Source of the DNA: an uncultured Anaerolineales bacterium
GTDB lineage: Bacteria > Chloroflexota > Anaerolineae > Anaerolineales > UBA4823
DNA length: 64,000 nucleotides
Assembly: GCA_937928795.1 (NCBI GenBank)
Contig: CALFWB010000003.1
Span: forward strand, 56,971 to 120,970
Direction of reading: 5' to 3'
The notes under the pieces: generated by a model
Seen by the model: only the letters and a program-made list of their open reading frames with translations
Databases searched by the model: none
Told to the model about the DNA's origin: nothing
Part shown: piece by piece, positions 1 through 64,000 of the stretch
Layout: every line of letters starts with the position of its first letter
Position numbering within the stretch: position 1 is the first letter of the stretch
Made by a program: the position numbers and the translations under genes

Positions 1-66
1 AAAGCATTGAGAGAATTGTCGGAATATGTAATCTTACGGCATATATAATTAGTGTTTCCGACCTAG

Positions 67-113
67 TTTGTAGGACAACTCAATGAGTTGTCCTACAACT
101 TTTGCGTGGACAC
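67..113 (-). repeat. Truncated, inverted copy of the 78-bp nested-hairpin repeat family (left arm plus inner hairpin)
   Basis: The reverse complement of 67-113 equals the first ~47 nt of the elements at 21971-22048 and 61607-61684. Perfect palindrome GTAGGACAACTC-AAT-GAGTTGTCCTAC at 70-96. Confidence 0.8.
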
Positions 114-128
114 TTTATGATTCTTCCC

Positions 129-157
129 TTGACGGAATGATTTTCAGGTGATATATT
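129..157 (+). promoter_or_regulatory. Sigma70-like promoter TTGACG-N17-TATATT
   Basis: TTGACG at 129-134, a 17-nt spacer, TATATT at 152-157. Lies upstream of the leader ORF and the aminotransferase operon. Confidence 0.45.
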
Positions 158-167
158 TCCGCTCAAT

Positions 168-242
168 ATGATGACAAACTGCGCGACAACCACCAATATG
201 ATGACTACTCCCTCCCTAAAAAGGTGGGGCGTTCGCGCGTAA
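168..242 (+). CDS. Putative 24-aa Thr/Met-rich leader peptide (MMTNCATTTNMMTTPSLKRWGVRA)
   Basis: Hand translation from ATG 168 to TAA 240-242 gives 6 Thr and 4 Met in 24 codons. The ORF overlaps alternative-pairing segments upstream of a terminator. No clear Shine-Dalgarno, so it would be near-leaderless. Confidence 0.4.
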   Translation: MMTNCATTTNMMTTPSLKRWGVRA

Positions 243-270
243 GATGCAGAAGGATAGCAAGGATAAATTC

Positions 271-295
271 AAACGCCCCGCTCGGGGCGTTTTTT
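271..295 (+). terminator. Rho-independent terminator / attenuator hairpin
   Basis: AAACGCCCC (271-279), loop GCTC, GGGGCGTTT (284-292), with the T-run continuing to 295. Sits 28 nt upstream of the ATG at 324. Confidence 0.7.
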
Positions 296-323
296 ATAAC
301 TAGAATCTAAAGGAGTTATCTAA

Positions 324-1637
324 ATGGAAAATCTTATCCCTCTTGACCAACCTGTCTTTGCAGTTCCTCAGGAGAACCTAATTCCCGTGAATGATTACCT
401 AAGTAAGATGATGGATATTCCTCCTTCGAGGATGTTTCTAATCAACAAGTCGTTGAAGGTTTTTCAAGAGAAATATCCTGGAGAACCGATTTATGATGCC
501 TCGCAAGGAGATGGGGGAGCCAGTTTGCCCGGTGTTTTGCCGGAGATCCTAGAAAAAGCAGCCGAAATGCAAATTCAGCACGGAACTTCTTATGATATGC
601 CCTATGGAACGGACGAGTACCGCCGTTCGGTCATTGAGGACTATTGGAAAATCGACTCTGCTTTGGGGATCACGCCGGCCAATGTGATTGGCACGGCAGG
701 CGGCAGAGATGCATTAGTCAAAGCCTATCAGGCGATGTTAGCACTTGGATACGGCAGGGTTGGAGATGTAGTGATTGTCTCGCGCGTGCCATGGATCTCC
801 TATAACTGGGGACCCTATGGTATTGGCGCAAATGTCCTCTATGCCCCCGGAAATCCAGAAAACGGTTGGGCATATACAGAGGAGAGCATTGAAGAGTGTG
901 TGAACTTTGCCTCGAAAGCGGGGCGCAAAATCGCCTGTTTGGTGATTACCAATCCCGATAATCCAACCGGACTGACCTTATCGGTTGAAAGGCAAGTGAG
1001 CCTAGCAAAAAAGGCGTTGGAATTAGGGGTGGCATTTGTGTTATTCGATTGGATGTATCACTATGTCACCGATGAGCAACCCATGGATCTAAATTCTTTC
1101 TTGCAGAATTTCTCGAAAGAAGAACGGAAAAAGTTGGTGTTTTTGGATGGGATCACCAAAAGCTTAGGTGGCTCGAATATCCGTAATAGCCACCTAATCG
1201 CCTCGGAAGAAGTGATCAAGTTCATCGTCTCGCGCGCCTCTCATACGGTCATGCCGACTTATTTTTCTTTGGCAGTAGCCATGGCAGCCTATAAAATGGG
1301 GTATGACAAAGCCTCAAAACCGATTGTCGAACCTACCAATGCCAGTCGAAAAGTTCTCAAGAAATTTTTGGATGAACATCATTTCACCTATATTCTCGGC
1401 AAAGGGTATTATGCCTTTATCCACGTTGGGGATTGGTTGAAATCCAAAGGGTGGACAAACACAGAACCGATGGGGCAATATTTCGCTGAGGAATTTGGCT
1501 TAGCCATCGTGCCAGGTGCCTTCTTTTCCGCATACGGCGGGGAATGGATTCGCTTCTCTTATGCCACTCCCGTTGAGAGAACGTTGGGAGCACTGGAACG
1601 CTTAGTTCAAGGTTTGAACAGTTTGGAGGGCGCATGA
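324..1637 (+). CDS. PLP-dependent aminotransferase, class I/II
   Basis: 437 aa. Fold-type I motifs (NPDNPTG; PLP-lysine context ITKSLGGSNIR). SD AAAGGAG at 309-315. Its stop overlaps the next start (ATGA at 1634). Confidence 0.85.
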   Translation: MENLIPLDQPVFAVPQENLIPVNDYLSKMMDIPPSRMFLINKSLKVFQEKYPGEPIYDASQGDGGASLPGVLPEILEKAAEMQIQHGTSYDMPYGTDEYRRSVIEDYWKIDSALGITPANVIGTAGGRDALVKAYQAMLALGYGRVGDVVIVSRVPWISYNWGPYGIGANVLYAPGNPENGWAYTEESIEECVNFASKAGRKIACLVITNPDNPTGLTLSVERQVSLAKKALELGVAFVLFDWMYHYVTDEQPMDLNSFLQNFSKEERKKLVFLDGITKSLGGSNIRNSHLIASEEVIKFIVSRASHTVMPTYFSLAVAMAAYKMGYDKASKPIVEPTNASRKVLKKFLDEHHFTYILGKGYYAFIHVGDWLKSKGWTNTEPMGQYFAEEFGLAIVPGAFFSAYGGEWIRFSYATPVERTLGALERLVQGLNSLEGA

Positions 1638-4513
1638 GCCAATATAACGTCGTCAATTTTGTTGAGAAATTTCGTCATGCCTTAGAGGTTGCTGAGCAAA
1701 CCAATCCACAAAGTGGTATCTGTGGCTATGAACTCGAGTGGAACATGCTCGACTCCCACCTCTGGCCACTGCTGACCGTGGGCTCAGGTCCAGAGCGGAT
1801 ATCCTTCGTGGATTACCTACGCGATGAAATCATTCCGGCTTCCTTTCGATCTTTCTCCCAGCTTGAGGTCTATCACTGGATGATCGAATGGGCAACCAGA
1901 CCGTATTATCACCTCATCGGTGCTGTCTATGAGTCACGCGTGCTGGAAGCCATTTTGATCAATGCTTTGCATCAGGCAAGTGCGAAATTTGGGGAAAGAT
2001 TTTATTATTGGCACGGAAATTTGCTCTTTCAGCCTCAGTTTGGTAAAGACTGTATTCCCGGTTCGTGGAATTTGGCAAAAAGGCGTTACCTTGAACGTTG
2101 TGTGGATATGTATGGGGCTGCCTTGGCGACTGCTGGCATCCATGCGAATCTCTCTCTGCCGGAAACCTTGCTATCCTGGGATTTTGTACACCAAAGTCAA
2201 AATTTGCCGAATCATCTCAGTCAACCTTTTCAACACCTCGATGACTACAAGAATTACGTCTACATCCGCGCCACAAGGTTGTTGAGAGCTTTTGCATCGG
2301 TTTTTATTGCCACTACAGCCTCAACACCATTTGTCAGTCAGTACCGCAACGGTAAGCAGGTGATCGTGTTAGCCAAAGCCGATTCGGTGCGGAACTTGAC
2401 TTTTCCCAACCCGATCTTATTGGATTTGCCGGGTTTATATCGCTCGCATGAGGATTACTTGCGCATTTCATACGAGCTGGTGCGAAAAGGTATCCGTTTT
2501 GGGAATAACAACTGGACCCCTGTACGAGCGCGTTCCTTTTCAGAGCCGGTAGAGCGCTTGATTGCTATCACCAGCGACCAACTGCGTCAATTGTATGCGC
2601 GCGGTCTATATACCGCCAGCAGAGACGATCAAGCCGAAGCAATGGCACGCGAAATTGAAGTTCAAAACCTCTTGGCACGCATTAACATTCCCATGTCGAG
2701 GGTTGAGGTTCGTTGTGACGAAGGCGGACATGATATGGAGACCGATCTAGCTAACCTCACCCTCAAGTACCTGTTGTTGTTGCGCTTCTATAGCGATCCC
2801 TCTTTTGCGGTTAGCTTTCGGTATGAAGTAGAAGATATCGAGCGGGCGCGACGTAATGAAGAAAAAGCGGCCCGCGATGGCTTAGACGCCGAAATCGAGA
2901 ATCCGCTCAGCGGCAAACCGGTTGTCGTGCGAGAATTTTTGGGTTGGATCTTGGATGAATTAATGCCCTTAGCCGAAGGCTTAGAGGTTTCCTCTTTTCT
3001 CCAGCCTTTGGTTGAAATGGCAAAAGGCGCTCCAAATACCTCGCAAAAGATTCGTCAACGCGTTTTGCAGGAGCTGGGTGATTGCGACGAGATTCCGCTT
3101 GAATACCTGCAGAAACTTGCTGAAGAGCGCGAAGAAGCAGTTCGAAAGGACATTGCCACAATCCAGAGTGAGTTGTACCGCCTGGGAAATGAGGCAAATA
3201 AATTGGAGAGCTTGATCCAACGGGGCAGAGACGAATACCGTCAATATCCTAACATCCCGATCTCGTTTAAGCCGCTCCGACCGTTGCAGATTCTCAAGGT
3301 GTACACGGATAAAACCACAGAAATTGTGGACCTAGCGATGCAACTGATCCAAATTCCTTCAGTGACCGCCTGTGCCAACGAGCGGTTGGAAGATGTTGCC
3401 TATGCCGCCTCCTTCATTTGCAATTATGCCGAAAAATGCGGTTTAGAAGTGCGCTATTTCAATAAACATAAATATCCTGCCTTACTAATCGGTTTTCCCG
3501 GCGATTTGTATGCTCCGGTTACCTTGAGCGGTCACTTTGATGTGGTTCAACCTGCGCCGGATGACTCGCAGTTTGTCCCTCGCCTAGAAGGCAATTACCT
3601 CTTAGGCAGAGGCGCAGCAGACATGAAAACGGTCGTTGCTACCTATTTGGTGTGGCTCAAGGATCGCTTGATTCAAGGCGAACCTTATCCGCCGCTCAAC
3701 CTGCTTCTCGTTGGAAATGAAGAAAACGGCGAGTTTGAACCGATGGGCACTCCTCATGTGTTTGACCAAATCGTCAGCGAAGGATATCCTTTACCCCAGC
3801 TCTTCATCGCTGGAGAGAGAACTGGGGAAAAAGGCGATGAGTTATTCGGAGAGATTTGCACCTCGAATCGCGGCATCATGCGCTTTGATGTCATTGCCAA
3901 AGGTGCACGGGCTCATACCAGCCAGACCTCGGTTGGCACTGCGGTGAAAGGGGACTTAACCGCCAAATTGTTTGACTTTCGCCAAAAAATGACCGAGCTG
4001 TTTCAACGAAGCCTGACTCTTTCAAGTCCTGACCGCTGGAACTCGCAATTTCAGATCCCTTTTGTGCGCATTGGTGAGGAAGGTTTATACAATGTTTCAC
4101 CAGAGTTTGCCATCATGGGGGTAGAAGTTCGCCCTATACCTGAAGAGAATGTAGATGAACTGGTGAGTAACCTTCAAGACCTGTGTCGTCAAAATGACCT
4201 GGAGTTCCACCTCAAGGTGTGCGAAAAAGGCATCCGATGTAATGCAGACAATCCTTACTTACAAAACCTAATTGAGGCTTATCAAGATGTTGCTGGCCAG
4301 TCTCCAAGGATCGGGAAAAAACTACCTGCTACCAGCGCGCGCTTTGCACCCCAAGGTCAAGGGATTGTGTGGGGACAAAGTGGAGTCGATCCTCATGGTT
4401 ACAACGAAAAACATTACCTTCCGAGTATCAAACCTTATTACGATGTTCTCACCGCCTTCGCAAAACGTCTTGAGAGTCAAGCTATTGTATCTATCAAGGA
4501 GAAAGAGGGATGA
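1634..4513 (+). CDS. Two-domain fusion: N-terminal GshA-like glutamate-cysteine-ligase/carboxylate-amine-ligase domain plus C-terminal M20 (ArgE/DapE/ACY1) metallo-amidohydrolase
   Basis: 959 aa. N-terminal motifs: GYELEWNMLD, QLEVYHWMIEWATRP, AGIHANLSLP. C-terminal motifs from about aa 555: LIQIPSVTA, SGHFDVVQP, GRGAADMKT, LLLVGNEENGE. SD GGAGGG is present and both gene junctions overlap. Confidence 0.7.
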   Translation: MSQYNVVNFVEKFRHALEVAEQTNPQSGICGYELEWNMLDSHLWPLLTVGSGPERISFVDYLRDEIIPASFRSFSQLEVYHWMIEWATRPYYHLIGAVYESRVLEAILINALHQASAKFGERFYYWHGNLLFQPQFGKDCIPGSWNLAKRRYLERCVDMYGAALATAGIHANLSLPETLLSWDFVHQSQNLPNHLSQPFQHLDDYKNYVYIRATRLLRAFASVFIATTASTPFVSQYRNGKQVIVLAKADSVRNLTFPNPILLDLPGLYRSHEDYLRISYELVRKGIRFGNNNWTPVRARSFSEPVERLIAITSDQLRQLYARGLYTASRDDQAEAMAREIEVQNLLARINIPMSRVEVRCDEGGHDMETDLANLTLKYLLLLRFYSDPSFAVSFRYEVEDIERARRNEEKAARDGLDAEIENPLSGKPVVVREFLGWILDELMPLAEGLEVSSFLQPLVEMAKGAPNTSQKIRQRVLQELGDCDEIPLEYLQKLAEEREEAVRKDIATIQSELYRLGNEANKLESLIQRGRDEYRQYPNIPISFKPLRPLQILKVYTDKTTEIVDLAMQLIQIPSVTACANERLEDVAYAASFICNYAEKCGLEVRYFNKHKYPALLIGFPGDLYAPVTLSGHFDVVQPAPDDSQFVPRLEGNYLLGRGAADMKTVVATYLVWLKDRLIQGEPYPPLNLLLVGNEENGEFEPMGTPHVFDQIVSEGYPLPQLFIAGERTGEKGDELFGEICTSNRGIMRFDVIAKGARAHTSQTSVGTAVKGDLTAKLFDFRQKMTELFQRSLTLSSPDRWNSQFQIPFVRIGEEGLYNVSPEFAIMGVEVRPIPEENVDELVSNLQDLCRQNDLEFHLKVCEKGIRCNADNPYLQNLIEAYQDVAGQSPRIGKKLPATSARFAPQGQGIVWGQSGVDPHGYNEKHYLPSIKPYYDVLTAFAKRLESQAIVSIKEKEG

Positions 4514-5943
4514 AGGATAAGCAGCTCTTGGTCATGAAATTTGGAGGGACATCAGTAGGGAACAGTGAGGCGATGAAGCAGGTTAGGGACATTATCAAAA
4601 ATGTCCTTGATGAAGGTTGGATGCCGGTGGTCGTTTTATCGGCAATGGCCGGCGTTACCGATGATTTGCTTCGCTCCACGGAAGTGGCTAAAAACCGACG
4701 TTACGATCAAGTGTTACAAACTGCCGGAGCTCTCACCACGCGCCATTATCAAGTCGTGGATGACCTCATCCACGAGACCGGGAGAAAAGTGTTCGTTAAG
4801 CAACAAATTGACCAATTGGTCAGTATGTTCGCAGAGTATTGTCGAGCGATTGATATTATTGGAGAAGCTACCCCTCGTGTCTTGGATGCAATTGCAGGGA
4901 TTGGGGAGATGTTATGTGTGCGCATCTTCGCCGAATATCTCAATGCAAGCGGCATCCCTGCAAGAGCCATGGACGCCACCAAGCTTATTGTTACAGACCA
5001 TGCTTATCAAGCCGCTCATCCCATCCGAGAAAAGACAGAGCGTAAGGTACAAGAAACCCTCTCACCTATCCTTCAATCGGGAATTGTACCGGTAGTTACA
5101 GGATTTATTGCAGCCACCGAGGACGGAACCACTACGACCCTTGGGAGAGGAGGCAGTGACTACTCCGCAGCTTTGCTTGGTGCGTATTTACCGGCTACAG
5201 AAGTTTGGATTTGGACGGATGTGGATGGTGTGATGACCGCTGACCCGCGCATCGTTCCCGATGCCGTAACCATTGATGTTTTAACCTTTCGCGAGATCGG
5301 CGAGCTGGCATACTACGGGGCAAAAGTGGTTCACCCCAAAACCATGCAACCCTTAATCGATGCTGGCATCCTCATCCGGGTCAAGAATACCTTTAACCCC
5401 TCCCACCCGGGCACCCTCTTAACGCTAGAAAACGAGAAGCAGCTCAACGGGGCAATCAAAGCGGTGACTTCGATCAAGGGGCAAGCTTTGGTAACGATCG
5501 AGGGGCGAGGGATGCTAGGCGTACCCGGAGTCGCAGCAAGAGCATTTGGCGCAGTTGCGGCTACTGGGACAAGTGTTCCCTTAATTACTCAAGCTTCCTC
5601 CGAACAGTCCATTTGCTTTGCTGTCCCTCAGCAATCGGTTGAAACGGTTTTACGTTCGCTCAATGAGACCTTTAGCCGTGAGTTGGCAAACAGAGATATT
5701 GACCGCATCTGGGCAACGGATGAAGTTGTCATTGTAACGATTGTGGGCGCAGGGATGCGCAGCACTCCAGGGATTGCCGGAAGAATCTTTGGTAAATTGG
5801 GCTCAAACGGGATCAATGTGATTGCAATTGCGCAGGGCTCGTCGGAGGTTTCGATTTCCCTGGTCATCGATAAGGCAGACGAGCAAGGAGCTGTGCGGGC
5901 GATTCATGAATTGATTGTGCCAAAAGTCGAACAGGTCGGTTGA
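4510..5943 (+). CDS. lysC: Aspartate kinase (monofunctional, with C-terminal ACT domains)
   Basis: 477 aa. Begins VMKFGGTSVG, contains GRGGSDYSAA, and has a tandem ACT-like C-terminus. Its start overlaps the upstream stop. Confidence 0.9.
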   Translation: MKDKQLLVMKFGGTSVGNSEAMKQVRDIIKNVLDEGWMPVVVLSAMAGVTDDLLRSTEVAKNRRYDQVLQTAGALTTRHYQVVDDLIHETGRKVFVKQQIDQLVSMFAEYCRAIDIIGEATPRVLDAIAGIGEMLCVRIFAEYLNASGIPARAMDATKLIVTDHAYQAAHPIREKTERKVQETLSPILQSGIVPVVTGFIAATEDGTTTTLGRGGSDYSAALLGAYLPATEVWIWTDVDGVMTADPRIVPDAVTIDVLTFREIGELAYYGAKVVHPKTMQPLIDAGILIRVKNTFNPSHPGTLLTLENEKQLNGAIKAVTSIKGQALVTIEGRGMLGVPGVAARAFGAVAATGTSVPLITQASSEQSICFAVPQQSVETVLRSLNETFSRELANRDIDRIWATDEVVIVTIVGAGMRSTPGIAGRIFGKLGSNGINVIAIAQGSSEVSISLVIDKADEQGAVRAIHELIVPKVEQVG

Positions 5944-5988
5944 CAAAATGAATTGGTCATAGTAATATTTTTTAAGACGAACAGTGAT

Positions 5989-6060
5989 GGCGAGGTAGCT
6001 CAATGGTGGAGCAGGGGACTCATAAGCCCTTGGTTGTGGGTTCAAATCCCACCCTCGCCA
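5989..6060 (+). tRNA. tRNA-Met (anticodon CAT), elongator type; tRNA-Ile2 (lysidine) not excluded
   Basis: Cloverleaf folded by hand: acceptor GGCGAGG/CCTCGCC, anticodon loop CTCATAA, T arm GTGGG-TTCAAAT-CCCAC, discriminator A. G1-C72 is paired, so it is not an initiator. No encoded CCA. Confidence 0.85.
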
Positions 6061-6113
6061 CTCTTTACTTAAAACCGTTGGCTTTCCCCCGAATGAACGA
6101 CCAAAGGTGAGCG

Positions 6114-6998
6114 ATGAACAAATTCGAACAATTACTATCCGAGTCCAAGACCATCCTTCTTGATGGCGCAATGGGAACGATGCTCATGTCCAAGGGCATG
6201 GAGGCCGGTCAAGCTCCAGAAAAGATGAACCTTGACCATCCTGAAATCGTGCAAGAAATCCACCGCGCTTATATTGAAGCTGGCTCAAATGTTATCTTGA
6301 CCAACACCTTTGGGGCAAATCGTTTTCGCTTGATGCGCCATAAGTTGGACGATCGGGTTAGGGAAATTAACCAAACTGCGGCACGATTAGCTCGTCAAGT
6401 AGCTGATGAGTTTCCCAACGTTATTGTCGCCGGATCCATGGGTCCAACCGGCGAATTGATGGCCCCACTGGGGAAGCTATCTTTCGAGGATGCGGTTCAA
6501 GCCTTTGCCGAACAAGCCGCTGGCTTATCCAGCGGCGGTGTGGACGTCATTTGGATCGAGACCATGGCAGACCTTCAAGAAGTCAAAGCGGCTGTACAAG
6601 GAACCCGTTCGGTAACTCGCCTTCCGATTGTCGTGACCATGACCTTTGAAAGCCGAGGCAGGACAATGATGGGCGTTACCCCTGAGCAACTGGTTCGGCT
6701 GGCAGGGGAGCTAGAATTGAGTGCGGTGGGAGCAAATTGCGGAAAAGGACCCCAAGAGCTAGAAGCAGTGATTGAGCGGATGCACAAGGCGGGTTGCCAG
6801 ATTCCCATCATTGCCAAAGCCAATGCCGGAATCCCGAAACTCATAGAGGGCAAAGTCATCTATGATGGCTCACCCGAAATTATGGCTGAACACGCTCGCG
6901 TTGTGAATCAGAGCGGTGCAACCCTAATCGGCGCCTGTTGTGGCAGCTCACCCGATCATATCCGCGAAATGCGCCGCGCCCTTTTCCTGGACCTATAA
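6114..6998 (+). CDS. Homocysteine S-methyltransferase domain protein (stand-alone MetH-type Hcy-binding module)
   Basis: 294 aa. Contains LLDGAMGTML, a GANCG cysteine and GACCGSSPDHI (Zn-ligand cysteines typical of the S-methyl_trans domain). Confidence 0.85.
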   Translation: MNKFEQLLSESKTILLDGAMGTMLMSKGMEAGQAPEKMNLDHPEIVQEIHRAYIEAGSNVILTNTFGANRFRLMRHKLDDRVREINQTAARLARQVADEFPNVIVAGSMGPTGELMAPLGKLSFEDAVQAFAEQAAGLSSGGVDVIWIETMADLQEVKAAVQGTRSVTRLPIVVTMTFESRGRTMMGVTPEQLVRLAGELELSAVGANCGKGPQELEAVIERMHKAGCQIPIIAKANAGIPKLIEGKVIYDGSPEIMAEHARVVNQSGATLIGACCGSSPDHIREMRRALFLDL

Positions 6999-7005
6999 TA
7001 AAAAA

Positions 7006-7022
7006 TCCCTCTTGATGAGGGA
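7006..7022. terminator. Short hairpin between convergent genes (weak terminator candidate)
   Basis: TCCCTC-TTGAT-GAGGGA directly after the stop at 6998 and beside the tRNA-His 3' end. Confidence 0.3.
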
Positions 7023-7027
7023 GTGTT

Positions 7028-7104
7028 TGGGGTGCCAGATGGGTCTCGAACCCACAACCCTCGCATCCACAGTGCGATGCTCTGCCAATTGAGCTACTGG
7101 CACC
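7028..7104 (-). tRNA. tRNA-His (anticodon GTG) with encoded G-1 and CCA
   Basis: The reverse complement folds as G-1 + GTGCCAG acceptor, anticodon loop CTGTGGA, T arm GTGGG-TTCGAGA-CCCAT, C73, CCA. Confidence 0.95.
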
Positions 7105-7123
7105 ATCATTGGTTGAAGTTATT

Positions 7124-8416
7124 TTACCATAATCTCTCTTTGTGAGCAAGAAGAGGGATCAATTTTTCATCGATCTCGGACAACCGTATAGAGGATTGTT
7201 CACCTGTCCTCAGAGACTTGAGTGCGAGCATATCCGCAGAAATTTCGTCCGGACCTAGGATGATAGCATAAGGAATTTGCATTCGGTCGGCGTACTTTAG
7301 TTGCTTGTTTAGATGGACGCTATCGGGATAAGTGACGACGTTGACGCCTTTTTCTCGAAGCTGAGACGCTAGTCTCAATGAATGAGTGAAGGTTTCGGCT
7401 GAAAAAGTTGTAATGAGAACTTGAGCAGGATGGGAAAAGATGTCTGAGGGGATACAATCATACTCTTGTAAGATAAGCGAAATGACGACATCCCCCATGG
7501 CAAAACCGACTGCCGGCAAGGGGTCTCCACCGACTGCGGCGAGTAAATCGTCATAGCGTCCGCCTCCTAAGATAGACCTTCGCACCGTTCCACCGATATC
7601 TTTGGCTTCAAAAACTGTCGAGGTGTAGTAATCCAAACCGCGGATGATGTTCGGATCAAATTCGATATAATCGCTAGCTGCAGCAGTGTCCAGAGCATCA
7701 AAGATTCGGAGCAGATTTGGAGAGGACTTCCATAGTTCGGTGTTCTGTAAAAGATTAACGATGCCACTAATCTGAGATGAATTTAACCCTTCATCTTTGG
7801 CGTAATTTTCCCACTCTCGGAATTCCATTTTTTCTTTGCGATCGATTAATCGAAAGACATTTGAGCGCCTTTCTGGGGGAATTTCCAACAGGTTTAAATG
7901 GTCTTCCATCAACTTTCGGTCATTGACAAAAACCTTAACCTGTGCCGAAGACAAACCGACAGCCTTAAAGAAGGACACAATCACAGAGAGCAACTCAGCA
8001 TCGGCTTCGGGGGTGTTGAGGCCGATCAGGTCGATATTCCATTGAAAAAACTCGCGCGAACGTCCTTTTTGGGGTTTTTCGTATCTCCAGAAAGGACCAA
8101 AAGACCACCACCGCAAGGGAAAGACCAATTGTTTTTGCTTTTGAGCCACCATGCGGGCTAGAGAGGGGGTCAATTCAGGGCGCAGGGTGATTAACTCTCC
8201 GCCGCGATCTGGAAAAACAAAGGATTGCTCTTTGACTAATTCTTCCCCAGATTTCGCCGCGTAAAGGTCAATAGGTTCTAAAAACGGACCGTCATACTCT
8301 TGATAGCCATAACGCTGAGAAATCTGCTTAATCTTCTCGTATAACCATGATCGAACGGCCATGTTTTCGGGATAAAAATCCCGCGTGCCTTTGATGGCAG
8401 GAATAATCTGCTTCAT
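7124..8416 (-). CDS. hisS: Histidine--tRNA ligase
   Basis: 430 aa. N-terminus KGTRDFYPE. Class II aaRS HisRS motifs (FRYEKPQKGRSREF, GGGRYD). SD AGGAGAAG. Confidence 0.95.
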   Translation of the reverse strand: MKQIIPAIKGTRDFYPENMAVRSWLYEKIKQISQRYGYQEYDGPFLEPIDLYAAKSGEELVKEQSFVFPDRGGELITLRPELTPSLARMVAQKQKQLVFPLRWWSFGPFWRYEKPQKGRSREFFQWNIDLIGLNTPEADAELLSVIVSFFKAVGLSSAQVKVFVNDRKLMEDHLNLLEIPPERRSNVFRLIDRKEKMEFREWENYAKDEGLNSSQISGIVNLLQNTELWKSSPNLLRIFDALDTAAASDYIEFDPNIIRGLDYYTSTVFEAKDIGGTVRRSILGGGRYDDLLAAVGGDPLPAVGFAMGDVVISLILQEYDCIPSDIFSHPAQVLITTFSAETFTHSLRLASQLREKGVNVVTYPDSVHLNKQLKYADRMQIPYAIILGPDEISADMLALKSLRTGEQSSIRLSEIDEKLIPLLAHKERLW

Positions 8417-8510
8417 CTGATACTTCTCCTAATTCTGATTTGAGGTAGCCTCAGGGCCTCTGCAGCGTATGTGCTCAATCTATCCAAATTCCAAAGCAAA
8501 AGAAATTGTG

Positions 8511-10520
8511 CTAGCTAAGCATCTTGTTAAACTCTTCGATGTCTGTTGTCGGGTTTTGGCATACTCCTAAGTGACAAAAATAAGCAGTGGGTTGATGATT
8601 CACTTTGGTACGGTCTCTGAGTATGTGCGGCGCAAAGGGGGACAGGGGTAAATCCGAATGACAGACAACAATTTGGGTTCGCAGTTTTGACCATAAAACA
8701 CCTAAGAAAGGTTGTAGTTCCTGGCGCGCACCAACCAAGACGGCTTCTTTGGGCTCGGCTAGGATTGAGTCAAACAAAAGCAACCAGGAGGAAAATGACA
8801 AGGGATACTGCGATGCAAGTTCAGTTACGGACTGAAGAAAGGGAGTATAGCGATCGAGCCAATCAAGATAAGTGCCTTCGAGCACCGCAAGCTTGAATAA
8901 AGCCTGCAATGCCAGAGCATTTGCAGCAGGTGTGGAAGTATCCTGAAGCTCTTTCGGCCTCAGGATTAAGCCGCTGTGTTCCGATGAAGCATCAAAAAAT
9001 CCGCCATTGGGATCCTGAAATTTCTCAACCATTAGGTTGGCTAAGTGCTTGCTCAACTCAAACCATTCGACTTCACCGCTGACTTCATAGAGGGATAGCA
9101 AACCGACAATTGCAGCGGCATAATCTTCTAACAAGGCTGGAGTTGAAACCGTCTCGCCGCGTTTTATACGGAATAAGGCGTTATCCTTGACATACCAATC
9201 CCGAATGGCACTGGCTAAAGACATAGCAGGTTCGATAAACTTTTGAAAGTTCAGGTATTTACTTGCCTCGGCAAAGAAACGCAAGAGTAAACCATTCCAA
9301 CTCAAGATGCACTTATCATCAATATTTGGTCGAACTCTGCTTGAGCGGAGATGGCGAAGTTTAGCGTAAATGATTGCCCGTGAAGGGTTGTCGCGATTTA
9401 AGTCGATCCCCTCTATCGGTTGAAAAACCATCCAAGCAGGATTTGACTCTAGGGGGGAGAGATGATGCGTCATTGAAAAGAGCTCGTATTCTTCAGGGGT
9501 TAGAGTCCTGCGTAGCTCCTCTAAGGTAAAGGTGTAGTATTTTCCCTCCTCACCCTCCGAGTCTGCATCCATGCTTGAGTAAAATAGCCCGCTGGAGTCC
9601 TGCATGTTCTGTAGCAGGAACTCTACAGTCTGTTCGACCACGTTCTTGAAACCCTCATTTTTGGTCACAAGAGTTGCGTATAGATATACAGTAGCAAGTT
9701 GAGCGTTATCATATAGCATCTTTTCAAAGTGAGGGATCATCCAGCGCTGATCGGTGCTGTAGCGACAAAATCCCCCTTCTAAGAGGTCGTACATGCCACC
9801 AAGCGACATTTTTTCTAGGGCGTGCTCGATGAGTTCTTTCACCCGGGTAAGGGTAGGATTTTGAGCTAGGCGGTGGATGAGGAATTCTAAGGCAATGGGT
9901 TGGGGAAACTTGGGCGCTTTTCCCCAGCCACCGTATTGCCAATCGTAGGATTGGATCAAGCGGGTTGTCGCTCTCTCTAGGTGTTCAGGTTCAAAGGGGC
10001 GCGGTTGAGAACGACTTTGGAACTGTTGCCTTAGGGCATTGTAAATTTGCTCGGTTGCTTCCTCAATCTGCTCCCGTTTTGTTGTCCATGCCTCGTGAAT
10101 AGCCCTAAGCACATCGATAAAGGCCGGCAAGCGATGCCGGGGTACGGGTGGGTAATACGTTCCACCAAAGAAGGGCTTACCTTCCGGGGTGAGAAAAACG
10201 GATAAGGGCCAACCGCCATGTCCAGTTAGGGCAACCACAGCGCTCATGTAAATTGCGTCAACGTCAGGTCTCTCTTCCCGATCAACCTTAATGGACACAA
10301 AATGCTGATTAAGATACTCGGCGATACGCTCGTCCTCAAATGATTCATGTGCCATCACATGGCACCAATGGCATGAAGCATAGCCGATGCTCAGAAATAT
10401 GGGCTTATCTTCCCGCTGAGCTTTCTCAAAGGCTTCATTGCCCCAAGGGTACCAATCCACCGGATTGTGGGCATGTTGGAGGAGATAAGGAGAATTGGAG
10501 GAGATGAGATGGTTCGTCAT
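8511..10520 (-). CDS. Thioredoxin-domain protein (DUF255 / YyaL-type, with six-hairpin glycosidase-like C-terminal region)
   Basis: 669 aa. Contains [18 protein letters not shown] and [13 protein letters not shown]. Abuts the scpA stop. Confidence 0.85.
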
Positions 10521-11324
10521 TTAGTCTTCAAACTCACTTTCCACGATCAGATCACTTTCAAAGGCTTCAGGAGTAGGCAAAATTTCGATGTCATCAAAGA
10601 GATCAGCTTGGTAAATTTCAACTTGTCTTTGTTTGATTAATTCCAGTAAGGCTAAAAATACGGTGATGACTTCGCTGCGAGAACGAAGCGGAGCGGTCAA
10701 GGTCCGAAAAGAGGTTTGCCCGTGATGCTTGATGAACGTCAATATCTGAGAGATTTTTTCTCTAATCGAGTACTGAGGCTTGATGACGGCGCGATGGAGG
10801 TCTGGAGAGAGCAAAGCATTCCGAAATACGTTTTGGGCAGCCAATAGAAAGGCTTGTAAATCGAGGTCACTCAGATCAACAGGACTTTCGACCTTTGGCG
10901 GCGGAGCGAGCCGCAAATAGGTTCTTAGCCCTTCAGCTTCTCTTTCTGCAAGGAAGGCGGCAATCTTGCGAAATTGTTTATATTCCTTCAGTTGCCTAAC
11001 CAGCTCTTCTCCAATCTCCTCCTCGGACTCCTCTGTTGCGGTTATTTTTGGTAGGAGCATCTCTGACTTGATATAGAGCAATTTTGTGGCAACAACGATG
11101 AAATAAGAGATCTCTTCGGTCTCAAGATGGGTTAGAGTTTGGAGATGAGCAAGAAATTGATCGGTGACTTGCGCTAGGGATAATTGAGTAATGTCTAGCT
11201 CCGCTTTTTCAATTAATTGGAGCAATAAATCTAAAGGCCCCTGATAAAGCGGAGTTTGTACTTGATAGTGAACCGCATATTTCGTAAAAAATCCGATGGA
11301 CATTGGCAAAATTATACCTGACAT
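10521..11324 (-). CDS. scpA: Segregation and condensation protein A
   Basis: 267 aa. Contains GPLDLLLQLIEKAELDITQLSLAQVTDQF. The start is uncertain (alternative ATG at 11303). Confidence 0.85.
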   Translation of the reverse strand: MSGIILPMSIGFFTKYAVHYQVQTPLYQGPLDLLLQLIEKAELDITQLSLAQVTDQFLAHLQTLTHLETEEISYFIVVATKLLYIKSEMLLPKITATEESEEEIGEELVRQLKEYKQFRKIAAFLAEREAEGLRTYLRLAPPPKVESPVDLSDLDLQAFLLAAQNVFRNALLSPDLHRAVIKPQYSIREKISQILTFIKHHGQTSFRTLTAPLRSRSEVITVFLALLELIKQRQVEIYQADLFDDIEILPTPEAFESDLIVESEFED

Positions 11325-11376
11325 TTCGTGGCGTTCATGCTATACTTGAATCGAAATAATTACGGGAGAAGAGTGT

Positions 11377-11721
11377 ATGATTGATGAGCCTATTCACGTA
11401 ACGGATGCTGCCTTTGAAAAAACGGTAATGCAATCCCCGGTTCCTGTCATTGTTGATTTTTGGGCACCTTGGTGTGGACCTTGCAAAATGGTAGCGCCCA
11501 TCCTTGACAAACTGGCAAAGGAATTGTCAGGAAAAGTGATTATTGCTAAAGTTAATACCGATGAAAACCCAGAATGGGCGATGAAATTCGGGGTCCAGGG
11601 TATTCCAACGATGTTATTTATCCACAATGGAAAAGTACTCCATCGTCAGGTTGGAGCACTGCCCGAGCCACTCTTAAGAGACGTGGTCAATGAATTTTTG
11701 AATGTTGTAAAAACGACTTAG
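11377..11721 (+). CDS. trxA: Thioredoxin
   Basis: 114 aa with the WAPWCGPCK active site. Confidence 0.95.
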   Translation: MIDEPIHVTDAAFEKTVMQSPVPVIVDFWAPWCGPCKMVAPILDKLAKELSGKVIIAKVNTDENPEWAMKFGVQGIPTMLFIHNGKVLHRQVGALPEPLLRDVVNEFLNVVKTT

Positions 11722-11743
11722 GGCTAGACCAGCAACCTGTCGA

Positions 11744-13033
11744 TCAGTTACTAGCTCGCTCAATCCGCGCCCCCAAGGCGCGGAGTTTTTCATCTACCTT
11801 TTCGTAGCCGCGATCAATTTGACCAATGTTGCGGATCACCGACTCCCCTTCAGCCGCTAGGGCAGCAATGACTAAAGCCATTCCAGCGCGAATATCTGGG
11901 CTTTCTAAGTTTTCGCCGAACAACTGAGTGGGACCTTGGACAATACAGCGGTGCGGGTCGCAGAGGACAATTTGAGCACCCATATTGACCAGCTTATCAA
12001 TGAAAAACATCCTTGAAGGGTACATCCAATCATGGAAGAGAACACTTCCTTTGGCTTGGGTAGCGATGACAATGGCAATGCTCATCAAATCTGTGGGGAA
12101 GGCCGGCCAAGGCATAACGCTGATTTCCGGTATGGCGTCCCCAAGATCGGGGTGAACTTCCAACCGCTGCTGCGGTGGTACGACAACGTCATTTCCCTCT
12201 ACGATCCATTCTACTCCTAGCCGACCTAGAACGATGGCGATCATATCTAAGTGCTGCGGGCCTGCTTCGATAATCCGAATTGAACCTTTGGTAACAATCG
12301 AAGCACCAATGAAACTGACTACTTCCAGATAATCCGGGCCGATTGTAAATTCACCTCCCTTGAGTTTTTCCACGCCTTCAATGATGAGGGTATTGGAGCC
12401 GATATTCGAGATTTTTGCTCCGAGGAGGTTGAGAAAATGGCAAAGCTCCTGAACATGGGGTTCCGATGCTGCGTTGCGGATAATTGTAGTCCCGGAAGCG
12501 GTTACTGCAGCCATGATGGCATTCTCTGTAGCTGTCACACTCGCTTCATCCAGTAAGATATTACTGCCTTGTAATTTATTGGTTTTGAAGAAAAAGCGTT
12601 TTTGAGCGCGATCGTAATCGGTTGTCGCTCCGAGAGCGTTGAGGGCAAGGAGATGAGTATCCACGCGACGCCTGCCAATCACATCCCCACCCGGTGGGGG
12701 CAAGGAAATTTCGCCGCAGCGGGACAAGATCGGACCGGCAAGCAGAATGGAAGCGCGAATGCTGCGGCAAATTTCTGGGTCCAGGTCTTGGACATGAACT
12801 TGCTTGGCGTGAATCCTCCACGAATGATGGTCAATTTGGGTGATGGAAACCCCTAAACTTTCCAACAATTTGCGCATTGCCTCTACATCGCGAATTTGGG
12901 GGACATTATGTAAGATCACCGGTTCGTCGGTTAATGTTGTCGCAGCCAGTAACGGGAGAGCGCTGTTTTTGTTGCCCGATGGCTTTACCGTTCCGGATAG
13001 TGGGATGCCTCCCTGAATGATAAATTTTTCCAT
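11744..13033 (-). CDS. murA: UDP-N-acetylglucosamine 1-carboxyvinyltransferase
   Basis: 429 aa. EPSP-synthase fold with MurA-type N-terminus (IQGG..LSGTV..SGNKNSALP). SD AAGGAG. Confidence 0.95.
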   Translation of the reverse strand: MEKFIIQGGIPLSGTVKPSGNKNSALPLLAATTLTDEPVILHNVPQIRDVEAMRKLLESLGVSITQIDHHSWRIHAKQVHVQDLDPEICRSIRASILLAGPILSRCGEISLPPPGGDVIGRRRVDTHLLALNALGATTDYDRAQKRFFFKTNKLQGSNILLDEASVTATENAIMAAVTASGTTIIRNAASEPHVQELCHFLNLLGAKISNIGSNTLIIEGVEKLKGGEFTIGPDYLEVVSFIGASIVTKGSIRIIEAGPQHLDMIAIVLGRLGVEWIVEGNDVVVPPQQRLEVHPDLGDAIPEISVMPWPAFPTDLMSIAIVIATQAKGSVLFHDWMYPSRMFFIDKLVNMGAQIVLCDPHRCIVQGPTQLFGENLESPDIRAGMALVIAALAAEGESVIRNIGQIDRGYEKVDEKLRALGARIERASN

Positions 13034-13110
13034 GATCGGTTCGTTAGCTCCTTAATATTTTGTAAGGTATTTTCCTCACACTCTGCCTGCGGGCTAATTA
13101 TAATGGGTCT

Positions 13111-13851
13111 ATGTCGATTTATCTGAATAGTCTGCTTCTCGGACTAGTCGGTGGCTTCTTGATCAACTACCTTTCGGACTGTTTGCCTCAGAAGCGCAGA
13201 CCAACCAGACCGCTTTGTAACCAATGTGGACAGAGCTTACCTTTGCTTGCCTACCTCACCCTTCAGCAATGTGCTCATTGTGGAGAGCGCCGCCGATGGC
13301 GGTATCTCATCCTCTATTTCGCCAGTATTTTTGTGGTTTATTGGAATCAAATTTATCCGGTGCGTTTGGACTTTTGGCTTTCCTTATTGGTCTTCATCAT
13401 CTTTGGTGTTATCACAGTCATCGATATTGAATATCGAGTTGTGTTATTTGAGACCGTGATTCTAGGCGGTGTCATTTTCCTGCTCATTGGTGTCGCTCGA
13501 CACGGCCTTCTTTCAACTGTTTTGGGTGGAGGGATAGGTTTTTTAGTTATGTTTGTTCTCTATTGGCTTGGAAAACTCATCCTCAGGCTCAAAAACAAAA
13601 CCTCCTCAACACTCGATGAGGAGGCGTTGGGGTTTGGAGATGTTAATTTATTGACAATCTTGGGCTTCTTACTCGGTATGCCGGCGATCTTGGTAGCTCT
13701 ATGGATTGCGATCGTTTCGGCCGGCATTTTCAGTTTAGCGGTTATCTTCCGACTGCTGCTCCTGAAACAGTACCGTTCCAATGTGGCGATACCGTATGCT
13801 CCCTTTCTGATTTTTGGCGCTTTTGCTCTCTTATACTTGGTGCGCCCCTAA
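13111..13851 (+). CDS. Prepilin (type IV leader) peptidase, A24 family
   Basis: 246 aa, polytopic. N-terminal CxxC...CxxC. Catalytic-Asp contexts (ITVIDIEY, GFGDVNLL). Confidence 0.8.
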   Translation: MSIYLNSLLLGLVGGFLINYLSDCLPQKRRPTRPLCNQCGQSLPLLAYLTLQQCAHCGERRRWRYLILYFASIFVVYWNQIYPVRLDFWLSLLVFIIFGVITVIDIEYRVVLFETVILGGVIFLLIGVARHGLLSTVLGGGIGFLVMFVLYWLGKLILRLKNKTSSTLDEEALGFGDVNLLTILGFLLGMPAILVALWIAIVSAGIFSLAVIFRLLLLKQYRSNVAIPYAPFLIFGAFALLYLVRP

Positions 13852-13854
13852 TAC

Positions 13855-14781
13855 TTAAGCAGGGCTGCCACTAGAGCGGGGCTTGAATAGGCGTTGCCAC
13901 TCCCGATTCTCCCAGACCACTAGAATTGGGGCAGCGATAAAGATTGAGGAGTACGTCCCCATAAACAAACCGATCAAGAGGATAGTCGAGAATTCCCGCA
14001 AAGTAACCCCACCAAATAGAGCTAAAGCCAGTAGCATGAACTCAACCGTCATTAATTGCGTGTTAATGGAACGCTGCAGAGTCTGAACAATGGAGTGATT
14101 GACCAAAGTCTCAAAGGGCAGTCTCTTGAGAATAGCACTATTCTCGCGAATGCGGTCAAAAACGACAATTTTGTCTTGCACAGAGAAGCCAATCACGGTA
14201 AGCAGAGCCGTCAGGGTGAGCGAGTCAAATTGCCAGCCAAAGAACCTTCCTCCGATAGCAACAATGCTAATCACCACCGCAACATCATGAACCATAGCGA
14301 TAATGGCGCATAATCCGTAGCGGAAGGCGTGTTCAACGCCTCGGAAAGCAAAGGTGATGTAGAGGATAACTGCTAAGGCAGCCACAGCTAGGGCGATGAT
14401 AGCCCGTTGCGTTACCTGTTGTCCGATTGTGGGTCCAACACTATCAAAGCGGAGAACGGTAATTTTGTCCTGAAATCCTTCCTCCATGGATTTTAGTAAA
14501 TTTGCTTGGGTTGTCTCATCGAGAAAACTAGTCTTGGCAATGATCGTTTGCTGTTCGGTTGTCAGCACTTGGACATCCTTAATGCCCAAGTCGGTAAAGA
14601 GAACTACGACCTCTGCTGGGGGTGGCGGTTGACGGTTGTCAAATTTGAACTCTAAATAAGAGCCGCCAGTGAAGTCAATGGCAAGGGGCAGCTTCCAAAT
14701 CCCAAGCACAATCATACCCGGCAGGATGATCAGCAGAGAAAGGATAAAAAAGAAATAGCGTTTTCCCAGAATGTTAATCAT
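13855..14781 (-). CDS. secF: Protein translocase subunit SecF
   Basis: I trimmed the track ORF (13855-15030) to ATG 14781 (MINILGKRYFFF...), 11 nt after the secD stop. The upstream extension overlaps secD. Confidence 0.85.
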   Translation of the reverse strand: MINILGKRYFFFILSLLIILPGMIVLGIWKLPLAIDFTGGSYLEFKFDNRQPPPPAEVVVLFTDLGIKDVQVLTTEQQTIIAKTSFLDETTQANLLKSMEEGFQDKITVLRFDSVGPTIGQQVTQRAIIALAVAALAVILYITFAFRGVEHAFRYGLCAIIAMVHDVAVVISIVAIGGRFFGWQFDSLTLTALLTVIGFSVQDKIVVFDRIRENSAILKRLPFETLVNHSIVQTLQRSINTQLMTVEFMLLALALFGGVTLREFSTILLIGLFMGTYSSIFIAAPILVVWENREWQRLFKPRSSGSPA

Positions 14782-14792
14782 TTTTGCACCTT

Positions 14793-16154
14793 TTATAAGC
14801 CAAACCACTTCGAATAGTTTGAAGGTTGGAAATAGGTAAAGACGATGGTTAGGAAAGTTCGGGTAACGACGATTGCCGAGAACAAGCTCACGAAAACACC
14901 GATGAGGAGGGTCAAGGAAAAGCCCTTGACGATGGTTGCCCCAAAGGTGCTGCCAAACCAAAAGAGAATTAAGCTGGTGAGGATGGTGGCAATGTTTGAA
15001 TCCCGAATAGAAGGCCAAGCTCTTTTCCATCCGAGATCGACCGCTAAGCCTAATTTTCGACCACTGCGCAGCTCCTCCTTAAGTCGCTCAAAGATCAGGA
15101 TATTGGCGTCCAAGGCTGAGCCGGTACTGAGCAAAAAGCCAGCAATGCCGGGCAGGGTGAGCGTTACCGGAATGGTACGAAAGATGGCAAAGGTGATCAC
15201 GGCATAGGTGAGAATTGCCGAGATGGCAACCGCTCCCGGCAGACGATAATACAATATCATAAACAGGATGACAATGGTGAAGCCAATTGCGCCTGCAACT
15301 AAGCTTTTCCGCAGCGAATCTTCACCTAGGGTTGGTCCAATAGTGCGCGTTTCGGCAACTTTAAGCGGAACAGGAAGAGAACCATAACGGAGTTGGACGG
15401 TTAGCGCATTAGCGCTTTCTACAGTGAAGTTGCCCTCAATGATACCTTCACCGGTCTCAATCGGTTCCCGAATCCGTGGGGCTGAGATAACTTTTTTATC
15501 CAAAACAATCGCAAGAATTTTGCCTTGATTTTTCCTGGTGTAATCGGCAAATATTTTCGTTCCTTCGGAGGTCAAGCGAAATGAAACGACAGGCTGTCCC
15601 AATTGGTTGGTTGTGGTTTGCACAGAATCCAACATTGAGCCAGTCATAATGGTATGAAAAACCGTCTCGGTCAATGTTTCAGTGGCTGTGATTGGGGTTG
15701 TCGTTATCCCACCCAGACTTTGCTCCAGATCGGTTCGTATGGTTTGATCAACAAGAGAAAAAGCTTCTTCGTCGCTTAGCTGCGACATATCGACAAATTC
15801 TAATACGCCTGTTTGCTTGATCGCATTGATGCTTTCGGTTGCATCTTTGACTGCCGGCAATTCGACATTAATAAAGCGGTTGCCGGCAATTTGGACGACA
15901 GCTTCTGCCACCCCTAAGCCGTTAACGCGGCTTTCAACAATTTGGCTAGCTTTTACGAGGAGTTCTCGGTCGGGGATTGCCTCATCCGGTAAGTCCACTT
16001 GCAGGACAATTTGCTGCCCTCCCACCAAATCCAAGCCAAGCTTAGTCATAATGTTTCGCCCCAAAAATGAAACGGTGGTTGGGAGCACAAGGTAGATTGA
16101 GAGGATTAGAATGAGAAAAATGAGGATAAGCGATAGGGTTGTGTTTTTGGTCAT
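14793..16154 (-). CDS. secD: Protein translocase subunit SecD
   Basis: SecD-type periplasmic domain plus a 6-TM C-terminus. Start moved to ATG 16154 (MTKNTTLSL...), which has GGAGG 7 nt upstream. Confidence 0.85.
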   Translation of the reverse strand: MTKNTTLSLILIFLILILSIYLVLPTTVSFLGRNIMTKLGLDLVGGQQIVLQVDLPDEAIPDRELLVKASQIVESRVNGLGVAEAVVQIAGNRFINVELPAVKDATESINAIKQTGVLEFVDMSQLSDEEAFSLVDQTIRTDLEQSLGGITTTPITATETLTETVFHTIMTGSMLDSVQTTTNQLGQPVVSFRLTSEGTKIFADYTRKNQGKILAIVLDKKVISAPRIREPIETGEGIIEGNFTVESANALTVQLRYGSLPVPLKVAETRTIGPTLGEDSLRKSLVAGAIGFTIVILFMILYYRLPGAVAISAILTYAVITFAIFRTIPVTLTLPGIAGFLLSTGSALDANILIFERLKEELRSGRKLGLAVDLGWKRAWPSIRDSNIATILTSLILFWFGSTFGATIVKGFSLTLLIGVFVSLFSAIVVTRTFLTIVFTYFQPSNYSKWFGL

Positions 16155-16252
16155 GTATTTAGGACCTCCAGATTCAAACAAATGCCAGCCATTGCCCGCT
16201 TGCGCCTCTGGCTGGCTAGCAGGGCGATTATAATCCTTTTTCCTTTTTGCGT

Positions 16253-16609
16253 CTATCTTTTGCGAGGGAAGTTTTCGATAAAGTGAACAACTTTTTGCAA
16301 AACCTCCTCCTCGGTTAACGGATTGGTATCAATCACAAGATCGGCGTGGGCACGGGCATGAGACAACCGTTGTAATTGTGCCTCATATTCTTCATATGTC
16401 CAGTTAAGTCGCTTGCGTCTTAAGGTGTTCGGATAGCTTACATCCAGATAAATGAGGATATCCGGATTGGTGATTCTTTTCCACATCGATGGAACGTAAG
16501 AGTGTTCTTGAGCAATATGTCGAACGGTAAAGCCTAAACCTCTCAATTTGCCAACTAAAGTCGTCTTTCCAGCAGCGCAGGGTCCAACAACGCCGATGCA
16601 AAGGCTCAT
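16253..16609 (-). CDS. Small P-loop NTPase / kinase-like protein
   Basis: Walker A GPCAAGKTTL near the N-terminus. The ATG at 16609 is preferred over the TTG at 16621. Third gene of a tight triad. Confidence 0.6.
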   Translation of the reverse strand: MSLCIGVVGPCAAGKTTLVGKLRGLGFTVRHIAQEHSYVPSMWKRITNPDILIYLDVSYPNTLRRKRLNWTYEEYEAQLQRLSHARAHADLVIDTNPLTEEEVLQKVVHFIENFPRKR

Positions 16610-16627
16610 GGTTTCCTTCAAAAACGA

Positions 16628-17338
16628 TCAATCCCGATTGATCGGCAAGCGGACTAACATACGTCGCGTCTGATCCCCATGATAAGGGAAAACTTTGATT
16701 ACGACAATACTAATATCGTCGGTGGGTTTGCCTTTGTCCTGTAAAACGGCTTGTTCGAGAAGATTATCGGCGATTATCTGAGGTGGAGCATCCGTTTTAT
16801 TCCCATATTGTTCTAAAACGGAAAACAGATCAATGACATTTCCATTCCTTGAACCGGCGTGGAGAAGCCCATCTGAAAAAACAATTGCACATAACCCAGC
16901 CGCTAAACGTACCTCAACAATCACCGGACGAGTATCCCGATAGATGCCGACCGGCTGGCTTTGCTCATCGAAAACCCGCATTTGACAGTTGTCGAATAAG
17001 ACAACTGGAGCTGGATTATTGCGCGTGATCACCAGTGTTTTTGTGACGAGGTCAACAGAGCAAATATTGAGTGTAGCAGATACTTTCCCGTTGCGGTGGG
17101 TATAAAGATAATCAGAAGCTGCTCGCGCTGCCGCGCCATCTCTAACCCCCTCGGCAAGCAGAGCGATCACTTTACGGACCACTAAATTTGAAACAGACTT
17201 TGCCCCACGTCCAGAAGTCTGCCCATCCGATAACACAACGGAGATGCCGCCTTGAGGGCGCTCGATGACTTCCACTGTATCGCCGCTTTCAGCAGTTCCA
17301 AATTTTGGGATTTTTGAGACGGCTATTTGGACTTCCAT
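16628..17338 (-). CDS. PP2C / SpoIIE-family protein phosphatase-like protein
   Basis: 236 aa. Contains ESGDTVEV...VLSDGQTSGRGA, FSDGLLHAG and DDISIVVIKV, the pattern typical of SpoIIE-like PP2C domains. Confidence 0.65.
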   Translation of the reverse strand: MEVQIAVSKIPKFGTAESGDTVEVIERPQGGISVVLSDGQTSGRGAKSVSNLVVRKVIALLAEGVRDGAAARAASDYLYTHRNGKVSATLNICSVDLVTKTLVITRNNPAPVVLFDNCQMRVFDEQSQPVGIYRDTRPVIVEVRLAAGLCAIVFSDGLLHAGSRNGNVIDLFSVLEQYGNKTDAPPQIIADNLLEQAVLQDKGKPTDDISIVVIKVFPYHGDQTRRMLVRLPINRD

Positions 17339-17353
17339 GCGCTTAGAGATATA

Positions 17354-17587
17354 CTAGTTGTCTTTGAGGAATTCAACTTTAATCCCCTGTTGTTGCAACC
17401 ATTGGATTGCTTCTTCGATTACATGGGTATTGCCACTCAGTTGAATTTCAATCCATCCATCGCGGCTGTCAATTTGGGCGCGTAGGATATTGACTGTAAT
17501 GTCAAACTCCTTAATCAATTGATTGATCACCGGTACGCGAAGCAGACTTGGCGGATAAATCAGTCTAACGGTTTGATTTTCAATCAT
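17354..17587 (-). CDS. NIL-domain protein (stand-alone)
   Basis: Start set at ATG 17587 (MIENQTVRL...) with GGAGG upstream. VPVINQLIKEFDITVNILRAQI...GWIEIQLSG resembles the MetN C-terminal NIL fold. Confidence 0.65.
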   Translation of the reverse strand: MIENQTVRLIYPPSLLRVPVINQLIKEFDITVNILRAQIDSRDGWIEIQLSGNTHVIEEAIQWLQQQGIKVEFLKDN

Positions 17588-17696
17588 AATGCCTCCGCAA
17601 AATTCGTAAAAAAACGGAAACACCCGTCATCGAGAAGGGTCAAGCTCACTTGAACAGAGCCCTTGTTAAGACTATTAACAACATTCTAGCACAAAG

Positions 17697-18749
17697 TTAG
17701 CGGCTTTGTCCTTGGTGAACAGCGGCGAGTTGTCCACAACCAGCTTGAATTGAAATGCCACGCGGTTGACGTACTGTACACGGGATTTGATGTTGCTCCA
17801 GAACGGCTTTGAATTGTTGAATCCTTTGTTTGGTCGGCGGCTTTCCTTGATAACCCTGCGTAGGATTGAGAGGGATGAGGTTTACATGACAAAGCAAGCC
17901 TTTTATCAGTTTAGCCAGCTTTTGGGCTTGCTCAGGGGTGTCATTCACTTCTTGAATGAGCACCCATTCAAAACTAATACGCCGTCGGGTTTGCTTTACA
18001 TACTCACGGCAGGCTTCTAAGAGCATGTCTAACGGGTACTTACGGTTTATCGGCAAAAGTTTTGAACGCAAATCGTCATCAGCCGCGTGAAGAGAGATCG
18101 CTAGATTAATTTGCCTCTTCAGAGCAGTAAATTTACGGATCATGGGCACAATACCAACCGTTGAGATGGTGAAGCGACGTTCGCCAAAGTTAAAGCCACT
18201 CGGATCGTTGAGTCGGTCAATTGCTTGTAAGGTTTGATCGAAATTGTGAAAGGGTTCTCCCATTCCCATGACAACAATATTGGTTAGCGCTTTCCCCTCT
18301 CTTCGTAAAAGACGTGCAAAATATAAAACCTGTTCGATAATTTGTCCGCTGGTTAAGTTGGATAGAAACCCCATTTGGCCGGTTGCGCAAAAGACGCATC
18401 CCATGCCGCATCCAGATTGGGAAGAAATGCACAAGGTGTTGCGGTCTTTGGACTGCATCAGAACCGCCTCTATAGGGTTAGCCGGTGACGTATGGAATAA
18501 AACTTTACGGGTTAGCCCTTGATCGCTGATCGATTCCCCAACCGGCTCAATCGACTGGAAAATAAAATGTTCACCTAATTTCTGACGCAACCCTTTAGGA
18601 AAAGAGGTGAATTGATTGGCTTGATTCCAGAGATTATGATAAAGCCCTTGCCACAATTGCGTAAGGCGGTAAGAGGGTTCACCCCATTCTTCCAGAATAT
18701 CGGATAAGTCTTCCTTGGAATAGTCCAAGATTAATGTGGATTGATTCAT
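17697..18749 (-). CDS. rlmN: 23S rRNA/tRNA (adenine-C2)-methyltransferase, radical SAM
   Basis: 350 aa. Radical SAM motif CGMGCVFCATG, with downstream GMGEP and a C-terminal GCGQL. Confidence 0.9.
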   Translation of the reverse strand: MNQSTLILDYSKEDLSDILEEWGEPSYRLTQLWQGLYHNLWNQANQFTSFPKGLRQKLGEHFIFQSIEPVGESISDQGLTRKVLFHTSPANPIEAVLMQSKDRNTLCISSQSGCGMGCVFCATGQMGFLSNLTSGQIIEQVLYFARLLRREGKALTNIVVMGMGEPFHNFDQTLQAIDRLNDPSGFNFGERRFTISTVGIVPMIRKFTALKRQINLAISLHAADDDLRSKLLPINRKYPLDMLLEACREYVKQTRRRISFEWVLIQEVNDTPEQAQKLAKLIKGLLCHVNLIPLNPTQGYQGKPPTKQRIQQFKAVLEQHQIPCTVRQPRGISIQAGCGQLAAVHQGQSR

Positions 18750-18760
18750 AAATCAAGAGA

Positions 18761-19555
18761 TCAGAGATGATCGATGACCTCCTCAAAATCTTTGCGGATT
18801 AGGTTAGGAGAGGGGATCCAAGCTTCTGCTTGCTCGGCAGTGGTCACGCCCGAAAGCACAAGAGCGGTTTGACAACCAAGTTGCTGACCTCCTAAGATAT
18901 CAGTTTCCAAGCGGTCACCAACGACCAAGCATTCAGATGGGGAAACATTCATTCGCTCAAGCGCAATTTGGTACATAAGCGGGTCCGGTTTGCCGACCAC
19001 GATGGGTTTTTTATCACTGGCGGTTTCAAGGAGAGCCAAAATCGCTCCAACACCCGGTATTAGACCTTGTGGCGTGGGAAAGGTGCGGTCACTGTTGGTC
19101 GCAATGAACTCCGCCCCCGAACGGAGAAGGAGAGTAGCCTGACAGAGTTGTTCAAATCTCAAGTCCCAATCCATCCCGACGACCACAGCAGCCACGTTTT
19201 GATGTTCTTGACCATTGGTGATGTTGAAACCTTGTTTGAGCATTTCCTGACGCAAACCGTCCTTTCCGATCACAAATATCGTGCTGCCACGCTGAAAATG
19301 TTGCGTCATATAAACTGCTGCTGCCTGAGGGGAGTTTACAATTTGCTCGGCGGTGAGCTGCACACCAAAGGAGGCTAACTTTTGGAGATACTGTTCCACA
19401 GTCAATGTTGCATTATTGGTGGCTAGCGTAATCCTTAAACCTCTTTGGCGAATCTTTTGGAAAATGCGCGGTAGGTCGCCAATCGGTTGCGATTGGCGCC
19501 ATAGGACGCCATCCATATCGACAATGAGAGCTTTAATTGGCTTTGTAGAATCCAT
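18761..19555 (-). CDS. HAD-superfamily hydrolase, subfamily IIA (NagD-like)
   Basis: 264 aa. Contains DMDGVLW, ATNN and VGDRLETDI. Confidence 0.85.
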   Translation of the reverse strand: MDSTKPIKALIVDMDGVLWRQSQPIGDLPRIFQKIRQRGLRITLATNNATLTVEQYLQKLASFGVQLTAEQIVNSPQAAAVYMTQHFQRGSTIFVIGKDGLRQEMLKQGFNITNGQEHQNVAAVVVGMDWDLRFEQLCQATLLLRSGAEFIATNSDRTFPTPQGLIPGVGAILALLETASDKKPIVVGKPDPLMYQIALERMNVSPSECLVVGDRLETDILGGQQLGCQTALVLSGVTTAEQAEAWIPSPNLIRKDFEEVIDHL

Positions 19556-19578
19556 AGTTCTCTTTCGAGGAAGAGGGT

Positions 19579-19606
19579 GTAGAACAACTCGGATGAGTTG
19601 TTCTAC
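19579..19606. repeat. Hairpin related to the repeat-family core (GTAGAACAACTC-GGAT-GAGTTGTTCTAC)
   Basis: 12-bp perfect stem that differs from the family core GTAGGACAACTC by one compensated position. Lies between the clpP stop and the HAD gene start. Confidence 0.6.
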
Positions 19607-19637
19607 ATTCTATTGAGACTGACCCTGCTGGGTATAG

Positions 19638-20273
19638 CTAAGCTTTGGTTGGAAGTGCCATCCGTTTCGATTCTGGGATCTCCATCACTTGATCGACGAT
19701 GCCATATTCCACAGCTTGTTGAGCCGTCAGATAAAAATCGCGTTCCGTATCCTTTTCGATGGTTTCAATGCTTTGACCAGTATGGAGAGATAGGATTTCA
19801 TTCAAGCGTGATTTCAAGCGGAGGATCTCTTTAGCTTGAATCTCGATATCCGATGCTTGTCCTTGAGCGCCGCCCAGAGGTTGATGCATGTGGATTGTAG
19901 CATGAGGAAGAGCATAGCGTTGACCCTTTGTGCCGGCGGTCAAAAGCACAGTACCGAATGATGCCGTCATCCCCACTGCTAAGGTGCTAATTGGATTGGG
20001 GATCATTTGCATCGTATCGTAAATTGCCATCCCGGCGTACACCTGACCGCCTGGGGAGTTGATATACATCTGAATAGGGCTCTCAGGGTCTTCGCTGCTC
20101 AAGTACAGCAGTTGGGCAACGATGAGATTTGAAATCTGATCGTTAATCGGCGTGCCGAGGAACACAATGCGGTTCTTGAGCAGCAAAGAGTAAATATCAT
20201 AAGCCCTTTCACCATGACCGGAGGTCTCGATGACCATTGGAATTAAGGATGCGGGAAGAGAGATATTTTTCAT
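19638..20273 (-). CDS. clpP: ATP-dependent Clp protease proteolytic subunit
   Basis: Contains [19 protein letters not shown] and catalytic Ser/His contexts (GMTASFG, IHMHQP). ATG 20273 with AAGGA upstream is preferred over TTG 20294. Confidence 0.95.
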
Positions 20274-20321
20274 TTTTTCTTTTCCTTTTACCAACTTGAA
20301 TTGTTTAAGTCCATCGTATTG

Positions 20322-21782
20322 TTAGTTTTCCATTTCGGATGTGTTGTTCGCTTCCGATGCATGTGTTTCGATTTCGACTTCATCGGTTTTATCTAATTCG
20401 GATTGGGCTAAGTCTGTGGGAATATCCTTTTCAGTGCCGCCCATTATTTCGCCACTTACTTCGCCCTTGGCAATTTGTCTTAACTTTTCAAAGGCGCCAT
20501 CCAAAACTTGATCCATCATGTGTTGTTCGGTGATTTGAGAAGCCACATCCCTTAACAATTGCTCAGGAATGCGGCTATTTTTTGTTTTTTCCCGAAAGTT
20601 TTGGACTGCCCGGTGAACATTCTCGCGGACTTGAAGCGGATCAATGCGAATATTTTCCACCTTAGCTATTTCGAGCAAAGTTAATACATACTTAATGCGA
20701 TAATCAACAGCCTGATTAACTTCCTCCTCAAACTGTTCTTCACTGATACCGCGAATTTTTTTATAGAGTTCAAGGTCTATCTTGAGTTGACCCAATCTTT
20801 GACTTAATTCTTTGAGGTAAGCTTTACGCTCCCTTTCGGCCATTTCAGGAGGATACTCGATTTTTGAGCGATTGATAACCTCTTGAAGCACTTTGTGATC
20901 ATACTCTTCCAAGTAATTTGCCAAGGCTTGTTCTTCTAGGATTGAGCGGATGGAGTTTCTCAATTCCTCAAGAGAGGTATATTCTCCGATGGATTGAGCG
21001 AATTCGTCGTTGAGTTCTGGTAAAACCCTCGCCTTGATTTCCTTGATTGTGCCTTCAAAATGAACATCCACCCCCTTGAACTCAAGGCTAGGAGCATCCT
21101 CTGAATAGCTGAAATCAACCCGAAACTCGTCATTTATTTGCCTACCGATCAATACTCTACTAAAACCGCTGAATGGATATTCCCATCCATCCCGATTTTC
21201 TTCGAGGATTTGGATTAGTAAATCTTGCTTTTCTACAATGACCTGAGAAGTAACTTCTCCCTTTTCCTTTCGATAGCCAACAAGGTCGATATAAACCACA
21301 TCACCTTCTTGAATCGGTCGCTCGACAGGCTCAATTACAGCATTTTGTTGACGCAAGGGTTCTAAGGCTTTGTCTATATCCTCCTCGCTGACCGTTGGTG
21401 GCTCGTAAGGAATTCGAATCGAATGATAATCTCCTAATTCAACCAGAGGTTCAAGGGGGACCAGAATCTCAAGTTTGATCGGGTCGATACTGTGAATGGA
21501 TTCCAACCTGCCTTGACCAGATGGTTCAATCTTTTCGTTTTCTAGGATTTCTGGGTAAGCTTTATCAAGAAAAACCTCGATGGTTTCTTCTTGAAGAAGA
21601 GCGGGGTCCAGATGCTTGAGCAGAATTGGATAAGGTGCCTTTCCGGGTCGAAAACCTGGGACTCGGATTTGTTTCCCCAATTTTTGGGCGGCGGTGCGTC
21701 GAGCCGTTTCGGTCTCTTCCTGAGTGGCTTCGACCACAACCTTAAGGACGCGATTCTCTAAGGGGGTTGTTTCTACTCTCAA
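20322..21782 (-). CDS. tig: Trigger factor
   Basis: 486 aa. N-terminal ribosome-binding motif GFRPGKAP. TTG start with AAGGAAAG upstream. Confidence 0.9.
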   Translation of the reverse strand: MRVETTPLENRVLKVVVEATQEETETARRTAAQKLGKQIRVPGFRPGKAPYPILLKHLDPALLQEETIEVFLDKAYPEILENEKIEPSGQGRLESIHSIDPIKLEILVPLEPLVELGDYHSIRIPYEPPTVSEEDIDKALEPLRQQNAVIEPVERPIQEGDVVYIDLVGYRKEKGEVTSQVIVEKQDLLIQILEENRDGWEYPFSGFSRVLIGRQINDEFRVDFSYSEDAPSLEFKGVDVHFEGTIKEIKARVLPELNDEFAQSIGEYTSLEELRNSIRSILEEQALANYLEEYDHKVLQEVINRSKIEYPPEMAERERKAYLKELSQRLGQLKIDLELYKKIRGISEEQFEEEVNQAVDYRIKYVLTLLEIAKVENIRIDPLQVRENVHRAVQNFREKTKNSRIPEQLLRDVASQITEQHMMDQVLDGAFEKLRQIAKGEVSGEIMGGTEKDIPTDLAQSELDKTDEVEIETHASEANNTSEMEN

Positions 21783-21970
21783 GGCTCATCTTTCCTTATG
21801 GTTAGAGAATTTGTTTATCGCACGGAATTATATCATGCACTCATTAACGATATGTAAAAAATTTTATAGGCTGCACCACCTCTGGTTTGCTCCTAGCATT
21901 CGGCCCCAAAGAATTTGGGGGAGGTGTCCGAAGGACAGAGGGGGTCACTTCCGTGACTGTTTCAAGAGCC

Positions 21971-22048
21971 GTGTCCACGCAAAAGTTGTAGGACAACTCA
22001 TTGAGTTGTCCTACAAAGCAATGTTGCCAGCAACTTTTGAGTGCACAC
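21971..22048 (+). repeat. Full-length 78-bp nested-hairpin repeat element
   Basis: 76/78 identical to 61607-61684. Outer arms GTGTCCACGCAAAAGTTG / CAACTTTTGAGTGCACAC complement at 16/18. Inner perfect 12-bp hairpin at 21988-22014. Confidence 0.9.
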
Positions 22049-22238
22049 CACTACGCCTCGTCAATTCTCCCCGACGCCGTTCTTGTGATAGACTTAGAAA
22101 ACCACGCCGGAGGACAGATTTCAATCCGAAGATATACGATGAATTATGGCACTACAAGGCTTAGGCTGCGCGCCAACTCAGGCCCTTTATCAACCCCCGC
22201 TATCCTTTGGGGCAGCAGTCAAATCGTTCATAACAAAT

Positions 22239-22320
22239 GGGGAAGGCGGGACTTGAACCCGCACGCCTTGCGGCACATGATCCTAAGTCATGCCTGTCTG
22301 CCAATTCCAGCACTTCCCCG
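22239..22320 (-). tRNA. tRNA-Leu (anticodon TAG)
   Basis: The reverse complement folds with acceptor GGGGAAG/CTTCCCC, anticodon loop CTTAGGA, a long variable arm and T arm GCGGG-TTCAAGT-CCCGC. Confidence 0.9.
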
Positions 22321-22392
22321 GCAAATTAAATTATAAGCAAGGGTTGAATTTCCGTCAATAAAAATTTTGCTTGGTGAGGTCAAAGAGAAAAG

Positions 22393-22812
22393 ATGAGTAG
22401 GATTGTTAACTCACAAAACGGCTATCGAATCCGTGAAAAGGCATTGAGGCTAATTGGCAATGCCATCAACGAGGCATCAAAAACCAACGACATTGTAGCC
22501 TTATTAGATATTGCATCATTTATTGCATTAACGCTTGACGAAATTGAGAATACCGTCCGAGAGACTGCAAATGCTTGGGAGAAGAGAGACTACTGGGTCA
22601 AAGCCGACCAATTTCGCTCTGAATGGCAATGGGTGGGGGAGGTAAAAACGAATCTTGCTGCAGCAATTCAAGAGCGAGATAGCCAAAGAATCCTAACTGT
22701 CTTCGAAGGATTACGAAAGAATAAGATAATTCTCGAAGGGATGCTCAATGCCAAGAAGGGTAGAGTTGATTATTCGGGCTCCTATGAGCGTTTTAGGAGA
22801 AAAATCAACTGA
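22393..22812 (+). CDS. Hypothetical protein (139 aa, soluble, helical)
   Basis: Intact ORF with an AGAGAAAAG-type SD region. I recognise no motif. Confidence 0.5.
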   Translation: MSRIVNSQNGYRIREKALRLIGNAINEASKTNDIVALLDIASFIALTLDEIENTVRETANAWEKRDYWVKADQFRSEWQWVGEVKTNLAAAIQERDSQRILTVFEGLRKNKIILEGMLNAKKGRVDYSGSYERFRRKIN

Positions 22813-22865
22813 GGGATTCCCTTTACCACTTTACCGAAAATCCCAAAAACATATTCCCGCGGACC

Positions 22866-22910
22866 TTGACATTTTTGAGATTATGATTATGATAACTATC
22901 ATTATCATAA
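22866..22910 (+). promoter_or_regulatory. Promoter TTGACA-N16-TATGAT overlapped by palindrome TTATGATAA-N6-TTATCATAA
   Basis: TTGACA at 22866-22871 and TATGAT at 22888-22893. 9-bp inverted repeat at 22887-22895 / 22902-22910, 24 nt upstream of the recombinase ATG. Confidence 0.55.
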
Positions 22911-22933
22911 TTATTAATCAATAGGACTAAACA

Positions 22934-23956
22934 ATGAAAACAGAAGAAAATCAACCCGTCATAACAACCTCCCAAGCTATTCGCGATTTTCTGGAAATGA
23001 TCAAGCGTTCGCGCAGTCAGAACACCCACCGCACTTATGCCAATGCCCTATCGTATTTTCTTCAAGTTATCCAAGAAAAAAACAAGAACGACCAACCGAT
23101 TGCAGAACTCAGTGAAGAGTTGCTCATTCAATGCATCGATCAACTCCACGCCTACACCCCTGCTACGGAAAAACTATATCTGACGGCGATCTATCGCTTC
23201 TACGAATACCTGACCGCCTCCAAGATTGTTGATTTTAATCTGCCTCATCTTCGTCTACTGATGCGCCAGCGCTCGCGTCGCTATGGGCAACGCTTGCCTC
23301 AATTTCCCAGAAATCAAATTGAGGAATTAATCGATTATGCAAATAATCTTACATCTAAACTCCCTGAAAAACGCGTCGAACGGTTACGTCTTTTCCGAGA
23401 CCGGGCGCTTATTCTCACTCTTGCCGATACCGGTTTGCGCATCCATGAAGCTTGTAATTTGCGCCGTGGCGATATCGATTGGGCAGAACAAAAAGCAGTC
23501 ATCATCGGCAAAGGCAATCAGCAGGCTATCGTTCGATTTTCTTCGCGTTCACTGCAAGCCATTAAAGAGTACCTGACGGAGCGTTCGCCATTGGATGGGG
23601 CATCGGGGAAACCCATCGCCTCTTTGCCGGTTTTTGCCCGTCACGATCGAGGCGCCGGCAAGAAAGTTAAACCAATCTCAACGACAACCGGACGTCTCAT
23701 CATTGACCATCATGCCTTGATTGCATTAGGGAAAGAAGCTGCTGAAACAATTACTCCTCACTCCTTTCGTCATTATTTCGTCACAACGGTCTTAAGGGGA
23801 TCGGGAGGTAACCTAAAACTAGCTCAGGAATTGGCACGCCATAAGTCGATCAGCGTCACTCAGCGGTATGCGCATCTCTCCAATGACGAATTAGACCGGG
23901 GATACCATGAGATTTTTAACCAACCTACCCCGTCGCCTTCCAACGCAGAAGCATAG
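22934..23956 (+). CDS. Tyrosine recombinase / integrase (XerC/D-like)
   Basis: 340 aa. N-terminal SAM-like core-binding region. Catalytic-region motifs (TGLRIHEACNLR, HSFRHYF, ARHKSISVTQRYAHL). Confidence 0.9.
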   Translation: MKTEENQPVITTSQAIRDFLEMIKRSRSQNTHRTYANALSYFLQVIQEKNKNDQPIAELSEELLIQCIDQLHAYTPATEKLYLTAIYRFYEYLTASKIVDFNLPHLRLLMRQRSRRYGQRLPQFPRNQIEELIDYANNLTSKLPEKRVERLRLFRDRALILTLADTGLRIHEACNLRRGDIDWAEQKAVIIGKGNQQAIVRFSSRSLQAIKEYLTERSPLDGASGKPIASLPVFARHDRGAGKKVKPISTTTGRLIIDHHALIALGKEAAETITPHSFRHYFVTTVLRGSGGNLKLAQELARHKSISVTQRYAHLSNDELDRGYHEIFNQPTPSPSNAEA

Positions 23957-24103
23957 CTTGATCCCTAGCAGGGTGAAGGATGTCATATAAACCGATACAT
24001 TTTGATAGTTCCGCTATATTAAACTCCCCAAGGACTATGTGAAATCTATCACTTAACTACAGGATCAATCTCAGTTATGATCAAAAAAGATGGAGTCGAA
24101 TCG

Positions 24104-25657
24104 ATGACCAGTGAAGATCCGCGCATTGCTGAACTTAGAAGATTAAGAGAAAAGGCGCGTCTAGGGGGTGGAGTGGAGCGCATTGCTACCCAGCACGCAA
24201 AAGGAAAACTCACCGCTCGCGAGAGGCTAGACCTCTTACTCGACAAGGGAACCTTCAACGAACTTGAACCTTTTATCACCAATTTGCCCGACGAAATGGG
24301 TCTGGCTTCGGAGCAATATTTGGGGGATGGTGTTGTCACCGGTTATGGTCAGATCAATGGTCGCACCGTCTATGTCTACGCCCAAGATTTCACTGTATAC
24401 GGCGGAACGCTATCCGCCATGCAGAGCCATAAAATCTGCCGCGTGATGGACTTGGCGATGCGAAATGGTGTACCCATCATTGGACTGATCGACTCAGGGG
24501 GCGCCCGCATCCAAGAAGGTGTGCGCAGTTTAGGTGGATACGCCGAAATTTTTCGCCGCAATGCCCAATATTCTGGGGTAATCCCCCAAATTAGCGTGAT
24601 GCTGGGACCTTGCGCTGGCGGGGCAGCGTACTCTCCTGCGCTAACCGACTTAATTATCATGGTAGAGAAAAAATCTTTCATGTTCATTACCGGTCCTGAG
24701 GTGATCAAAGCGGTTACAGGTGAAATTGTTGACCCCGAAACCTTAGGCGGTGCAGAAGTTCACATGTCCATCACTGGCACTTGTCATCTCGTTGCCTCGG
24801 ATGAAGAAGACGCCTTGTGGTTGACCAAAAAAGTACTCAGTTACTTACCCTCAAACAACGTTGAAAACCCTCCTTATATTCCACCGCAAGATGACCCATT
24901 GAGAATGGACGAAGAATTAAATTCTATCGTTCCATTAGACCCTGCTATTCCCTATCGAATGCATGACGTGATTGCCCACGTAGTGGACGACGGCGAGTTC
25001 CTAGAAATTCAACCCGGTTGGGCAAAGAATGCTATTATCGGTTTTGCCCGCATGGGAGGTCACAGCGTGGGGATTGTTGCCCAGGAACCGAGCGAAATGG
25101 CAGGCATCATTGACATTGATGCTTCCGATAAAATCGCTCGTTTTGTGCGCATGTGTGACTGTTTCAATGTGCCCATCCTTACGTTTGTCGATTCACCCGG
25201 TTTCTTGCCCGGAATCGATCAGGAACACAGTGGCATTATCCGACATGGTGCTAAGGTACTTTACGCTTACTCCGAAGCCACTGTCCCCAAGATCACAGTG
25301 ATCACCCGCAAGGCTTACGGCGGCGCTTATGTGGTGATGAGCAGCAAATATCTTGGCACGGATGTTACCTACGCCTGGCCAAGTGCTGAGATCGCTGTTA
25401 TGGGCGCAGAAGGGGCAGTCAATATTCTCTATCGCAAAGTGATTGAGAAAGCTACGGACCCGGTCGCAGAGCGAGCCAGACTCGTCGAGCAGTATCGGTC
25501 TCAATTTAATAACCCCTACTATGCGGCGAAAGCCGGTTATGTAGATGACGTCATTGAACCGCGCGAAACTCGTCCAAAGGTGATCGCCTCCCTAGCTGCC
25601 CTGCGCGATAAATTCTCCTCGGCGCCACCACGCAAACATGGCAATATACCGATGTAG
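24104..25657 (+). CDS. Acyl-CoA carboxyltransferase (methylmalonyl-CoA decarboxylase alpha / PccB-like 12S subunit)
   Basis: Contains QHAKGKLTARERLDLLLD, and GGARIQEG and GPCAGGAAYSPA motifs. ATG 24104 (GGAG 8 nt upstream) is preferred over ATG 24077. Confidence 0.9.
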   Translation: MTSEDPRIAELRRLREKARLGGGVERIATQHAKGKLTARERLDLLLDKGTFNELEPFITNLPDEMGLASEQYLGDGVVTGYGQINGRTVYVYAQDFTVYGGTLSAMQSHKICRVMDLAMRNGVPIIGLIDSGGARIQEGVRSLGGYAEIFRRNAQYSGVIPQISVMLGPCAGGAAYSPALTDLIIMVEKKSFMFITGPEVIKAVTGEIVDPETLGGAEVHMSITGTCHLVASDEEDALWLTKKVLSYLPSNNVENPPYIPPQDDPLRMDEELNSIVPLDPAIPYRMHDVIAHVVDDGEFLEIQPGWAKNAIIGFARMGGHSVGIVAQEPSEMAGIIDIDASDKIARFVRMCDCFNVPILTFVDSPGFLPGIDQEHSGIIRHGAKVLYAYSEATVPKITVITRKAYGGAYVVMSSKYLGTDVTYAWPSAEIAVMGAEGAVNILYRKVIEKATDPVAERARLVEQYRSQFNNPYYAAKAGYVDDVIEPRETRPKVIASLAALRDKFSSAPPRKHGNIPM

Positions 25658-25674
25658 AGGGGAGCGAGGTATCC

Positions 25675-26007
25675 ATGTCAAATCTTGTCCTAGCTTTACA
25701 AATAACGCTCTTCGGAATGTTCCTGATTTTTGTCGCAATGGTTTTGCTGTGGGCACTCCTTGCCTTGATGGTCTTTATTTTGGCGAGAGTTCAAACCTCC
25801 AAAACTGAAGAAATCGAGGGAACTGACGAAAACAGCGAAGAAGAGCAAATGAGGCAACAGGCTGTGGCAGTCGCTGTCAGTGCTGCCTTGCACCAGAGGA
25901 CAATTGCTGGACCGGGAAGATTCCCCCTGCCACCCACAGCTTTTGTTTCCGCATGGCAAGCTGTTCTGCGCAGTCATATTCTCAATAAGAGAGGGGTGGC
26001 AAGATGA
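25675..26007 (+). CDS. OadG-like small membrane subunit of Na+-translocating decarboxylase
   Basis: 110 aa with a single N-terminal TM (ITLFGMFLIFVAMVLLWALLALMVFIL). Sits between the carboxyltransferase and the BCCP. Confidence 0.7.
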   Translation: MSNLVLALQITLFGMFLIFVAMVLLWALLALMVFILARVQTSKTEEIEGTDENSEEEQMRQQAVAVAVSAALHQRTIAGPGRFPLPPTAFVSAWQAVLRSHILNKRGVAR

Positions 26008-26438
26008 AGTATAAAGTCAAAATTCACGATAAGCTCTTTGAAGTCGAAATAGAAAATCTGGACCAACGTCCCATTATCGCCAAGGTGGATGGATGCACCT
26101 ACGAAGTATATCCTGTCGAGGAAAAAGCAGCAAAACCGCAAAAACGAGAAATCAGCATGAATCCACCTTTAGAGAAAATCGCACCAGTACCGCCCAAATC
26201 TGTCTCTGCAAATTCCCTTAATACAGTTAAGTCACCCATTCCGGGCGTTGTGACCAGCATTGAAGTTGCCATAGGTCAAGAGGTTCAGGAAGGCGATCCA
26301 CTCTGTGTTATCGAGGCGATGAAAATGAAAAACACGATTCGATCGCCACGACCTGGCGTGATTAAGTTTATCCCAATTCAAGTTGGGAAACATGTGCGTC
26401 ACAATGAGGTCCTAATCGAATTTGAAGGGAACTCTTGA
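26004..26438 (+). CDS. Biotin carboxyl carrier protein subunit
   Basis: 144 aa with the biotinyl-lysine motif EAMKMKN. Confidence 0.9.
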   Translation: MKYKVKIHDKLFEVEIENLDQRPIIAKVDGCTYEVYPVEEKAAKPQKREISMNPPLEKIAPVPPKSVSANSLNTVKSPIPGVVTSIEVAIGQEVQEGDPLCVIEAMKMKNTIRSPRPGVIKFIPIQVGKHVRHNEVLIEFEGNS

Positions 26439-26442
26439 TTGA

Positions 26443-27564
26443 ATGAATTCACTCCTGCTCGGCTTTTTTGAACTTCTGAAAGGCTTTCAAGACCTCAGCC
26501 CGGTCAAAATTCTGATGATCACTGTAGGTCTGGTCTTGATTTACCTTGCCATTGCAAAAGAATACGAACCAGTCCTCCTCCTGCCGATCGGTTTTGGCTG
26601 TATTGCGACGAACCTCCCGTTCTCAGCCCTAACTGGCGAGCAGGGTTTTCTGACCCTGCTCTACCAAACAGGGATTGTCACGGAGTTATTCCCACTGTTG
26701 ATTTTCATTGGCGTTGGGGCAATGATCGATTTCAGCCCGCTGTTATCCAAGCCCTCCTTGCTCGTATTCGGCGCCGCCGGTCAGTTCGGTATATTTGGGA
26801 CGTTAATCTTAGCTACCCTGCTGGGATACCCTCTCCCCCAGGCTGCTTCGATTGGGATTATTGGCGCAATTGATGGTCCCACTGCAATTTATGTTTCAAG
26901 CAAATTGGCTCCTGAACTTCTTGCTCCAATTGCAGTGGCGGCATATTCCTATATGAGCCTGATTCCCATTATTCAGCCCCCAATTATGAGGCTAGTCACA
27001 AATCAAAAAGAACGTGCAACGCAAATGGCTTACGTTGAAAAACCCGTATCAAAATCAACGCGGGTCATCTTCCCAATTGGGGTTACAATTCTCGTGTCGA
27101 TCCTAGTTCCCGAAGCTGCTCCTTTGATCAGTATGCTCATGTTAGGAAACCTGCTTCGAGAGAGCGGAGTGGTAGAACGGCTGAATCAATCCGCTCAAAA
27201 TGAACTGATTAACATTGCAACACTTTTTTTGGGGTTAGCGATCGGGTCAACCATGAAAGCCGAAAATTTTATTCGGCTCGACACCCTCATCGTCTTAGTT
27301 TTAGGGCTGCTTGCGTTTGGCTTGGACACTCTGGTAGGACTATTATTTGGCAAATTCGCTTATTGGCTTACCAAAGGCAGAATCAACCCCCTAATCGGTG
27401 CCTCTGGAATTAGCGCTTTTCCAATGGCTGGAAGATTGGCAGCCCGAATGGCTAACGATGAAAATCCTAATAATTTTATCATTATGCAAGCAATGGCAAC
27501 CAATACCGCCGGACAGATTGCTAGCGTGATTGCCGGTGGAGTTCTATTAGCTCTGTTGCGATAG
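26443..27564 (+). CDS. Na+-translocating decarboxylase beta subunit (OadB/MmdB/GcdB family)
   Basis: 373 aa, polytopic, with conserved-looking family motifs (IGAIDGPTAIY, SGISAFPM). Confidence 0.9.
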   Translation: MNSLLLGFFELLKGFQDLSPVKILMITVGLVLIYLAIAKEYEPVLLLPIGFGCIATNLPFSALTGEQGFLTLLYQTGIVTELFPLLIFIGVGAMIDFSPLLSKPSLLVFGAAGQFGIFGTLILATLLGYPLPQAASIGIIGAIDGPTAIYVSSKLAPELLAPIAVAAYSYMSLIPIIQPPIMRLVTNQKERATQMAYVEKPVSKSTRVIFPIGVTILVSILVPEAAPLISMLMLGNLLRESGVVERLNQSAQNELINIATLFLGLAIGSTMKAENFIRLDTLIVLVLGLLAFGLDTLVGLLFGKFAYWLTKGRINPLIGASGISAFPMAGRLAARMANDENPNNFIIMQAMATNTAGQIASVIAGGVLLALLR

Positions 27565-27620
27565 TTACCTGTTGAGATTGACAGTAGTCTGATGAACGAT
27601 TCGATGGAGGGCGAAACGAA

Positions 27621-28838
27621 ATGACCATCAGTCATCTAGCTCGGGCGATTTCTGAATCGCCCACCCTAAAGTTAAATGAAGAAGCCAGAATTTTACGCGA
27701 ACGCGGTGAAGCGGTCATTCATTTAGGGATTGGGGAGCCGAAGAACAAGTCCCCCATCACTGCAATTCTATCCGCTGCCGCAAAAATCAGCTCCGGAGAT
27801 GTTAAGTACTCACCACCAGATGGTACCCCTTCCTTGAAAAAAGCAATCATTCGTTATACAGAGGAAAACTACGGGCGCTTCGTTGCCCCAGAAAATATTG
27901 TGGTCTCTTCTGGGGCAAAGTTTTCTCTGTATAACCTGTTCTATGCCTTGATCGATCCGCAGGATGAAGTGATCCTCCTGGCTCCCTACTGGGTAAGTTA
28001 TCCAGAAATCGTCAAGATGGTCAATGGCATCCCAGTTGTGGTTACACCAGAAGATGGCAGTTTCCACCCTCGCTTTGAAGACATTGAAAGGGCGGTGACC
28101 TCTTATACTAAAGCCATCATTGTGAACAGCCCGAACAATCCCTCTGGGGTCCTCTATCGTGCAGATTTCATTGCTCAGATGGTAGATTTTTGCGAGCAGA
28201 AGGGTATCTATTTGGTTATGGATGACATCTATCATAAGTTAGTCTTTGATCATAAAAAGTGCCCTTCCCCATACCAATTCACCTCAAAGGATATCGAAAA
28301 CACCCGAATCATTGTTGTCAATGGTGTCTCAAAGCTCTATGGAATGACCGGATTTCGCATTGGTTGGGTCGTGACAAACCGAAAGCTTGCATCGGTGCTG
28401 CATAACATTCAAGCCCAAACAGAATCTTGTCCCTCGGTTGTTTTACAAGCGGCAGCAGAAGGCGCGCTGAATGGGATGCAGTCAGTCGTCGAAAGCCTAA
28501 GACTAACCATCGAGAACAATCGCAACGTGATCCTCCAAGAACTCAAGACCGTGAATGGCGTGCGCGTCATCCCCCCTGACGGCACCTTTTATTGCCTGCC
28601 AGATTTTCGCGCCTATTCGAACAACTCGGTTGAGCTAGCTAATTTTTTGCTACGAAAAGCCTTTGTCGTCACCGTACCCGGCAAAGAATTTGGCATGGAA
28701 GGCTACTTACGCTTGAGCTTTGCCGGCAGCGTAAAGGACATTATGACCGGCATCGAGCGCATTCGCTGGGCGCTTGACCCAAACGCCCCATCTGAAATTT
28801 ATATCGGCGATCGCCGTATGGTGAGGGACTGGCTATGA
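27621..28838 (+). CDS. Aspartate aminotransferase (class I)
   Basis: 405 aa. Contains NSPNNPSG and GVSKLYGMTGFRIGW. Its stop overlaps the pckA start. Confidence 0.85.
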   Translation: MTISHLARAISESPTLKLNEEARILRERGEAVIHLGIGEPKNKSPITAILSAAAKISSGDVKYSPPDGTPSLKKAIIRYTEENYGRFVAPENIVVSSGAKFSLYNLFYALIDPQDEVILLAPYWVSYPEIVKMVNGIPVVVTPEDGSFHPRFEDIERAVTSYTKAIIVNSPNNPSGVLYRADFIAQMVDFCEQKGIYLVMDDIYHKLVFDHKKCPSPYQFTSKDIENTRIIVVNGVSKLYGMTGFRIGWVVTNRKLASVLHNIQAQTESCPSVVLQAAAEGALNGMQSVVESLRLTIENNRNVILQELKTVNGVRVIPPDGTFYCLPDFRAYSNNSVELANFLLRKAFVVTVPGKEFGMEGYLRLSFAGSVKDIMTGIERIRWALDPNAPSEIYIGDRRMVRDWL

Positions 28839-30484
28839 ACAATAATCTTCTCAACATTCGAACCCCTGCAGAAACCGTAGCGAACGAACTAAAAGCTGAA
28901 TATGACCTTTCTTTCTTGGGCTTAGAGAATCTGCGCAAAGTCTATTGGAATTTGCCGGTTGAATCGCTCTACGAGGAAATCGTCTTTCGGTCTGAGGGCC
29001 AAATCACTCGCGGGGGTCCTCTGGTCGTTAACACCGGAAAACACACGGCCCGAGCTGCTGACGACAAAGTTATTGTCAAAGATAGCGAGACAGACACAAC
29101 CGTGTGGTGGGGTCAATACAATCGCCCCTATGATCCCCAGCAGTTTCACGACCTGTTTATTCGTGTCCAAGGCTACTTGCAGGGCAAAGATGTCTTTGTC
29201 CAAGACTGTTATGTGGGAGCAGATGCGAGCGCTCACCTTCCGATTCGCGTGATTACCGAAAAAGCCTGGCACAGTCTGTTCGCTCGCAATATGTTTTTGA
29301 CCCTACCCGATCGGGAAGCTTATCGTCAACATGTCCCCGAATTTACGCTCATTGCAGTACCCTCCTTCAAGGCATTTCCTTCGATTGATTCGACGGCAAG
29401 AAATACGATCATCGCCATTAGCTTTGAACAAAAACTGTGTATTATCGGGAACTCAGGTTATGCTGGGGAAATCAAAAAATCGGCATTTACAATTATGAAT
29501 TATCTCTTGCCCCAACAAGGGATTTTACCCATGCATTGCTCGGCAAATATGGGGAAACAAGGGGATGTAGCTTTGTTTTTTGGCTTGTCGGGTACGGGTA
29601 AAACGACCCTTTCTGCAGACCCAAACCGCTTCTTAATCGGCGATGATGAGCATGGCTGGTCTGAGGATGGAATTTTTAACTTCGAAGGGGGATGTTACGC
29701 GAAAGTGATTGGACTTTCCCCCATCGCTGAACCGCAAATTTATTCTTGTACCAAACGCTTTGGCACCATTCTTGAAAATGTCGTTTACGACCCCGTTTCA
29801 CGTCATATTGACTTGGACGATGATACCCTTACCGAAAATACACGTGCCTCTTATCCTCTAGAATATATCGAGAACGCCCTGACCGAGAAGCGTGGACCCC
29901 ACCCCAAAAATATCCTCTTCCTGACCTGCGATGCTTCTGGGGTTATGCCTCCTATAGCCCGTCTATCGCCAGAACAAGCCATTTATCATTTTATTTCCGG
30001 ATACACAGCAAAAGTCGCCGGAACGGAAATCGGATTGCGTGAAGAACCCGAGATCACCTTCAGTGCTTGCTTCGGTGGCCCATTTATGGTGTATCACCCT
30101 TATGTTTATGCGAATCTATTGCGGAACAAAATCGAGCGTCATCAGGTACATTGTTGGCTGATCAACACGGGTTGGGTTGGAGGACCGTATGGAGTTGGCA
30201 AACGAATTAGCATCCAATACACTCGCCGAATCTTGGATGCTGTGCTAAGCGGAGACCTAATGGGGGTGGAATATAGAAAAGACCCCGTATTCGGTTTTGA
30301 CGTTCCCCTCCACTGCCCCGGCGTTCCAGATAGTATCCTAACTCCTTCAAGTGCCTGGGCTAGTGAAGAAGCCTATTACAAACGCTACCGCAGCCTTGCC
30401 TCTCGGTTTATCGATAATTTCAAGAAATTTGAAGACCGCTTTCCGCCCGAAATCCGCGCCGCCGGCCCACAACTCTCCATTTAG
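28835..30484 (+). CDS. pckA: Phosphoenolpyruvate carboxykinase (ATP)
   Basis: 549 aa. Contains the kinase-1a motif FFGLSGTGKTTLS, plus IGDDEHGW and INTGW. Confidence 0.95.
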   Translation: MNNNLLNIRTPAETVANELKAEYDLSFLGLENLRKVYWNLPVESLYEEIVFRSEGQITRGGPLVVNTGKHTARAADDKVIVKDSETDTTVWWGQYNRPYDPQQFHDLFIRVQGYLQGKDVFVQDCYVGADASAHLPIRVITEKAWHSLFARNMFLTLPDREAYRQHVPEFTLIAVPSFKAFPSIDSTARNTIIAISFEQKLCIIGNSGYAGEIKKSAFTIMNYLLPQQGILPMHCSANMGKQGDVALFFGLSGTGKTTLSADPNRFLIGDDEHGWSEDGIFNFEGGCYAKVIGLSPIAEPQIYSCTKRFGTILENVVYDPVSRHIDLDDDTLTENTRASYPLEYIENALTEKRGPHPKNILFLTCDASGVMPPIARLSPEQAIYHFISGYTAKVAGTEIGLREEPEITFSACFGGPFMVYHPYVYANLLRNKIERHQVHCWLINTGWVGGPYGVGKRISIQYTRRILDAVLSGDLMGVEYRKDPVFGFDVPLHCPGVPDSILTPSSAWASEEAYYKRYRSLASRFIDNFKKFEDRFPPEIRAAGPQLSI

Positions 30485-30512
30485 GACAACATGAATAAAA
30501 AGGTTATCACTT

Positions 30513-30574
30513 CGATCGAAGCAAGAAGTCTTTACAATTTAGCGAAAGAGCAAGTTTTCTTCTTACTTCGATCG
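30513..30574. terminator. Long imperfect hairpin between convergent genes (bidirectional terminator candidate)
   Basis: CGATCGAAGCAAGAAG (30513-30528) pairs with CTTCTTACTTCGATCG (30559-30574) at 15/16, with a 30-nt loop. Confidence 0.45.
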
Positions 30575-30604
30575 TCAAGATGACCAAAGCGAATTCATGC
30601 AAAG

Positions 30605-30817
30605 TTACAGAGACCAGGCTAAGAGAAATCCTAAAATGGCGAGGAACAAGCCGATGTGTAAAAGGACATTCGTCTCGATGATCACGGAGCTAAAGGGAAG
30701 AAATTGCAAAACACCGTTGATGAGGATTAAGAAAAGCCCGATGATAGGGAGCAATCCTTTTCGGTGTGCAAAATAATTGGCTAGCCAATCGAGGGAACGA
30801 TTGATAAAATTCTTCAT
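30605..30817 (-). CDS. Small membrane protein (2 predicted TM helices)
   Basis: 70 aa with two hydrophobic stretches. Its start overlaps the hflX stop by 4 nt. Confidence 0.5.
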   Translation of the reverse strand: MKNFINRSLDWLANYFAHRKGLLPIIGLFLILINGVLQFLPFSSVIIETNVLLHIGLFLAILGFLLAWSL

Positions 30818-32172
30818 GGGATACGCTCTCGTTGCATTAGCTTATCTTCGTCGTGTGGATAAAGGTAAGGGGTGTATTTTGCCAGATGCCTTCCGGGTAC
30901 CTTCCCCTGAATATAAACTGTGTTTCCTGAGTAAGTAATCTGATCAACAATTCCCTCCTTAGAAAATAATTGAATGAGATACGTTTCCTTTTGAGGGATT
31001 TCTACCGAGATCGCATGTTGCCGCCCAAACAAAAAATCTTCCAACTTACGGAGTAGCTCGTCAAGGCCCAATCCGCTGAGAGCCGAGATGGCTACTGAAT
31101 TTGGATACCGAGCCATGAGCTCTAGAGATTGCCGAGGATTTTTTAGCAAATCGATCTTATTCAAAACGGTGAAAATGGGTAAGTGATCAGCTTCGATTTC
31201 TCTTAGCGTTTGAAATACAGCTTGGGCTTGTTGTTGGGCTATCGGATGGGAGACATCGAGGACATGTAGCAATAAATCCGCCTCACAAATCTCTTCGAGG
31301 GTCGCCCGAAAAGCGGCAATGAGGTGGGTCGGTAGTTTTTGGATGAAGCCCACCGTGTCGGTGAGTAAAATTTCGTTGTGGTTGGATAGAACAACACGAC
31401 GGGTTGTGGGATCCAAAGTTGCGAACAATTGGTCGGCAACATAAACATTGGCGTTGGAAAGCGCGTTTAGCAAGGTGGATTTTCCGGCGTTGGTGTACCC
31501 AATGAGCGCAACAACTGGAACGCCGGATTTCTTTCTTCGGCGCCGATACTGACGCCGATGGACTTTGACCTTCTCTAACTCTTCCTTTAGGTGGGCGATG
31601 CGACGACGAATATCACGGCGGTCAACTTCCAGTTGCGTTTCGCCAGGCCCTCGCAGTCCCACCCCTCCCACGCTGCCTGCTCTGCCACCCCCACCTCCAG
31701 CCTGCCTAGCTAAATGCGTCCATGCTCGAGTTAAGCGCGGCAATCGATATTCGTATTGGGCGAGTTCAACTTGCAAGGCGCCTTCTCGTGTTGCGGCGTG
31801 TTGAGCGAAGATATCCAAGATCAACGCTGTGCGATCGATGATGCGCACGTTTTCGTCAAAATGTTTCTCCAATTCGCGTAAGTGGCGCGGCGAGAGTTCG
31901 TCGTCAAACAAGATCATGTTTGCACCCGTTTCGTTGACGAGGGCTTTGATCTCTTCAAGTTTTCCGGCGCCAATATAGGTTTGAGGGTTGGGTTTGTCAA
32001 GTTTTTGAGTAACCGCTGTTACAACCTCGATTCCAACCGTCTGAGCTAAGAGGAATAACTCATTGAGGGAATCTTCGAGGCGAAAGTCCGAGACGGGTTT
32101 GCCGACTTCTAACCCGACTGCAATAGCTCTCTCTTGATAGGAGTCAATGACCGCAATCGTTTTCTTAGCCAT
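30814..32172 (-). CDS. hflX: GTPase HflX
   Basis: 452 aa. HflX N-terminal domain, then G1 GYTNAGKST and G3 DTVGF, plus NKID. Confidence 0.9.
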   Translation of the reverse strand: MAKKTIAVIDSYQERAIAVGLEVGKPVSDFRLEDSLNELFLLAQTVGIEVVTAVTQKLDKPNPQTYIGAGKLEEIKALVNETGANMILFDDELSPRHLRELEKHFDENVRIIDRTALILDIFAQHAATREGALQVELAQYEYRLPRLTRAWTHLARQAGGGGGRAGSVGGVGLRGPGETQLEVDRRDIRRRIAHLKEELEKVKVHRRQYRRRRKKSGVPVVALIGYTNAGKSTLLNALSNANVYVADQLFATLDPTTRRVVLSNHNEILLTDTVGFIQKLPTHLIAAFRATLEEICEADLLLHVLDVSHPIAQQQAQAVFQTLREIEADHLPIFTVLNKIDLLKNPRQSLELMARYPNSVAISALSGLGLDELLRKLEDFLFGRQHAISVEIPQKETYLIQLFSKEGIVDQITYSGNTVYIQGKVPGRHLAKYTPYLYPHDEDKLMQRERIP

Positions 32173-33436
32173 TTGCCAAACTTTGGTTATTCCGTGTTTG
32201 CTGAGCGGAAAAAATTTGTGCCGAAGCTTTCGGAGGTTCAGTATAGATAGGAATCATCAAATGAAAAATCGAGCCCGGACACCGCACTTCATCGTACCCC
32301 TCGGACTCCATCCAAATTGTACCACCATGAGCTTCGAGAATCCCTTTAGCAATCGGTAACCCTAACCCAGCTCCTCCACCCTTGAACTTTGATTTTCCGG
32401 TGGAATGTAACAAGACTTGACCCAATTGAGAAAATTTCTCGAAAATGAAGGGTTGGTCTTCAGGGTCTACCCCTATACCGGTATCTTCAACCAGAATTTC
32501 GATAAAACCGCTTAGTTTTCGACCGTAAATGCTAACTCTTCCACCGTCTGGCGTGTATTTAATTGCGTTCTCAATGACATTCCGCAACGCTTGCGCAAGA
32601 CGAACCTCATCCAAATAAATCATCTCATTAATTCCCGAAATCGGCCGCCATTGAATGAGCAGATTCCGATCGGCCGATTTCTTTTTCATTTCTTTGACAA
32701 CCGTTTCGATTAATCGATTCAGTAAGCAAGGTTGAAAGGTTAGGAGCAACATTCTCGAATCGATTAGGGATACATCAATCATGTCTTGAATGGTTTGCTT
32801 AAGCCTTTCGGTACCTTTTTGAATACCTTCGATATATGGAGAATACAGTCTCAGATGATCATTTTCGGTAAGCAGATCGTTCAGCATCATTGAATAACCC
32901 TCGATGATGGTGAGAGGCGTTTTTAGCTCATGCGCAGCAATAGAGATAAAGTTCGATTTGCTACGGTCTAATTTTTCAAGCATAGCTTGAATTTCGGTCG
33001 CCGCTTTTGTTTGTTGATCAATGTACTTCCTGAAACCAAGCCGGATCAATCTCTCTTGGGCATAAAAAAACCATTCAGATGTAGTGAAAGAGAGATTTTT
33101 GTCTCCTACACCAAGTTCACTGGAGTACTCCCGAATTACGGCGATACAGGCTGTTTCGATCGAACGGAGCCAAGAGGTCAAATCCAAAACAATTTGAGGC
33201 ATTTCAGCTTCGGTATATTGGCCGATCCAATTTTCTAGGATTTGGTCTACGTGAACAGGATCATTAGTTAGGAATGACTTTTCAAACGCATCAAAAAGGG
33301 AGAGCAATTGCTTCTCCAAAGATGGACGGATCCCGGACGTTTTGGTTAAGTGTTCCGTGATCTGCGGGAGATATTCTCGCAAAAATTCCAATAGCTTTTT
33401 CTCATCGAGAGAATTCATTGGCTTGCCAACACTCAT
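32165..33436 (-). CDS. Sensor histidine kinase, apparently cytoplasmic (HisKA + HATPase_c)
   Basis: 423 aa. H-box SIAAHELKTPLT. N, G1 and G2 boxes (NAIKYTP, DTGIGV, GGAGLGL). No obvious TM segment. Confidence 0.85.
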   Translation of the reverse strand: MSVGKPMNSLDEKKLLEFLREYLPQITEHLTKTSGIRPSLEKQLLSLFDAFEKSFLTNDPVHVDQILENWIGQYTEAEMPQIVLDLTSWLRSIETACIAVIREYSSELGVGDKNLSFTTSEWFFYAQERLIRLGFRKYIDQQTKAATEIQAMLEKLDRSKSNFISIAAHELKTPLTIIEGYSMMLNDLLTENDHLRLYSPYIEGIQKGTERLKQTIQDMIDVSLIDSRMLLLTFQPCLLNRLIETVVKEMKKKSADRNLLIQWRPISGINEMIYLDEVRLAQALRNVIENAIKYTPDGGRVSIYGRKLSGFIEILVEDTGIGVDPEDQPFIFEKFSQLGQVLLHSTGKSKFKGGGAGLGLPIAKGILEAHGGTIWMESEGYDEVRCPGSIFHLMIPIYTEPPKASAQIFSAQQTRNNQSLANG

Positions 33437-33437
33437 C

Positions 33438-34331
33438 TTAATGCTCTTTCAACCAATGAATAAGTGTATCATAGACAACGTAAATACTTCGAGCAGAAAC
33501 CTTATCCAGCGTATCTTGAGTGGTATGCCAGTAAGGATAATCGAAATCAATCAGCAGGGAAGTTGGGAAACCTTGTTGAAGAAAGGGAAGATGGTCGTCA
33601 ATCATGCGATACTTTTTCTGAGGGATGAACTCCTTATATCCTAATTGATCGGCAATTGCCCAAATTTCCTGATTGAGTTCTGCAGTCGAGTTGTGTTCAT
33701 GGTAGATGTTCAAGTCTTTGTCGCCGATCATGTCAACGACAACAACGGCTGTTGGAGTTTGAGTCAACGAGTTTGCAAATGCCCTCGAACCCAAAATCCA
33801 ATCCCAATCTGGATAATTGCCATTGTCCTCCAAATCGAAAAAGACCAACCAAATCGTTTTCTGTTCAAGTGAAAATTGTTTCGGAATTTCGCGAGACAAT
33901 TGTAGTAATAAAGCTACTCCAGAGGCTCCATCGTTTGCCCCTGGCACAGGCTGATTGCGCAGTTGCGGCTGCGCCTCTTGATCCGAGGTAAACCGTGTGT
34001 CATAATGCGCCCCAATGATGATAAACTCCTCGCCCTTACCGTATTTGCCGACGATATTTTTCCCCGTAAAGTCTAAGTGAGCGAAAGATTGTGTTTCTAC
34101 ACCCCACCGATTTTTTTGCAGGTTGTCGATGATCCAATCCTGAATTTGCTGATGGCATGGAGAACCGGGAGTTCGTGGGCCGCAATTCACCTGATACGAG
34201 AGATCTTGCTCAATTAGGGCAAGCTCTTCGGTCAACGAGAAACTTCCTTGGCGACTTTGACAACCTCCTCCCAAAACCAAGAGAAGCCCTAAGACTACTA
34301 GAATACCTATACGCAATCTATTCAAAGACAT
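33438..34331 (-). CDS. M28-family peptidase / glutaminyl-cyclase-like, secreted
   Basis: Signal peptide followed by a Cys. Contains GAHYDT, GANDGASG, FFDLED and a W..HT..D context. ATG 34331 preferred over GTG 34334. Confidence 0.75.
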   Translation of the reverse strand: MSLNRLRIGILVVLGLLLVLGGGCQSRQGSFSLTEELALIEQDLSYQVNCGPRTPGSPCHQQIQDWIIDNLQKNRWGVETQSFAHLDFTGKNIVGKYGKGEEFIIIGAHYDTRFTSDQEAQPQLRNQPVPGANDGASGVALLLQLSREIPKQFSLEQKTIWLVFFDLEDNGNYPDWDWILGSRAFANSLTQTPTAVVVVDMIGDKDLNIYHEHNSTAELNQEIWAIADQLGYKEFIPQKKYRMIDDHLPFLQQGFPTSLLIDFDYPYWHTTQDTLDKVSARSIYVVYDTLIHWLKEH

Positions 34332-35670
34332 CACACTCCTTTAGCCATTGCTCCAAAACATCCAAAGAGCGTTGAGCAAAGTAGAAATGGCGCTGCTTCT
34401 TGTTCCGCAGCCACTCTTCCTCGGTGTAGGGTAACAGACCAAAATTGGCTTTCATCGGCTGAAAGTCTTTCTCGCTGGCGTGCGTGACGTAATAAATTAA
34501 GCTGCCTAACATCGTCTCTCTAGGTAGTTGCAAGAGAGGTTTCCCTCGTATATAGCGAGCAGCGTTCACACCCGCCAACCAGCCGCTGGCAATGTTGCCG
34601 GCATAGCCTTCAACACCGATCAATTGACCTGCCATGAAGAGATCGGGACGACGGATGGTCTGGAGAGTCGGCTTTAGCGCTTGCGGCGAAAAAATATAAG
34701 TATTGCGGTGCATTTGACCAAACCGGACAAACTCTGCCCGCTCCAAGCCGGGGATCATGCGGAAAACCCTCTTTTGTTCGGTAAAAGTGAGATTGGTTTG
34801 GAATCCCACCAGATTATATAGCGTGCCGGCTAGATTGTCTTGGCGCAGTTGAACAACCGCGTAGGGACGTTTTCCGCTGCGAGGGTCTTTTAATCCGACC
34901 GGCCGAAGCGGACCAAAGGCAAGCGCATCTTTTCCCCGCCTAGCCAGCACTTCGATGGGCAAACAAGCTTCAAAAAATTTTCCTTTTCCACCGCTTACAC
35001 CGCTCTCAATTGTTTCCTCAAATGAGCGCAAGGGAATTCTTTCAGCTTTGACCAGTTCCTCAACAAAATTTTCGTATTCCTCCCGGTTCATCGGGCAATT
35101 AATATAGTCTCCCTCTTCTTGGTCATAGCGACTGGCACGAAAAGCCACGTTCATGTCGATCGTATCTGCCTCGACGATAGGCGATATGGCATCGTAAAAA
35201 AACAGATTGGAGAGACCCAGAAAATTGGCAATCGAAGCAGACAGACTCTCCGAGGTCAAGGGACCAGAAGCGACAACGGCAGTCGTTTCCGGAAGCTTCT
35301 TGATTTCCTCCCGAATAACCGTAATCTTGGGATGCGAAAGAATCGTCTGTGTGACTTTTTCGGCAAACACCTCTCGATCCACAGCTAGGGCTCGTCCCGC
35401 CGGCAATGCGCTTTCATCTGCGCAACGGATTAGCAAGGACACTAATGTCCGCAATTCACTGAGCAGTAATCCTGTTCCCCGGTCGATCTGATTCGCCCCC
35501 AGTGAATTGGAACAAACGAGTTCAGCCAACCGATCGGTTACATGCGCCCCGGTGTTTACCAAAGGACGCATCTCATATAAATAGACCCGTATGCCGCGTT
35601 GCGCAGCCTGCCAAGCAGCTTCACAACCTGCCAAACCACCGCCAACAACAATCAATTCACGCTCTCTCAT
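34318..35670 (-). CDS. trmFO: Methylenetetrahydrofolate--tRNA-(uracil54-C5)-methyltransferase
   Basis: 450 aa. FAD-binding motif VVGGGLAGCEAAWQ. TrmFO/Gid family features throughout. Confidence 0.9.
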   Translation of the reverse strand: MRERELIVVGGGLAGCEAAWQAAQRGIRVYLYEMRPLVNTGAHVTDRLAELVCSNSLGANQIDRGTGLLLSELRTLVSLLIRCADESALPAGRALAVDREVFAEKVTQTILSHPKITVIREEIKKLPETTAVVASGPLTSESLSASIANFLGLSNLFFYDAISPIVEADTIDMNVAFRASRYDQEEGDYINCPMNREEYENFVEELVKAERIPLRSFEETIESGVSGGKGKFFEACLPIEVLARRGKDALAFGPLRPVGLKDPRSGKRPYAVVQLRQDNLAGTLYNLVGFQTNLTFTEQKRVFRMIPGLERAEFVRFGQMHRNTYIFSPQALKPTLQTIRRPDLFMAGQLIGVEGYAGNIASGWLAGVNAARYIRGKPLLQLPRETMLGSLIYYVTHASEKDFQPMKANFGLLPYTEEEWLRNKKQRHFYFAQRSLDVLEQWLKECDVFE

Positions 35671-35718
35671 TGTCTCGTAGTATAATAGAAATCAATCTAA
35701 TCTTCAAATCAAAAGGAG

Positions 35719-35931
35719 TTGCGGATGTTTAATCTACCTCAAGGTGCTGAGTTATTGATCATCCTCTTTATCGTCATTTTACTCTTTGGTGTCGGGCGGA
35801 TTAGCAAGGTGGCTGGCGAGTTTGGGAAGGGAATTCGCGCCTTCAAAGAGGGCTTACAATCCTCTGCGGAAGAAGCAACAGACAAGAAAGCCGAATCCAC
35901 TGAAGAGAAGACCGTTGAAAGCAAAGGTTAA
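35719..35931 (+). CDS. tatA: Twin-arginine translocase subunit TatA/E
   Basis: 70 aa. N-terminal TM, the LLFG hinge and an amphipathic helix. SD AAAGGAG. Confidence 0.9.
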   Translation: MRMFNLPQGAELLIILFIVILLFGVGRISKVAGEFGKGIRAFKEGLQSSAEEATDKKAESTEEKTVESKG

Positions 35932-35978
35932 GGGCAACCAATCAACAACAGGGGCTCTTAGGCTAAATATCTTCGTGG

Positions 35979-36323
35979 ATGCATGAACTCGCTGTCACTC
36001 AAAGCATTCTAGACCTTGTCCTAGACCATGCAGCTAAGGCGGATGCCACTCAAATTACCAAGATTTACCTTGTCGTTGGCGAGCTTTCCTCTATTGTCGA
36101 CGAGTCGGTACAATTTTATTGGGAGATCATCGCTAAAGATACGCTGGCAGAAAAAGCCGAATTGGTGTTTCGGCGAGTAGCAGCCACTTTCAAATGCCTT
36201 GAATGCCAAACGGTCTATCACTTAGATGGACAAGTTGTTTTCTGCCCATCTTGTGGTAGTTCCCGAATTGAGATTCTGAGTGGTGAAGAGTTTTACATAG
36301 AAGCGATCGATATAGAAACATGA
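35979..36323 (+). CDS. hypA: Hydrogenase nickel incorporation protein HypA
   Basis: 114 aa. MHE N-terminus and two CxxC pairs (CLECQ, CPSCG). Confidence 0.9.
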   Translation: MHELAVTQSILDLVLDHAAKADATQITKIYLVVGELSSIVDESVQFYWEIIAKDTLAEKAELVFRRVAATFKCLECQTVYHLDGQVVFCPSCGSSRIEILSGEEFYIEAIDIET

Positions 36324-36997
36324 ATGAACAACGCATCCCAATCGTCCAAAACATTCTCAGCGCAAACGACGCAATTGCGGAAAGCAATCGGTTGTTGCTA
36401 AAGCAAGCGCATTTATTCTCAGTTAACATAATGGCTTCTCCAGGCGCAGGAAAAACGACCCTAATTGAACAAACTGTAAAAAACCTATCTAACGACTTGC
36501 GCATTCTCGTTATTGACGGCGATATTGCCACAACCCTGGATGCCGACCGAGCTAGCGCAGCCGGGGCAACGGCTATCCAAATCAATACAGGAGGAGATTG
36601 TCACTTAGATGCGGTCATGCTTAATAAAGCTCTCGTACAGACAGACCTGCGCCAGTTTGATTTATTGATCGTCGAAAATGTGGGAAACTTAATCTGTCCG
36701 GCAAGCTTTGAGTTGGGAACTGCGCTCAACGTGCTGGTTGCTTCGGTGCCTGAGGGTCATGATAAACCGCATAAGTATCCTTCCATGTATCGTGGTGTGG
36801 ATTATGTAATTTTGAATAAAATTGATTTGCTACCCTATGTAGATTTTGATGTGGAATTTTTCCGTAAAGGTCTAGAAGCGTTAAATCCAGCCGTAGAGTT
36901 TCTCCTCGCTTCTTGCCGTACAGGGGAGGGTTTGTCCAATTGGTATGAATGGTTACGTAAACAAGTTGATCGATTTCGATCTTTATCGGTTGTGTAG
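36320..36997 (+). CDS. hypB: Hydrogenase nickel incorporation GTPase HypB
   Basis: 225 aa. Contains SPGAGKTTL, ENVGNLICP and NKIDL. Confidence 0.9.
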   Translation: MNEQRIPIVQNILSANDAIAESNRLLLKQAHLFSVNIMASPGAGKTTLIEQTVKNLSNDLRILVIDGDIATTLDADRASAAGATAIQINTGGDCHLDAVMLNKALVQTDLRQFDLLIVENVGNLICPASFELGTALNVLVASVPEGHDKPHKYPSMYRGVDYVILNKIDLLPYVDFDVEFFRKGLEALNPAVEFLLASCRTGEGLSNWYEWLRKQVDRFRSLSVV

Positions 36998-37008
36998 GCT
37001 CAAACGCA

Positions 37009-39348
37009 ATGGTAGGTAAGTATCTTCGGATTACGGGTATTGTTCAAGGTGTTGGATTTCGACCATTTGTCTACAAGTTAGCCAACCAAGAACATTTGCT
37101 AGGGTGGGTGAAGAATACCAGCGCGGGGGTTGAAATTGTTGTAGAGGGCAACGACAAGGCGGTTGCCCAGTTTATCGAGCGGATCAAAACCGAAGCTCCG
37201 CCCCTTGCTCAGATCGATCAAATTGAAGTTCAACCGATTGAAGAAAATCACTTCACCAAATTCGAGATCATCGCATCGCAAGACATTGACTCTGCTTTTA
37301 TTCCAATTTCCCCCGACATTTCGATTTGCCAAGATTGCCTGAACGAATTATTTGACCCCGAGAATCGGCGCTATTTATATCCTTTTATCAATTGTACCAA
37401 CTGTGGTCCGCGTTTCACCATAACAAAAACGATCCCCTATGACCGACCTAACACGACCATGGCAGACTTTCCTCTCTGTGCAGATTGCGCTGCAGAGTAT
37501 CACAACCCCGAAGACCGCCGTTTTCATGCTCAACCCGTAGCCTGTTCTGTGTGTGGACCCCACTTAAGTTTGGTGGTTGAGGGAAAGGAATTGCCCTTTG
37601 AAAACGACCGCGCGATCATCCAAGCTGTTCAGGAGCTTATTAAGCAGGGTTCGATTGTGGCAATCAAGGGAATTGGTGGCTTTCACCTTGCCTGCGACGC
37701 CTTGAACTCTCAAGCTGTTGAGAACCTGCGGAGGAGAAAACAGCGGGTTGACAAACCTTTCGCCCTCATGATGCCAGAGGTGGAAGTCGTTCAGCAGCAC
37801 TGCGTTTTGACCCAAGCCGACATCGACTTGCTCACTTCAAAAGAACGCCCCATTGTCCTGCTACCCAGACGATCCTCTTCCACAGTTGCACAAAACACTG
37901 CCCCTAACCAGAATTTTATGGGCGTCATGTTACCCTATAGCCCTTTGCATTACTTGCTTTTTTATAACTTCGAACGAGAAACTTATCAGGATTATCCGTT
38001 AGAAGCGATCGTGCTCACGAGCGGTAACCGCTCTGAGGAACCCATTGCAACCGATAACGATCAAGCTTTGTCTCAACTAGCTCCCCTTGCAGATGCCTTT
38101 CTACTCCATAATCGTCCTATCCATATTCGCTGTGACGACTCGGTTGTCCGCACTGTAACAGCAAGCGGAGGAGCGCGAAAGCCCTACCCTATCCGCCGCT
38201 CGCGTGGCTATGCTCCCAATCCAATCCGCCTGCCTTGGAAATCGCAGCAAATCTTAGGAGTGGGGGCGGAATTGAAAAATACCTTCTGTTTGAGTCGTGA
38301 AGAATACGCCTTTATCAGTCATCACATCGGCGATTTAGAAAACTTTGAGACCTATCAATCCTTCGAGGAAGGTATTCACCATTACCAAACCCTCTTTCGC
38401 ATTCTGCCGCAAGGTATTGCTTACGATAAACATCCCAATTACCTTTCCACTCGTTATGCCCTTGAAAGGGCAAAGCGAGAAAACATCCCTCTTTTTGCAG
38501 TCCAACATCATCATGCCCACATTGCCAGTTGCCTAGCCGAAAATGGCTGGCAAACCGATGACGCTGTAATCGGGGTTTCCTTCGATGGCACCGGATATGG
38601 AGATGACGGTGCCATTTGGGGAGGAGAGTTTTTTATTGCCTCTTATACAGCCTATCAGAGAGTTGCTCATTTGCAGTATTTGCCTTTGCCCGGAGGCGAT
38701 CGTTCGATCCGTGTCCCGGCGCGGATTGCCCTTTCTTATTTACGTCACTTGGGGATTGAATGGTCTCAACACCTGCCCGCTTATCAAGCTCTCTGCGCCG
38801 ATGAACGGCAGTTGTTAATCTCCCAATTGGAGCACAACATCAATCTCGCCTATACCTCTAGTATGGGTAGATTGTTCGATATGGTGGCCGCACTAATCGG
38901 CGTGCGTCAGAAAATCAACTACGAAGCCCAGGCGGCCATTGAGTTAGAAGCCATAGCTTCTCCCGATGAAAGTTGCTCCTACCCATTTGATTTGCTCTCT
39001 CATCCAGAAGCATCGAGCGATGTGATTGAGATTGGTGTTAAGAGGTTGATCCAATCTGTATTGGATGATTATCTACAGGGGACTGCACCTGCGCTTATTT
39101 CAAGCCGATTTCACCGCACAGTTGCAGAAATTGTCCTTGACGTATGCCAAATTTTACGGGAGAGGACTGGTATTCACTACGTTGCGTTAAGCGGAGGCGT
39201 TTGGCAAAATATCACTTTGCTCGAGCAGACTTGCCGGTATCTAAATGACGCCGGCTTCCACGTCTTGACTCATCAACATGTTCCTGCCAATGATGGTGGC
39301 ATCTCCTTAGGCCAAGTAGCCATCGTGACAAAGATACTTGGTAGTTGA
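37009..39348 (+). CDS. hypF: [NiFe]-hydrogenase maturation carbamoyltransferase HypF
   Basis: 779 aa. Acylphosphatase-like N-terminus, two zinc-finger pairs (CxxC x4), YrdC-like and Kae1-like domains. Confidence 0.95.
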   Translation: MVGKYLRITGIVQGVGFRPFVYKLANQEHLLGWVKNTSAGVEIVVEGNDKAVAQFIERIKTEAPPLAQIDQIEVQPIEENHFTKFEIIASQDIDSAFIPISPDISICQDCLNELFDPENRRYLYPFINCTNCGPRFTITKTIPYDRPNTTMADFPLCADCAAEYHNPEDRRFHAQPVACSVCGPHLSLVVEGKELPFENDRAIIQAVQELIKQGSIVAIKGIGGFHLACDALNSQAVENLRRRKQRVDKPFALMMPEVEVVQQHCVLTQADIDLLTSKERPIVLLPRRSSSTVAQNTAPNQNFMGVMLPYSPLHYLLFYNFERETYQDYPLEAIVLTSGNRSEEPIATDNDQALSQLAPLADAFLLHNRPIHIRCDDSVVRTVTASGGARKPYPIRRSRGYAPNPIRLPWKSQQILGVGAELKNTFCLSREEYAFISHHIGDLENFETYQSFEEGIHHYQTLFRILPQGIAYDKHPNYLSTRYALERAKRENIPLFAVQHHHAHIASCLAENGWQTDDAVIGVSFDGTGYGDDGAIWGGEFFIASYTAYQRVAHLQYLPLPGGDRSIRVPARIALSYLRHLGIEWSQHLPAYQALCADERQLLISQLEHNINLAYTSSMGRLFDMVAALIGVRQKINYEAQAAIELEAIASPDESCSYPFDLLSHPEASSDVIEIGVKRLIQSVLDDYLQGTAPALISSRFHRTVAEIVLDVCQILRERTGIHYVALSGGVWQNITLLEQTCRYLNDAGFHVLTHQHVPANDGGISLGQVAIVTKILGS

Positions 39349-39372
39349 TCAGATATTCTAGGAGTGTGAGAA

Positions 39373-39624
39373 ATGTGTTTAGGTGTACCCGGAAAAATTG
39401 TTGAAATCTACGAAACGAATGGTCTGGCGATGGGAAAGATCGACTTTGGGGGTGTCTTGCGCGAGGCATGTCTAACCTACGTCCCTGAAGCCAAACTGGG
39501 TGACTACGTGCTTGTCCATGTAGGATTCGCTCTTAATGTCATCAGTGAAGAAGAAGCAAAGGAAACCCTTGCTTTGCTGAATGAAATTGTAAATCTTGAA
39601 GAAGAAATCTCCGCTCAGGACTAG
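39373..39624 (+). CDS. hypC: Hydrogenase assembly chaperone HypC/HupF
   Basis: 83 aa with the MCLGVPGKI N-terminus. Confidence 0.9.
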   Translation: MCLGVPGKIVEIYETNGLAMGKIDFGGVLREACLTYVPEAKLGDYVLVHVGFALNVISEEEAKETLALLNEIVNLEEEISAQD

Positions 39625-39627
39625 AGC

Positions 39628-40746
39628 ATGGATCAGAAACTTTGGAATGGCTTTCGTGAGCCCAAGCTGGTTCAGGCGAAAATTCGCCAAATTCAGAAAA
39701 TTGTGACTCGCCCATGGACAATCATGGAAATTTGTGGGGGACAAACTCACGCAATCAAAAAATACGGGCTAGACCAATTGTTGCCCCCAGAAATTGAGTT
39801 CATCCATGGACCTGGTTGCCCGGTTTGCGTAACCTCGCTTGAACTGGTTGATAAAGCTCTCCAAATCGCCTCATTGCCGAATGTCATTTTTACCTCTTAT
39901 GGGGACATGCTACGGGTGCCGGGATCGACAGGTGACTTGTTCAGTGTCAAGGCAAACGGTGGTGATGTGCGGGTAGTTTATTCCCCACTGGATAGTCTGA
40001 AAATTGCCCGCGAGAATCCCGAAAAAGAGGTTGTCTTCTTTGCCATTGGCTTTGAGACAACGGCACCGGCAAATGCCATGTGTGTCTTACAAGCTCAGTC
40101 CCTAAAGATTAATAATTTCAGCATGTTAGTTTCGCATGTCTGTGTTCCGCCAGCGATGCGAGCGATTTTATCCTCGCCTACCAATCGAGTGCAAGGTTTT
40201 CTGGCTGCTGGGCATGTTTGTACCGTAATGGGCTATTGGGAATACCCTCCCATTGCCCAAGAGTTTCGCATTCCTATCGTGGTGACTGGATTTGAACCTC
40301 TAGATATTTTAGAGGGTGTTTATCGTGTCGTTCGACAACTGGAAAAAGGTACTTACGAGGTAGAAAACGCTTATTCGCGCTTGGTTACTTACGAGGGAAA
40401 TGTTTCAGCTCAAAAGGTAATCCAGCAGGTATTTGAAGTCTGTGATCGGAAGTGGCGCGGTATTGGGGTGATCCCCCAAAGCGGCTGGAAATTGCGCAAG
40501 GAATATGCCCAATTCGATGCCGAAACTCGGTTCGATATCCAATCCATTGTCACGCAGGAGTCGCCGTTATGTATTGCTGGGTTCGTTCTACAAGGTATCA
40601 AGAAGCCCTATGAGTGCTCCGCTTTCGGCACGCTTTGTACTCCTGAAAATCCTCTAGGTGCCACGATGGTCTCTTCAGAAGGTGCTTGTGCAGCTTATTA
40701 CCAATATTCTCGCAACCTCCCAGTCCCCAAGATGAACCATGTCTGA
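39628..40746 (+). CDS. hypD: Hydrogenase formation protein HypD
   Basis: 372 aa. Contains [16 protein letters not shown] and GFETT. Confidence 0.95.
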
Positions 40747-41830
40747 CCAAAATCAACAAGCCTTCGATTTCCTAGGAGCCTATTGCCCCCTTCCGCTCAC
40801 CCATTCTGATCAAATCGTCCTAGGTCACGGGAGTGGCGGTCGGTTAACTCACGATTTGATTGAGAGGGTTTTTGCAGCTCACTTCTCTAATCCCTTCCTT
40901 AACCGAGGAGATGATGGCGTGGGGTTAACCATCGCCGATCCTGAGGTTGAAATCGTTGTGAGCACTGACTCGCATGTCATTTCACCCATTTTTTTCCCAG
41001 GAGGTGATATCGGCAGATTAGCCGTTTGTGGGACGGTGAATGATCTATCGGTAATGGGTGCCAAACCGTTATACTTAACCGCAGGATTTATTCTGGAAGA
41101 AGGACTGCAAATCGAAGTGCTCGAATATATCGTTCAGTCTATGGCAAGCGCTGCTGCAGAAGCTGGGGTTGTCATTGTTGCTGGCGATACAAAAGTGGTC
41201 GAGCGAGGGAAGGGAGATGGGATTTTTATCAATACAAGTGGTATTGGAGTGCGCCCCAAATCCTGGCAGCTTAGTGGGCGCAACGTAAAAGTGGGCGATC
41301 AAATCCTCTTATCCGGGCCGATTGGCGAGCATGGCATTGCCGTCTTGCAAGCCCGCGGAGAGTTGGGTTTCACGTCTGAGATTCGCAGTGATGTTGCCCC
41401 GCTCAATGCCATGATTGCGAAAGCCCTAAAAGCCGCAGAACATCCCGGAGGCAATGCAATTCACGCTATGCGGGACCCAACCCGTGGCGGATTAGCAACC
41501 ACCCTCAATGAGATTGCTCGTCAGTCCAACTTGGGCATGGTGATCCACGAAGCAACTATCCCCATTCACGAAACGGTATCTGCGGTGTGTGAAATGCTAG
41601 GTTTTGACCCGCTCTACGTGGCAAACGAGGGAAAGTGTGTGTTTTTCGTTGATGAGCAATACGCATCGGTTGTCCTAGAAGCTATTCGTTCCACCGATAA
41701 CGGCTCCCAAGCCGTCGTTATCGGTGAACTTGTTGCTGAACATCCTCAGAAAGTGCTTTTACGGACGAGCATGGGTAGCACACGCCTGTTGGATATGCTA
41801 TCTGGCGAAATGTTGCCGCGCATCTGTTGA
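40739..41830 (+). CDS. hypE: Hydrogenase expression/formation protein HypE
   Basis: 363 aa. PurM-like fold with the C-terminal PRIC motif. Confidence 0.95.
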
Positions 41831-41921
41831 TGACACAAAGAGTAAGGCAAGCCTTAGACTTGCCACCTAGTCGGCGTTTTTGTCACATGTCTTGCGACAC
41901 GGCTCAAGATGTTATGCAAGA

Positions 41922-42494
41922 TCATTTGCGGCAAACAACCCAATACTGGTTTGTGTTGCGATGGATGACCACTTCTTTAGATAAGGGAGCAAGGACGGAT
42001 TGGACTCTTTCGGCGGGCAGCAAGTGGCTTCGCATTAGAAGCAGTTTCTCGAAGAGGGCGATCAGCACACCCCCCCACTGTTGAATATCGGGTTCTTGAA
42101 CAATCAGCAAACCGTTCATCTTTAAAACGCGTAGACATTCCCTGAGGGTTCTAGAGGCATCGGCTACGTGATGCAAGGTGTCGATGAGGAGTATCCTCTC
42201 AAAGCTGTTGTCAGAGAAAGGCATCCTCTCTGCTTCACATAGGGCAAGTTTAACGCCTAGTTTTTGGTTAGCAATCTTTAGCATCCCAAAACTACTATCG
42301 GCTATCGTAATGTCGGGTTGCAAGTTAATCAATTGCCGCGTGACTCTGCCGGTGCCTCCCCCTACATCCAAAACTTTACCGTTTGTGGGGAATCCTCCGT
42401 ATTGAATCAACGCCTCAATGTTTGCGTCTGGAATGATGAGATCGTAAATTGGCGCAATCCAATCGAAATGGTCGAATGATAACCGGATAGGCAT
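41922..42494 (-). CDS. Class I SAM-dependent methyltransferase
   Basis: 190 aa with motif I VLDVGGGTG. Confidence 0.8.
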   Translation of the reverse strand: MPIRLSFDHFDWIAPIYDLIIPDANIEALIQYGGFPTNGKVLDVGGGTGRVTRQLINLQPDITIADSSFGMLKIANQKLGVKLALCEAERMPFSDNSFERILLIDTLHHVADASRTLRECLRVLKMNGLLIVQEPDIQQWGGVLIALFEKLLLMRSHLLPAERVQSVLAPLSKEVVIHRNTNQYWVVCRK

Positions 42495-42502
42495 GGTTTG
42501 TT

Positions 42503-43207
42503 CTACCGATAAACAACAGGAAAAAACACCTTTTCTCTAAGGGGTTGATCGAACCAAGTAAAATTGATCAATATCAAATTCTTGCGACAATCTTTATAAG
42601 TGATTAGGGGAAGAGCTTCATTGAGCTGATTTCCGTCTCGGTCAAAGACTCGCAAACTAAGCGCACCTTGCGAGTCAAATGGTTGATCACCTAGCTTAAT
42701 TTCATAGCCACCCGGTCCGATGGGCAGAGATGTACCCGTCATTCCTAGGGCGAGAATTTCAAATCCATTGACCCTGCCGCTGACCTCTAAAATTATGCCG
42801 TTAACGGGTTTGCCAACGGTGTTGAAGATTTGTCCGGCTACACCTGTCCACTGGCAGCCTAGTTCAGGGTGCAAGAAATTAACCAAATACACGGGGGATT
42901 GCGGTTGGGTGTAAACGAGAACTTCTACAGGAATGAGCGTTGGAATAGCGGTCGGTAAGGGTGATGGCGTAGGCTCCTCACCTACCGGCTTTGTTTCGCT
43001 ATCTGTTATGGTTGGTGGGTTAAAGAGAGGTAGTGTCTCGGGGGTGTTGGTTGGTTTTTCTCGAATGGTCTCTGTGTTTAAAGGGGGTTGGGTTTCGGTT
43101 GGCTGGTTTGTAGGGAGGTTTGGCTGAGATAGCTGGCAGGATAGTAAGATTATTGAGATTGTGGTTGTTTTGAGCAGTTTATACATCATTTTTGGTTTTG
43201 TATACAT
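42503..43207 (-). CDS. Secreted Pro/Thr-rich putative lipoprotein
   Basis: Signal sequence with a lipobox-like LLSC, a long P/T/E-rich linker and a beta-rich C-terminal domain. The start is ambiguous (several Met codons). Confidence 0.5.
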   Translation of the reverse strand: MYTKPKMMYKLLKTTTISIILLSCQLSQPNLPTNQPTETQPPLNTETIREKPTNTPETLPLFNPPTITDSETKPVGEEPTPSPLPTAIPTLIPVEVLVYTQPQSPVYLVNFLHPELGCQWTGVAGQIFNTVGKPVNGIILEVSGRVNGFEILALGMTGTSLPIGPGGYEIKLGDQPFDSQGALSLRVFDRDGNQLNEALPLITYKDCRKNLILINFTWFDQPLREKVFFPVVYR

Positions 43208-43260
43208 TGGCTATACGCACTAGCTGGAACCCAATTTTTATTGCGCCAATTGCTCGTCTT

Positions 43261-44187
43261 CTAATCCATTTTAGGGGCTTGTTGTAATTGTTTCTCCCAA
43301 TACGTTATAGTTCCAAGCTCTTGAACGATTTTTGCTCCACAATCGTTTGCCTGCCAGCAAGCCTCGGGTAAGTCTTTCCCCCTAACAAGCGCAGCAATCA
43401 GCCCAGCAGCAAATGCGTCTCCCGCTCCAGTAGTATCAACAACATTAACGGGCTGAGCTGGGATCATTTCAGCCTTTCCACTACTGTGCACATAACAGCC
43501 TTCTCCACCCGCTTTTACAACGACAGCTTTAGCTCCCGCCCCAATCAAGCTGCCAGCAGCATCCTGGATTGTGTCTTTCCCGGTCAGTTTTGCCGCCTCA
43601 ACTTTGTTACAAAGAAATACATCAACCTCCCCTAAGCAGGAAAACAAATACTCCGGTCTCCAATATCGCTTAGAGTTGACGACATCTAAAGTTACGATCC
43701 ATCCAATCTGACGAGCTTTCCTCAGGAAACCGACCAATTGCTCATCCAGTAGTCCCGGCAGAACAAAGAAGCCTGCAATATGCAGAAGCTTTATGCTGGC
43801 TATGCGAAATAATTCCTGCGGGAAATCTTCCAGCCTCAATCGCCCATTCGCCCCAGGTGTGTGAATAAAGCGAGGTTGCGCATCGTGATCGACCAGCCCA
43901 ACGCTTACCGCCGTATGGACACTTGGATCAACCTGAACATAGTCCAAATTTATCCCAAAGTTCAACCAGGTTCTTCGCAGAAGTTCTGCAGCAGGGTCCT
44001 CTCCAACTTTGCACACTAAAGCAGGCTCGACCCCCAAAGCAGCCAGACCAACCGCAACATTTGATGCACAACCTCCGGGCGAAAGGATAACTCGATCGAA
44101 GGAAACCGATTCATAACGGGGTACGTCATCCACCGTTTGACAGATGACGTCTAGGGTTACATTCCCAAAGACGACAACTTCAACCAT
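43261..44187 (-). CDS. PfkB-family carbohydrate kinase (ribokinase-like)
   Basis: 308 aa with the C-terminal motif DTTGAGDAF. Confidence 0.85.
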   Translation of the reverse strand: MVEVVVFGNVTLDVICQTVDDVPRYESVSFDRVILSPGGCASNVAVGLAALGVEPALVCKVGEDPAAELLRRTWLNFGINLDYVQVDPSVHTAVSVGLVDHDAQPRFIHTPGANGRLRLEDFPQELFRIASIKLLHIAGFFVLPGLLDEQLVGFLRKARQIGWIVTLDVVNSKRYWRPEYLFSCLGEVDVFLCNKVEAAKLTGKDTIQDAAGSLIGAGAKAVVVKAGGEGCYVHSSGKAEMIPAQPVNVVDTTGAGDAFAAGLIAALVRGKDLPEACWQANDCGAKIVQELGTITYWEKQLQQAPKMD

Positions 44188-44192
44188 CGCGC

Positions 44193-44426
44193 TTAAAAGT
44201 CTTCGTCGTCGTCAATCCAGAGATCGTCTTCGTCTTCTAGTTCGTCCCATTCATCTTCGTCAATCAGTTCTTCGTCTTCATCCTCCCAATCCTCTTCAAC
44301 GTCCAGATCGTCTGATCGCTTGAAGGTCATACATCCAACGTCGGGATCAATTTCAATAGCTGCTGCTCCGCAATAACCATCATCCAGAAAGACACAATCC
44401 AAATAATGACAGCGAATGCGTGGCAT
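44193..44426 (-). CDS. DUF1540-like Cys-motif protein with polyacidic C-terminal tail
   Basis: 77 aa. Cys pattern C-x4-C-x8-C-x13-C followed by MTF, then about 40 residues that are almost all D/E/W. SD AGGAGG. Confidence 0.6.
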   Translation of the reverse strand: MPRIRCHYLDCVFLDDGYCGAAAIEIDPDVGCMTFKRSDDLDVEEDWEDEDEELIDEDEWDELEDEDDLWIDDDEDF

Positions 44427-44516
44427 TTAAGTACCTCCTGAAAGATTTTACCGACCTGTTTAGCTTGCAAACGGCGGTGCGGAATTATACCAGACTTATC
44501 ATTCTGTAGCGACCTC

Positions 44517-46760
44517 TTAACCCGGTCTAACCCGAATCGCCTCGGTGACATTGGGCAAATTTTCTAATCGATCCAACAAACGACTTAGTTCAGCTATATC
44601 ATGTACCTCCAGCGTAATATTAATAACAGCCAGATTACGGCTTGTCTCCACGGATATCGACGACATATTCACTCCCTCATCTGCGACCAACGTCGAAATA
44701 TCTTTCATAAGGCCATTCCGATCATAAGCTTTGATGCGGATCGGTACCGGGTACGTGCTTTTTGGTTCACCCCAAGAGACTTTGACGAGACGTTCCCGAT
44801 CACGAATCCGCATAATATTAGGGCAGTCTTGACGATGAATCGTTGCCCCACGGCCTCTCGTTATGTAACCGATGATCTCATCTCCGGGAGCCGGATTGCA
44901 ACAGCGAGCAATATTGGTCAATAGTCCTTTTACGCCCAAAACAGTGACCGTTTCTTCCGTGCGACTGGCTTCAGATGTCACACGCGGTTGAGATACCTCT
45001 GCTTGAGAGGTTTCTTTCTCACCTAGGGTTAGATGATTGACAATTCGACCAATATTGATATCCCCACACCCTACTGCCTCAAAAAAATCATCCGTCGATT
45101 TTAGGTCGAATTCCTTCGCCAATCGCTCTAAGTTAATATCCATTAGCCCCAATCGTCGCAATTCTTTTTCGATTAAGATCTTGCCTTGAGCGATATTTTG
45201 CTCGCGGGCTTGCTTCTTGAACCATTGTCGGATTTTCGCCTTAGCCCTTTGGGTGCGTACCAACCCCAGATTCGGGTTCAGCCAATCACGGCTCGGGCCA
45301 CCGCGTTTAGCAGTTAAGATTTCAACCTGATCCCCGGTTTTTAGTGTGTAATCTAAAGAAACTAACTTGCCATTTACCTTTGCGCCTCGGCAGCGATGTC
45401 CAATATCGGTATGAACATGATAGGCAAAATCAATCGGGGTCGATTTAGCCGGCAAATCGATAATATCGCCTTTGGGAGTAAACACATAGACCCGATCCTG
45501 AAAGACGTCGGTCTTCATGCTATCGAGGAATTCCTTGGCATCAGCGACATCTTGCCGCCATTCCATCAAGGATCGCAACCAAAGCAATCGCTTTTCATAT
45601 TCGTTGTCTCGAGAAACCCCCTCTTTGTAGCGCCAATGAGCCGCAATCCCGTACTCTGCGTTTTGATGCATTTCAGGCGTCCGGATCTGACATTCAAGCG
45701 TTTTCCCGTCATCAAAGATCACAGCCGTATGCAACGATTGGTAAAAATTATCCTTCGGGGCAGCGATATAATCATCAAAAGCCCCTGGAATGGGGCGCCA
45801 ATTGGTGTGGATAACCCCCAAGGCTGCATAACAGGTCGGTATATCCGCCACAATGATCCGCACCCCTCTGACATCATAAACCATATCAAACGGAATCCCC
45901 TTCCGTTTCATCTTCATGTAAATGGAATAGATATGTTTTGGTCGAGCGGTAATCTCAGCTTGAATGCCTGCTTTACTCAAGCAAGCATTGAGCTTTGCTC
46001 GAATTGTCTCCATTTCGGTTTCACGTTGAGAACGTCGCGCAGCAAGCAAATCGGCGATTTCCTTGTACTTTTGCGGCTCCACATAGCGAAAACTAAGGTC
46101 TTCCAATTCCCACTTCATATTCCAGATGCCCAAGCGATTGGCAAGTGGAGCAAAGATATCTAGGGTTTGTTGCGCAATCCGCTTGCGCTTATGTTCTGGC
46201 ATGTAACTAAGGGTACGCATATTATGCAAGCGATCTGCCAACTTAATCAGAACCACGTTGACATCTTCCCCCATGGCCAGGAAAGTTTTACGCAAGGTCT
46301 CAGAGACAGCATCATAACGCCGGCTGCGCATCATTTGAGCGGCTTCGGCTTCTGGGTCCGGCAATCCCCGTTTTTCCGCCATTTCCCGCTCCAATTCTTC
46401 CTGTTCCACCGCCTCCGCTTGCTGATCTCCGCGCGAAACCCTGGGGAGATTGGTCAGTTTGGTTACGCCATCCACCAACATTGCCACCCGATCCCCAAAC
46501 CATTGGCGAATCTGTTCAAGGGGCATCTGAGCGTCTTCAACCGTATCATGGAGCAGCGCCGCTACAATGACTTCTGGAGGCACGCGCATTTCCGCCAAAA
46601 TGCCTGCAACGGCAACACAATGGTTAATATAGGGCTCCCCCGAAGCGCGCTTTTGTCCACGGTGAGCTTCCTCAGCGACTTGATAGGCTTTTAGGATAAT
46701 CTCACGGTCAAGTTGTGTGTAATTTTCCGGTAGAATTGACAGCAGGTTTTCTATGCGCAT
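44517..46760 (-). CDS. rel: Bifunctional (p)ppGpp synthetase/hydrolase (RelA/SpoT homologue)
   Basis: 747 aa with HD domain (HRGQKRASGEPYINH, LHDTVED), synthetase domain, TGS and ACT-like C-terminus. Confidence 0.95.
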   Translation of the reverse strand: MRIENLLSILPENYTQLDREIILKAYQVAEEAHRGQKRASGEPYINHCVAVAGILAEMRVPPEVIVAALLHDTVEDAQMPLEQIRQWFGDRVAMLVDGVTKLTNLPRVSRGDQQAEAVEQEELEREMAEKRGLPDPEAEAAQMMRSRRYDAVSETLRKTFLAMGEDVNVVLIKLADRLHNMRTLSYMPEHKRKRIAQQTLDIFAPLANRLGIWNMKWELEDLSFRYVEPQKYKEIADLLAARRSQRETEMETIRAKLNACLSKAGIQAEITARPKHIYSIYMKMKRKGIPFDMVYDVRGVRIIVADIPTCYAALGVIHTNWRPIPGAFDDYIAAPKDNFYQSLHTAVIFDDGKTLECQIRTPEMHQNAEYGIAAHWRYKEGVSRDNEYEKRLLWLRSLMEWRQDVADAKEFLDSMKTDVFQDRVYVFTPKGDIIDLPAKSTPIDFAYHVHTDIGHRCRGAKVNGKLVSLDYTLKTGDQVEILTAKRGGPSRDWLNPNLGLVRTQRAKAKIRQWFKKQAREQNIAQGKILIEKELRRLGLMDINLERLAKEFDLKSTDDFFEAVGCGDINIGRIVNHLTLGEKETSQAEVSQPRVTSEASRTEETVTVLGVKGLLTNIARCCNPAPGDEIIGYITRGRGATIHRQDCPNIMRIRDRERLVKVSWGEPKSTYPVPIRIKAYDRNGLMKDISTLVADEGVNMSSISVETSRNLAVINITLEVHDIAELSRLLDRLENLPNVTEAIRVRPG

Positions 46761-46860
46761 ATCAATTCACTTTTTCTTGAGTACCAAACTTTCTCAATTC
46801 AAGAATTTTCTTTACAGTATACTCATGCCGTTCAAGATAGGCAATAGGTGAGATAGAACA

Positions 46861-46888
46861 AACCGCTCCTGTTTCTACAGGAGCGGTT
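46861..46888 (-). terminator. Strong hairpin terminating the acs/metVF operon
   Basis: AACCGCTCCTG-TTTCTA-CAGGAGCGGTT (11-bp perfect stem), 20 nt downstream of the metVF stop. Followed on the minus strand by TTGTTCT. Confidence 0.65.
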
Positions 46889-46907
46889 ACGTTGTCCCAC
46901 AACTCTT

Positions 46908-48392
46908 TTATGAATTTAGAATTGCCTCCGCAGGTTTCTTCTCGGTAGCAACTTCCTGCGGGGCAAGCCCAGCCTCGGTTACAATCCGTGGCACAATCTC
47001 TTCCCATCCAACAGCCATCAAGTGAATGCCATGGATTCCTTGCAGTTTCCGTACAGCCTCGATGAGTTCCAAAGCAATCTGCACACCCTCTTCTGCAGCG
47101 CCATCCCCTGCTTTTTCCATCCGCTTCATCAATCTTTCTGGAATAAATACGCCGGGCACTTCATTGTTCATGTAAAGAGCAACTTTGTAGCTCTTTAATG
47201 GGGTAATTCCGACCAAAATATACACTTTGTCTAGGATATTACGCTTTGCTAATTCATTCAGCCAAACCTCCAAACCTTCTGGATCATACACCAAATTTGT
47301 TTGGAAAAATTGGGCACCTGCATTAACCTTCTTATGTTCACGAATTGCTTGGAAGCGTGGTTCTGAGGCGTAAGGAGAAGCAGCCGCGCCAATGAAAATC
47401 TTGGGTGGGAACTTAATCGCGCGCCCGTCTAGATATTTGCCTTCGTCCCGCATGCGGCGCAAGATCCAAATCATCTGAATCGAGTCAATATCCACGACAT
47501 CCATACGACCGCGCGGGTCAGGTGACATGCGCATACTGTCACCAGAAAGGCAAAGGATATTGCGTACTCCTAACGCATTCGCTCCTAGCACCTCAGCTTG
47601 CAAGCCGACTCGCGTCCGATCACGGGCAGCAATTTGCATCACAGGTTCGGCGCCAGCTTGCACCGCCATCACACTACACGCCCAACTAGACATGCGCGGA
47701 GTCGCCGAAGGAGAGTCGGTAAAATTGATTGCCGCAACATAAGGTTTGATCAGCTCAATATTGCTGAGCAGTTTATTTGTGGACACCGTCATTGGAGGAG
47801 CGACCTCTGACGTAACCACAAACTCCCCTGCTTTCAGTCGACGCTCCAACTCAGAAACGGGTTCGGTGTACATGGGTGGATGATACTCAGCATCTCCCTG
47901 CCACCAATCAGGTTGACGAACAGGCCGAAAGATCGAATCCCAGGTTATGGCTCTTTTCGCCGGGTCTTTTGAAAGCAAACCGCTCACGACATTCTTAGTG
48001 CCCACCTTGCGGACTTGCCGCACGACATCCCCCCAAGTTTCAGTACCGACCTTATTCCAATCCAAAGGCGGTAAGACCTCCAAAAGGTATTCCTCGCGCC
48101 CCATCTTAAAGGCGCGGTCATAGATCTTGTACCATATACAAGGCCTGGTTTCATCTACGTAACAATGTTCCTCGGTCGAGCCGCCACACGGTCCATTTCG
48201 GATACCTTTGGGGCATTCCATCGGACATATAAAAGCGGTTTCCTGCAAAAGGCAGTTTCCACACATACGGCATCCGAATAAAGGCCCCTTGACCATTTTT
48301 TCAACACTCGCTAACAAGCGGGCTCCCAATGGCTCCTTCTTGAAAGGATAAAAAGGCGGTTGCCACCTTCTGCCGGGTGTAAAAATTGGCAT
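46908..48392 (-). CDS. Fused MetV-MetF: Cys-rich MTHFR_C-type (MetV-like) domain plus methylenetetrahydrofolate reductase domain
   Basis: 494 aa. N-terminal CRMCGNCLLQETAFICPMECPKGIRNGPCGG. The C-terminal ~290 aa is a MetF TIM barrel. SD AGGAGG. Confidence 0.8.
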   Translation of the reverse strand: MPIFTPGRRWQPPFYPFKKEPLGARLLASVEKMVKGPLFGCRMCGNCLLQETAFICPMECPKGIRNGPCGGSTEEHCYVDETRPCIWYKIYDRAFKMGREEYLLEVLPPLDWNKVGTETWGDVVRQVRKVGTKNVVSGLLSKDPAKRAITWDSIFRPVRQPDWWQGDAEYHPPMYTEPVSELERRLKAGEFVVTSEVAPPMTVSTNKLLSNIELIKPYVAAINFTDSPSATPRMSSWACSVMAVQAGAEPVMQIAARDRTRVGLQAEVLGANALGVRNILCLSGDSMRMSPDPRGRMDVVDIDSIQMIWILRRMRDEGKYLDGRAIKFPPKIFIGAAASPYASEPRFQAIREHKKVNAGAQFFQTNLVYDPEGLEVWLNELAKRNILDKVYILVGITPLKSYKVALYMNNEVPGVFIPERLMKRMEKAGDGAAEEGVQIALELIEAVRKLQGIHGIHLMAVGWEEIVPRIVTEAGLAPQEVATEKKPAEAILNS

Positions 48393-48434
48393 ACAAAACC
48401 TCCTAGACTATCGTACAAACAGAACTTTAAGCCT

Positions 48435-49358
48435 TCATTGATTCAGATAGCCATCTGCATAAATAACTTTATTCAACAAGATTTGGATAGTTTTCCAAAC
48501 CGCCACTTGCTCGGGATCGTCAAAGTCAATGTCATCTATTGTGATCTCTTCCATGTCTCTTATTTTATCAGCAATTCGCAGATATAAACGACTAAGTGGG
48601 GTTGATTCGTCTCTTTCTTCGATAACGCGAATCGTTTCTTTCAACTTTTCGTCCAGCGGATCCGCGATCATCATCTGCAGACCAACCCCCATCAACATGG
48701 CACAATAAACCCGATTGATGAGCGGTCGATTCTCCTTCGGGACAGCATTCGAGACATTGGATAGACCAACTGAAATTGTCGGTGGCGGATCCCAAGCATA
48801 TTGCAACGTGCGGATCGCTTCGATCAACTCTGGGCAATATTCCTGACATCCGGAAACAGTAAGTACAAGAGGGTCAATGATCAGATCTTCAATCGGTAAT
48901 CCAACCTCCATTGCCCTTGGAATCAGATACTCAATGGCAATATTAACCCGTTCATCCGCAGCAACCGGGATACCGCTCTTTCCCATTGTCAATGCGATGA
49001 GCTTCGTATTATATTTTTTTGCAACAAGAGGCACTTTTTCAAGCCGTTCCGGTTCTGCTGATGTCGAATTAATAATCGGTTGCGCTTTGGTTACTTTTTT
49101 GAGACCTGCCTCAATCCCCGCCAAATTGGTCGTATCAAAACTGAGGGGCACATCAACCACTGCCTCGACAGTTTCGACAATCCATGGAAAGACCTCTTCA
49201 CCATCCGCTTTCCTCGGTCCAAGATTCAAGTCTAAGGCTTTGGCGCCGGCCTCAACTTGCTTGACAGCCAACTCTTGAAAAAACTTGGCGTTTCTCTCTT
49301 TGAGCGCTTCTTTGACTCTTTCTGAAATAATATGAATGTTTTCTCCTATGATAAACAT
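48435..49358 (-). CDS. acsE: Methyltetrahydrofolate:corrinoid/iron-sulfur protein methyltransferase
   Basis: 307 aa. Pterin-binding (DHPS-like) barrel with N-terminus FIIGENIH. Context within the acs operon. Confidence 0.85.
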   Translation of the reverse strand: MFIIGENIHIISERVKEALKERNAKFFQELAVKQVEAGAKALDLNLGPRKADGEEVFPWIVETVEAVVDVPLSFDTTNLAGIEAGLKKVTKAQPIINSTSAEPERLEKVPLVAKKYNTKLIALTMGKSGIPVAADERVNIAIEYLIPRAMEVGLPIEDLIIDPLVLTVSGCQEYCPELIEAIRTLQYAWDPPPTISVGLSNVSNAVPKENRPLINRVYCAMLMGVGLQMMIADPLDEKLKETIRVIEERDESTPLSRLYLRIADKIRDMEEITIDDIDFDDPEQVAVWKTIQILLNKVIYADGYLNQ

Positions 49359-49383
49359 CAGGAAACCCTCCCTTCAAATGAAA

Positions 49384-51336
49384 TTAGGTTTGAACAGATA
49401 GTTTATTTGCCGTTTGAAATGCTCCCAACACCGATGGGAAGCGGCTCATGTCTGTATGAGGTAAAAACATTGCAGACATAAAAGCTTCGTAAAAGGTATT
49501 ATCTGCCGACAGTTCAATGTAAGTCATCTTGCTGGCAATTTCACGGATGCGTTCCCGATTCTCCTGGCTTAATAGAGCAAAATAGGCTCCTTTCACGGCT
49601 GTATTGCCCAAGAAATTGAACTTCTCCCAGGGCAAATCAGGCAACAAGCCGATTTGGATTGATTTTTCAATATTTAAGTATTTTCCAAAAGAGCCACCAA
49701 TCAATACCTGTTCGGTTTCTTCTAACGGTACTCCAACGCTTTGTGCAAGGACAAGAAAGCCTGCATAAATTGCAGCCTTCGCTCGGAGTAGATTGTCAAT
49801 ATCAACGCGGGTGATGACAATATCCTTGCCATGTTGAGTCTCTTCTCCCCAGGCAACCACATACTCCATACCGTGCTCTCCCTCACGGATGCGCGAAGTT
49901 GAGAGTTGGGTATTCAGATTGCCTGCTTTATCGATCACGCCCGTCATAAACATCTCAGCCAATAACGAAATCAAACCACTGCCGCAGATGCCGCGCGGTT
50001 TTCCCCCCCCAATCACACGATAACTCGGCTCGTATGTCTCAGAGTGAATCCATACCTCTTCGATTGCCCCGCTCGTCGCTCGCATTCCATCGCGAACGCC
50101 CGCTCCTTCAAACGCAGGACCTGCAGAACAAGCACAGGTGACCAGCCATTCCTTTGAACCCAAAACCATCTCTCCGTTGGTGCCAACGTCTAAGAAGAGG
50201 GTCAATTTTTGCGTATCATCCAGCCCGGCCGATAACACTCCCGCAGTAATATCGGCGCCGACATAGCTCGCCACGCCGGGCAAACAGTCTACGATCGCAT
50301 GAGGGTTCGCCGACAAACCAATCTCTCGAGCACGCAGGAAAGGAGCTTGATTGAAGGTCGGGATGAAAGGCGCCAGACGAATGTAGCTTGGTGGAATGCC
50401 CAGAAAGAGGTGCATCATGGTCGTGTTTCCAGCGACGGTCAACTTAAGGATATCCTCAGGCTGAACGGGGTAATGCTTCACTCTTTTGCAAGCCAATTCA
50501 ATGAGCTGATTAATGGTACCGACAACGAGTTGCTGTAATTCTTGCAAGCCACCTTCTTTATCCGCGTAGATAATCCGCGAGATGACATCCTCCCCGCGAC
50601 GAATCTGAGCATTGTACTCCGAAACTTGGGCATGCACGACCCCAGTCCACAAGTCTACTAACCAGAGTGTAACCGTGGTCGTTCCGATGTCAATTGCCGC
50701 TCCCCACATTGGGCTATCGCTTTCGCAGTGAAACGGAAGGACATCCACCATGCAAACATGAGGCTCACTTTCGTTGCTACCGTTTACATTTAGGTAAACG
50801 GTGACTTGCCAATTCCCTTCTCTCAATGCCGAGCCAATTTTCCTAACCAGTGAGAGGGGGATTTCAACATCCTTAAATCCCAGTTCAACGCGCAATTGTT
50901 TTTGTAAGCGACTCAGATCATCGGTCTGATCCTCATAATTCGGCTCTGCAAAGGACAAAAAATATCGTTTGAGAGACTGATGATACTCTGGTGAGTAACC
51001 AAGCGGCGGTTCAACTTCAACAGCCGTTCGGTCAGTGACCAGTCTACGTTCAATTTTCTCCTGCTCGGGCACAATAACAGAGATATCCCCCTCAATGATA
51101 GACTGACACGCCAAACAATAACCAAGGCTGATGTCTTCTGCAGAAAGGCGTAAAGCGCTGCGTTGCCGCACTTTTCCATCGATGACCTGAACAACGCAGC
51201 GTCCACAGCGCCCCTGTCCACCGCATGGCTGATTGATCTCAATCCCGGCCAGTCGGGCTGCCTCGGTGATCAGCGTGCCGCTTTTAACAACAACGGGCTC
51301 GGCTTGATGATTGAAGGTTACTTTGTGCTCAGCCAT
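49384..51336 (-). CDS. RACo-type reductive activator of corrinoid protein (2Fe-2S ferredoxin domain + ASKHA ATPase)
   Basis: N-terminal plant-type ferredoxin motif CGGQGRCGRCVV, with a large ASKHA-like domain downstream. ATG 51336 preferred over GTG 51354. Confidence 0.8.
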   Translation of the reverse strand: MAEHKVTFNHQAEPVVVKSGTLITEAARLAGIEINQPCGGQGRCGRCVVQVIDGKVRQRSALRLSAEDISLGYCLACQSIIEGDISVIVPEQEKIERRLVTDRTAVEVEPPLGYSPEYHQSLKRYFLSFAEPNYEDQTDDLSRLQKQLRVELGFKDVEIPLSLVRKIGSALREGNWQVTVYLNVNGSNESEPHVCMVDVLPFHCESDSPMWGAAIDIGTTTVTLWLVDLWTGVVHAQVSEYNAQIRRGEDVISRIIYADKEGGLQELQQLVVGTINQLIELACKRVKHYPVQPEDILKLTVAGNTTMMHLFLGIPPSYIRLAPFIPTFNQAPFLRAREIGLSANPHAIVDCLPGVASYVGADITAGVLSAGLDDTQKLTLFLDVGTNGEMVLGSKEWLVTCACSAGPAFEGAGVRDGMRATSGAIEEVWIHSETYEPSYRVIGGGKPRGICGSGLISLLAEMFMTGVIDKAGNLNTQLSTSRIREGEHGMEYVVAWGEETQHGKDIVITRVDIDNLLRAKAAIYAGFLVLAQSVGVPLEETEQVLIGGSFGKYLNIEKSIQIGLLPDLPWEKFNFLGNTAVKGAYFALLSQENRERIREIASKMTYIELSADNTFYEAFMSAMFLPHTDMSRFPSVLGAFQTANKLSVQT

Positions 51337-51366
51337 AGAAACGAAAACAATCACAAAAATCTTTGG

Positions 51367-52695
51367 CTAATTGACCTGCAAAACCTGTTTGTAAAATTTT
51401 GGAATATCAACCGCTTCACGCGGCCCCACCCGAATCTCCCATCCGGGTAACTCAGCCTCAACCTCGCCCGAAAGCACAGCGACGGCGCCGGGTAACACGA
51501 GCCGTTTCCTGCTCATTCTTGTGTCGAGATTTGCCGCTTTTACCGCCTTTGCAATGCGCTCTGCATCAAACTTGCCGGCCGCCCAGGCCGTTAAGACGCT
51601 CATCCCCTCCGCATCGGCAACCAGCAAATAAGCAGGCAATCCGGATCCCTCAACCTCATTGGCAACACTAAAGTATGTGATGCTGAAATTGGTTGTAACC
51701 AACACCGGGTCAGTTGGTTGAGGATTATTGATCTCGTACAACCCTGGTTGAACTTGGATGGGTTTTTGTGGGTCAGTGTAGATATTTTGACGTAAGACCA
51801 GAAGAGGATACACCAATTCCTCAGCGAATTGATCGATCACCAGAAAACCCGCATATTTGGCAATCGCCTGAGCAATTTGGGCATGAGTTTGACAAAAAGC
51901 CAAAGTCGGATAACCCAACGATCGAAAGTTCGCCTTCAAGGCAAGACGGCGAATCTGGGACTGAAGGATTAGTTCGTGACCCAGGTTTTTCCCTTTCGGT
52001 ACAAGAACCAAGTCTTCAACTCCCTTCGCCTTTGCTTTTTCCGATAATTCAGCCAATCCATCCAGTGTGTCAGCAATGACAGCCAGCGCCGCCTTGGATT
52101 GCTTGGCAAGTTCAGCGAATTTCTCCCAATTCTCAGAGTCGGCACATCCAATCAGCGGAGTTTCTCCGCTCAATTGAGATAAACCAGCCTCGATGCTTGC
52201 AACGTTGTCGGAAAAGAGCATCACAGGTTTTTTGCTCACCGAACGGATGACACTCAAGGTCTTCTGCATTTTATCAGCATTGCGCGCATCATCCTCAACG
52301 GCGATGCCATCCACTTCCAGATCAATTCCAACATAGTTCACGCGATAATCGTTAATCCGCCCTGCCAATTCCTTGACATCCGCTTCGGCTGCGGAAGTTT
52401 TGATTTTAGCAAAAACGCCTGGTTTATTATAGAAGGTCTTCTCATGGCGGAACATGACCACTTCGTTGCCGGCCTTTATTTCATAGCCATCTGACTTGAG
52501 CGTGATCAAGCGGATGGGTGGTGCTGATGATTCTTGCAATTGGGCTTTTGACTCTTCCGAGACATAGGGACAAGCCGAAAGCTCCACTTGTTTAGCTGCT
52601 AACTTCATAGCAAAAGCCAAGCAGGTTGGAAAACCGCATTCTTTGCAATTGGTCTGCGGTAATAATTTATAGATTTGGATTCCAGATAAAGCCAT
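51367..52695 (-). CDS. acsC: Corrinoid iron-sulfur protein large subunit
   Basis: 442 aa. N-terminal [4Fe-4S] motif CKECGFPTCLAFAMKLA, a TIM-barrel and a Rossmann-type corrinoid-binding C-terminus. Confidence 0.9.
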   Translation of the reverse strand: MALSGIQIYKLLPQTNCKECGFPTCLAFAMKLAAKQVELSACPYVSEESKAQLQESSAPPIRLITLKSDGYEIKAGNEVVMFRHEKTFYNKPGVFAKIKTSAAEADVKELAGRINDYRVNYVGIDLEVDGIAVEDDARNADKMQKTLSVIRSVSKKPVMLFSDNVASIEAGLSQLSGETPLIGCADSENWEKFAELAKQSKAALAVIADTLDGLAELSEKAKAKGVEDLVLVPKGKNLGHELILQSQIRRLALKANFRSLGYPTLAFCQTHAQIAQAIAKYAGFLVIDQFAEELVYPLLVLRQNIYTDPQKPIQVQPGLYEINNPQPTDPVLVTTNFSITYFSVANEVEGSGLPAYLLVADAEGMSVLTAWAAGKFDAERIAKAVKAANLDTRMSRKRLVLPGAVAVLSGEVEAELPGWEIRVGPREAVDIPKFYKQVLQVN

Positions 52696-52722
52696 AGGTT
52701 CCCTCCATTTTCTCGGAGCAAA

Positions 52723-53700
52723 TCAAGAGACAAAAGCTTTCGCTGCCATCAGTTCATCAATGGCAGCCTTGACGCGCCTGACACTCTCAGGATGTCTCAG
52801 AACAACAATGTCCGCTCCCGACTCTACAAGCGTCATTGCCGTTAAGGTTTCCCAATTAATCGCTCGATTTAGCCAATCTCCCCAAGCCTTCGGTACCCCC
52901 TCGCCCACTTTCGACTCTTTTGCCTTCCAAGCTTCAAAACCAGGCGTTACAATCATCGGAAGTTGGGTCATCTTGTCGCCTTGCAGAGCAGCCAGACGCA
53001 GGCGCTCCATGACCGAAAATCCATATTCAATTCCATAGCCCAAGGCGCCTGTGGTCGGATCCATCAGGATTCGGTCGAGAGGCAACCCCATATCACTGAT
53101 CAGGATGTTCAATTGTTTAGCCAAATTAACATCCATTGGCGTCCTTGCGGTAACTAGATGACCGTTTGCCATGGCGGTAGCGACGATCGTACGATAGTTT
53201 TTGTCTTCGCAAATTCCCAAAGCCAAACGCTCCCCCTTGGTTGCTTCCGAAACCGCAACGAGCAAAGCATTATCAGCCTCAGCTTGTCCCGGCCCGAACA
53301 CGATTAACGGCACTCCCGTGGCGGCCAAAACTGCTTTCACGCTGGCAACGGCTTCTTCAGGAGTGGTCGGATTTCCGTCACGATTTGTCAAACTCAAGGC
53401 AAGGACGATGAGGTCAGCTCCCGCTTCTTCTGCTGCTGCCGCCCACTGTGCAGGATCGTCAATAACATCCCGCCAAGTTTCGAGCAGCAACGGCGACCAA
53501 TCATCTGGTTTGCGGTCTTTAATTTCAATTGCGACCACCGGCGGATAAGGAATTTCGCCCTCGAAGTGCATAAAAGGCATTGCAGTTTCCCCACCCACGG
53601 TCACAACCCGTTTGCGCGTCCCTCCCTCGGCCGGCAACGCGCCTAACGTGATTGTGCGCACAGATCCTGGCCATTTTTCTTTTGGAACCTCAACAGGCAT
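52723..53700 (-). CDS. acsD: Corrinoid iron-sulfur protein small subunit
   Basis: TIM-barrel CFeSP delta-type sequence. Start set at ATG 53700 (AAGGAG upstream) rather than the track start at 53721. Confidence 0.85.
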   Translation of the reverse strand: MPVEVPKEKWPGSVRTITLGALPAEGGTRKRVVTVGGETAMPFMHFEGEIPYPPVVAIEIKDRKPDDWSPLLLETWRDVIDDPAQWAAAAEEAGADLIVLALSLTNRDGNPTTPEEAVASVKAVLAATGVPLIVFGPGQAEADNALLVAVSEATKGERLALGICEDKNYRTIVATAMANGHLVTARTPMDVNLAKQLNILISDMGLPLDRILMDPTTGALGYGIEYGFSVMERLRLAALQGDKMTQLPMIVTPGFEAWKAKESKVGEGVPKAWGDWLNRAINWETLTAMTLVESGADIVVLRHPESVRRVKAAIDELMAAKAFVS

Positions 53701-53756
53701 ATTCTTTACTCCTTCGGTCAAGACGTAGTTATGCGCTCAACAGAAGCGCAAGAAAA

Positions 53757-53799
53757 AAGGGAAGGCAGGCAAAAAACAATATACCTGTGACCTTCCCTT
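53757..53799 (-). promoter_or_regulatory. Intra-operon hairpin with T-run between acsB and acsD
   Basis: On the minus strand: AAGGGAAGG, a 25-nt loop, CCTTCCCTT, then TTTTCT. A second small hairpin (TGCGC...GCGCA) follows. Confidence 0.4.
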
Positions 53800-53809
53800 A
53801 TATAGTACC

Positions 53810-56092
53810 CTAAAACATCGGCTCCATGCTCAAGACCGGATGCTGATGTTCCTCAAGCCAAACCAACAGCTCATCCACCGTTGTTACATGGCGCTCATCT
53901 GCAATTTTATCAATCAGGTCTGGATCGCCCTCTCGCTCGGCTACCTTTTTCAATTCTTCAGCCATCATCTCTTTGAGAATGCTGCTCATCCAGACCACCC
54001 GTTTGAAGCCACCATCGGCTGAAATAAATTTGGGACTCAGCAAGAAATATTTTCCAACCCCCATCACTCCCGGCGTCTGCAGCCCTCCTCCAGCGATGCC
54101 TGCCAAAGTGCTGAAGGTCATCCCAGCCGGGGTCATGCTTGGGTCTTCTCGGCTCACAACCATCACGCCATTGGCTTCCGGAATCAGCATGACGATACAC
54201 TCAAAACATCCGCAAGCTGTCATGGGGTTTTCCATGATCGAATACATAGAAACTTCCTGAACCACACCATGCGATCCGATCTTGGCATATTCGTTTGTTC
54301 CAGTCCAATATCCCTTCACTGGATCAATCACTTTCCCAAGCTTAATCGGCTGGTTCGGACCCGTTGGATTGATGTTATAGGAGGCTTTGCAATCCAACCA
54401 GTTGTAGGCCCCACACAGTCCTAGCCGTTCTGGGCTGATCACACACACATGATTCGGAGCAAAGGACTGACACAACGTACAGGAGTAAAATTCTTCGACT
54501 TTTTCATCAGTCAAGTCGGCAAGTCGCCGATTCCGATAATCATACGCCGCCCGTGCCTTTGCCAACCACTGTTGAAGCAATTCCGGCTCTGTGATGATCG
54601 TCACCTGCACCTTGTCAACGATGGCACCGAAATCGGAATGATAGCGAGCATGTAAGATTTTGCCAAAATGTTCTAGCTTGAATCCCTTTTCAGCCGCGTT
54701 GTTAGAGATACGAATCCAGGCAATATCGCGTTGACCGATATGTTGGATACCTGAAGCACCGTTGATGAAGTAGTGGATTTGGCGTTCCAATACTGGCTCA
54801 AAATCTTCCTGCATCTGCCGACCGGCGACTTTGACGATAATGCCCATGTCCATATGCCCTTGCGGCTCAATATGATCAAAGGTTGGCCCGATGACCTCTA
54901 CTTTTCCATCGACCACTTCATCGTTAGGCGCCATGTAGAGATACTCAAAACAGCGCGAGTGTTTCCCACCAAACTCAACCCGCATGTCATTCTTGCGGAC
55001 AACCTCACCCTCAAAGGCTGAACCGTAAGGCACAGGCACAGGCACTTCAGCGACTTTAACCTTAACCCCCCGTACTTCAATACATTTCTGCACCAACCGC
55101 TCAGCTCTCTCTAAGTCATCTGCTCCTTCAATCTCATTGAAAGGCATACTGACCACATGTTCGTATTTTGTGACGCCCGTAGGCAGGATTTCTGGAATGA
55201 CGGTATCGGCAATGACCGGGAAGCCAAAATTAATCGCCCCGGCTGCAGCAGCATACTTGAGATCGTCCACTTCCCCCAAAGCCAAAACAAAGGCAAAAAC
55301 TCGCTCTCGGTTGTATAAGAGGATTTCTCTAGCTTGACCCGCCTTCAATCCACCAAAGGTCAAAGCCGAGCGCGTCGCAAAGCCTAAGGCATAGATAGCG
55401 CTGATCGTATCCGTGCCAAAGGGTACAGTATAAGTATCATAACCCAACTCTACCCCTTCCTCGATCAGTTGATGGATGATGCTCCGCCCATTTACATTGC
55501 CGGATAGGAAGCAGAGGATGTTCCGCTTTTGGAGTTCCCGAACAATCTTGACCGCAACCTCGTTGGACTTGGCTGCGCCAACAATCGCTGCAAAGCCGGG
55601 CATGCGTCCATCCACCAATTGAATCCCCCAGGATCGCAGTTGAATGTCATCGATCGGACCATTGAGATGTCCAACTCGTCCATTATTGGGAGAGTCTAAT
55701 TCAGGATAAGCTGTTCCCCCAGCTAGGGTAAAGCCGGGCATTCGTTCAGGTTGCAAGCCATAGACAAAACGAATCGCCTCAATCGTTTCAGCAGCCAATA
55801 AAGTTGCCATCCCGCTGTCGAGTGTTTCTCCAAGATAGGGAGTCCACATTTTTTCGGACGGGACTGGATGCAACAGCCGTTTGGCGTGTTCAATGACCGG
55901 CACCAAATCCTCAAGTTTTTCCACCGCCACTCCGGTCATACCGTAAATCAGTGGCAAGTAATAAGCCGTGTTCGGAAAGGCAACTTTCTGAGCCCCACCT
56001 TTTTCGGCTAATGCTCGCTTGAGCATCAACTCCGCTTCACGAACCAGTGCATTCGCACCGCGGATTGCGCGTGTGGCAATATACCTAGACAT
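53810..56092 (-). CDS. acsB: Acetyl-CoA synthase (CO-methylating), A-cluster subunit
   Basis: 760 aa. A-cluster Cys motifs (CTLCQSFAPNHVC..., CGCFEC). SD AGGAGG. Confidence 0.95.
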   Translation of the reverse strand: MSRYIATRAIRGANALVREAELMLKRALAEKGGAQKVAFPNTAYYLPLIYGMTGVAVEKLEDLVPVIEHAKRLLHPVPSEKMWTPYLGETLDSGMATLLAAETIEAIRFVYGLQPERMPGFTLAGGTAYPELDSPNNGRVGHLNGPIDDIQLRSWGIQLVDGRMPGFAAIVGAAKSNEVAVKIVRELQKRNILCFLSGNVNGRSIIHQLIEEGVELGYDTYTVPFGTDTISAIYALGFATRSALTFGGLKAGQAREILLYNRERVFAFVLALGEVDDLKYAAAAGAINFGFPVIADTVIPEILPTGVTKYEHVVSMPFNEIEGADDLERAERLVQKCIEVRGVKVKVAEVPVPVPYGSAFEGEVVRKNDMRVEFGGKHSRCFEYLYMAPNDEVVDGKVEVIGPTFDHIEPQGHMDMGIIVKVAGRQMQEDFEPVLERQIHYFINGASGIQHIGQRDIAWIRISNNAAEKGFKLEHFGKILHARYHSDFGAIVDKVQVTIITEPELLQQWLAKARAAYDYRNRRLADLTDEKVEEFYSCTLCQSFAPNHVCVISPERLGLCGAYNWLDCKASYNINPTGPNQPIKLGKVIDPVKGYWTGTNEYAKIGSHGVVQEVSMYSIMENPMTACGCFECIVMLIPEANGVMVVSREDPSMTPAGMTFSTLAGIAGGGLQTPGVMGVGKYFLLSPKFISADGGFKRVVWMSSILKEMMAEELKKVAEREGDPDLIDKIADERHVTTVDELLVWLEEHQHPVLSMEPMF

Positions 56093-56103
56093 AGATGGAC
56101 CTC

Positions 56104-58119
56104 CTAATCTGCAGCAACGCCATATAAAGCTTTAACCCGTTCGGGAAGTGGCAGGCTTTCCAACTCAAGCATGCGCCGATCGCCGCTTCTGCCAAAGCGA
56201 TTTGGATCATATTCGGGTAACCCGAGCGCAGCTCGTTTCTTGTCGATATGTGCCAATGTCCTGCGCACCATCTCATCTGGATCGGCAACAAACTCCATTT
56301 TGCCACCGTACAGTTTTTCCCACCCCTCGCTGATATAACGCAGAATTAAGTCGGAATCTGAAACGCGATCAGGCATTCCACTGATCGGCGAAGCTCCTCC
56401 AAAGATTACATACACCCCAGACCCCATACAATAAACACCGATGGAAAGCGCTTTTTCGCTCATCCATTCTGGCGCCAGTCCGACGGCCGGAATTTGATCG
56501 ATATCGTCTCCCAAACCACCTTCTTCCACCATCTGAGTCAGGACGGTGAGGATGCGCGTATTATCCACACACGACCCCATGTGCAAAATGGGCGGAATCC
56601 CAATCGCTTCGCACACTTCTCTCAACCCTGGACCTACCTTATCTAAGCCCGCCTCTCCAAGCAATAAGCCGAGTTTTGCACTTGCAATCGCCCCACAACC
56701 AGTCTCAACGAGCAGGACATCTTGCTTGAGCAGTTCTTGGCTAACGTAAGTGTGTAAGTAATCCTGCTTGCTGCGTGGGTTGTTACACCCAACAATGGCG
56801 GCAACGCCGCGGATTCTTCCCGCCATAATTGCGTCATTCAGCGGTCGGAAGGAGGCTCGATACGATCCACCCAACATATAATTGATATATTCATGAGAAA
56901 AACCGGGCACCAAGTTCTCTTTCACTCTGGGAATATGGGTTTCACCGCGGTTTTTATAGTTATCGATGGCTGTTCTGAGGATTTCTTTTGCAATCGTGAG
57001 AGCTTTATGTTCATCGAATTCGATATGCAAAGCTCCTTTGATGCGTACTTTCGGGGATGTGGTGATAATCTTGGTATGGAAATTGGTAGCCAAATCGGTC
57101 AATGCCTGCATAATGCATTGAACGTCCACCACCATTGCCTCAACAGCCCCGGTTAGGATTGCCAATTCCTGATGCAGAAAGTTGCCAGCCGCGGGAATCC
57201 CCTGACGCATTAAGATTTCATTGGCAGTACAACATATCCCCGACAAATTCACCCCATTGGCACCTGCAGATCGGGCATACTCAATGATTTCAGGGTCTTG
57301 CGAAGCAGCTACAATCATTTGAGAGAGAGTCGGTTCATGTCCATGAACAATCACATTGACCATGTCATCTCTCAGAACGCCAAGGTTCGCCTGTCCCAGA
57401 ATTGGAGCCGGAGTTCCGAAAAGAATATCCGAGATGTCGGTTGCGATCATGCTGCCGCCCCAGCCATCCGACAATGCAGTGCGCACCGCGTGTTGGAGAA
57501 TATGAACCGGGTCTTGGTCATCCCCAATATGGGTACGATGCAACGCCTCGACGACTTCGCGATCGATGCCGCGCGGCATGACGCCCAAATCTCGCCACAG
57601 CGCTTGCCGTTTCGCCGGTGCCCTTCGAGCTGGCGCTAATTCACCCTTCTGTTGACCAAATTGAGCAATATACAGATCAGCCAAGTCATTGGCAATCTCT
57701 TCGGGCGATCTCCCTTCAATTGGAATGTCATAGTAAGACGCAATCATCCTCAGCTTAGCCACATCTTTTATCGAGTAGCCTTCCGCTTGATGGTTGGCAA
57801 CTGCCTTCAAAGTAAAGGCCATATCGCGTCCGTGATCGGAGTGCGCTGCCGAGCCTGCAGCAATAGCGCGAATAAAATTTCGAGCTTGAATCGTGTCGAT
57901 GGTTGCCCCGCAGATGCCAGTCATGCCATCTTTCGTCAAGCGGCAAGGCCCCATCCCACACAGCTTACAGCACATGCCGGCCCCACCGATATTGCAGGGC
58001 ACTAACTCATCAACACGCGTAAAAGCAGTGCTTAACCCCAACTCATCTGCCCGATACAGCATTTCTTGAGCTGCCGGATCCGTAGTCCGCTCTTCGTGAG
58101 TTCGCTTTTCTTTTGCCAT
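56104..58119 (-). CDS. acsA: Anaerobic carbon monoxide dehydrogenase catalytic subunit
   Basis: 671 aa. N-terminal B/D-cluster cysteines (CNIGGAGMCCKLCGMGPC) and C-cluster contexts (HGHEP, GICCTANE, GSCVDN). SD GGAGG. Confidence 0.95.
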   Translation of the reverse strand: MAKEKRTHEERTTDPAAQEMLYRADELGLSTAFTRVDELVPCNIGGAGMCCKLCGMGPCRLTKDGMTGICGATIDTIQARNFIRAIAAGSAAHSDHGRDMAFTLKAVANHQAEGYSIKDVAKLRMIASYYDIPIEGRSPEEIANDLADLYIAQFGQQKGELAPARRAPAKRQALWRDLGVMPRGIDREVVEALHRTHIGDDQDPVHILQHAVRTALSDGWGGSMIATDISDILFGTPAPILGQANLGVLRDDMVNVIVHGHEPTLSQMIVAASQDPEIIEYARSAGANGVNLSGICCTANEILMRQGIPAAGNFLHQELAILTGAVEAMVVDVQCIMQALTDLATNFHTKIITTSPKVRIKGALHIEFDEHKALTIAKEILRTAIDNYKNRGETHIPRVKENLVPGFSHEYINYMLGGSYRASFRPLNDAIMAGRIRGVAAIVGCNNPRSKQDYLHTYVSQELLKQDVLLVETGCGAIASAKLGLLLGEAGLDKVGPGLREVCEAIGIPPILHMGSCVDNTRILTVLTQMVEEGGLGDDIDQIPAVGLAPEWMSEKALSIGVYCMGSGVYVIFGGASPISGMPDRVSDSDLILRYISEGWEKLYGGKMEFVADPDEMVRRTLAHIDKKRAALGLPEYDPNRFGRSGDRRMLELESLPLPERVKALYGVAAD

Positions 58120-58120
58120 C

Positions 58121-58513
58121 TTAATCCTCCATTACCTCTTTAATTACACCCATACCAGGACAAGGCCAGAGAGGCCTACCAGTGTACCCAATATTTTGCG
58201 AAAAGCTGACGACCTCCTTGGTTGTCTCAAAAATTGCAGTATGCCGGAAATATTTTGGATGTTCCGTTTTTTCTGTTGCAGGAACACTTAACTCGACCGG
58301 TAAATTCCACTCCCCCAAATAGCCGGCTTCGTCTAATTTCATCTTGATTTCCAAATCATTGACCTTTTCTGGGTCGTACGTCACTTCTACGAACCCAAAG
58401 GCACTACTTGCGTACACATCCTGCACGCCAGGTATCGATAGAAGGATCTTCCTCACCTCTAGGACATGGTGATCCCCATACATGGTTGGAATCTCAATCG
58501 TCACTTTTTCCAC
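58121..58513 (-). CDS. HMA-fold-like small protein lacking CxxC (MYGDHH in its place), first gene of the acs operon
   Basis: 130 aa. Residues 1-65 read like a ferredoxin-fold heavy-metal-associated domain (IPTMYGDHHVLEVRKILLSIPGVQDV...VTYDP...EAGY). The C-terminal part contains PCPGMG. GTG start with AAGGAAGGGA upstream. The stop is 1 nt from the acsA start. Confidence 0.6.
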   Translation of the reverse strand: MEKVTIEIPTMYGDHHVLEVRKILLSIPGVQDVYASSAFGFVEVTYDPEKVNDLEIKMKLDEAGYLGEWNLPVELSVPATEKTEHPKYFRHTAIFETTKEVVSFSQNIGYTGRPLWPCPGMGVIKEVMED

Positions 58514-58586
58514 GGTTCCCTTCCTTCTTATTCAGTTTGGTGAACTTTAAGTCAATCGAGACTTGGATATGGGCTAACTCTAAGTT

Positions 58587-58624
58587 TATATAACAAATGT
58601 CATGCCTTTAGACAAGTGACATTT
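58587..58624 (-). promoter_or_regulatory. Candidate acs promoter (TTGTCT-N17-TATATA on minus strand) overlapped by inverted repeat AAATGTCA-N14-TGACATTT
   Basis: -10 at 58587-58592 and -35 at 58610-58615. Inverted-repeat half-sites at 58595-58602 and 58617-58624. Confidence 0.45.
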
Positions 58625-58813
58625 ATTACTCTCAATAGGCAATATTTGTCTAGTTTTCCATACCAGTTTGGTCATAATTCATCCTCTTCAACTCCTGAAA
58701 CCCGATCACAGAGGTATTCGACTTGAGACACATCTTCCTTAGCTTGAATCCAAAATCCCTGTTTTCTCAAGATAGGGTACAATTCGCTCTAATTTGATGA
58801 TACAGGTTTAGAG

Positions 58814-60694
58814 ATGACTTCAGATCGGTTTACCATTCACCTTCAACCCATCGGTCGCCGCATTCAAATTCGCCCCGACCAATCCATTCTAGAAGCTGCT
58901 CAGTTAGCTGGAGTGGAGATCAATTCGGTTTGTGGTGGGGTGGGTTTATGCGAGGCATGTCGGGTTCGCGTCATTAAAGGACAACTCAGTGATCCAACCC
59001 TTGATGAGCAAAACGCCTTCTCGACAGACGAGGTTCGACAAGGTTTTCGGTTAGCCTGTCAGGCTTATCCCCAATCCGATGTCGTGATCGACATTCCGCC
59101 TGAGTCGTTGTCAACTCCTCAACGCCTCCAATTGGAAAGTCAACAAAAATCACAAGAACTCGATCCGGTTGTCAGACAGTCAACGGTTGAGATTCAACCT
59201 CCTTCGATTGAAGACCTGCGTTCGGATGTAACCCGTTTGCGCGCTGCCCTTCAACCCGAGGCTGGCAATCTTGAACTTGATTATTGCGTCATCCAAAAGC
59301 TTCCAGGATTGTGCCGCTCCTCTGGGTGGAAAATCCAAGCCATCTTTCATCAATCAAAGCTCATCCAAATCCTGCCTGCCACTCCCCGCCCAAGAATTCT
59401 GGGATTAGCCGTAGATATCGGGACAACCAAAGTTGCCGCCTATTTCGTTGACATCGAATCGGGAGGTATCCTAGCTCAAGCCGGCAGCATGAATCCGCAG
59501 ATCGCCTTTGGCGAAGATGTTATTAGTCGCATTTCTTACCTCATCAATCACCCCGATCAAAGAAAACACCCCAACCAAAACCTTTTGCACCAGCGCATTA
59601 TCGAGGGCTTAAACAAGCTTATTGACAAAATGCTCTCCGAAATCGCAGACCCTCTAATATCCCATGAAAATATTGTCGATGCCGTCGTTGTCGGAAATAC
59701 AGCGATGCATCACCTCTTCGCCGGATTGCCCGTGGAACAATTGGGCATCTCACCTTATGTACCAGCAGTCTCAGAAGCCCTCTACATCCCAGCCAAAGAT
59801 ATTGGCTTGGCAATCGCACCGGCAGCCTTGGTTTATCTTCCGCCCAACATTGCCGGTTATGTTGGCGCTGATCACGTGGCAATGTTGCTACCAACCATCT
59901 ATCCGTATTACTCAGACTCGGACAAAAAGCATTCTAAGGTCATGGCAATCGACATTGGGACGAACACGGAGATATCCTTGCTTAACAACGGGAAGATTAC
60001 TTCTTGTTCCTGTGCCTCAGGTCCGGCTTTTGAAGGCGCTCATATCCAATTTGGAATGCGGGCTGCCCCTGGTGCCATTGAAAAAATCCAAATCACCCCA
60101 GAGAAAAAAATCCTCTACAAAACCATTGGTGACCAAGAACCTGTTGGACTCTGCGGCTCTGGTATCTTAGATGCCATTGCTGAAATGTATTCTGCAAACC
60201 TCATCGACTCAAAGGGCATGTTTTTGAATAATCATCCAAACATGCATATTGAAGGGCGGAATATGGAGTTTGTTCTCGTCCCTGCGGAGGAAAGCGGACA
60301 CCATCAAGAAATCGTTCTAACTCGCAGAGATGTCAATGAAATCCAACTTGCCAAAGGTGCTATCCGCGCTGGGATTAATATCCTTCTCGCCGAAGCCGGC
60401 CTTATGGCACAGGATTTGGATGCGTTTATCATTGCCGGCGCCTTTGGAACCTATATCGACATCCGCAGCGCAATGAAAATCGGGATGTTCCCGTTTGTCC
60501 CTCTAGAGAGATGTCACCAAGTTGGCAATGCTGCTGGCGCCGGAGCAAGGCAAATGCTCTTATCCAAACGTTATCGCCAAATAGCCTCCGAACTAGCCAA
60601 TCAAATACACTACATTGAATTATCCAATCATCCAAAATTTGCCGATGAATTTTCAAAATCCTTGTTTTTCCCGGCAAAAGAATTGTCAATATGA
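58814..60694 (+). CDS. Second RACo-like corrinoid reductive activase (2Fe-2S ferredoxin + ASKHA domain)
   Basis: 626 aa. Contains CGGVGLCEACRV. Paralogous in overall pattern to 49384-51336. Confidence 0.8.
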   Translation: MTSDRFTIHLQPIGRRIQIRPDQSILEAAQLAGVEINSVCGGVGLCEACRVRVIKGQLSDPTLDEQNAFSTDEVRQGFRLACQAYPQSDVVIDIPPESLSTPQRLQLESQQKSQELDPVVRQSTVEIQPPSIEDLRSDVTRLRAALQPEAGNLELDYCVIQKLPGLCRSSGWKIQAIFHQSKLIQILPATPRPRILGLAVDIGTTKVAAYFVDIESGGILAQAGSMNPQIAFGEDVISRISYLINHPDQRKHPNQNLLHQRIIEGLNKLIDKMLSEIADPLISHENIVDAVVVGNTAMHHLFAGLPVEQLGISPYVPAVSEALYIPAKDIGLAIAPAALVYLPPNIAGYVGADHVAMLLPTIYPYYSDSDKKHSKVMAIDIGTNTEISLLNNGKITSCSCASGPAFEGAHIQFGMRAAPGAIEKIQITPEKKILYKTIGDQEPVGLCGSGILDAIAEMYSANLIDSKGMFLNNHPNMHIEGRNMEFVLVPAEESGHHQEIVLTRRDVNEIQLAKGAIRAGINILLAEAGLMAQDLDAFIIAGAFGTYIDIRSAMKIGMFPFVPLERCHQVGNAAGAGARQMLLSKRYRQIASELANQIHYIELSNHPKFADEFSKSLFFPAKELSI

Positions 60695-60755
60695 CCACCT
60701 ATCTGGTATCATAATAGTACAATGCCACCACCCTATATCACCTTAGGAGAAGGAA

Positions 60756-61403
60756 ATGTCTCAAGAGATCTTCGCGAAGTTAACGAACAGCCTTGTTGAC
60801 GGCGATCCCGATGCTACTTTTGAAGCCACCAAAGAAGCCCTGGCTGCCGGCATCGAACCGATGGCTATCATCAAAGAAGGACTCATACCCGGTATGAATA
60901 TCGTTGGAGAGAAATTCTCATGCGGTGAGTATTTTTTACCCGATTTGATTATCGCCGCTGACGGGATGCAAAAAGCCATGGTCCTACTTGAGCCAGAATT
61001 GCTCAAGAGACAACAAGCCATCGAGTCGGCCGGCACGGTTTTGCTGGGGACGGTCAAAGGCGACATTCACGAGATTGGGAAATCCCTCGTTGGAACGATG
61101 CTATCCGCCAACGGCTTCAAGGTTCATGATTTAGGCGTTGATGTGCCAACTGAGACATTTATTGCGAAAGTTCAAGAAATGAAACCGGATATCCTGGGAC
61201 TTTCTGCACTGTTAACGACCACAATGGTCATGCAGCGCGAAGTTATCAAAGCCCTAGCTGAAGCTGGCATTCGCGATCAGGTCAAAGTTATGGTCGGAGG
61301 GGCACCCGTTACCCGCAGTTGGGCAGAAGAGATCGGCGCAGATGGTTATGCTGAAGATGCGATGGGCGCCGTCCAAATCGCCCGCCAGTTAGTCGGCAAG
61401 TGA
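60756..61403 (+). CDS. Cobalamin (B12)-binding corrinoid protein (MtaC/MtbC/MetH-B12-domain type)
   Basis: 215 aa. N-terminal four-helix cap and a Rossmann domain with the DxHxxG motif (GDIHEIGK). SD AGGAGAAGG. Confidence 0.9.
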   Translation: MSQEIFAKLTNSLVDGDPDATFEATKEALAAGIEPMAIIKEGLIPGMNIVGEKFSCGEYFLPDLIIAADGMQKAMVLLEPELLKRQQAIESAGTVLLGTVKGDIHEIGKSLVGTMLSANGFKVHDLGVDVPTETFIAKVQEMKPDILGLSALLTTTMVMQREVIKALAEAGIRDQVKVMVGGAPVTRSWAEEIGADGYAEDAMGAVQIARQLVGK

Positions 61404-61467
61404 TTTTGCCTGAGGGAACTGCTCACGCAAGCTGACTCCACTAAAGGGACGAAGAAATAGGGGTAAT

Positions 61468-61498
61468 GAAAAGCCCTCCGCCAACCGCAGGGCTTTTC
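61468..61498 (+). terminator. Hairpin downstream of the corrinoid protein gene
   Basis: GAAAAGCCCT, an 11-nt loop, AGGGCTTTTC (10-bp stem). Confidence 0.5.
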
Positions 61499-61606
61499 AA
61501 AAACCTAGTGAGAGACTCTCTTCAGTGAGGCAATCCTTGAACCAGGGTAAATCCGCAAAAACGGAAGTAATAACTAGGGGAGTCGAAAAGTCCTAAGAGG
61601 ATGTTC

Positions 61607-61684
61607 GTGTCCACGCAAAAGTTGTAGGACAACTCAATGAGTTGTCCTACAAAGCAATGTTGCCAACAACTTTTGAGTGCACAC
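61607..61684 (+). repeat. Full-length 78-bp nested-hairpin repeat element (second copy)
   Basis: 76/78 identical to 21971-22048 in the same orientation, 55 nt upstream of tRNA-Asp. Confidence 0.9.
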
Positions 61685-61739
61685 GGATGTTCGGATACCT
61701 TGACGCTCAAAGACAAGTATAGTAAACTTTTAGACGCAC

Positions 61740-61813
61740 GGTCCCGTGGTGTAGCGGCCTAACATGCGGCCCTGTCAAGGCCGAGAGCGCGGGTTCAAAT
61801 CCCGTCGGGACCG
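61740..61813 (+). tRNA. tRNA-Asp (anticodon GTC)
   Basis: Acceptor GGTCCCG/CGGGACC, anticodon stem-loop CGGCC-CTGTCAA-GGCCG, T arm GCGGG-TTCAAAT-CCCGT. Confidence 0.95.
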
Positions 61814-61823
61814 CTATCCCATC

Positions 61824-61863
61824 AAGTGTCTGGAAATCAATCCCAAAGCCAGACACTTTTTTG
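61824..61863 (+). terminator. Rho-independent terminator after tRNA-Asp
   Basis: AAGTGTCTGG, a 15-nt loop, CCAGACACTT, with a run of T residues. Confidence 0.75.
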
Positions 61864-62035
61864 TTGATAGGTGCACCTCTCACTGCGCTGCAGCTTCAGC
61901 CTGTTGTTTTTCGTTCCCCATTCGTTGACAGTTTTTTGCGAGTGCCCCGCTCAAGCCCCTTGCGGGTTGAGTAGCGCGCGGCCCTCCTTCCCCTCAGCCA
62001 AACTTGTCGTTCCGAAAAGAGCCCTAACAGGAAAA

Positions 62036-62064
62036 TTGCCAGACCTTCAAAATAAGGATATAAT
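62036..62064 (+). promoter_or_regulatory. Near-consensus sigma70 promoter TTGCCA-N17-TATAAT for the helicase gene
   Basis: TTGCCA at 62036-62041 and TATAAT at 62059-62064, 38 nt upstream of ATG 62103. Confidence 0.55.
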
Positions 62065-62102
62065 TTCGGTATCATCAGGCGGATAGAGAGAAGCAAGCAT
62101 CC

Positions 62103-64000
62103 ATGGCAAAACTTGAAGATCTAACGCCAAATTGTCAAGTAAAGGGGATTGTACCCAATGAGACCGTGACCATTCTAAGTGTGCAATGGCATGGCACTGA
62201 TGTTATTGAAGTCTCCTATCGGGGAAGTAGCGGCAATTTAGGCAATGAACTCTTATTTCGTAATCGCGAAGCCATGTTAGAGGTCATTGCGCCCGGCGCA
62301 GCTTGGGCTTTTGATGCTGACCCAGAACTGTTCCGCCTAGTGTCCGAAGCTTACCGCATCCGAATGGCTCATTTGTTTGACCCGTGGTTAGCCATCCACC
62401 TTTCTCAAATCGAACCCTTGCCGCACCAAATTCAAGCTGTGTACGGCGATATGTTACCTCGGCAGCCTTTGAGATTTCTGCTCGCGGATGACCCCGGATC
62501 GGGTAAAACCATCATGGCTGGCTTGTTGATCAAAGAATTGCTCTTGCGCGGTGATTTACAACGTTGCCTGATTGTCAGCCCCGGCAATTTGACCGAGCAG
62601 TGGCAAGATGAACTGTGGCAAAAATTTCAACTACCCTTTGAATTGCTTACCAATGACAGAATTCAAGCAGCGCGTTCAGGAAACGCCTTTGCGGAAATGC
62701 CCCTTGTCATTGCCCGCTTAGACAAACTCAGCCGCGACGAAGTGATTCAGGCGCATCTGAGTCAATTCGATTGGGACCTAGTTGTCGTGGACGAAGCTCA
62801 TAAAATGTCTGCCTCGGTCTTTGGTGGGGAGATCAAATACACCAAACGGTATAAACTGGGGCAACTTTTGGCAACTCGAACGCGTCACCTGCTTTTGCTA
62901 ACCGCCACTCCGCACAACGGCAAAGAAGCCGATTTCCAGCTCTTTATGGGTTTACTAGATGCCGACCGCTTTGAGGGAAAATACCGCGAGGGCGTCCACA
63001 CTGTGGATGTCTCCGATTTGATGCGTCGCTTGGTCAAGGAGCAGTTGTTAAAGTTTGACGGCACCCCGCTGTTTCCAGAACGCCGGGCTTACACAGTGGA
63101 TTACGATTTATCCGAAGAAGAGGCTGCTCTGTACGAGGCGGTTACCCAGTATGTTTCGGAAGAGTTTAACCGCGCCGACAATCTGGATGCAGAGCGCCGT
63201 GGCACGGTGGGGTTCGCCCTGACGATGCTGCAAAGGCGCTTAGCTTCCAGCCCAGAAGCCATTTATCAGTCTTTGCGGCGGCGGCGCGAGCGCTTAGAAA
63301 GCCGTTTGAAAGAAGAGCGTCTCTTGAAACGAGGGAGGGAAGCCGAGTTGAGTTTTCTGCAGCACCTGCCTCAACTTGACGCTGAAACCATTGAGGATTT
63401 TGAAGACGCTCCAGAAGAAGAACAAGAGCAGAACACCGAACCGTTGATCGATCTGGCAACTGCCGCCCGCACCATTCGCGAATTGGAGCTTGAAATCGAA
63501 CAATTGCGTCACCTAGAACAGATGGCTGACCGCGTACGCCGTTCCGGCAAAGATCGCAAATGGCAAGAACTTTCGCGCATCCTCCAAGAGGATGCGGAAA
63601 TGTTTGACGCTAACGGTCAGCGCCGGAAACTGGTGATCTTCACCGAGCATCGCGATACCCTGAACTACCTTGCAGAAAAAATCGCAACCTTGTTGGGCAA
63701 TCCTGATAGGGTCGTCACCATTCACGGTGGAATGCTACGTGACGAAAGGCGCGCCATGCAGGCTAAATTTGTACAGGATAAAGACGTATTCGTGTTGGTT
63801 GCCACCGATGCGGCCGGCGAAGGCATCAATCTTCATCGCGCCCATCTCATGGTCAACTACGATTTGCCGTGGAACCCCGCCCGCATTGAGCAACGCTTTG
63901 GGCGCATCCATCGCATCGGTCAGACCGAGGTTTGCCATCTCTGGAATCTGGTAGCCGATGAAACGCGCGAAGGGGATGTCTATGCCCGTTTGCTGCGCAA
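62103..64000 (+). CDS. SNF2/RAD54-family (SF2) helicase, 5' partial: 632 codons open to the window end
   Basis: Not in the ORF track because no stop lies in the window. My hand translation from ATG 62103 stays open throughout. It shows motif I LLADDPGSGKT, motif II VVVDEAHK, motif III LLLTATPHNGK, motif V ATDAAGEGINL and motif VI QRFGRIHRIGQ. Confidence 0.85.
   Translation, partial: MAKLEDLTPNCQVKGIVPNETVTILSVQWHGTDVIEVSYRGSSGNLGNELLFRNREAMLEVIAPGAAWAFDADPELFRLVSEAYRIRMAHLFDPWLAIHLSQIEPLPHQIQAVYGDMLPRQPLRFLLADDPGSGKTIMAGLLIKELLLRGDLQRCLIVSPGNLTEQWQDELWQKFQLPFELLTNDRIQAARSGNAFAEMPLVIARLDKLSRDEVIQAHLSQFDWDLVVVDEAHKMSASVFGGEIKYTKRYKLGQLLATRTRHLLLLTATPHNGKEADFQLFMGLLDADRFEGKYREGVHTVDVSDLMRRLVKEQLLKFDGTPLFPERRAYTVDYDLSEEEAALYEAVTQYVSEEFNRADNLDAERRGTVGFALTMLQRRLASSPEAIYQSLRRRRERLESRLKEERLLKRGREAELSFLQHLPQLDAETIEDFEDAPEEEQEQNTEPLIDLATAARTIRELELEIEQLRHLEQMADRVRRSGKDRKWQELSRILQEDAEMFDANGQRRKLVIFTEHRDTLNYLAEKIATLLGNPDRVVTIHGGMLRDERRAMQAKFVQDKDVFVLVATDAAGEGINLHRAHLMVNYDLPWNPARIEQRFGRIHRIGQTEVCHLWNLVADETREGDVYARLLR

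Follow-up and report, generated by a model that had tools for sequence, protein, structure and literature searches.

A conserved candidate ribosome-mediated attenuator ahead of an aminotransferase operon in Anaerolineae

Results

Organization of the locus

The window, by which we mean the whole 64,000-nt stretch analysed here, contains near its start three consecutive genes on the forward strand, on which all the features described below also lie. The first codes for a class I/II aminotransferase (311–1637, comprising the Shine-Dalgarno sequence AGGAG at 311–315 and the coding sequence at 324–1637). It is followed by a gene for a 959-aa fusion protein (1634–4513), with an N-terminus resembling GCS2-type carboxylate-amine ligases joined to an M20 (DapE/ArgE-like) deacylase, and by a gene for an aspartokinase (4510–5943) with an AA_kinase domain and two ACT domains, which is found in the window lineage and in only a subset of the related loci. 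The ORF upstream of the operon ends at about position 47, and a perfect 15-bp hairpin (68–98) followed by CTTTTG constitutes its putative terminator (68–104). Because this hairpin closes the upstream gene and would block read-through, the region preceding the aminotransferase gene is presumably transcribed from its own promoter. The highest-ranking promoter-like site in positions 1–8000 of the window is indeed situated here (129–157), with a −35 box TTGACG (129–134), a 17-nt spacer and a −10 box TATATT (152–157), extended by a TG at 149–150. From this geometry, transcription is predicted to start at 164–166, the seventh to ninth nucleotides past the −10 box, leaving a 5′ UTR of around 2–4 nt.

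Immediately downstream there is an ORF of 24 codons (168–242; product MMTNCATTTNMMTTPSLKRWGVRA) containing six Thr and four Met codons. The −10 box ends 10 nt upstream of its ATG and fills the space that a Shine-Dalgarno sequence would occupy, which accounts for the absence of such a sequence. All six Thr codons are within a block at 174–209 (174–176, 186–194, which is the run ACA-ACC-ACC, and 204–209), together with Asn codons at 177–179 and 195–197 and Met codons at 198–203. This block largely overlaps a sequence that we designate segment 1 (180–217), the 5′ side of a predicted anti-antiterminator; in minimum free energy (MFE) folds, it contributes an outer arm (UGCGCGA, 180–186) plus either the Thr run (190–194) or a local element, CUCCCUCCC (207–217). 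Its partner is segment 2 (GGUGGGGCGUUCGCGCG, 223–239), which could alternatively pair through 223–233 with segment 3. The leader stop codon TAA (240–242) is immediately 3′ of segment 2, such that a ribosome terminating there would cover it. Segment 3 (AAACGCCCCG, 271–282) is both the 5′ arm of an intrinsic terminator and the 3′ side of an 11-bp antiterminator (223–233 with 272–282), and segment 4 (CGGGGCGUUU, 283–295) is the terminator 3′ arm, including the U-tract at 290–295. The terminator arms (271–280 and 283–292) form a 10-nt perfect inverted repeat with 100% complementarity, followed by the T-run, and 28 nt separate the end of the terminator from the start codon of the aminotransferase gene (ATG at 324).

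An initial annotation of this DNA had proposed a leader-peptide attenuator from most of these elements, and they stand as described: the promoter, to which the extended −10 TG can now be added; the Thr- and Met-containing ORF without a Shine-Dalgarno sequence; the terminator; and the stop codon adjoining segment 2. The two alternative pairings proposed there were also recovered. The sequence GGGGCGTT of the 3′ arm is present both at 284–291 and at 226–233 and is the complement of AACGCCCC (272–279), and GCGCGA (181–186) is complementary to TCGCGC (233–238), with which it pairs in the MFE fold. The leader also contains an exact 12-nt direct repeat, CAATATGATGAC, at 164–175 and 194–205.

The fold of positions 160–300, taken alone, is not statistically unusual (z = −1.37), and for this reason the window sequence by itself cannot decide on the function of the region. 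The case for more than a chance arrangement thus depends on conservation across relatives and not on the fold of a single sequence.

Conservation of the leader among Anaerolineae

Homologs of the aminotransferase (72–100% identity) are nearly all from genomes and metagenomes of Anaerolineales and other Anaerolineae (Chloroflexota). Searching a single genome from each species identified 595 stretches encoding a relative of this enzyme, from which we compared the best 80 (69–91% identity), with flanks of up to 6 kb and inspecting 330 nt upstream of the gene in each. These 80 loci come from one genome per species yet are related to each other, so that the numbers of loci given below should not be read as numbers of independent events.

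A common layout was evident in around 64–68 of the 80 loci. A simple parser recognized, in about 64 of them, a promoter of the form TTGACN, N17, TGn, TAnnnT followed by an ATG 7–13 nt past the −10 box (8 or 10 nt in most cases), with no Shine-Dalgarno sequence; by our own estimate, chance alone would place an ATG in a range of this width (7 nt) in roughly 10% of the loci. Inspection by eye explained several exceptions, since L016 and L076 have GTG in the position of the ATG, the −10 box of L077 is TATAAA, and the sequence of L012 begins inside the leader. Four other loci (L009, L011, L013 and L015) retain promoter and terminator and lack the leader ORF. The leader-bearing loci include L050 and L067, from MAGs labelled as Anaerolinea thermophila, a cultured species. 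The spacing of 7–13 nt between −10 box and ATG was kept in every leader-bearing locus. The missing Shine-Dalgarno sequence and the near-leaderless start, raised as a caveat in the initial annotation, would thus be conserved as part of the design. The combination of such a promoter, an immediate start and a short ORF rich in Thr, Asn and Asp codons occurred 59 times in the 0.9 Mb of fetched loci, always at the leader site, and once in the 64-kb window; no further leaders of this kind were found elsewhere in either set. Additionally, a crude scan for leaderless long genes in 0.92 Mb from the same genomes returned only four weak candidates, indicating that leaderless initiation is not obviously routine in these organisms.

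The median open length of the frame set by the ATG is 34 codons, compared with 5 and 9 codons in the two alternative frames. Of 61 loci, 60 keep this frame open beyond segment 2, whereas the alternative frames are open that far in 13 and 11 loci. This occurs in a leader whose nucleotide alignment has a mean column identity of only 46%. The stop codon is placed in one of two ways. In the clade of the window it directly follows segment 2, whereas the ORF of most other lineages extends across segment 2 to a stop 10–11 nt ahead of the terminator stem (20 loci), a position that would park a terminating ribosome at the base of the hairpin. Overall, the leader is well conserved across dozens of Anaerolineae species and useful for annotation.

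Terminator and antiterminator

The terminator core, AACGCCCCG...CGGGGCGTT, and the U-tract were present in nearly all loci. RNAalifold applied to the full leader alignment recovered the terminator alone, including a pair (177:199) with 12 double-sided changes. Segment 2, with the consensus GGGRCGTTGG, always starts 50–67 nt after the ATG and is complementary to the terminator 5′ arm and a few bases before it. In the alignment, 82.5% of the antiterminator cells could pair, a value that decreased to 33–53% when the partner was slid by 1–3 columns, and 13 cells were changed on both sides, which was matched by none of 500 shuffles. Six loci showed a three-way covariation in segments 2, 3 and 4, from G/C/G to A/T/A. 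Conservation was not universal: 24 loci contain an A·C mismatch within the antiterminator, and a subclade of five loci has a Thr-rich ORF and a terminator and lacks a clear pairing between segments 2 and 3.

Pairing between segments 1 and 2

In folds of individual sequences, segment 2 paired with the codon region in 55 of 56 cases. Thr-Asn codons are the partner of its 3′ half (for instance as CACCAACG:CGUUGGUG in most relatives, and as GCGCGA:UCGCGC in the clade of the window), and its 5′ half finds a partner in an arm closer by, as in CCCGC:GCGGG or CUGUCAC:GUGACGG, the counterpart in the window clade being a run of ACC-ACC-ACC paired with GGUGG. Nevertheless, this anti-antiterminator is the weakest element of the model, with a predicted stability only modestly above that of shuffled or unrelated sequence. 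The z-scores of the fold averaged −1.2 across the family, with a value of 0.0 for the window, and the absolute energies with which random coding segments bound segment 2 (−12.6 to −15.5 kcal/mol) were nearly as favorable.

RNAalifold returned no consensus helix between segments 1 and 2, either from the full leader alignment or from an alignment of these two segments. Column-based methods miss this helix because the position of its 5′ arm shifts from species to species in steps of entire codons, and we therefore used alignment-free partner-swap tests with controls. Segments 1 and 2 from the same locus paired at −17.3 kcal/mol, compared with −14.9 kcal/mol for foreign partners, and segments 2 and 3 at −18.7 compared with −16.9 kcal/mol; in neither case did any of 5000 permutations equal the difference. 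No significant advantage of the own partner was seen in five control regions, three of them coding. For the linker, complementarity to segments 2 and 3 of the same locus was if anything lower than to those of other loci. Taken with the conserved ORF, Thr codons, terminator and antiterminator of the relatives, this co-adaptation of partners supports the 1:2, 2:3 and 3:4 geometry put forward in the initial annotation.

Regulatory codons

Thr makes up 16.4% of the leader residues compared with 4.2% in the adjacent aminotransferases (3.9-fold), and Asn 9.0% compared with 3.7% (2.4-fold). The overall frequency of Asp in the leaders equals the background; the one place where Asp is raised, to around 20%, is the 5′ edge of the codon block. 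The frame richest in Thr is that of the ATG in 55 of 63 distinct leaders. Thr and Asn codons peak 4–14 codons before segment 2, with maxima at single positions of 62% for Thr and 41% for Asn, and all four Thr codons are in use. Part of this bias could be structural, given that the Thr-Asn codon pair ACC-AAC complements GUUGGU in segment 2. The enrichment was, however, greater where the predicted 1:2 fold leaves codons unpaired (Thr 43%, Asn 25%) than where it pairs them (Thr 25%, Asn 16%), and base pairing therefore does not explain the bias. Judging from these sequences, Thr is the probable constant signal across the leader family, in which Asn is also enriched.

The leader had been read at first as rich in both Thr and Met. 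The Thr part of that reading extends to the whole family, whereas the second codon enriched family-wide is that for Asn. Internal Met codons are present in 9 of the 11 loci with an aspartokinase gene in the operon and in 10 of the other 50, in a set of loci that are phylogenetically non-independent; the original Thr/Met reading thus fits the lineage of the window. The aspartokinase itself, named in the initial annotation as part of the controlled operon, follows the fusion gene only in the clade of the window and in a few other lineages. Conservation of the targets concerns the genes for the aminotransferase and for the fusion of approximately 950 aa, which are neighbors in nearly all loci.

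Modeled folding states

We folded the RNA of the window (165–298) under several ribosome positions. The unmasked RNA formed the pairing of segments 1 and 2 (180–186 with 233–239, enclosing 207–232) and the terminator. When the Thr codons at 186–194 or 204–209 were masked and segment 4 was not yet transcribed, the 11-bp helix between 223–233 and 272–282 formed instead (−20.2 kcal/mol), and with a ribosome masked at the stop codon, segment 2 was covered and only the terminator remained. The 2:3 and 3:4 structures are mutually exclusive. Similarly, when a ribosome was placed at codon −7 in the leaders of the family, 51 of 56 loci formed the 2:3 helix, and 55 of the 56 complete transcripts formed the terminator. 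For 24 of the 56 loci, the 2:3 helix is the fold at equilibrium even without any ribosome, and regulation would consequently have to be kinetic.

Discussion

Proposed mechanism

These results make it probable, to a good degree of confidence, that the locus is a ribosome-mediated, leader-peptide transcription attenuator of the aminotransferase, ligase-deacylase and aspartokinase operon. From the elements described we infer a transcription start, translation of the leader ORF and a response to amino acids, as follows. Transcription would start 2–4 nt before the AUG at 168, and the 24-codon leader would be translated without a Shine-Dalgarno sequence, as a leaderless or near-leaderless mRNA. When charged Thr-tRNA is scarce, and probably Asn-tRNA too, with Met-tRNA in the lineage of the window, the ribosome would stall within 174–209 and cover segment 1; segment 2, thus freed, would pair through 223–233 with segment 3 (272–282), blocking the terminator, and RNA polymerase would enter the operon. 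With plentiful charged tRNAs, the ribosome would reach the stop codon at 240–242 and cover segment 2, whereas on a transcript with no loaded ribosome segments 1 and 2 would pair with each other. In both situations segments 3 and 4 would form the terminator and transcription would stop at the U-tract (290–295). Efficient translation from an AUG that is probably only 1–3 nt from the 5′ end is the least supported step in this sequence of events.

Alternative explanations

The same terminator and antiterminator could in principle be governed by something other than a translating ribosome. A TRAP- or PyrR-like protein might read the periodic A-(C/A)-(C/U) triplets at 174–209 and choose between both structures, the ORF being incidental. 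The codon block does have a 3-nt periodicity that would suit a multimeric RNA-binding protein, with mostly A in the first position, C or A in the second and C or U in the third, and the leaderless translation predicted here seems rare among ordinary genes of the same DNA. Such a protein would nevertheless leave unexplained why the ATG is held at 7–13 nt past the −10 box, why one specific frame is kept open through segment 2, and why stops are placed after segment 2 or 10–11 nt before the stem (20 loci). Also, no candidate regulator gene is linked to the operon, which usually consists of two enzyme genes only; we regard this possibility as unlikely, if the least unlikely of the alternatives. 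Rather less probable is a riboswitch binding a metabolite or a tRNA, T-box-like or of a new ligand class, to which a conserved terminator/antiterminator switch in the 5′ leader of an amino acid-related operon would be suited. Here, in a scan that the initial annotation had suggested in order to exclude a known riboswitch or T-box, none of 4227 Rfam families matched the window beyond noise even at E ≤ 10, and 10 relatives gave no match at gathering thresholds. Moreover, the element is short and without a multi-stem aptamer, and outside segments 2–4 there are no conserved junction or loop nucleotides, conservation being at the level of codons, with all synonymous Thr codons in use.

It could also be argued that the terminator is simply a leaky, unregulated one in the 5′ UTR, setting for example a low basal level of expression, with the ORF and the alternative pairings devoid of function. 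The unremarkable fold of the single sequence would be compatible with this, as would the four loci that keep promoter and terminator without a leader ORF. We find it very improbable, somewhat more so than an RNA-binding protein and a little less so than a riboswitch, in view of the frame-specific ORF, the codon bias and the location of segment 2 at 50–67 nt from the ATG, all maintained despite a leader identity of about 46%, as well as of the co-adapted pairing partners and of a linker with reduced complementarity to segments 2 and 3 of the same locus. Lastly, control could be exerted on DNA, with the two copies of the 12-nt repeat acting as tandem repressor operators just past the promoter, as the initial annotation had allowed. 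The repeat is exact and its 30-bp spacing is close to three helical turns. It is, however, absent in the closest relatives, L001–L005, whose aminotransferases are about 90% identical to that of the window: the second copy reads CAATACGATGAC or CCGTGCGATGAC in these and the first diverges past CAATATG. A single ACG-to-ATG change in the genome of the window accounts for the repeat, and only CAAT(AT)G, the context of the start codon, is conserved. We rejected the repeat as a pair of operator sites because these relatives lack it; it looks accidental, and this is the least probable of the explanations considered.

Relation to known attenuators

By analogy, the mechanism of leader-peptide attenuation proposed here would be that of the classical thr, trp and his attenuators, and it is mechanistically expected. 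As in thrL of Escherichia coli and the trp, his, leu and phe attenuators of proteobacteria, there is a short ORF rich in codons for an end product (Thr), three exclusive pairings (1:2, 2:3 and 3:4, predicted in the present case) and an intrinsic terminator that precedes the structural genes; in the lineage of the window, the stop codon also adjoins segment 2, and the aspartokinase of the operon is related to the ThrA type. The differences are nonetheless substantial. The leader described here shows neither sequence nor structural homology to the leader families of Rfam, including Thr_leader, and has no Shine-Dalgarno sequence, with its AUG a few nucleotides from the predicted 5′ end. Across the family its regulatory codons are Thr and Asn, plus Asp, and those of thrL are Thr and Ile. 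In most relatives the ORF crosses segment 2 and stops 10–11 nt before the stem, unlike in the thrL type, and the conserved targets are the aminotransferase and the ligase/M20 fusion instead of thrABC. In line with this, searches of Rfam with the window at E ≤ 10 and with 10 relatives at gathering thresholds gave only noise, tRNAs and rRNAs. The best match of the window to a leader family was Trp_leader, at 15.4 bits (gathering score 41) and E = 9.8, that is, at the level of chance, and no match to Thr_leader appeared at E ≤ 10.

Leaderless leader peptides are known from actinobacteria, as ilvL, leuL and trpL of Streptomyces and Corynebacterium, and are described for S. lividans in PMC8079986, which cites Seliverstov 2005 and Neshat 2014. 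These share with the Anaerolineae leader, as predicted here, a peptide start at or near the 5′ end of the transcript and hairpins with a U-rich terminator before amino acid genes, and differ from it in phylum (here Chloroflexota), amino acid specificity and target genes. The actinobacterial starts are also from transcription start site maps obtained by RNA-seq, whereas that in Anaerolineae is predicted from promoter geometry. In mycobacteria, leaderless short ORFs coding for polycysteine attenuate downstream biosynthetic operons, as far as is known largely without a canonical pair of intrinsic terminator and antiterminator. The resemblance lies in a leaderless short ORF, rich in codons for one amino acid, that controls downstream biosynthetic genes; the leader studied here differs in having a GC-rich hairpin with a U-tract and a conserved antiterminator. 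Predictions covering 12 Chloroflexi genomes assigned leaderless genes to 4 of them, at about 5% of the genes (PMC3160421). According to one survey, the phylum had too few genomes to be judged (PMC4833913), and we found no description of this type of regulation in Chloroflexota or Anaerolineae in the open-access literature, which is no proof of its absence.

The candidate leader would thus extend classical leader-peptide attenuation to Anaerolineae, a large and mostly uncultured group of Chloroflexota in which gene regulation is almost unstudied, and it would do so with a sensor ORF that apparently uses a leaderless start while the adjacent, ordinary gene carries a normal Shine-Dalgarno sequence. 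The family is also large, with 595 stretches encoding the linked aminotransferase and with the leader present in most of the best 80 inspected, and it could become a covariance model for annotation.

The controlled enzymes

The aminotransferase and the ligase-deacylase fusion have as yet no assigned pathway, and the leader codons (Thr, Asn and Asp, plus Met where there is an aspartokinase) offer a regulatory clue to it. Tentatively, the leader may be a multi-amino acid sensor of the aspartate family, responding to Thr, Asn and Asp, and to Met in operons with an aspartokinase, that is read from a leaderless transcript and that marks the divergent aminotransferase and the carboxylate-amine ligase::M20 deacylase fusion as an unrecognized route of the "protect, transaminate, deprotect" kind in the aspartate-family metabolism of Anaerolineae; we consider this possible and well short of probable. 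Downstream context adds no clue to the pathway, because the fusion gene is usually followed by a convergent one. The aminotransferase had no equivalog in NCBIfam, and its nearest relatives of solved structure are aspartate aminotransferases from Thermus (E of about 1e-17). A sequence search of the PDB with the N-terminal 550 aa of the fusion gave no match at E ≤ 1, and Pfam returned only a faint match to Glu-Cys ligases for this region in the protein of the window, many of whose homologs carry PF04107.

Genes probably controlled by the leader and their neighbors

In almost all species examined (L001-L080, the best 80 of 595 genome stretches encoding a relative of the aminotransferase), the controlled unit is a two-gene operon (324-4513 in the window). 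Its first gene codes for a divergent class-I aminotransferase, and the second for a fusion protein of ca. 950 aa that joins a GCS2-type carboxylate-amine ligase, recognized as PF04107 in many of its homologs, to an M20 DapE/ArgE-like deacylase. Because a ligase, a transaminase and a deacylase are thus combined, the gene content suggests a 'protect, transaminate, deprotect' chemistry for this unit.

Directly 3′ of the aspartokinase gene of the window there is a Met-type tRNA (anticodon CAT; 5940-6061 including a promoter-like site of its own, TTGACA-N17-TAATAT, at 5940-5968), and the next gene codes for a homocysteine S-methyltransferase (6114-6998). The linkage of aspartokinase and tRNA(CAT) was seen again in several lineages, in loci L001 (11749-11820), L002, L003, L007, L010 and L057.

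Organization of the leader and its linker

The nucleotides that separate the leader ATG from the -10 box are conserved and GC-rich (158-167 in the window, and at the same position in the relatives): loci of the 8-nt class read TGCGC(G/C)CA there, and those of the 10-nt class nnCGCCCAAT. GC-rich discriminators such as these are linked to stringent control in E. coli.

In 20 loci (L014-L078), the leader ORF reads through segment 2 and its stop codon lies exactly 10-11 nt ahead of the base at which the terminator stem starts; this distance may determine the position at which the terminating ribosome parks. The linker of these loci frequently contains a small GUGAAC...GUUCA hairpin and translates as ...LSGEQQxVH. 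In the leader alignment (A2), the linker that joins segment 2 to segment 3 (columns 103-160) is less complementary to the segments 2 and 3 of its own species than to those of other species; the own-partner value was not exceeded in 1962 and 1994 of 2000 permutations, respectively. The pattern looks as if selection acted against misfolding of the linker with these switch segments.

Leader variants among the relatives

L009, L011, L013 and L015 carry a minimal version, without a leader ORF, in the last ca. 110 nt before the aminotransferase gene. The strong promoter is retained there, and the terminator is the same as in the other loci (AACGCCCC...GGGGCGTT or ACACCCC...GGGGTGT), starting ca. 14 nt past the predicted start; a conserved CTACCAAATTCTNACCC stretch is common to these four loci. 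The subclade of L020, L024, L058, L065 and L071 has a leaderless Thr-rich ORF, whose peptide ends in ...SFSSWDGGQWK before the stop codon, and a terminator whose loop is 8 nt long. The method used detected no convincing 2:3 antiterminator in the leaders of this subclade, so they may use a different alternative structure.

Several species (L054, and also L022, L044, L061, L066, L067, L070 and L078) have a GC-rich palindrome of very high stability (CCCCCACCCGTCC...CCTCCCCCATTTTC...GAAAATGGGGGAGG...GGGGG) inserted between the attenuator terminator and the Shine-Dalgarno sequence of the aminotransferase gene. The palindrome is absent from the window, and a single further occurrence was found at another site in the fetched loci; its predicted stability in L054 (positions ca. 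5890-5970) is -48.5 kcal/mol.
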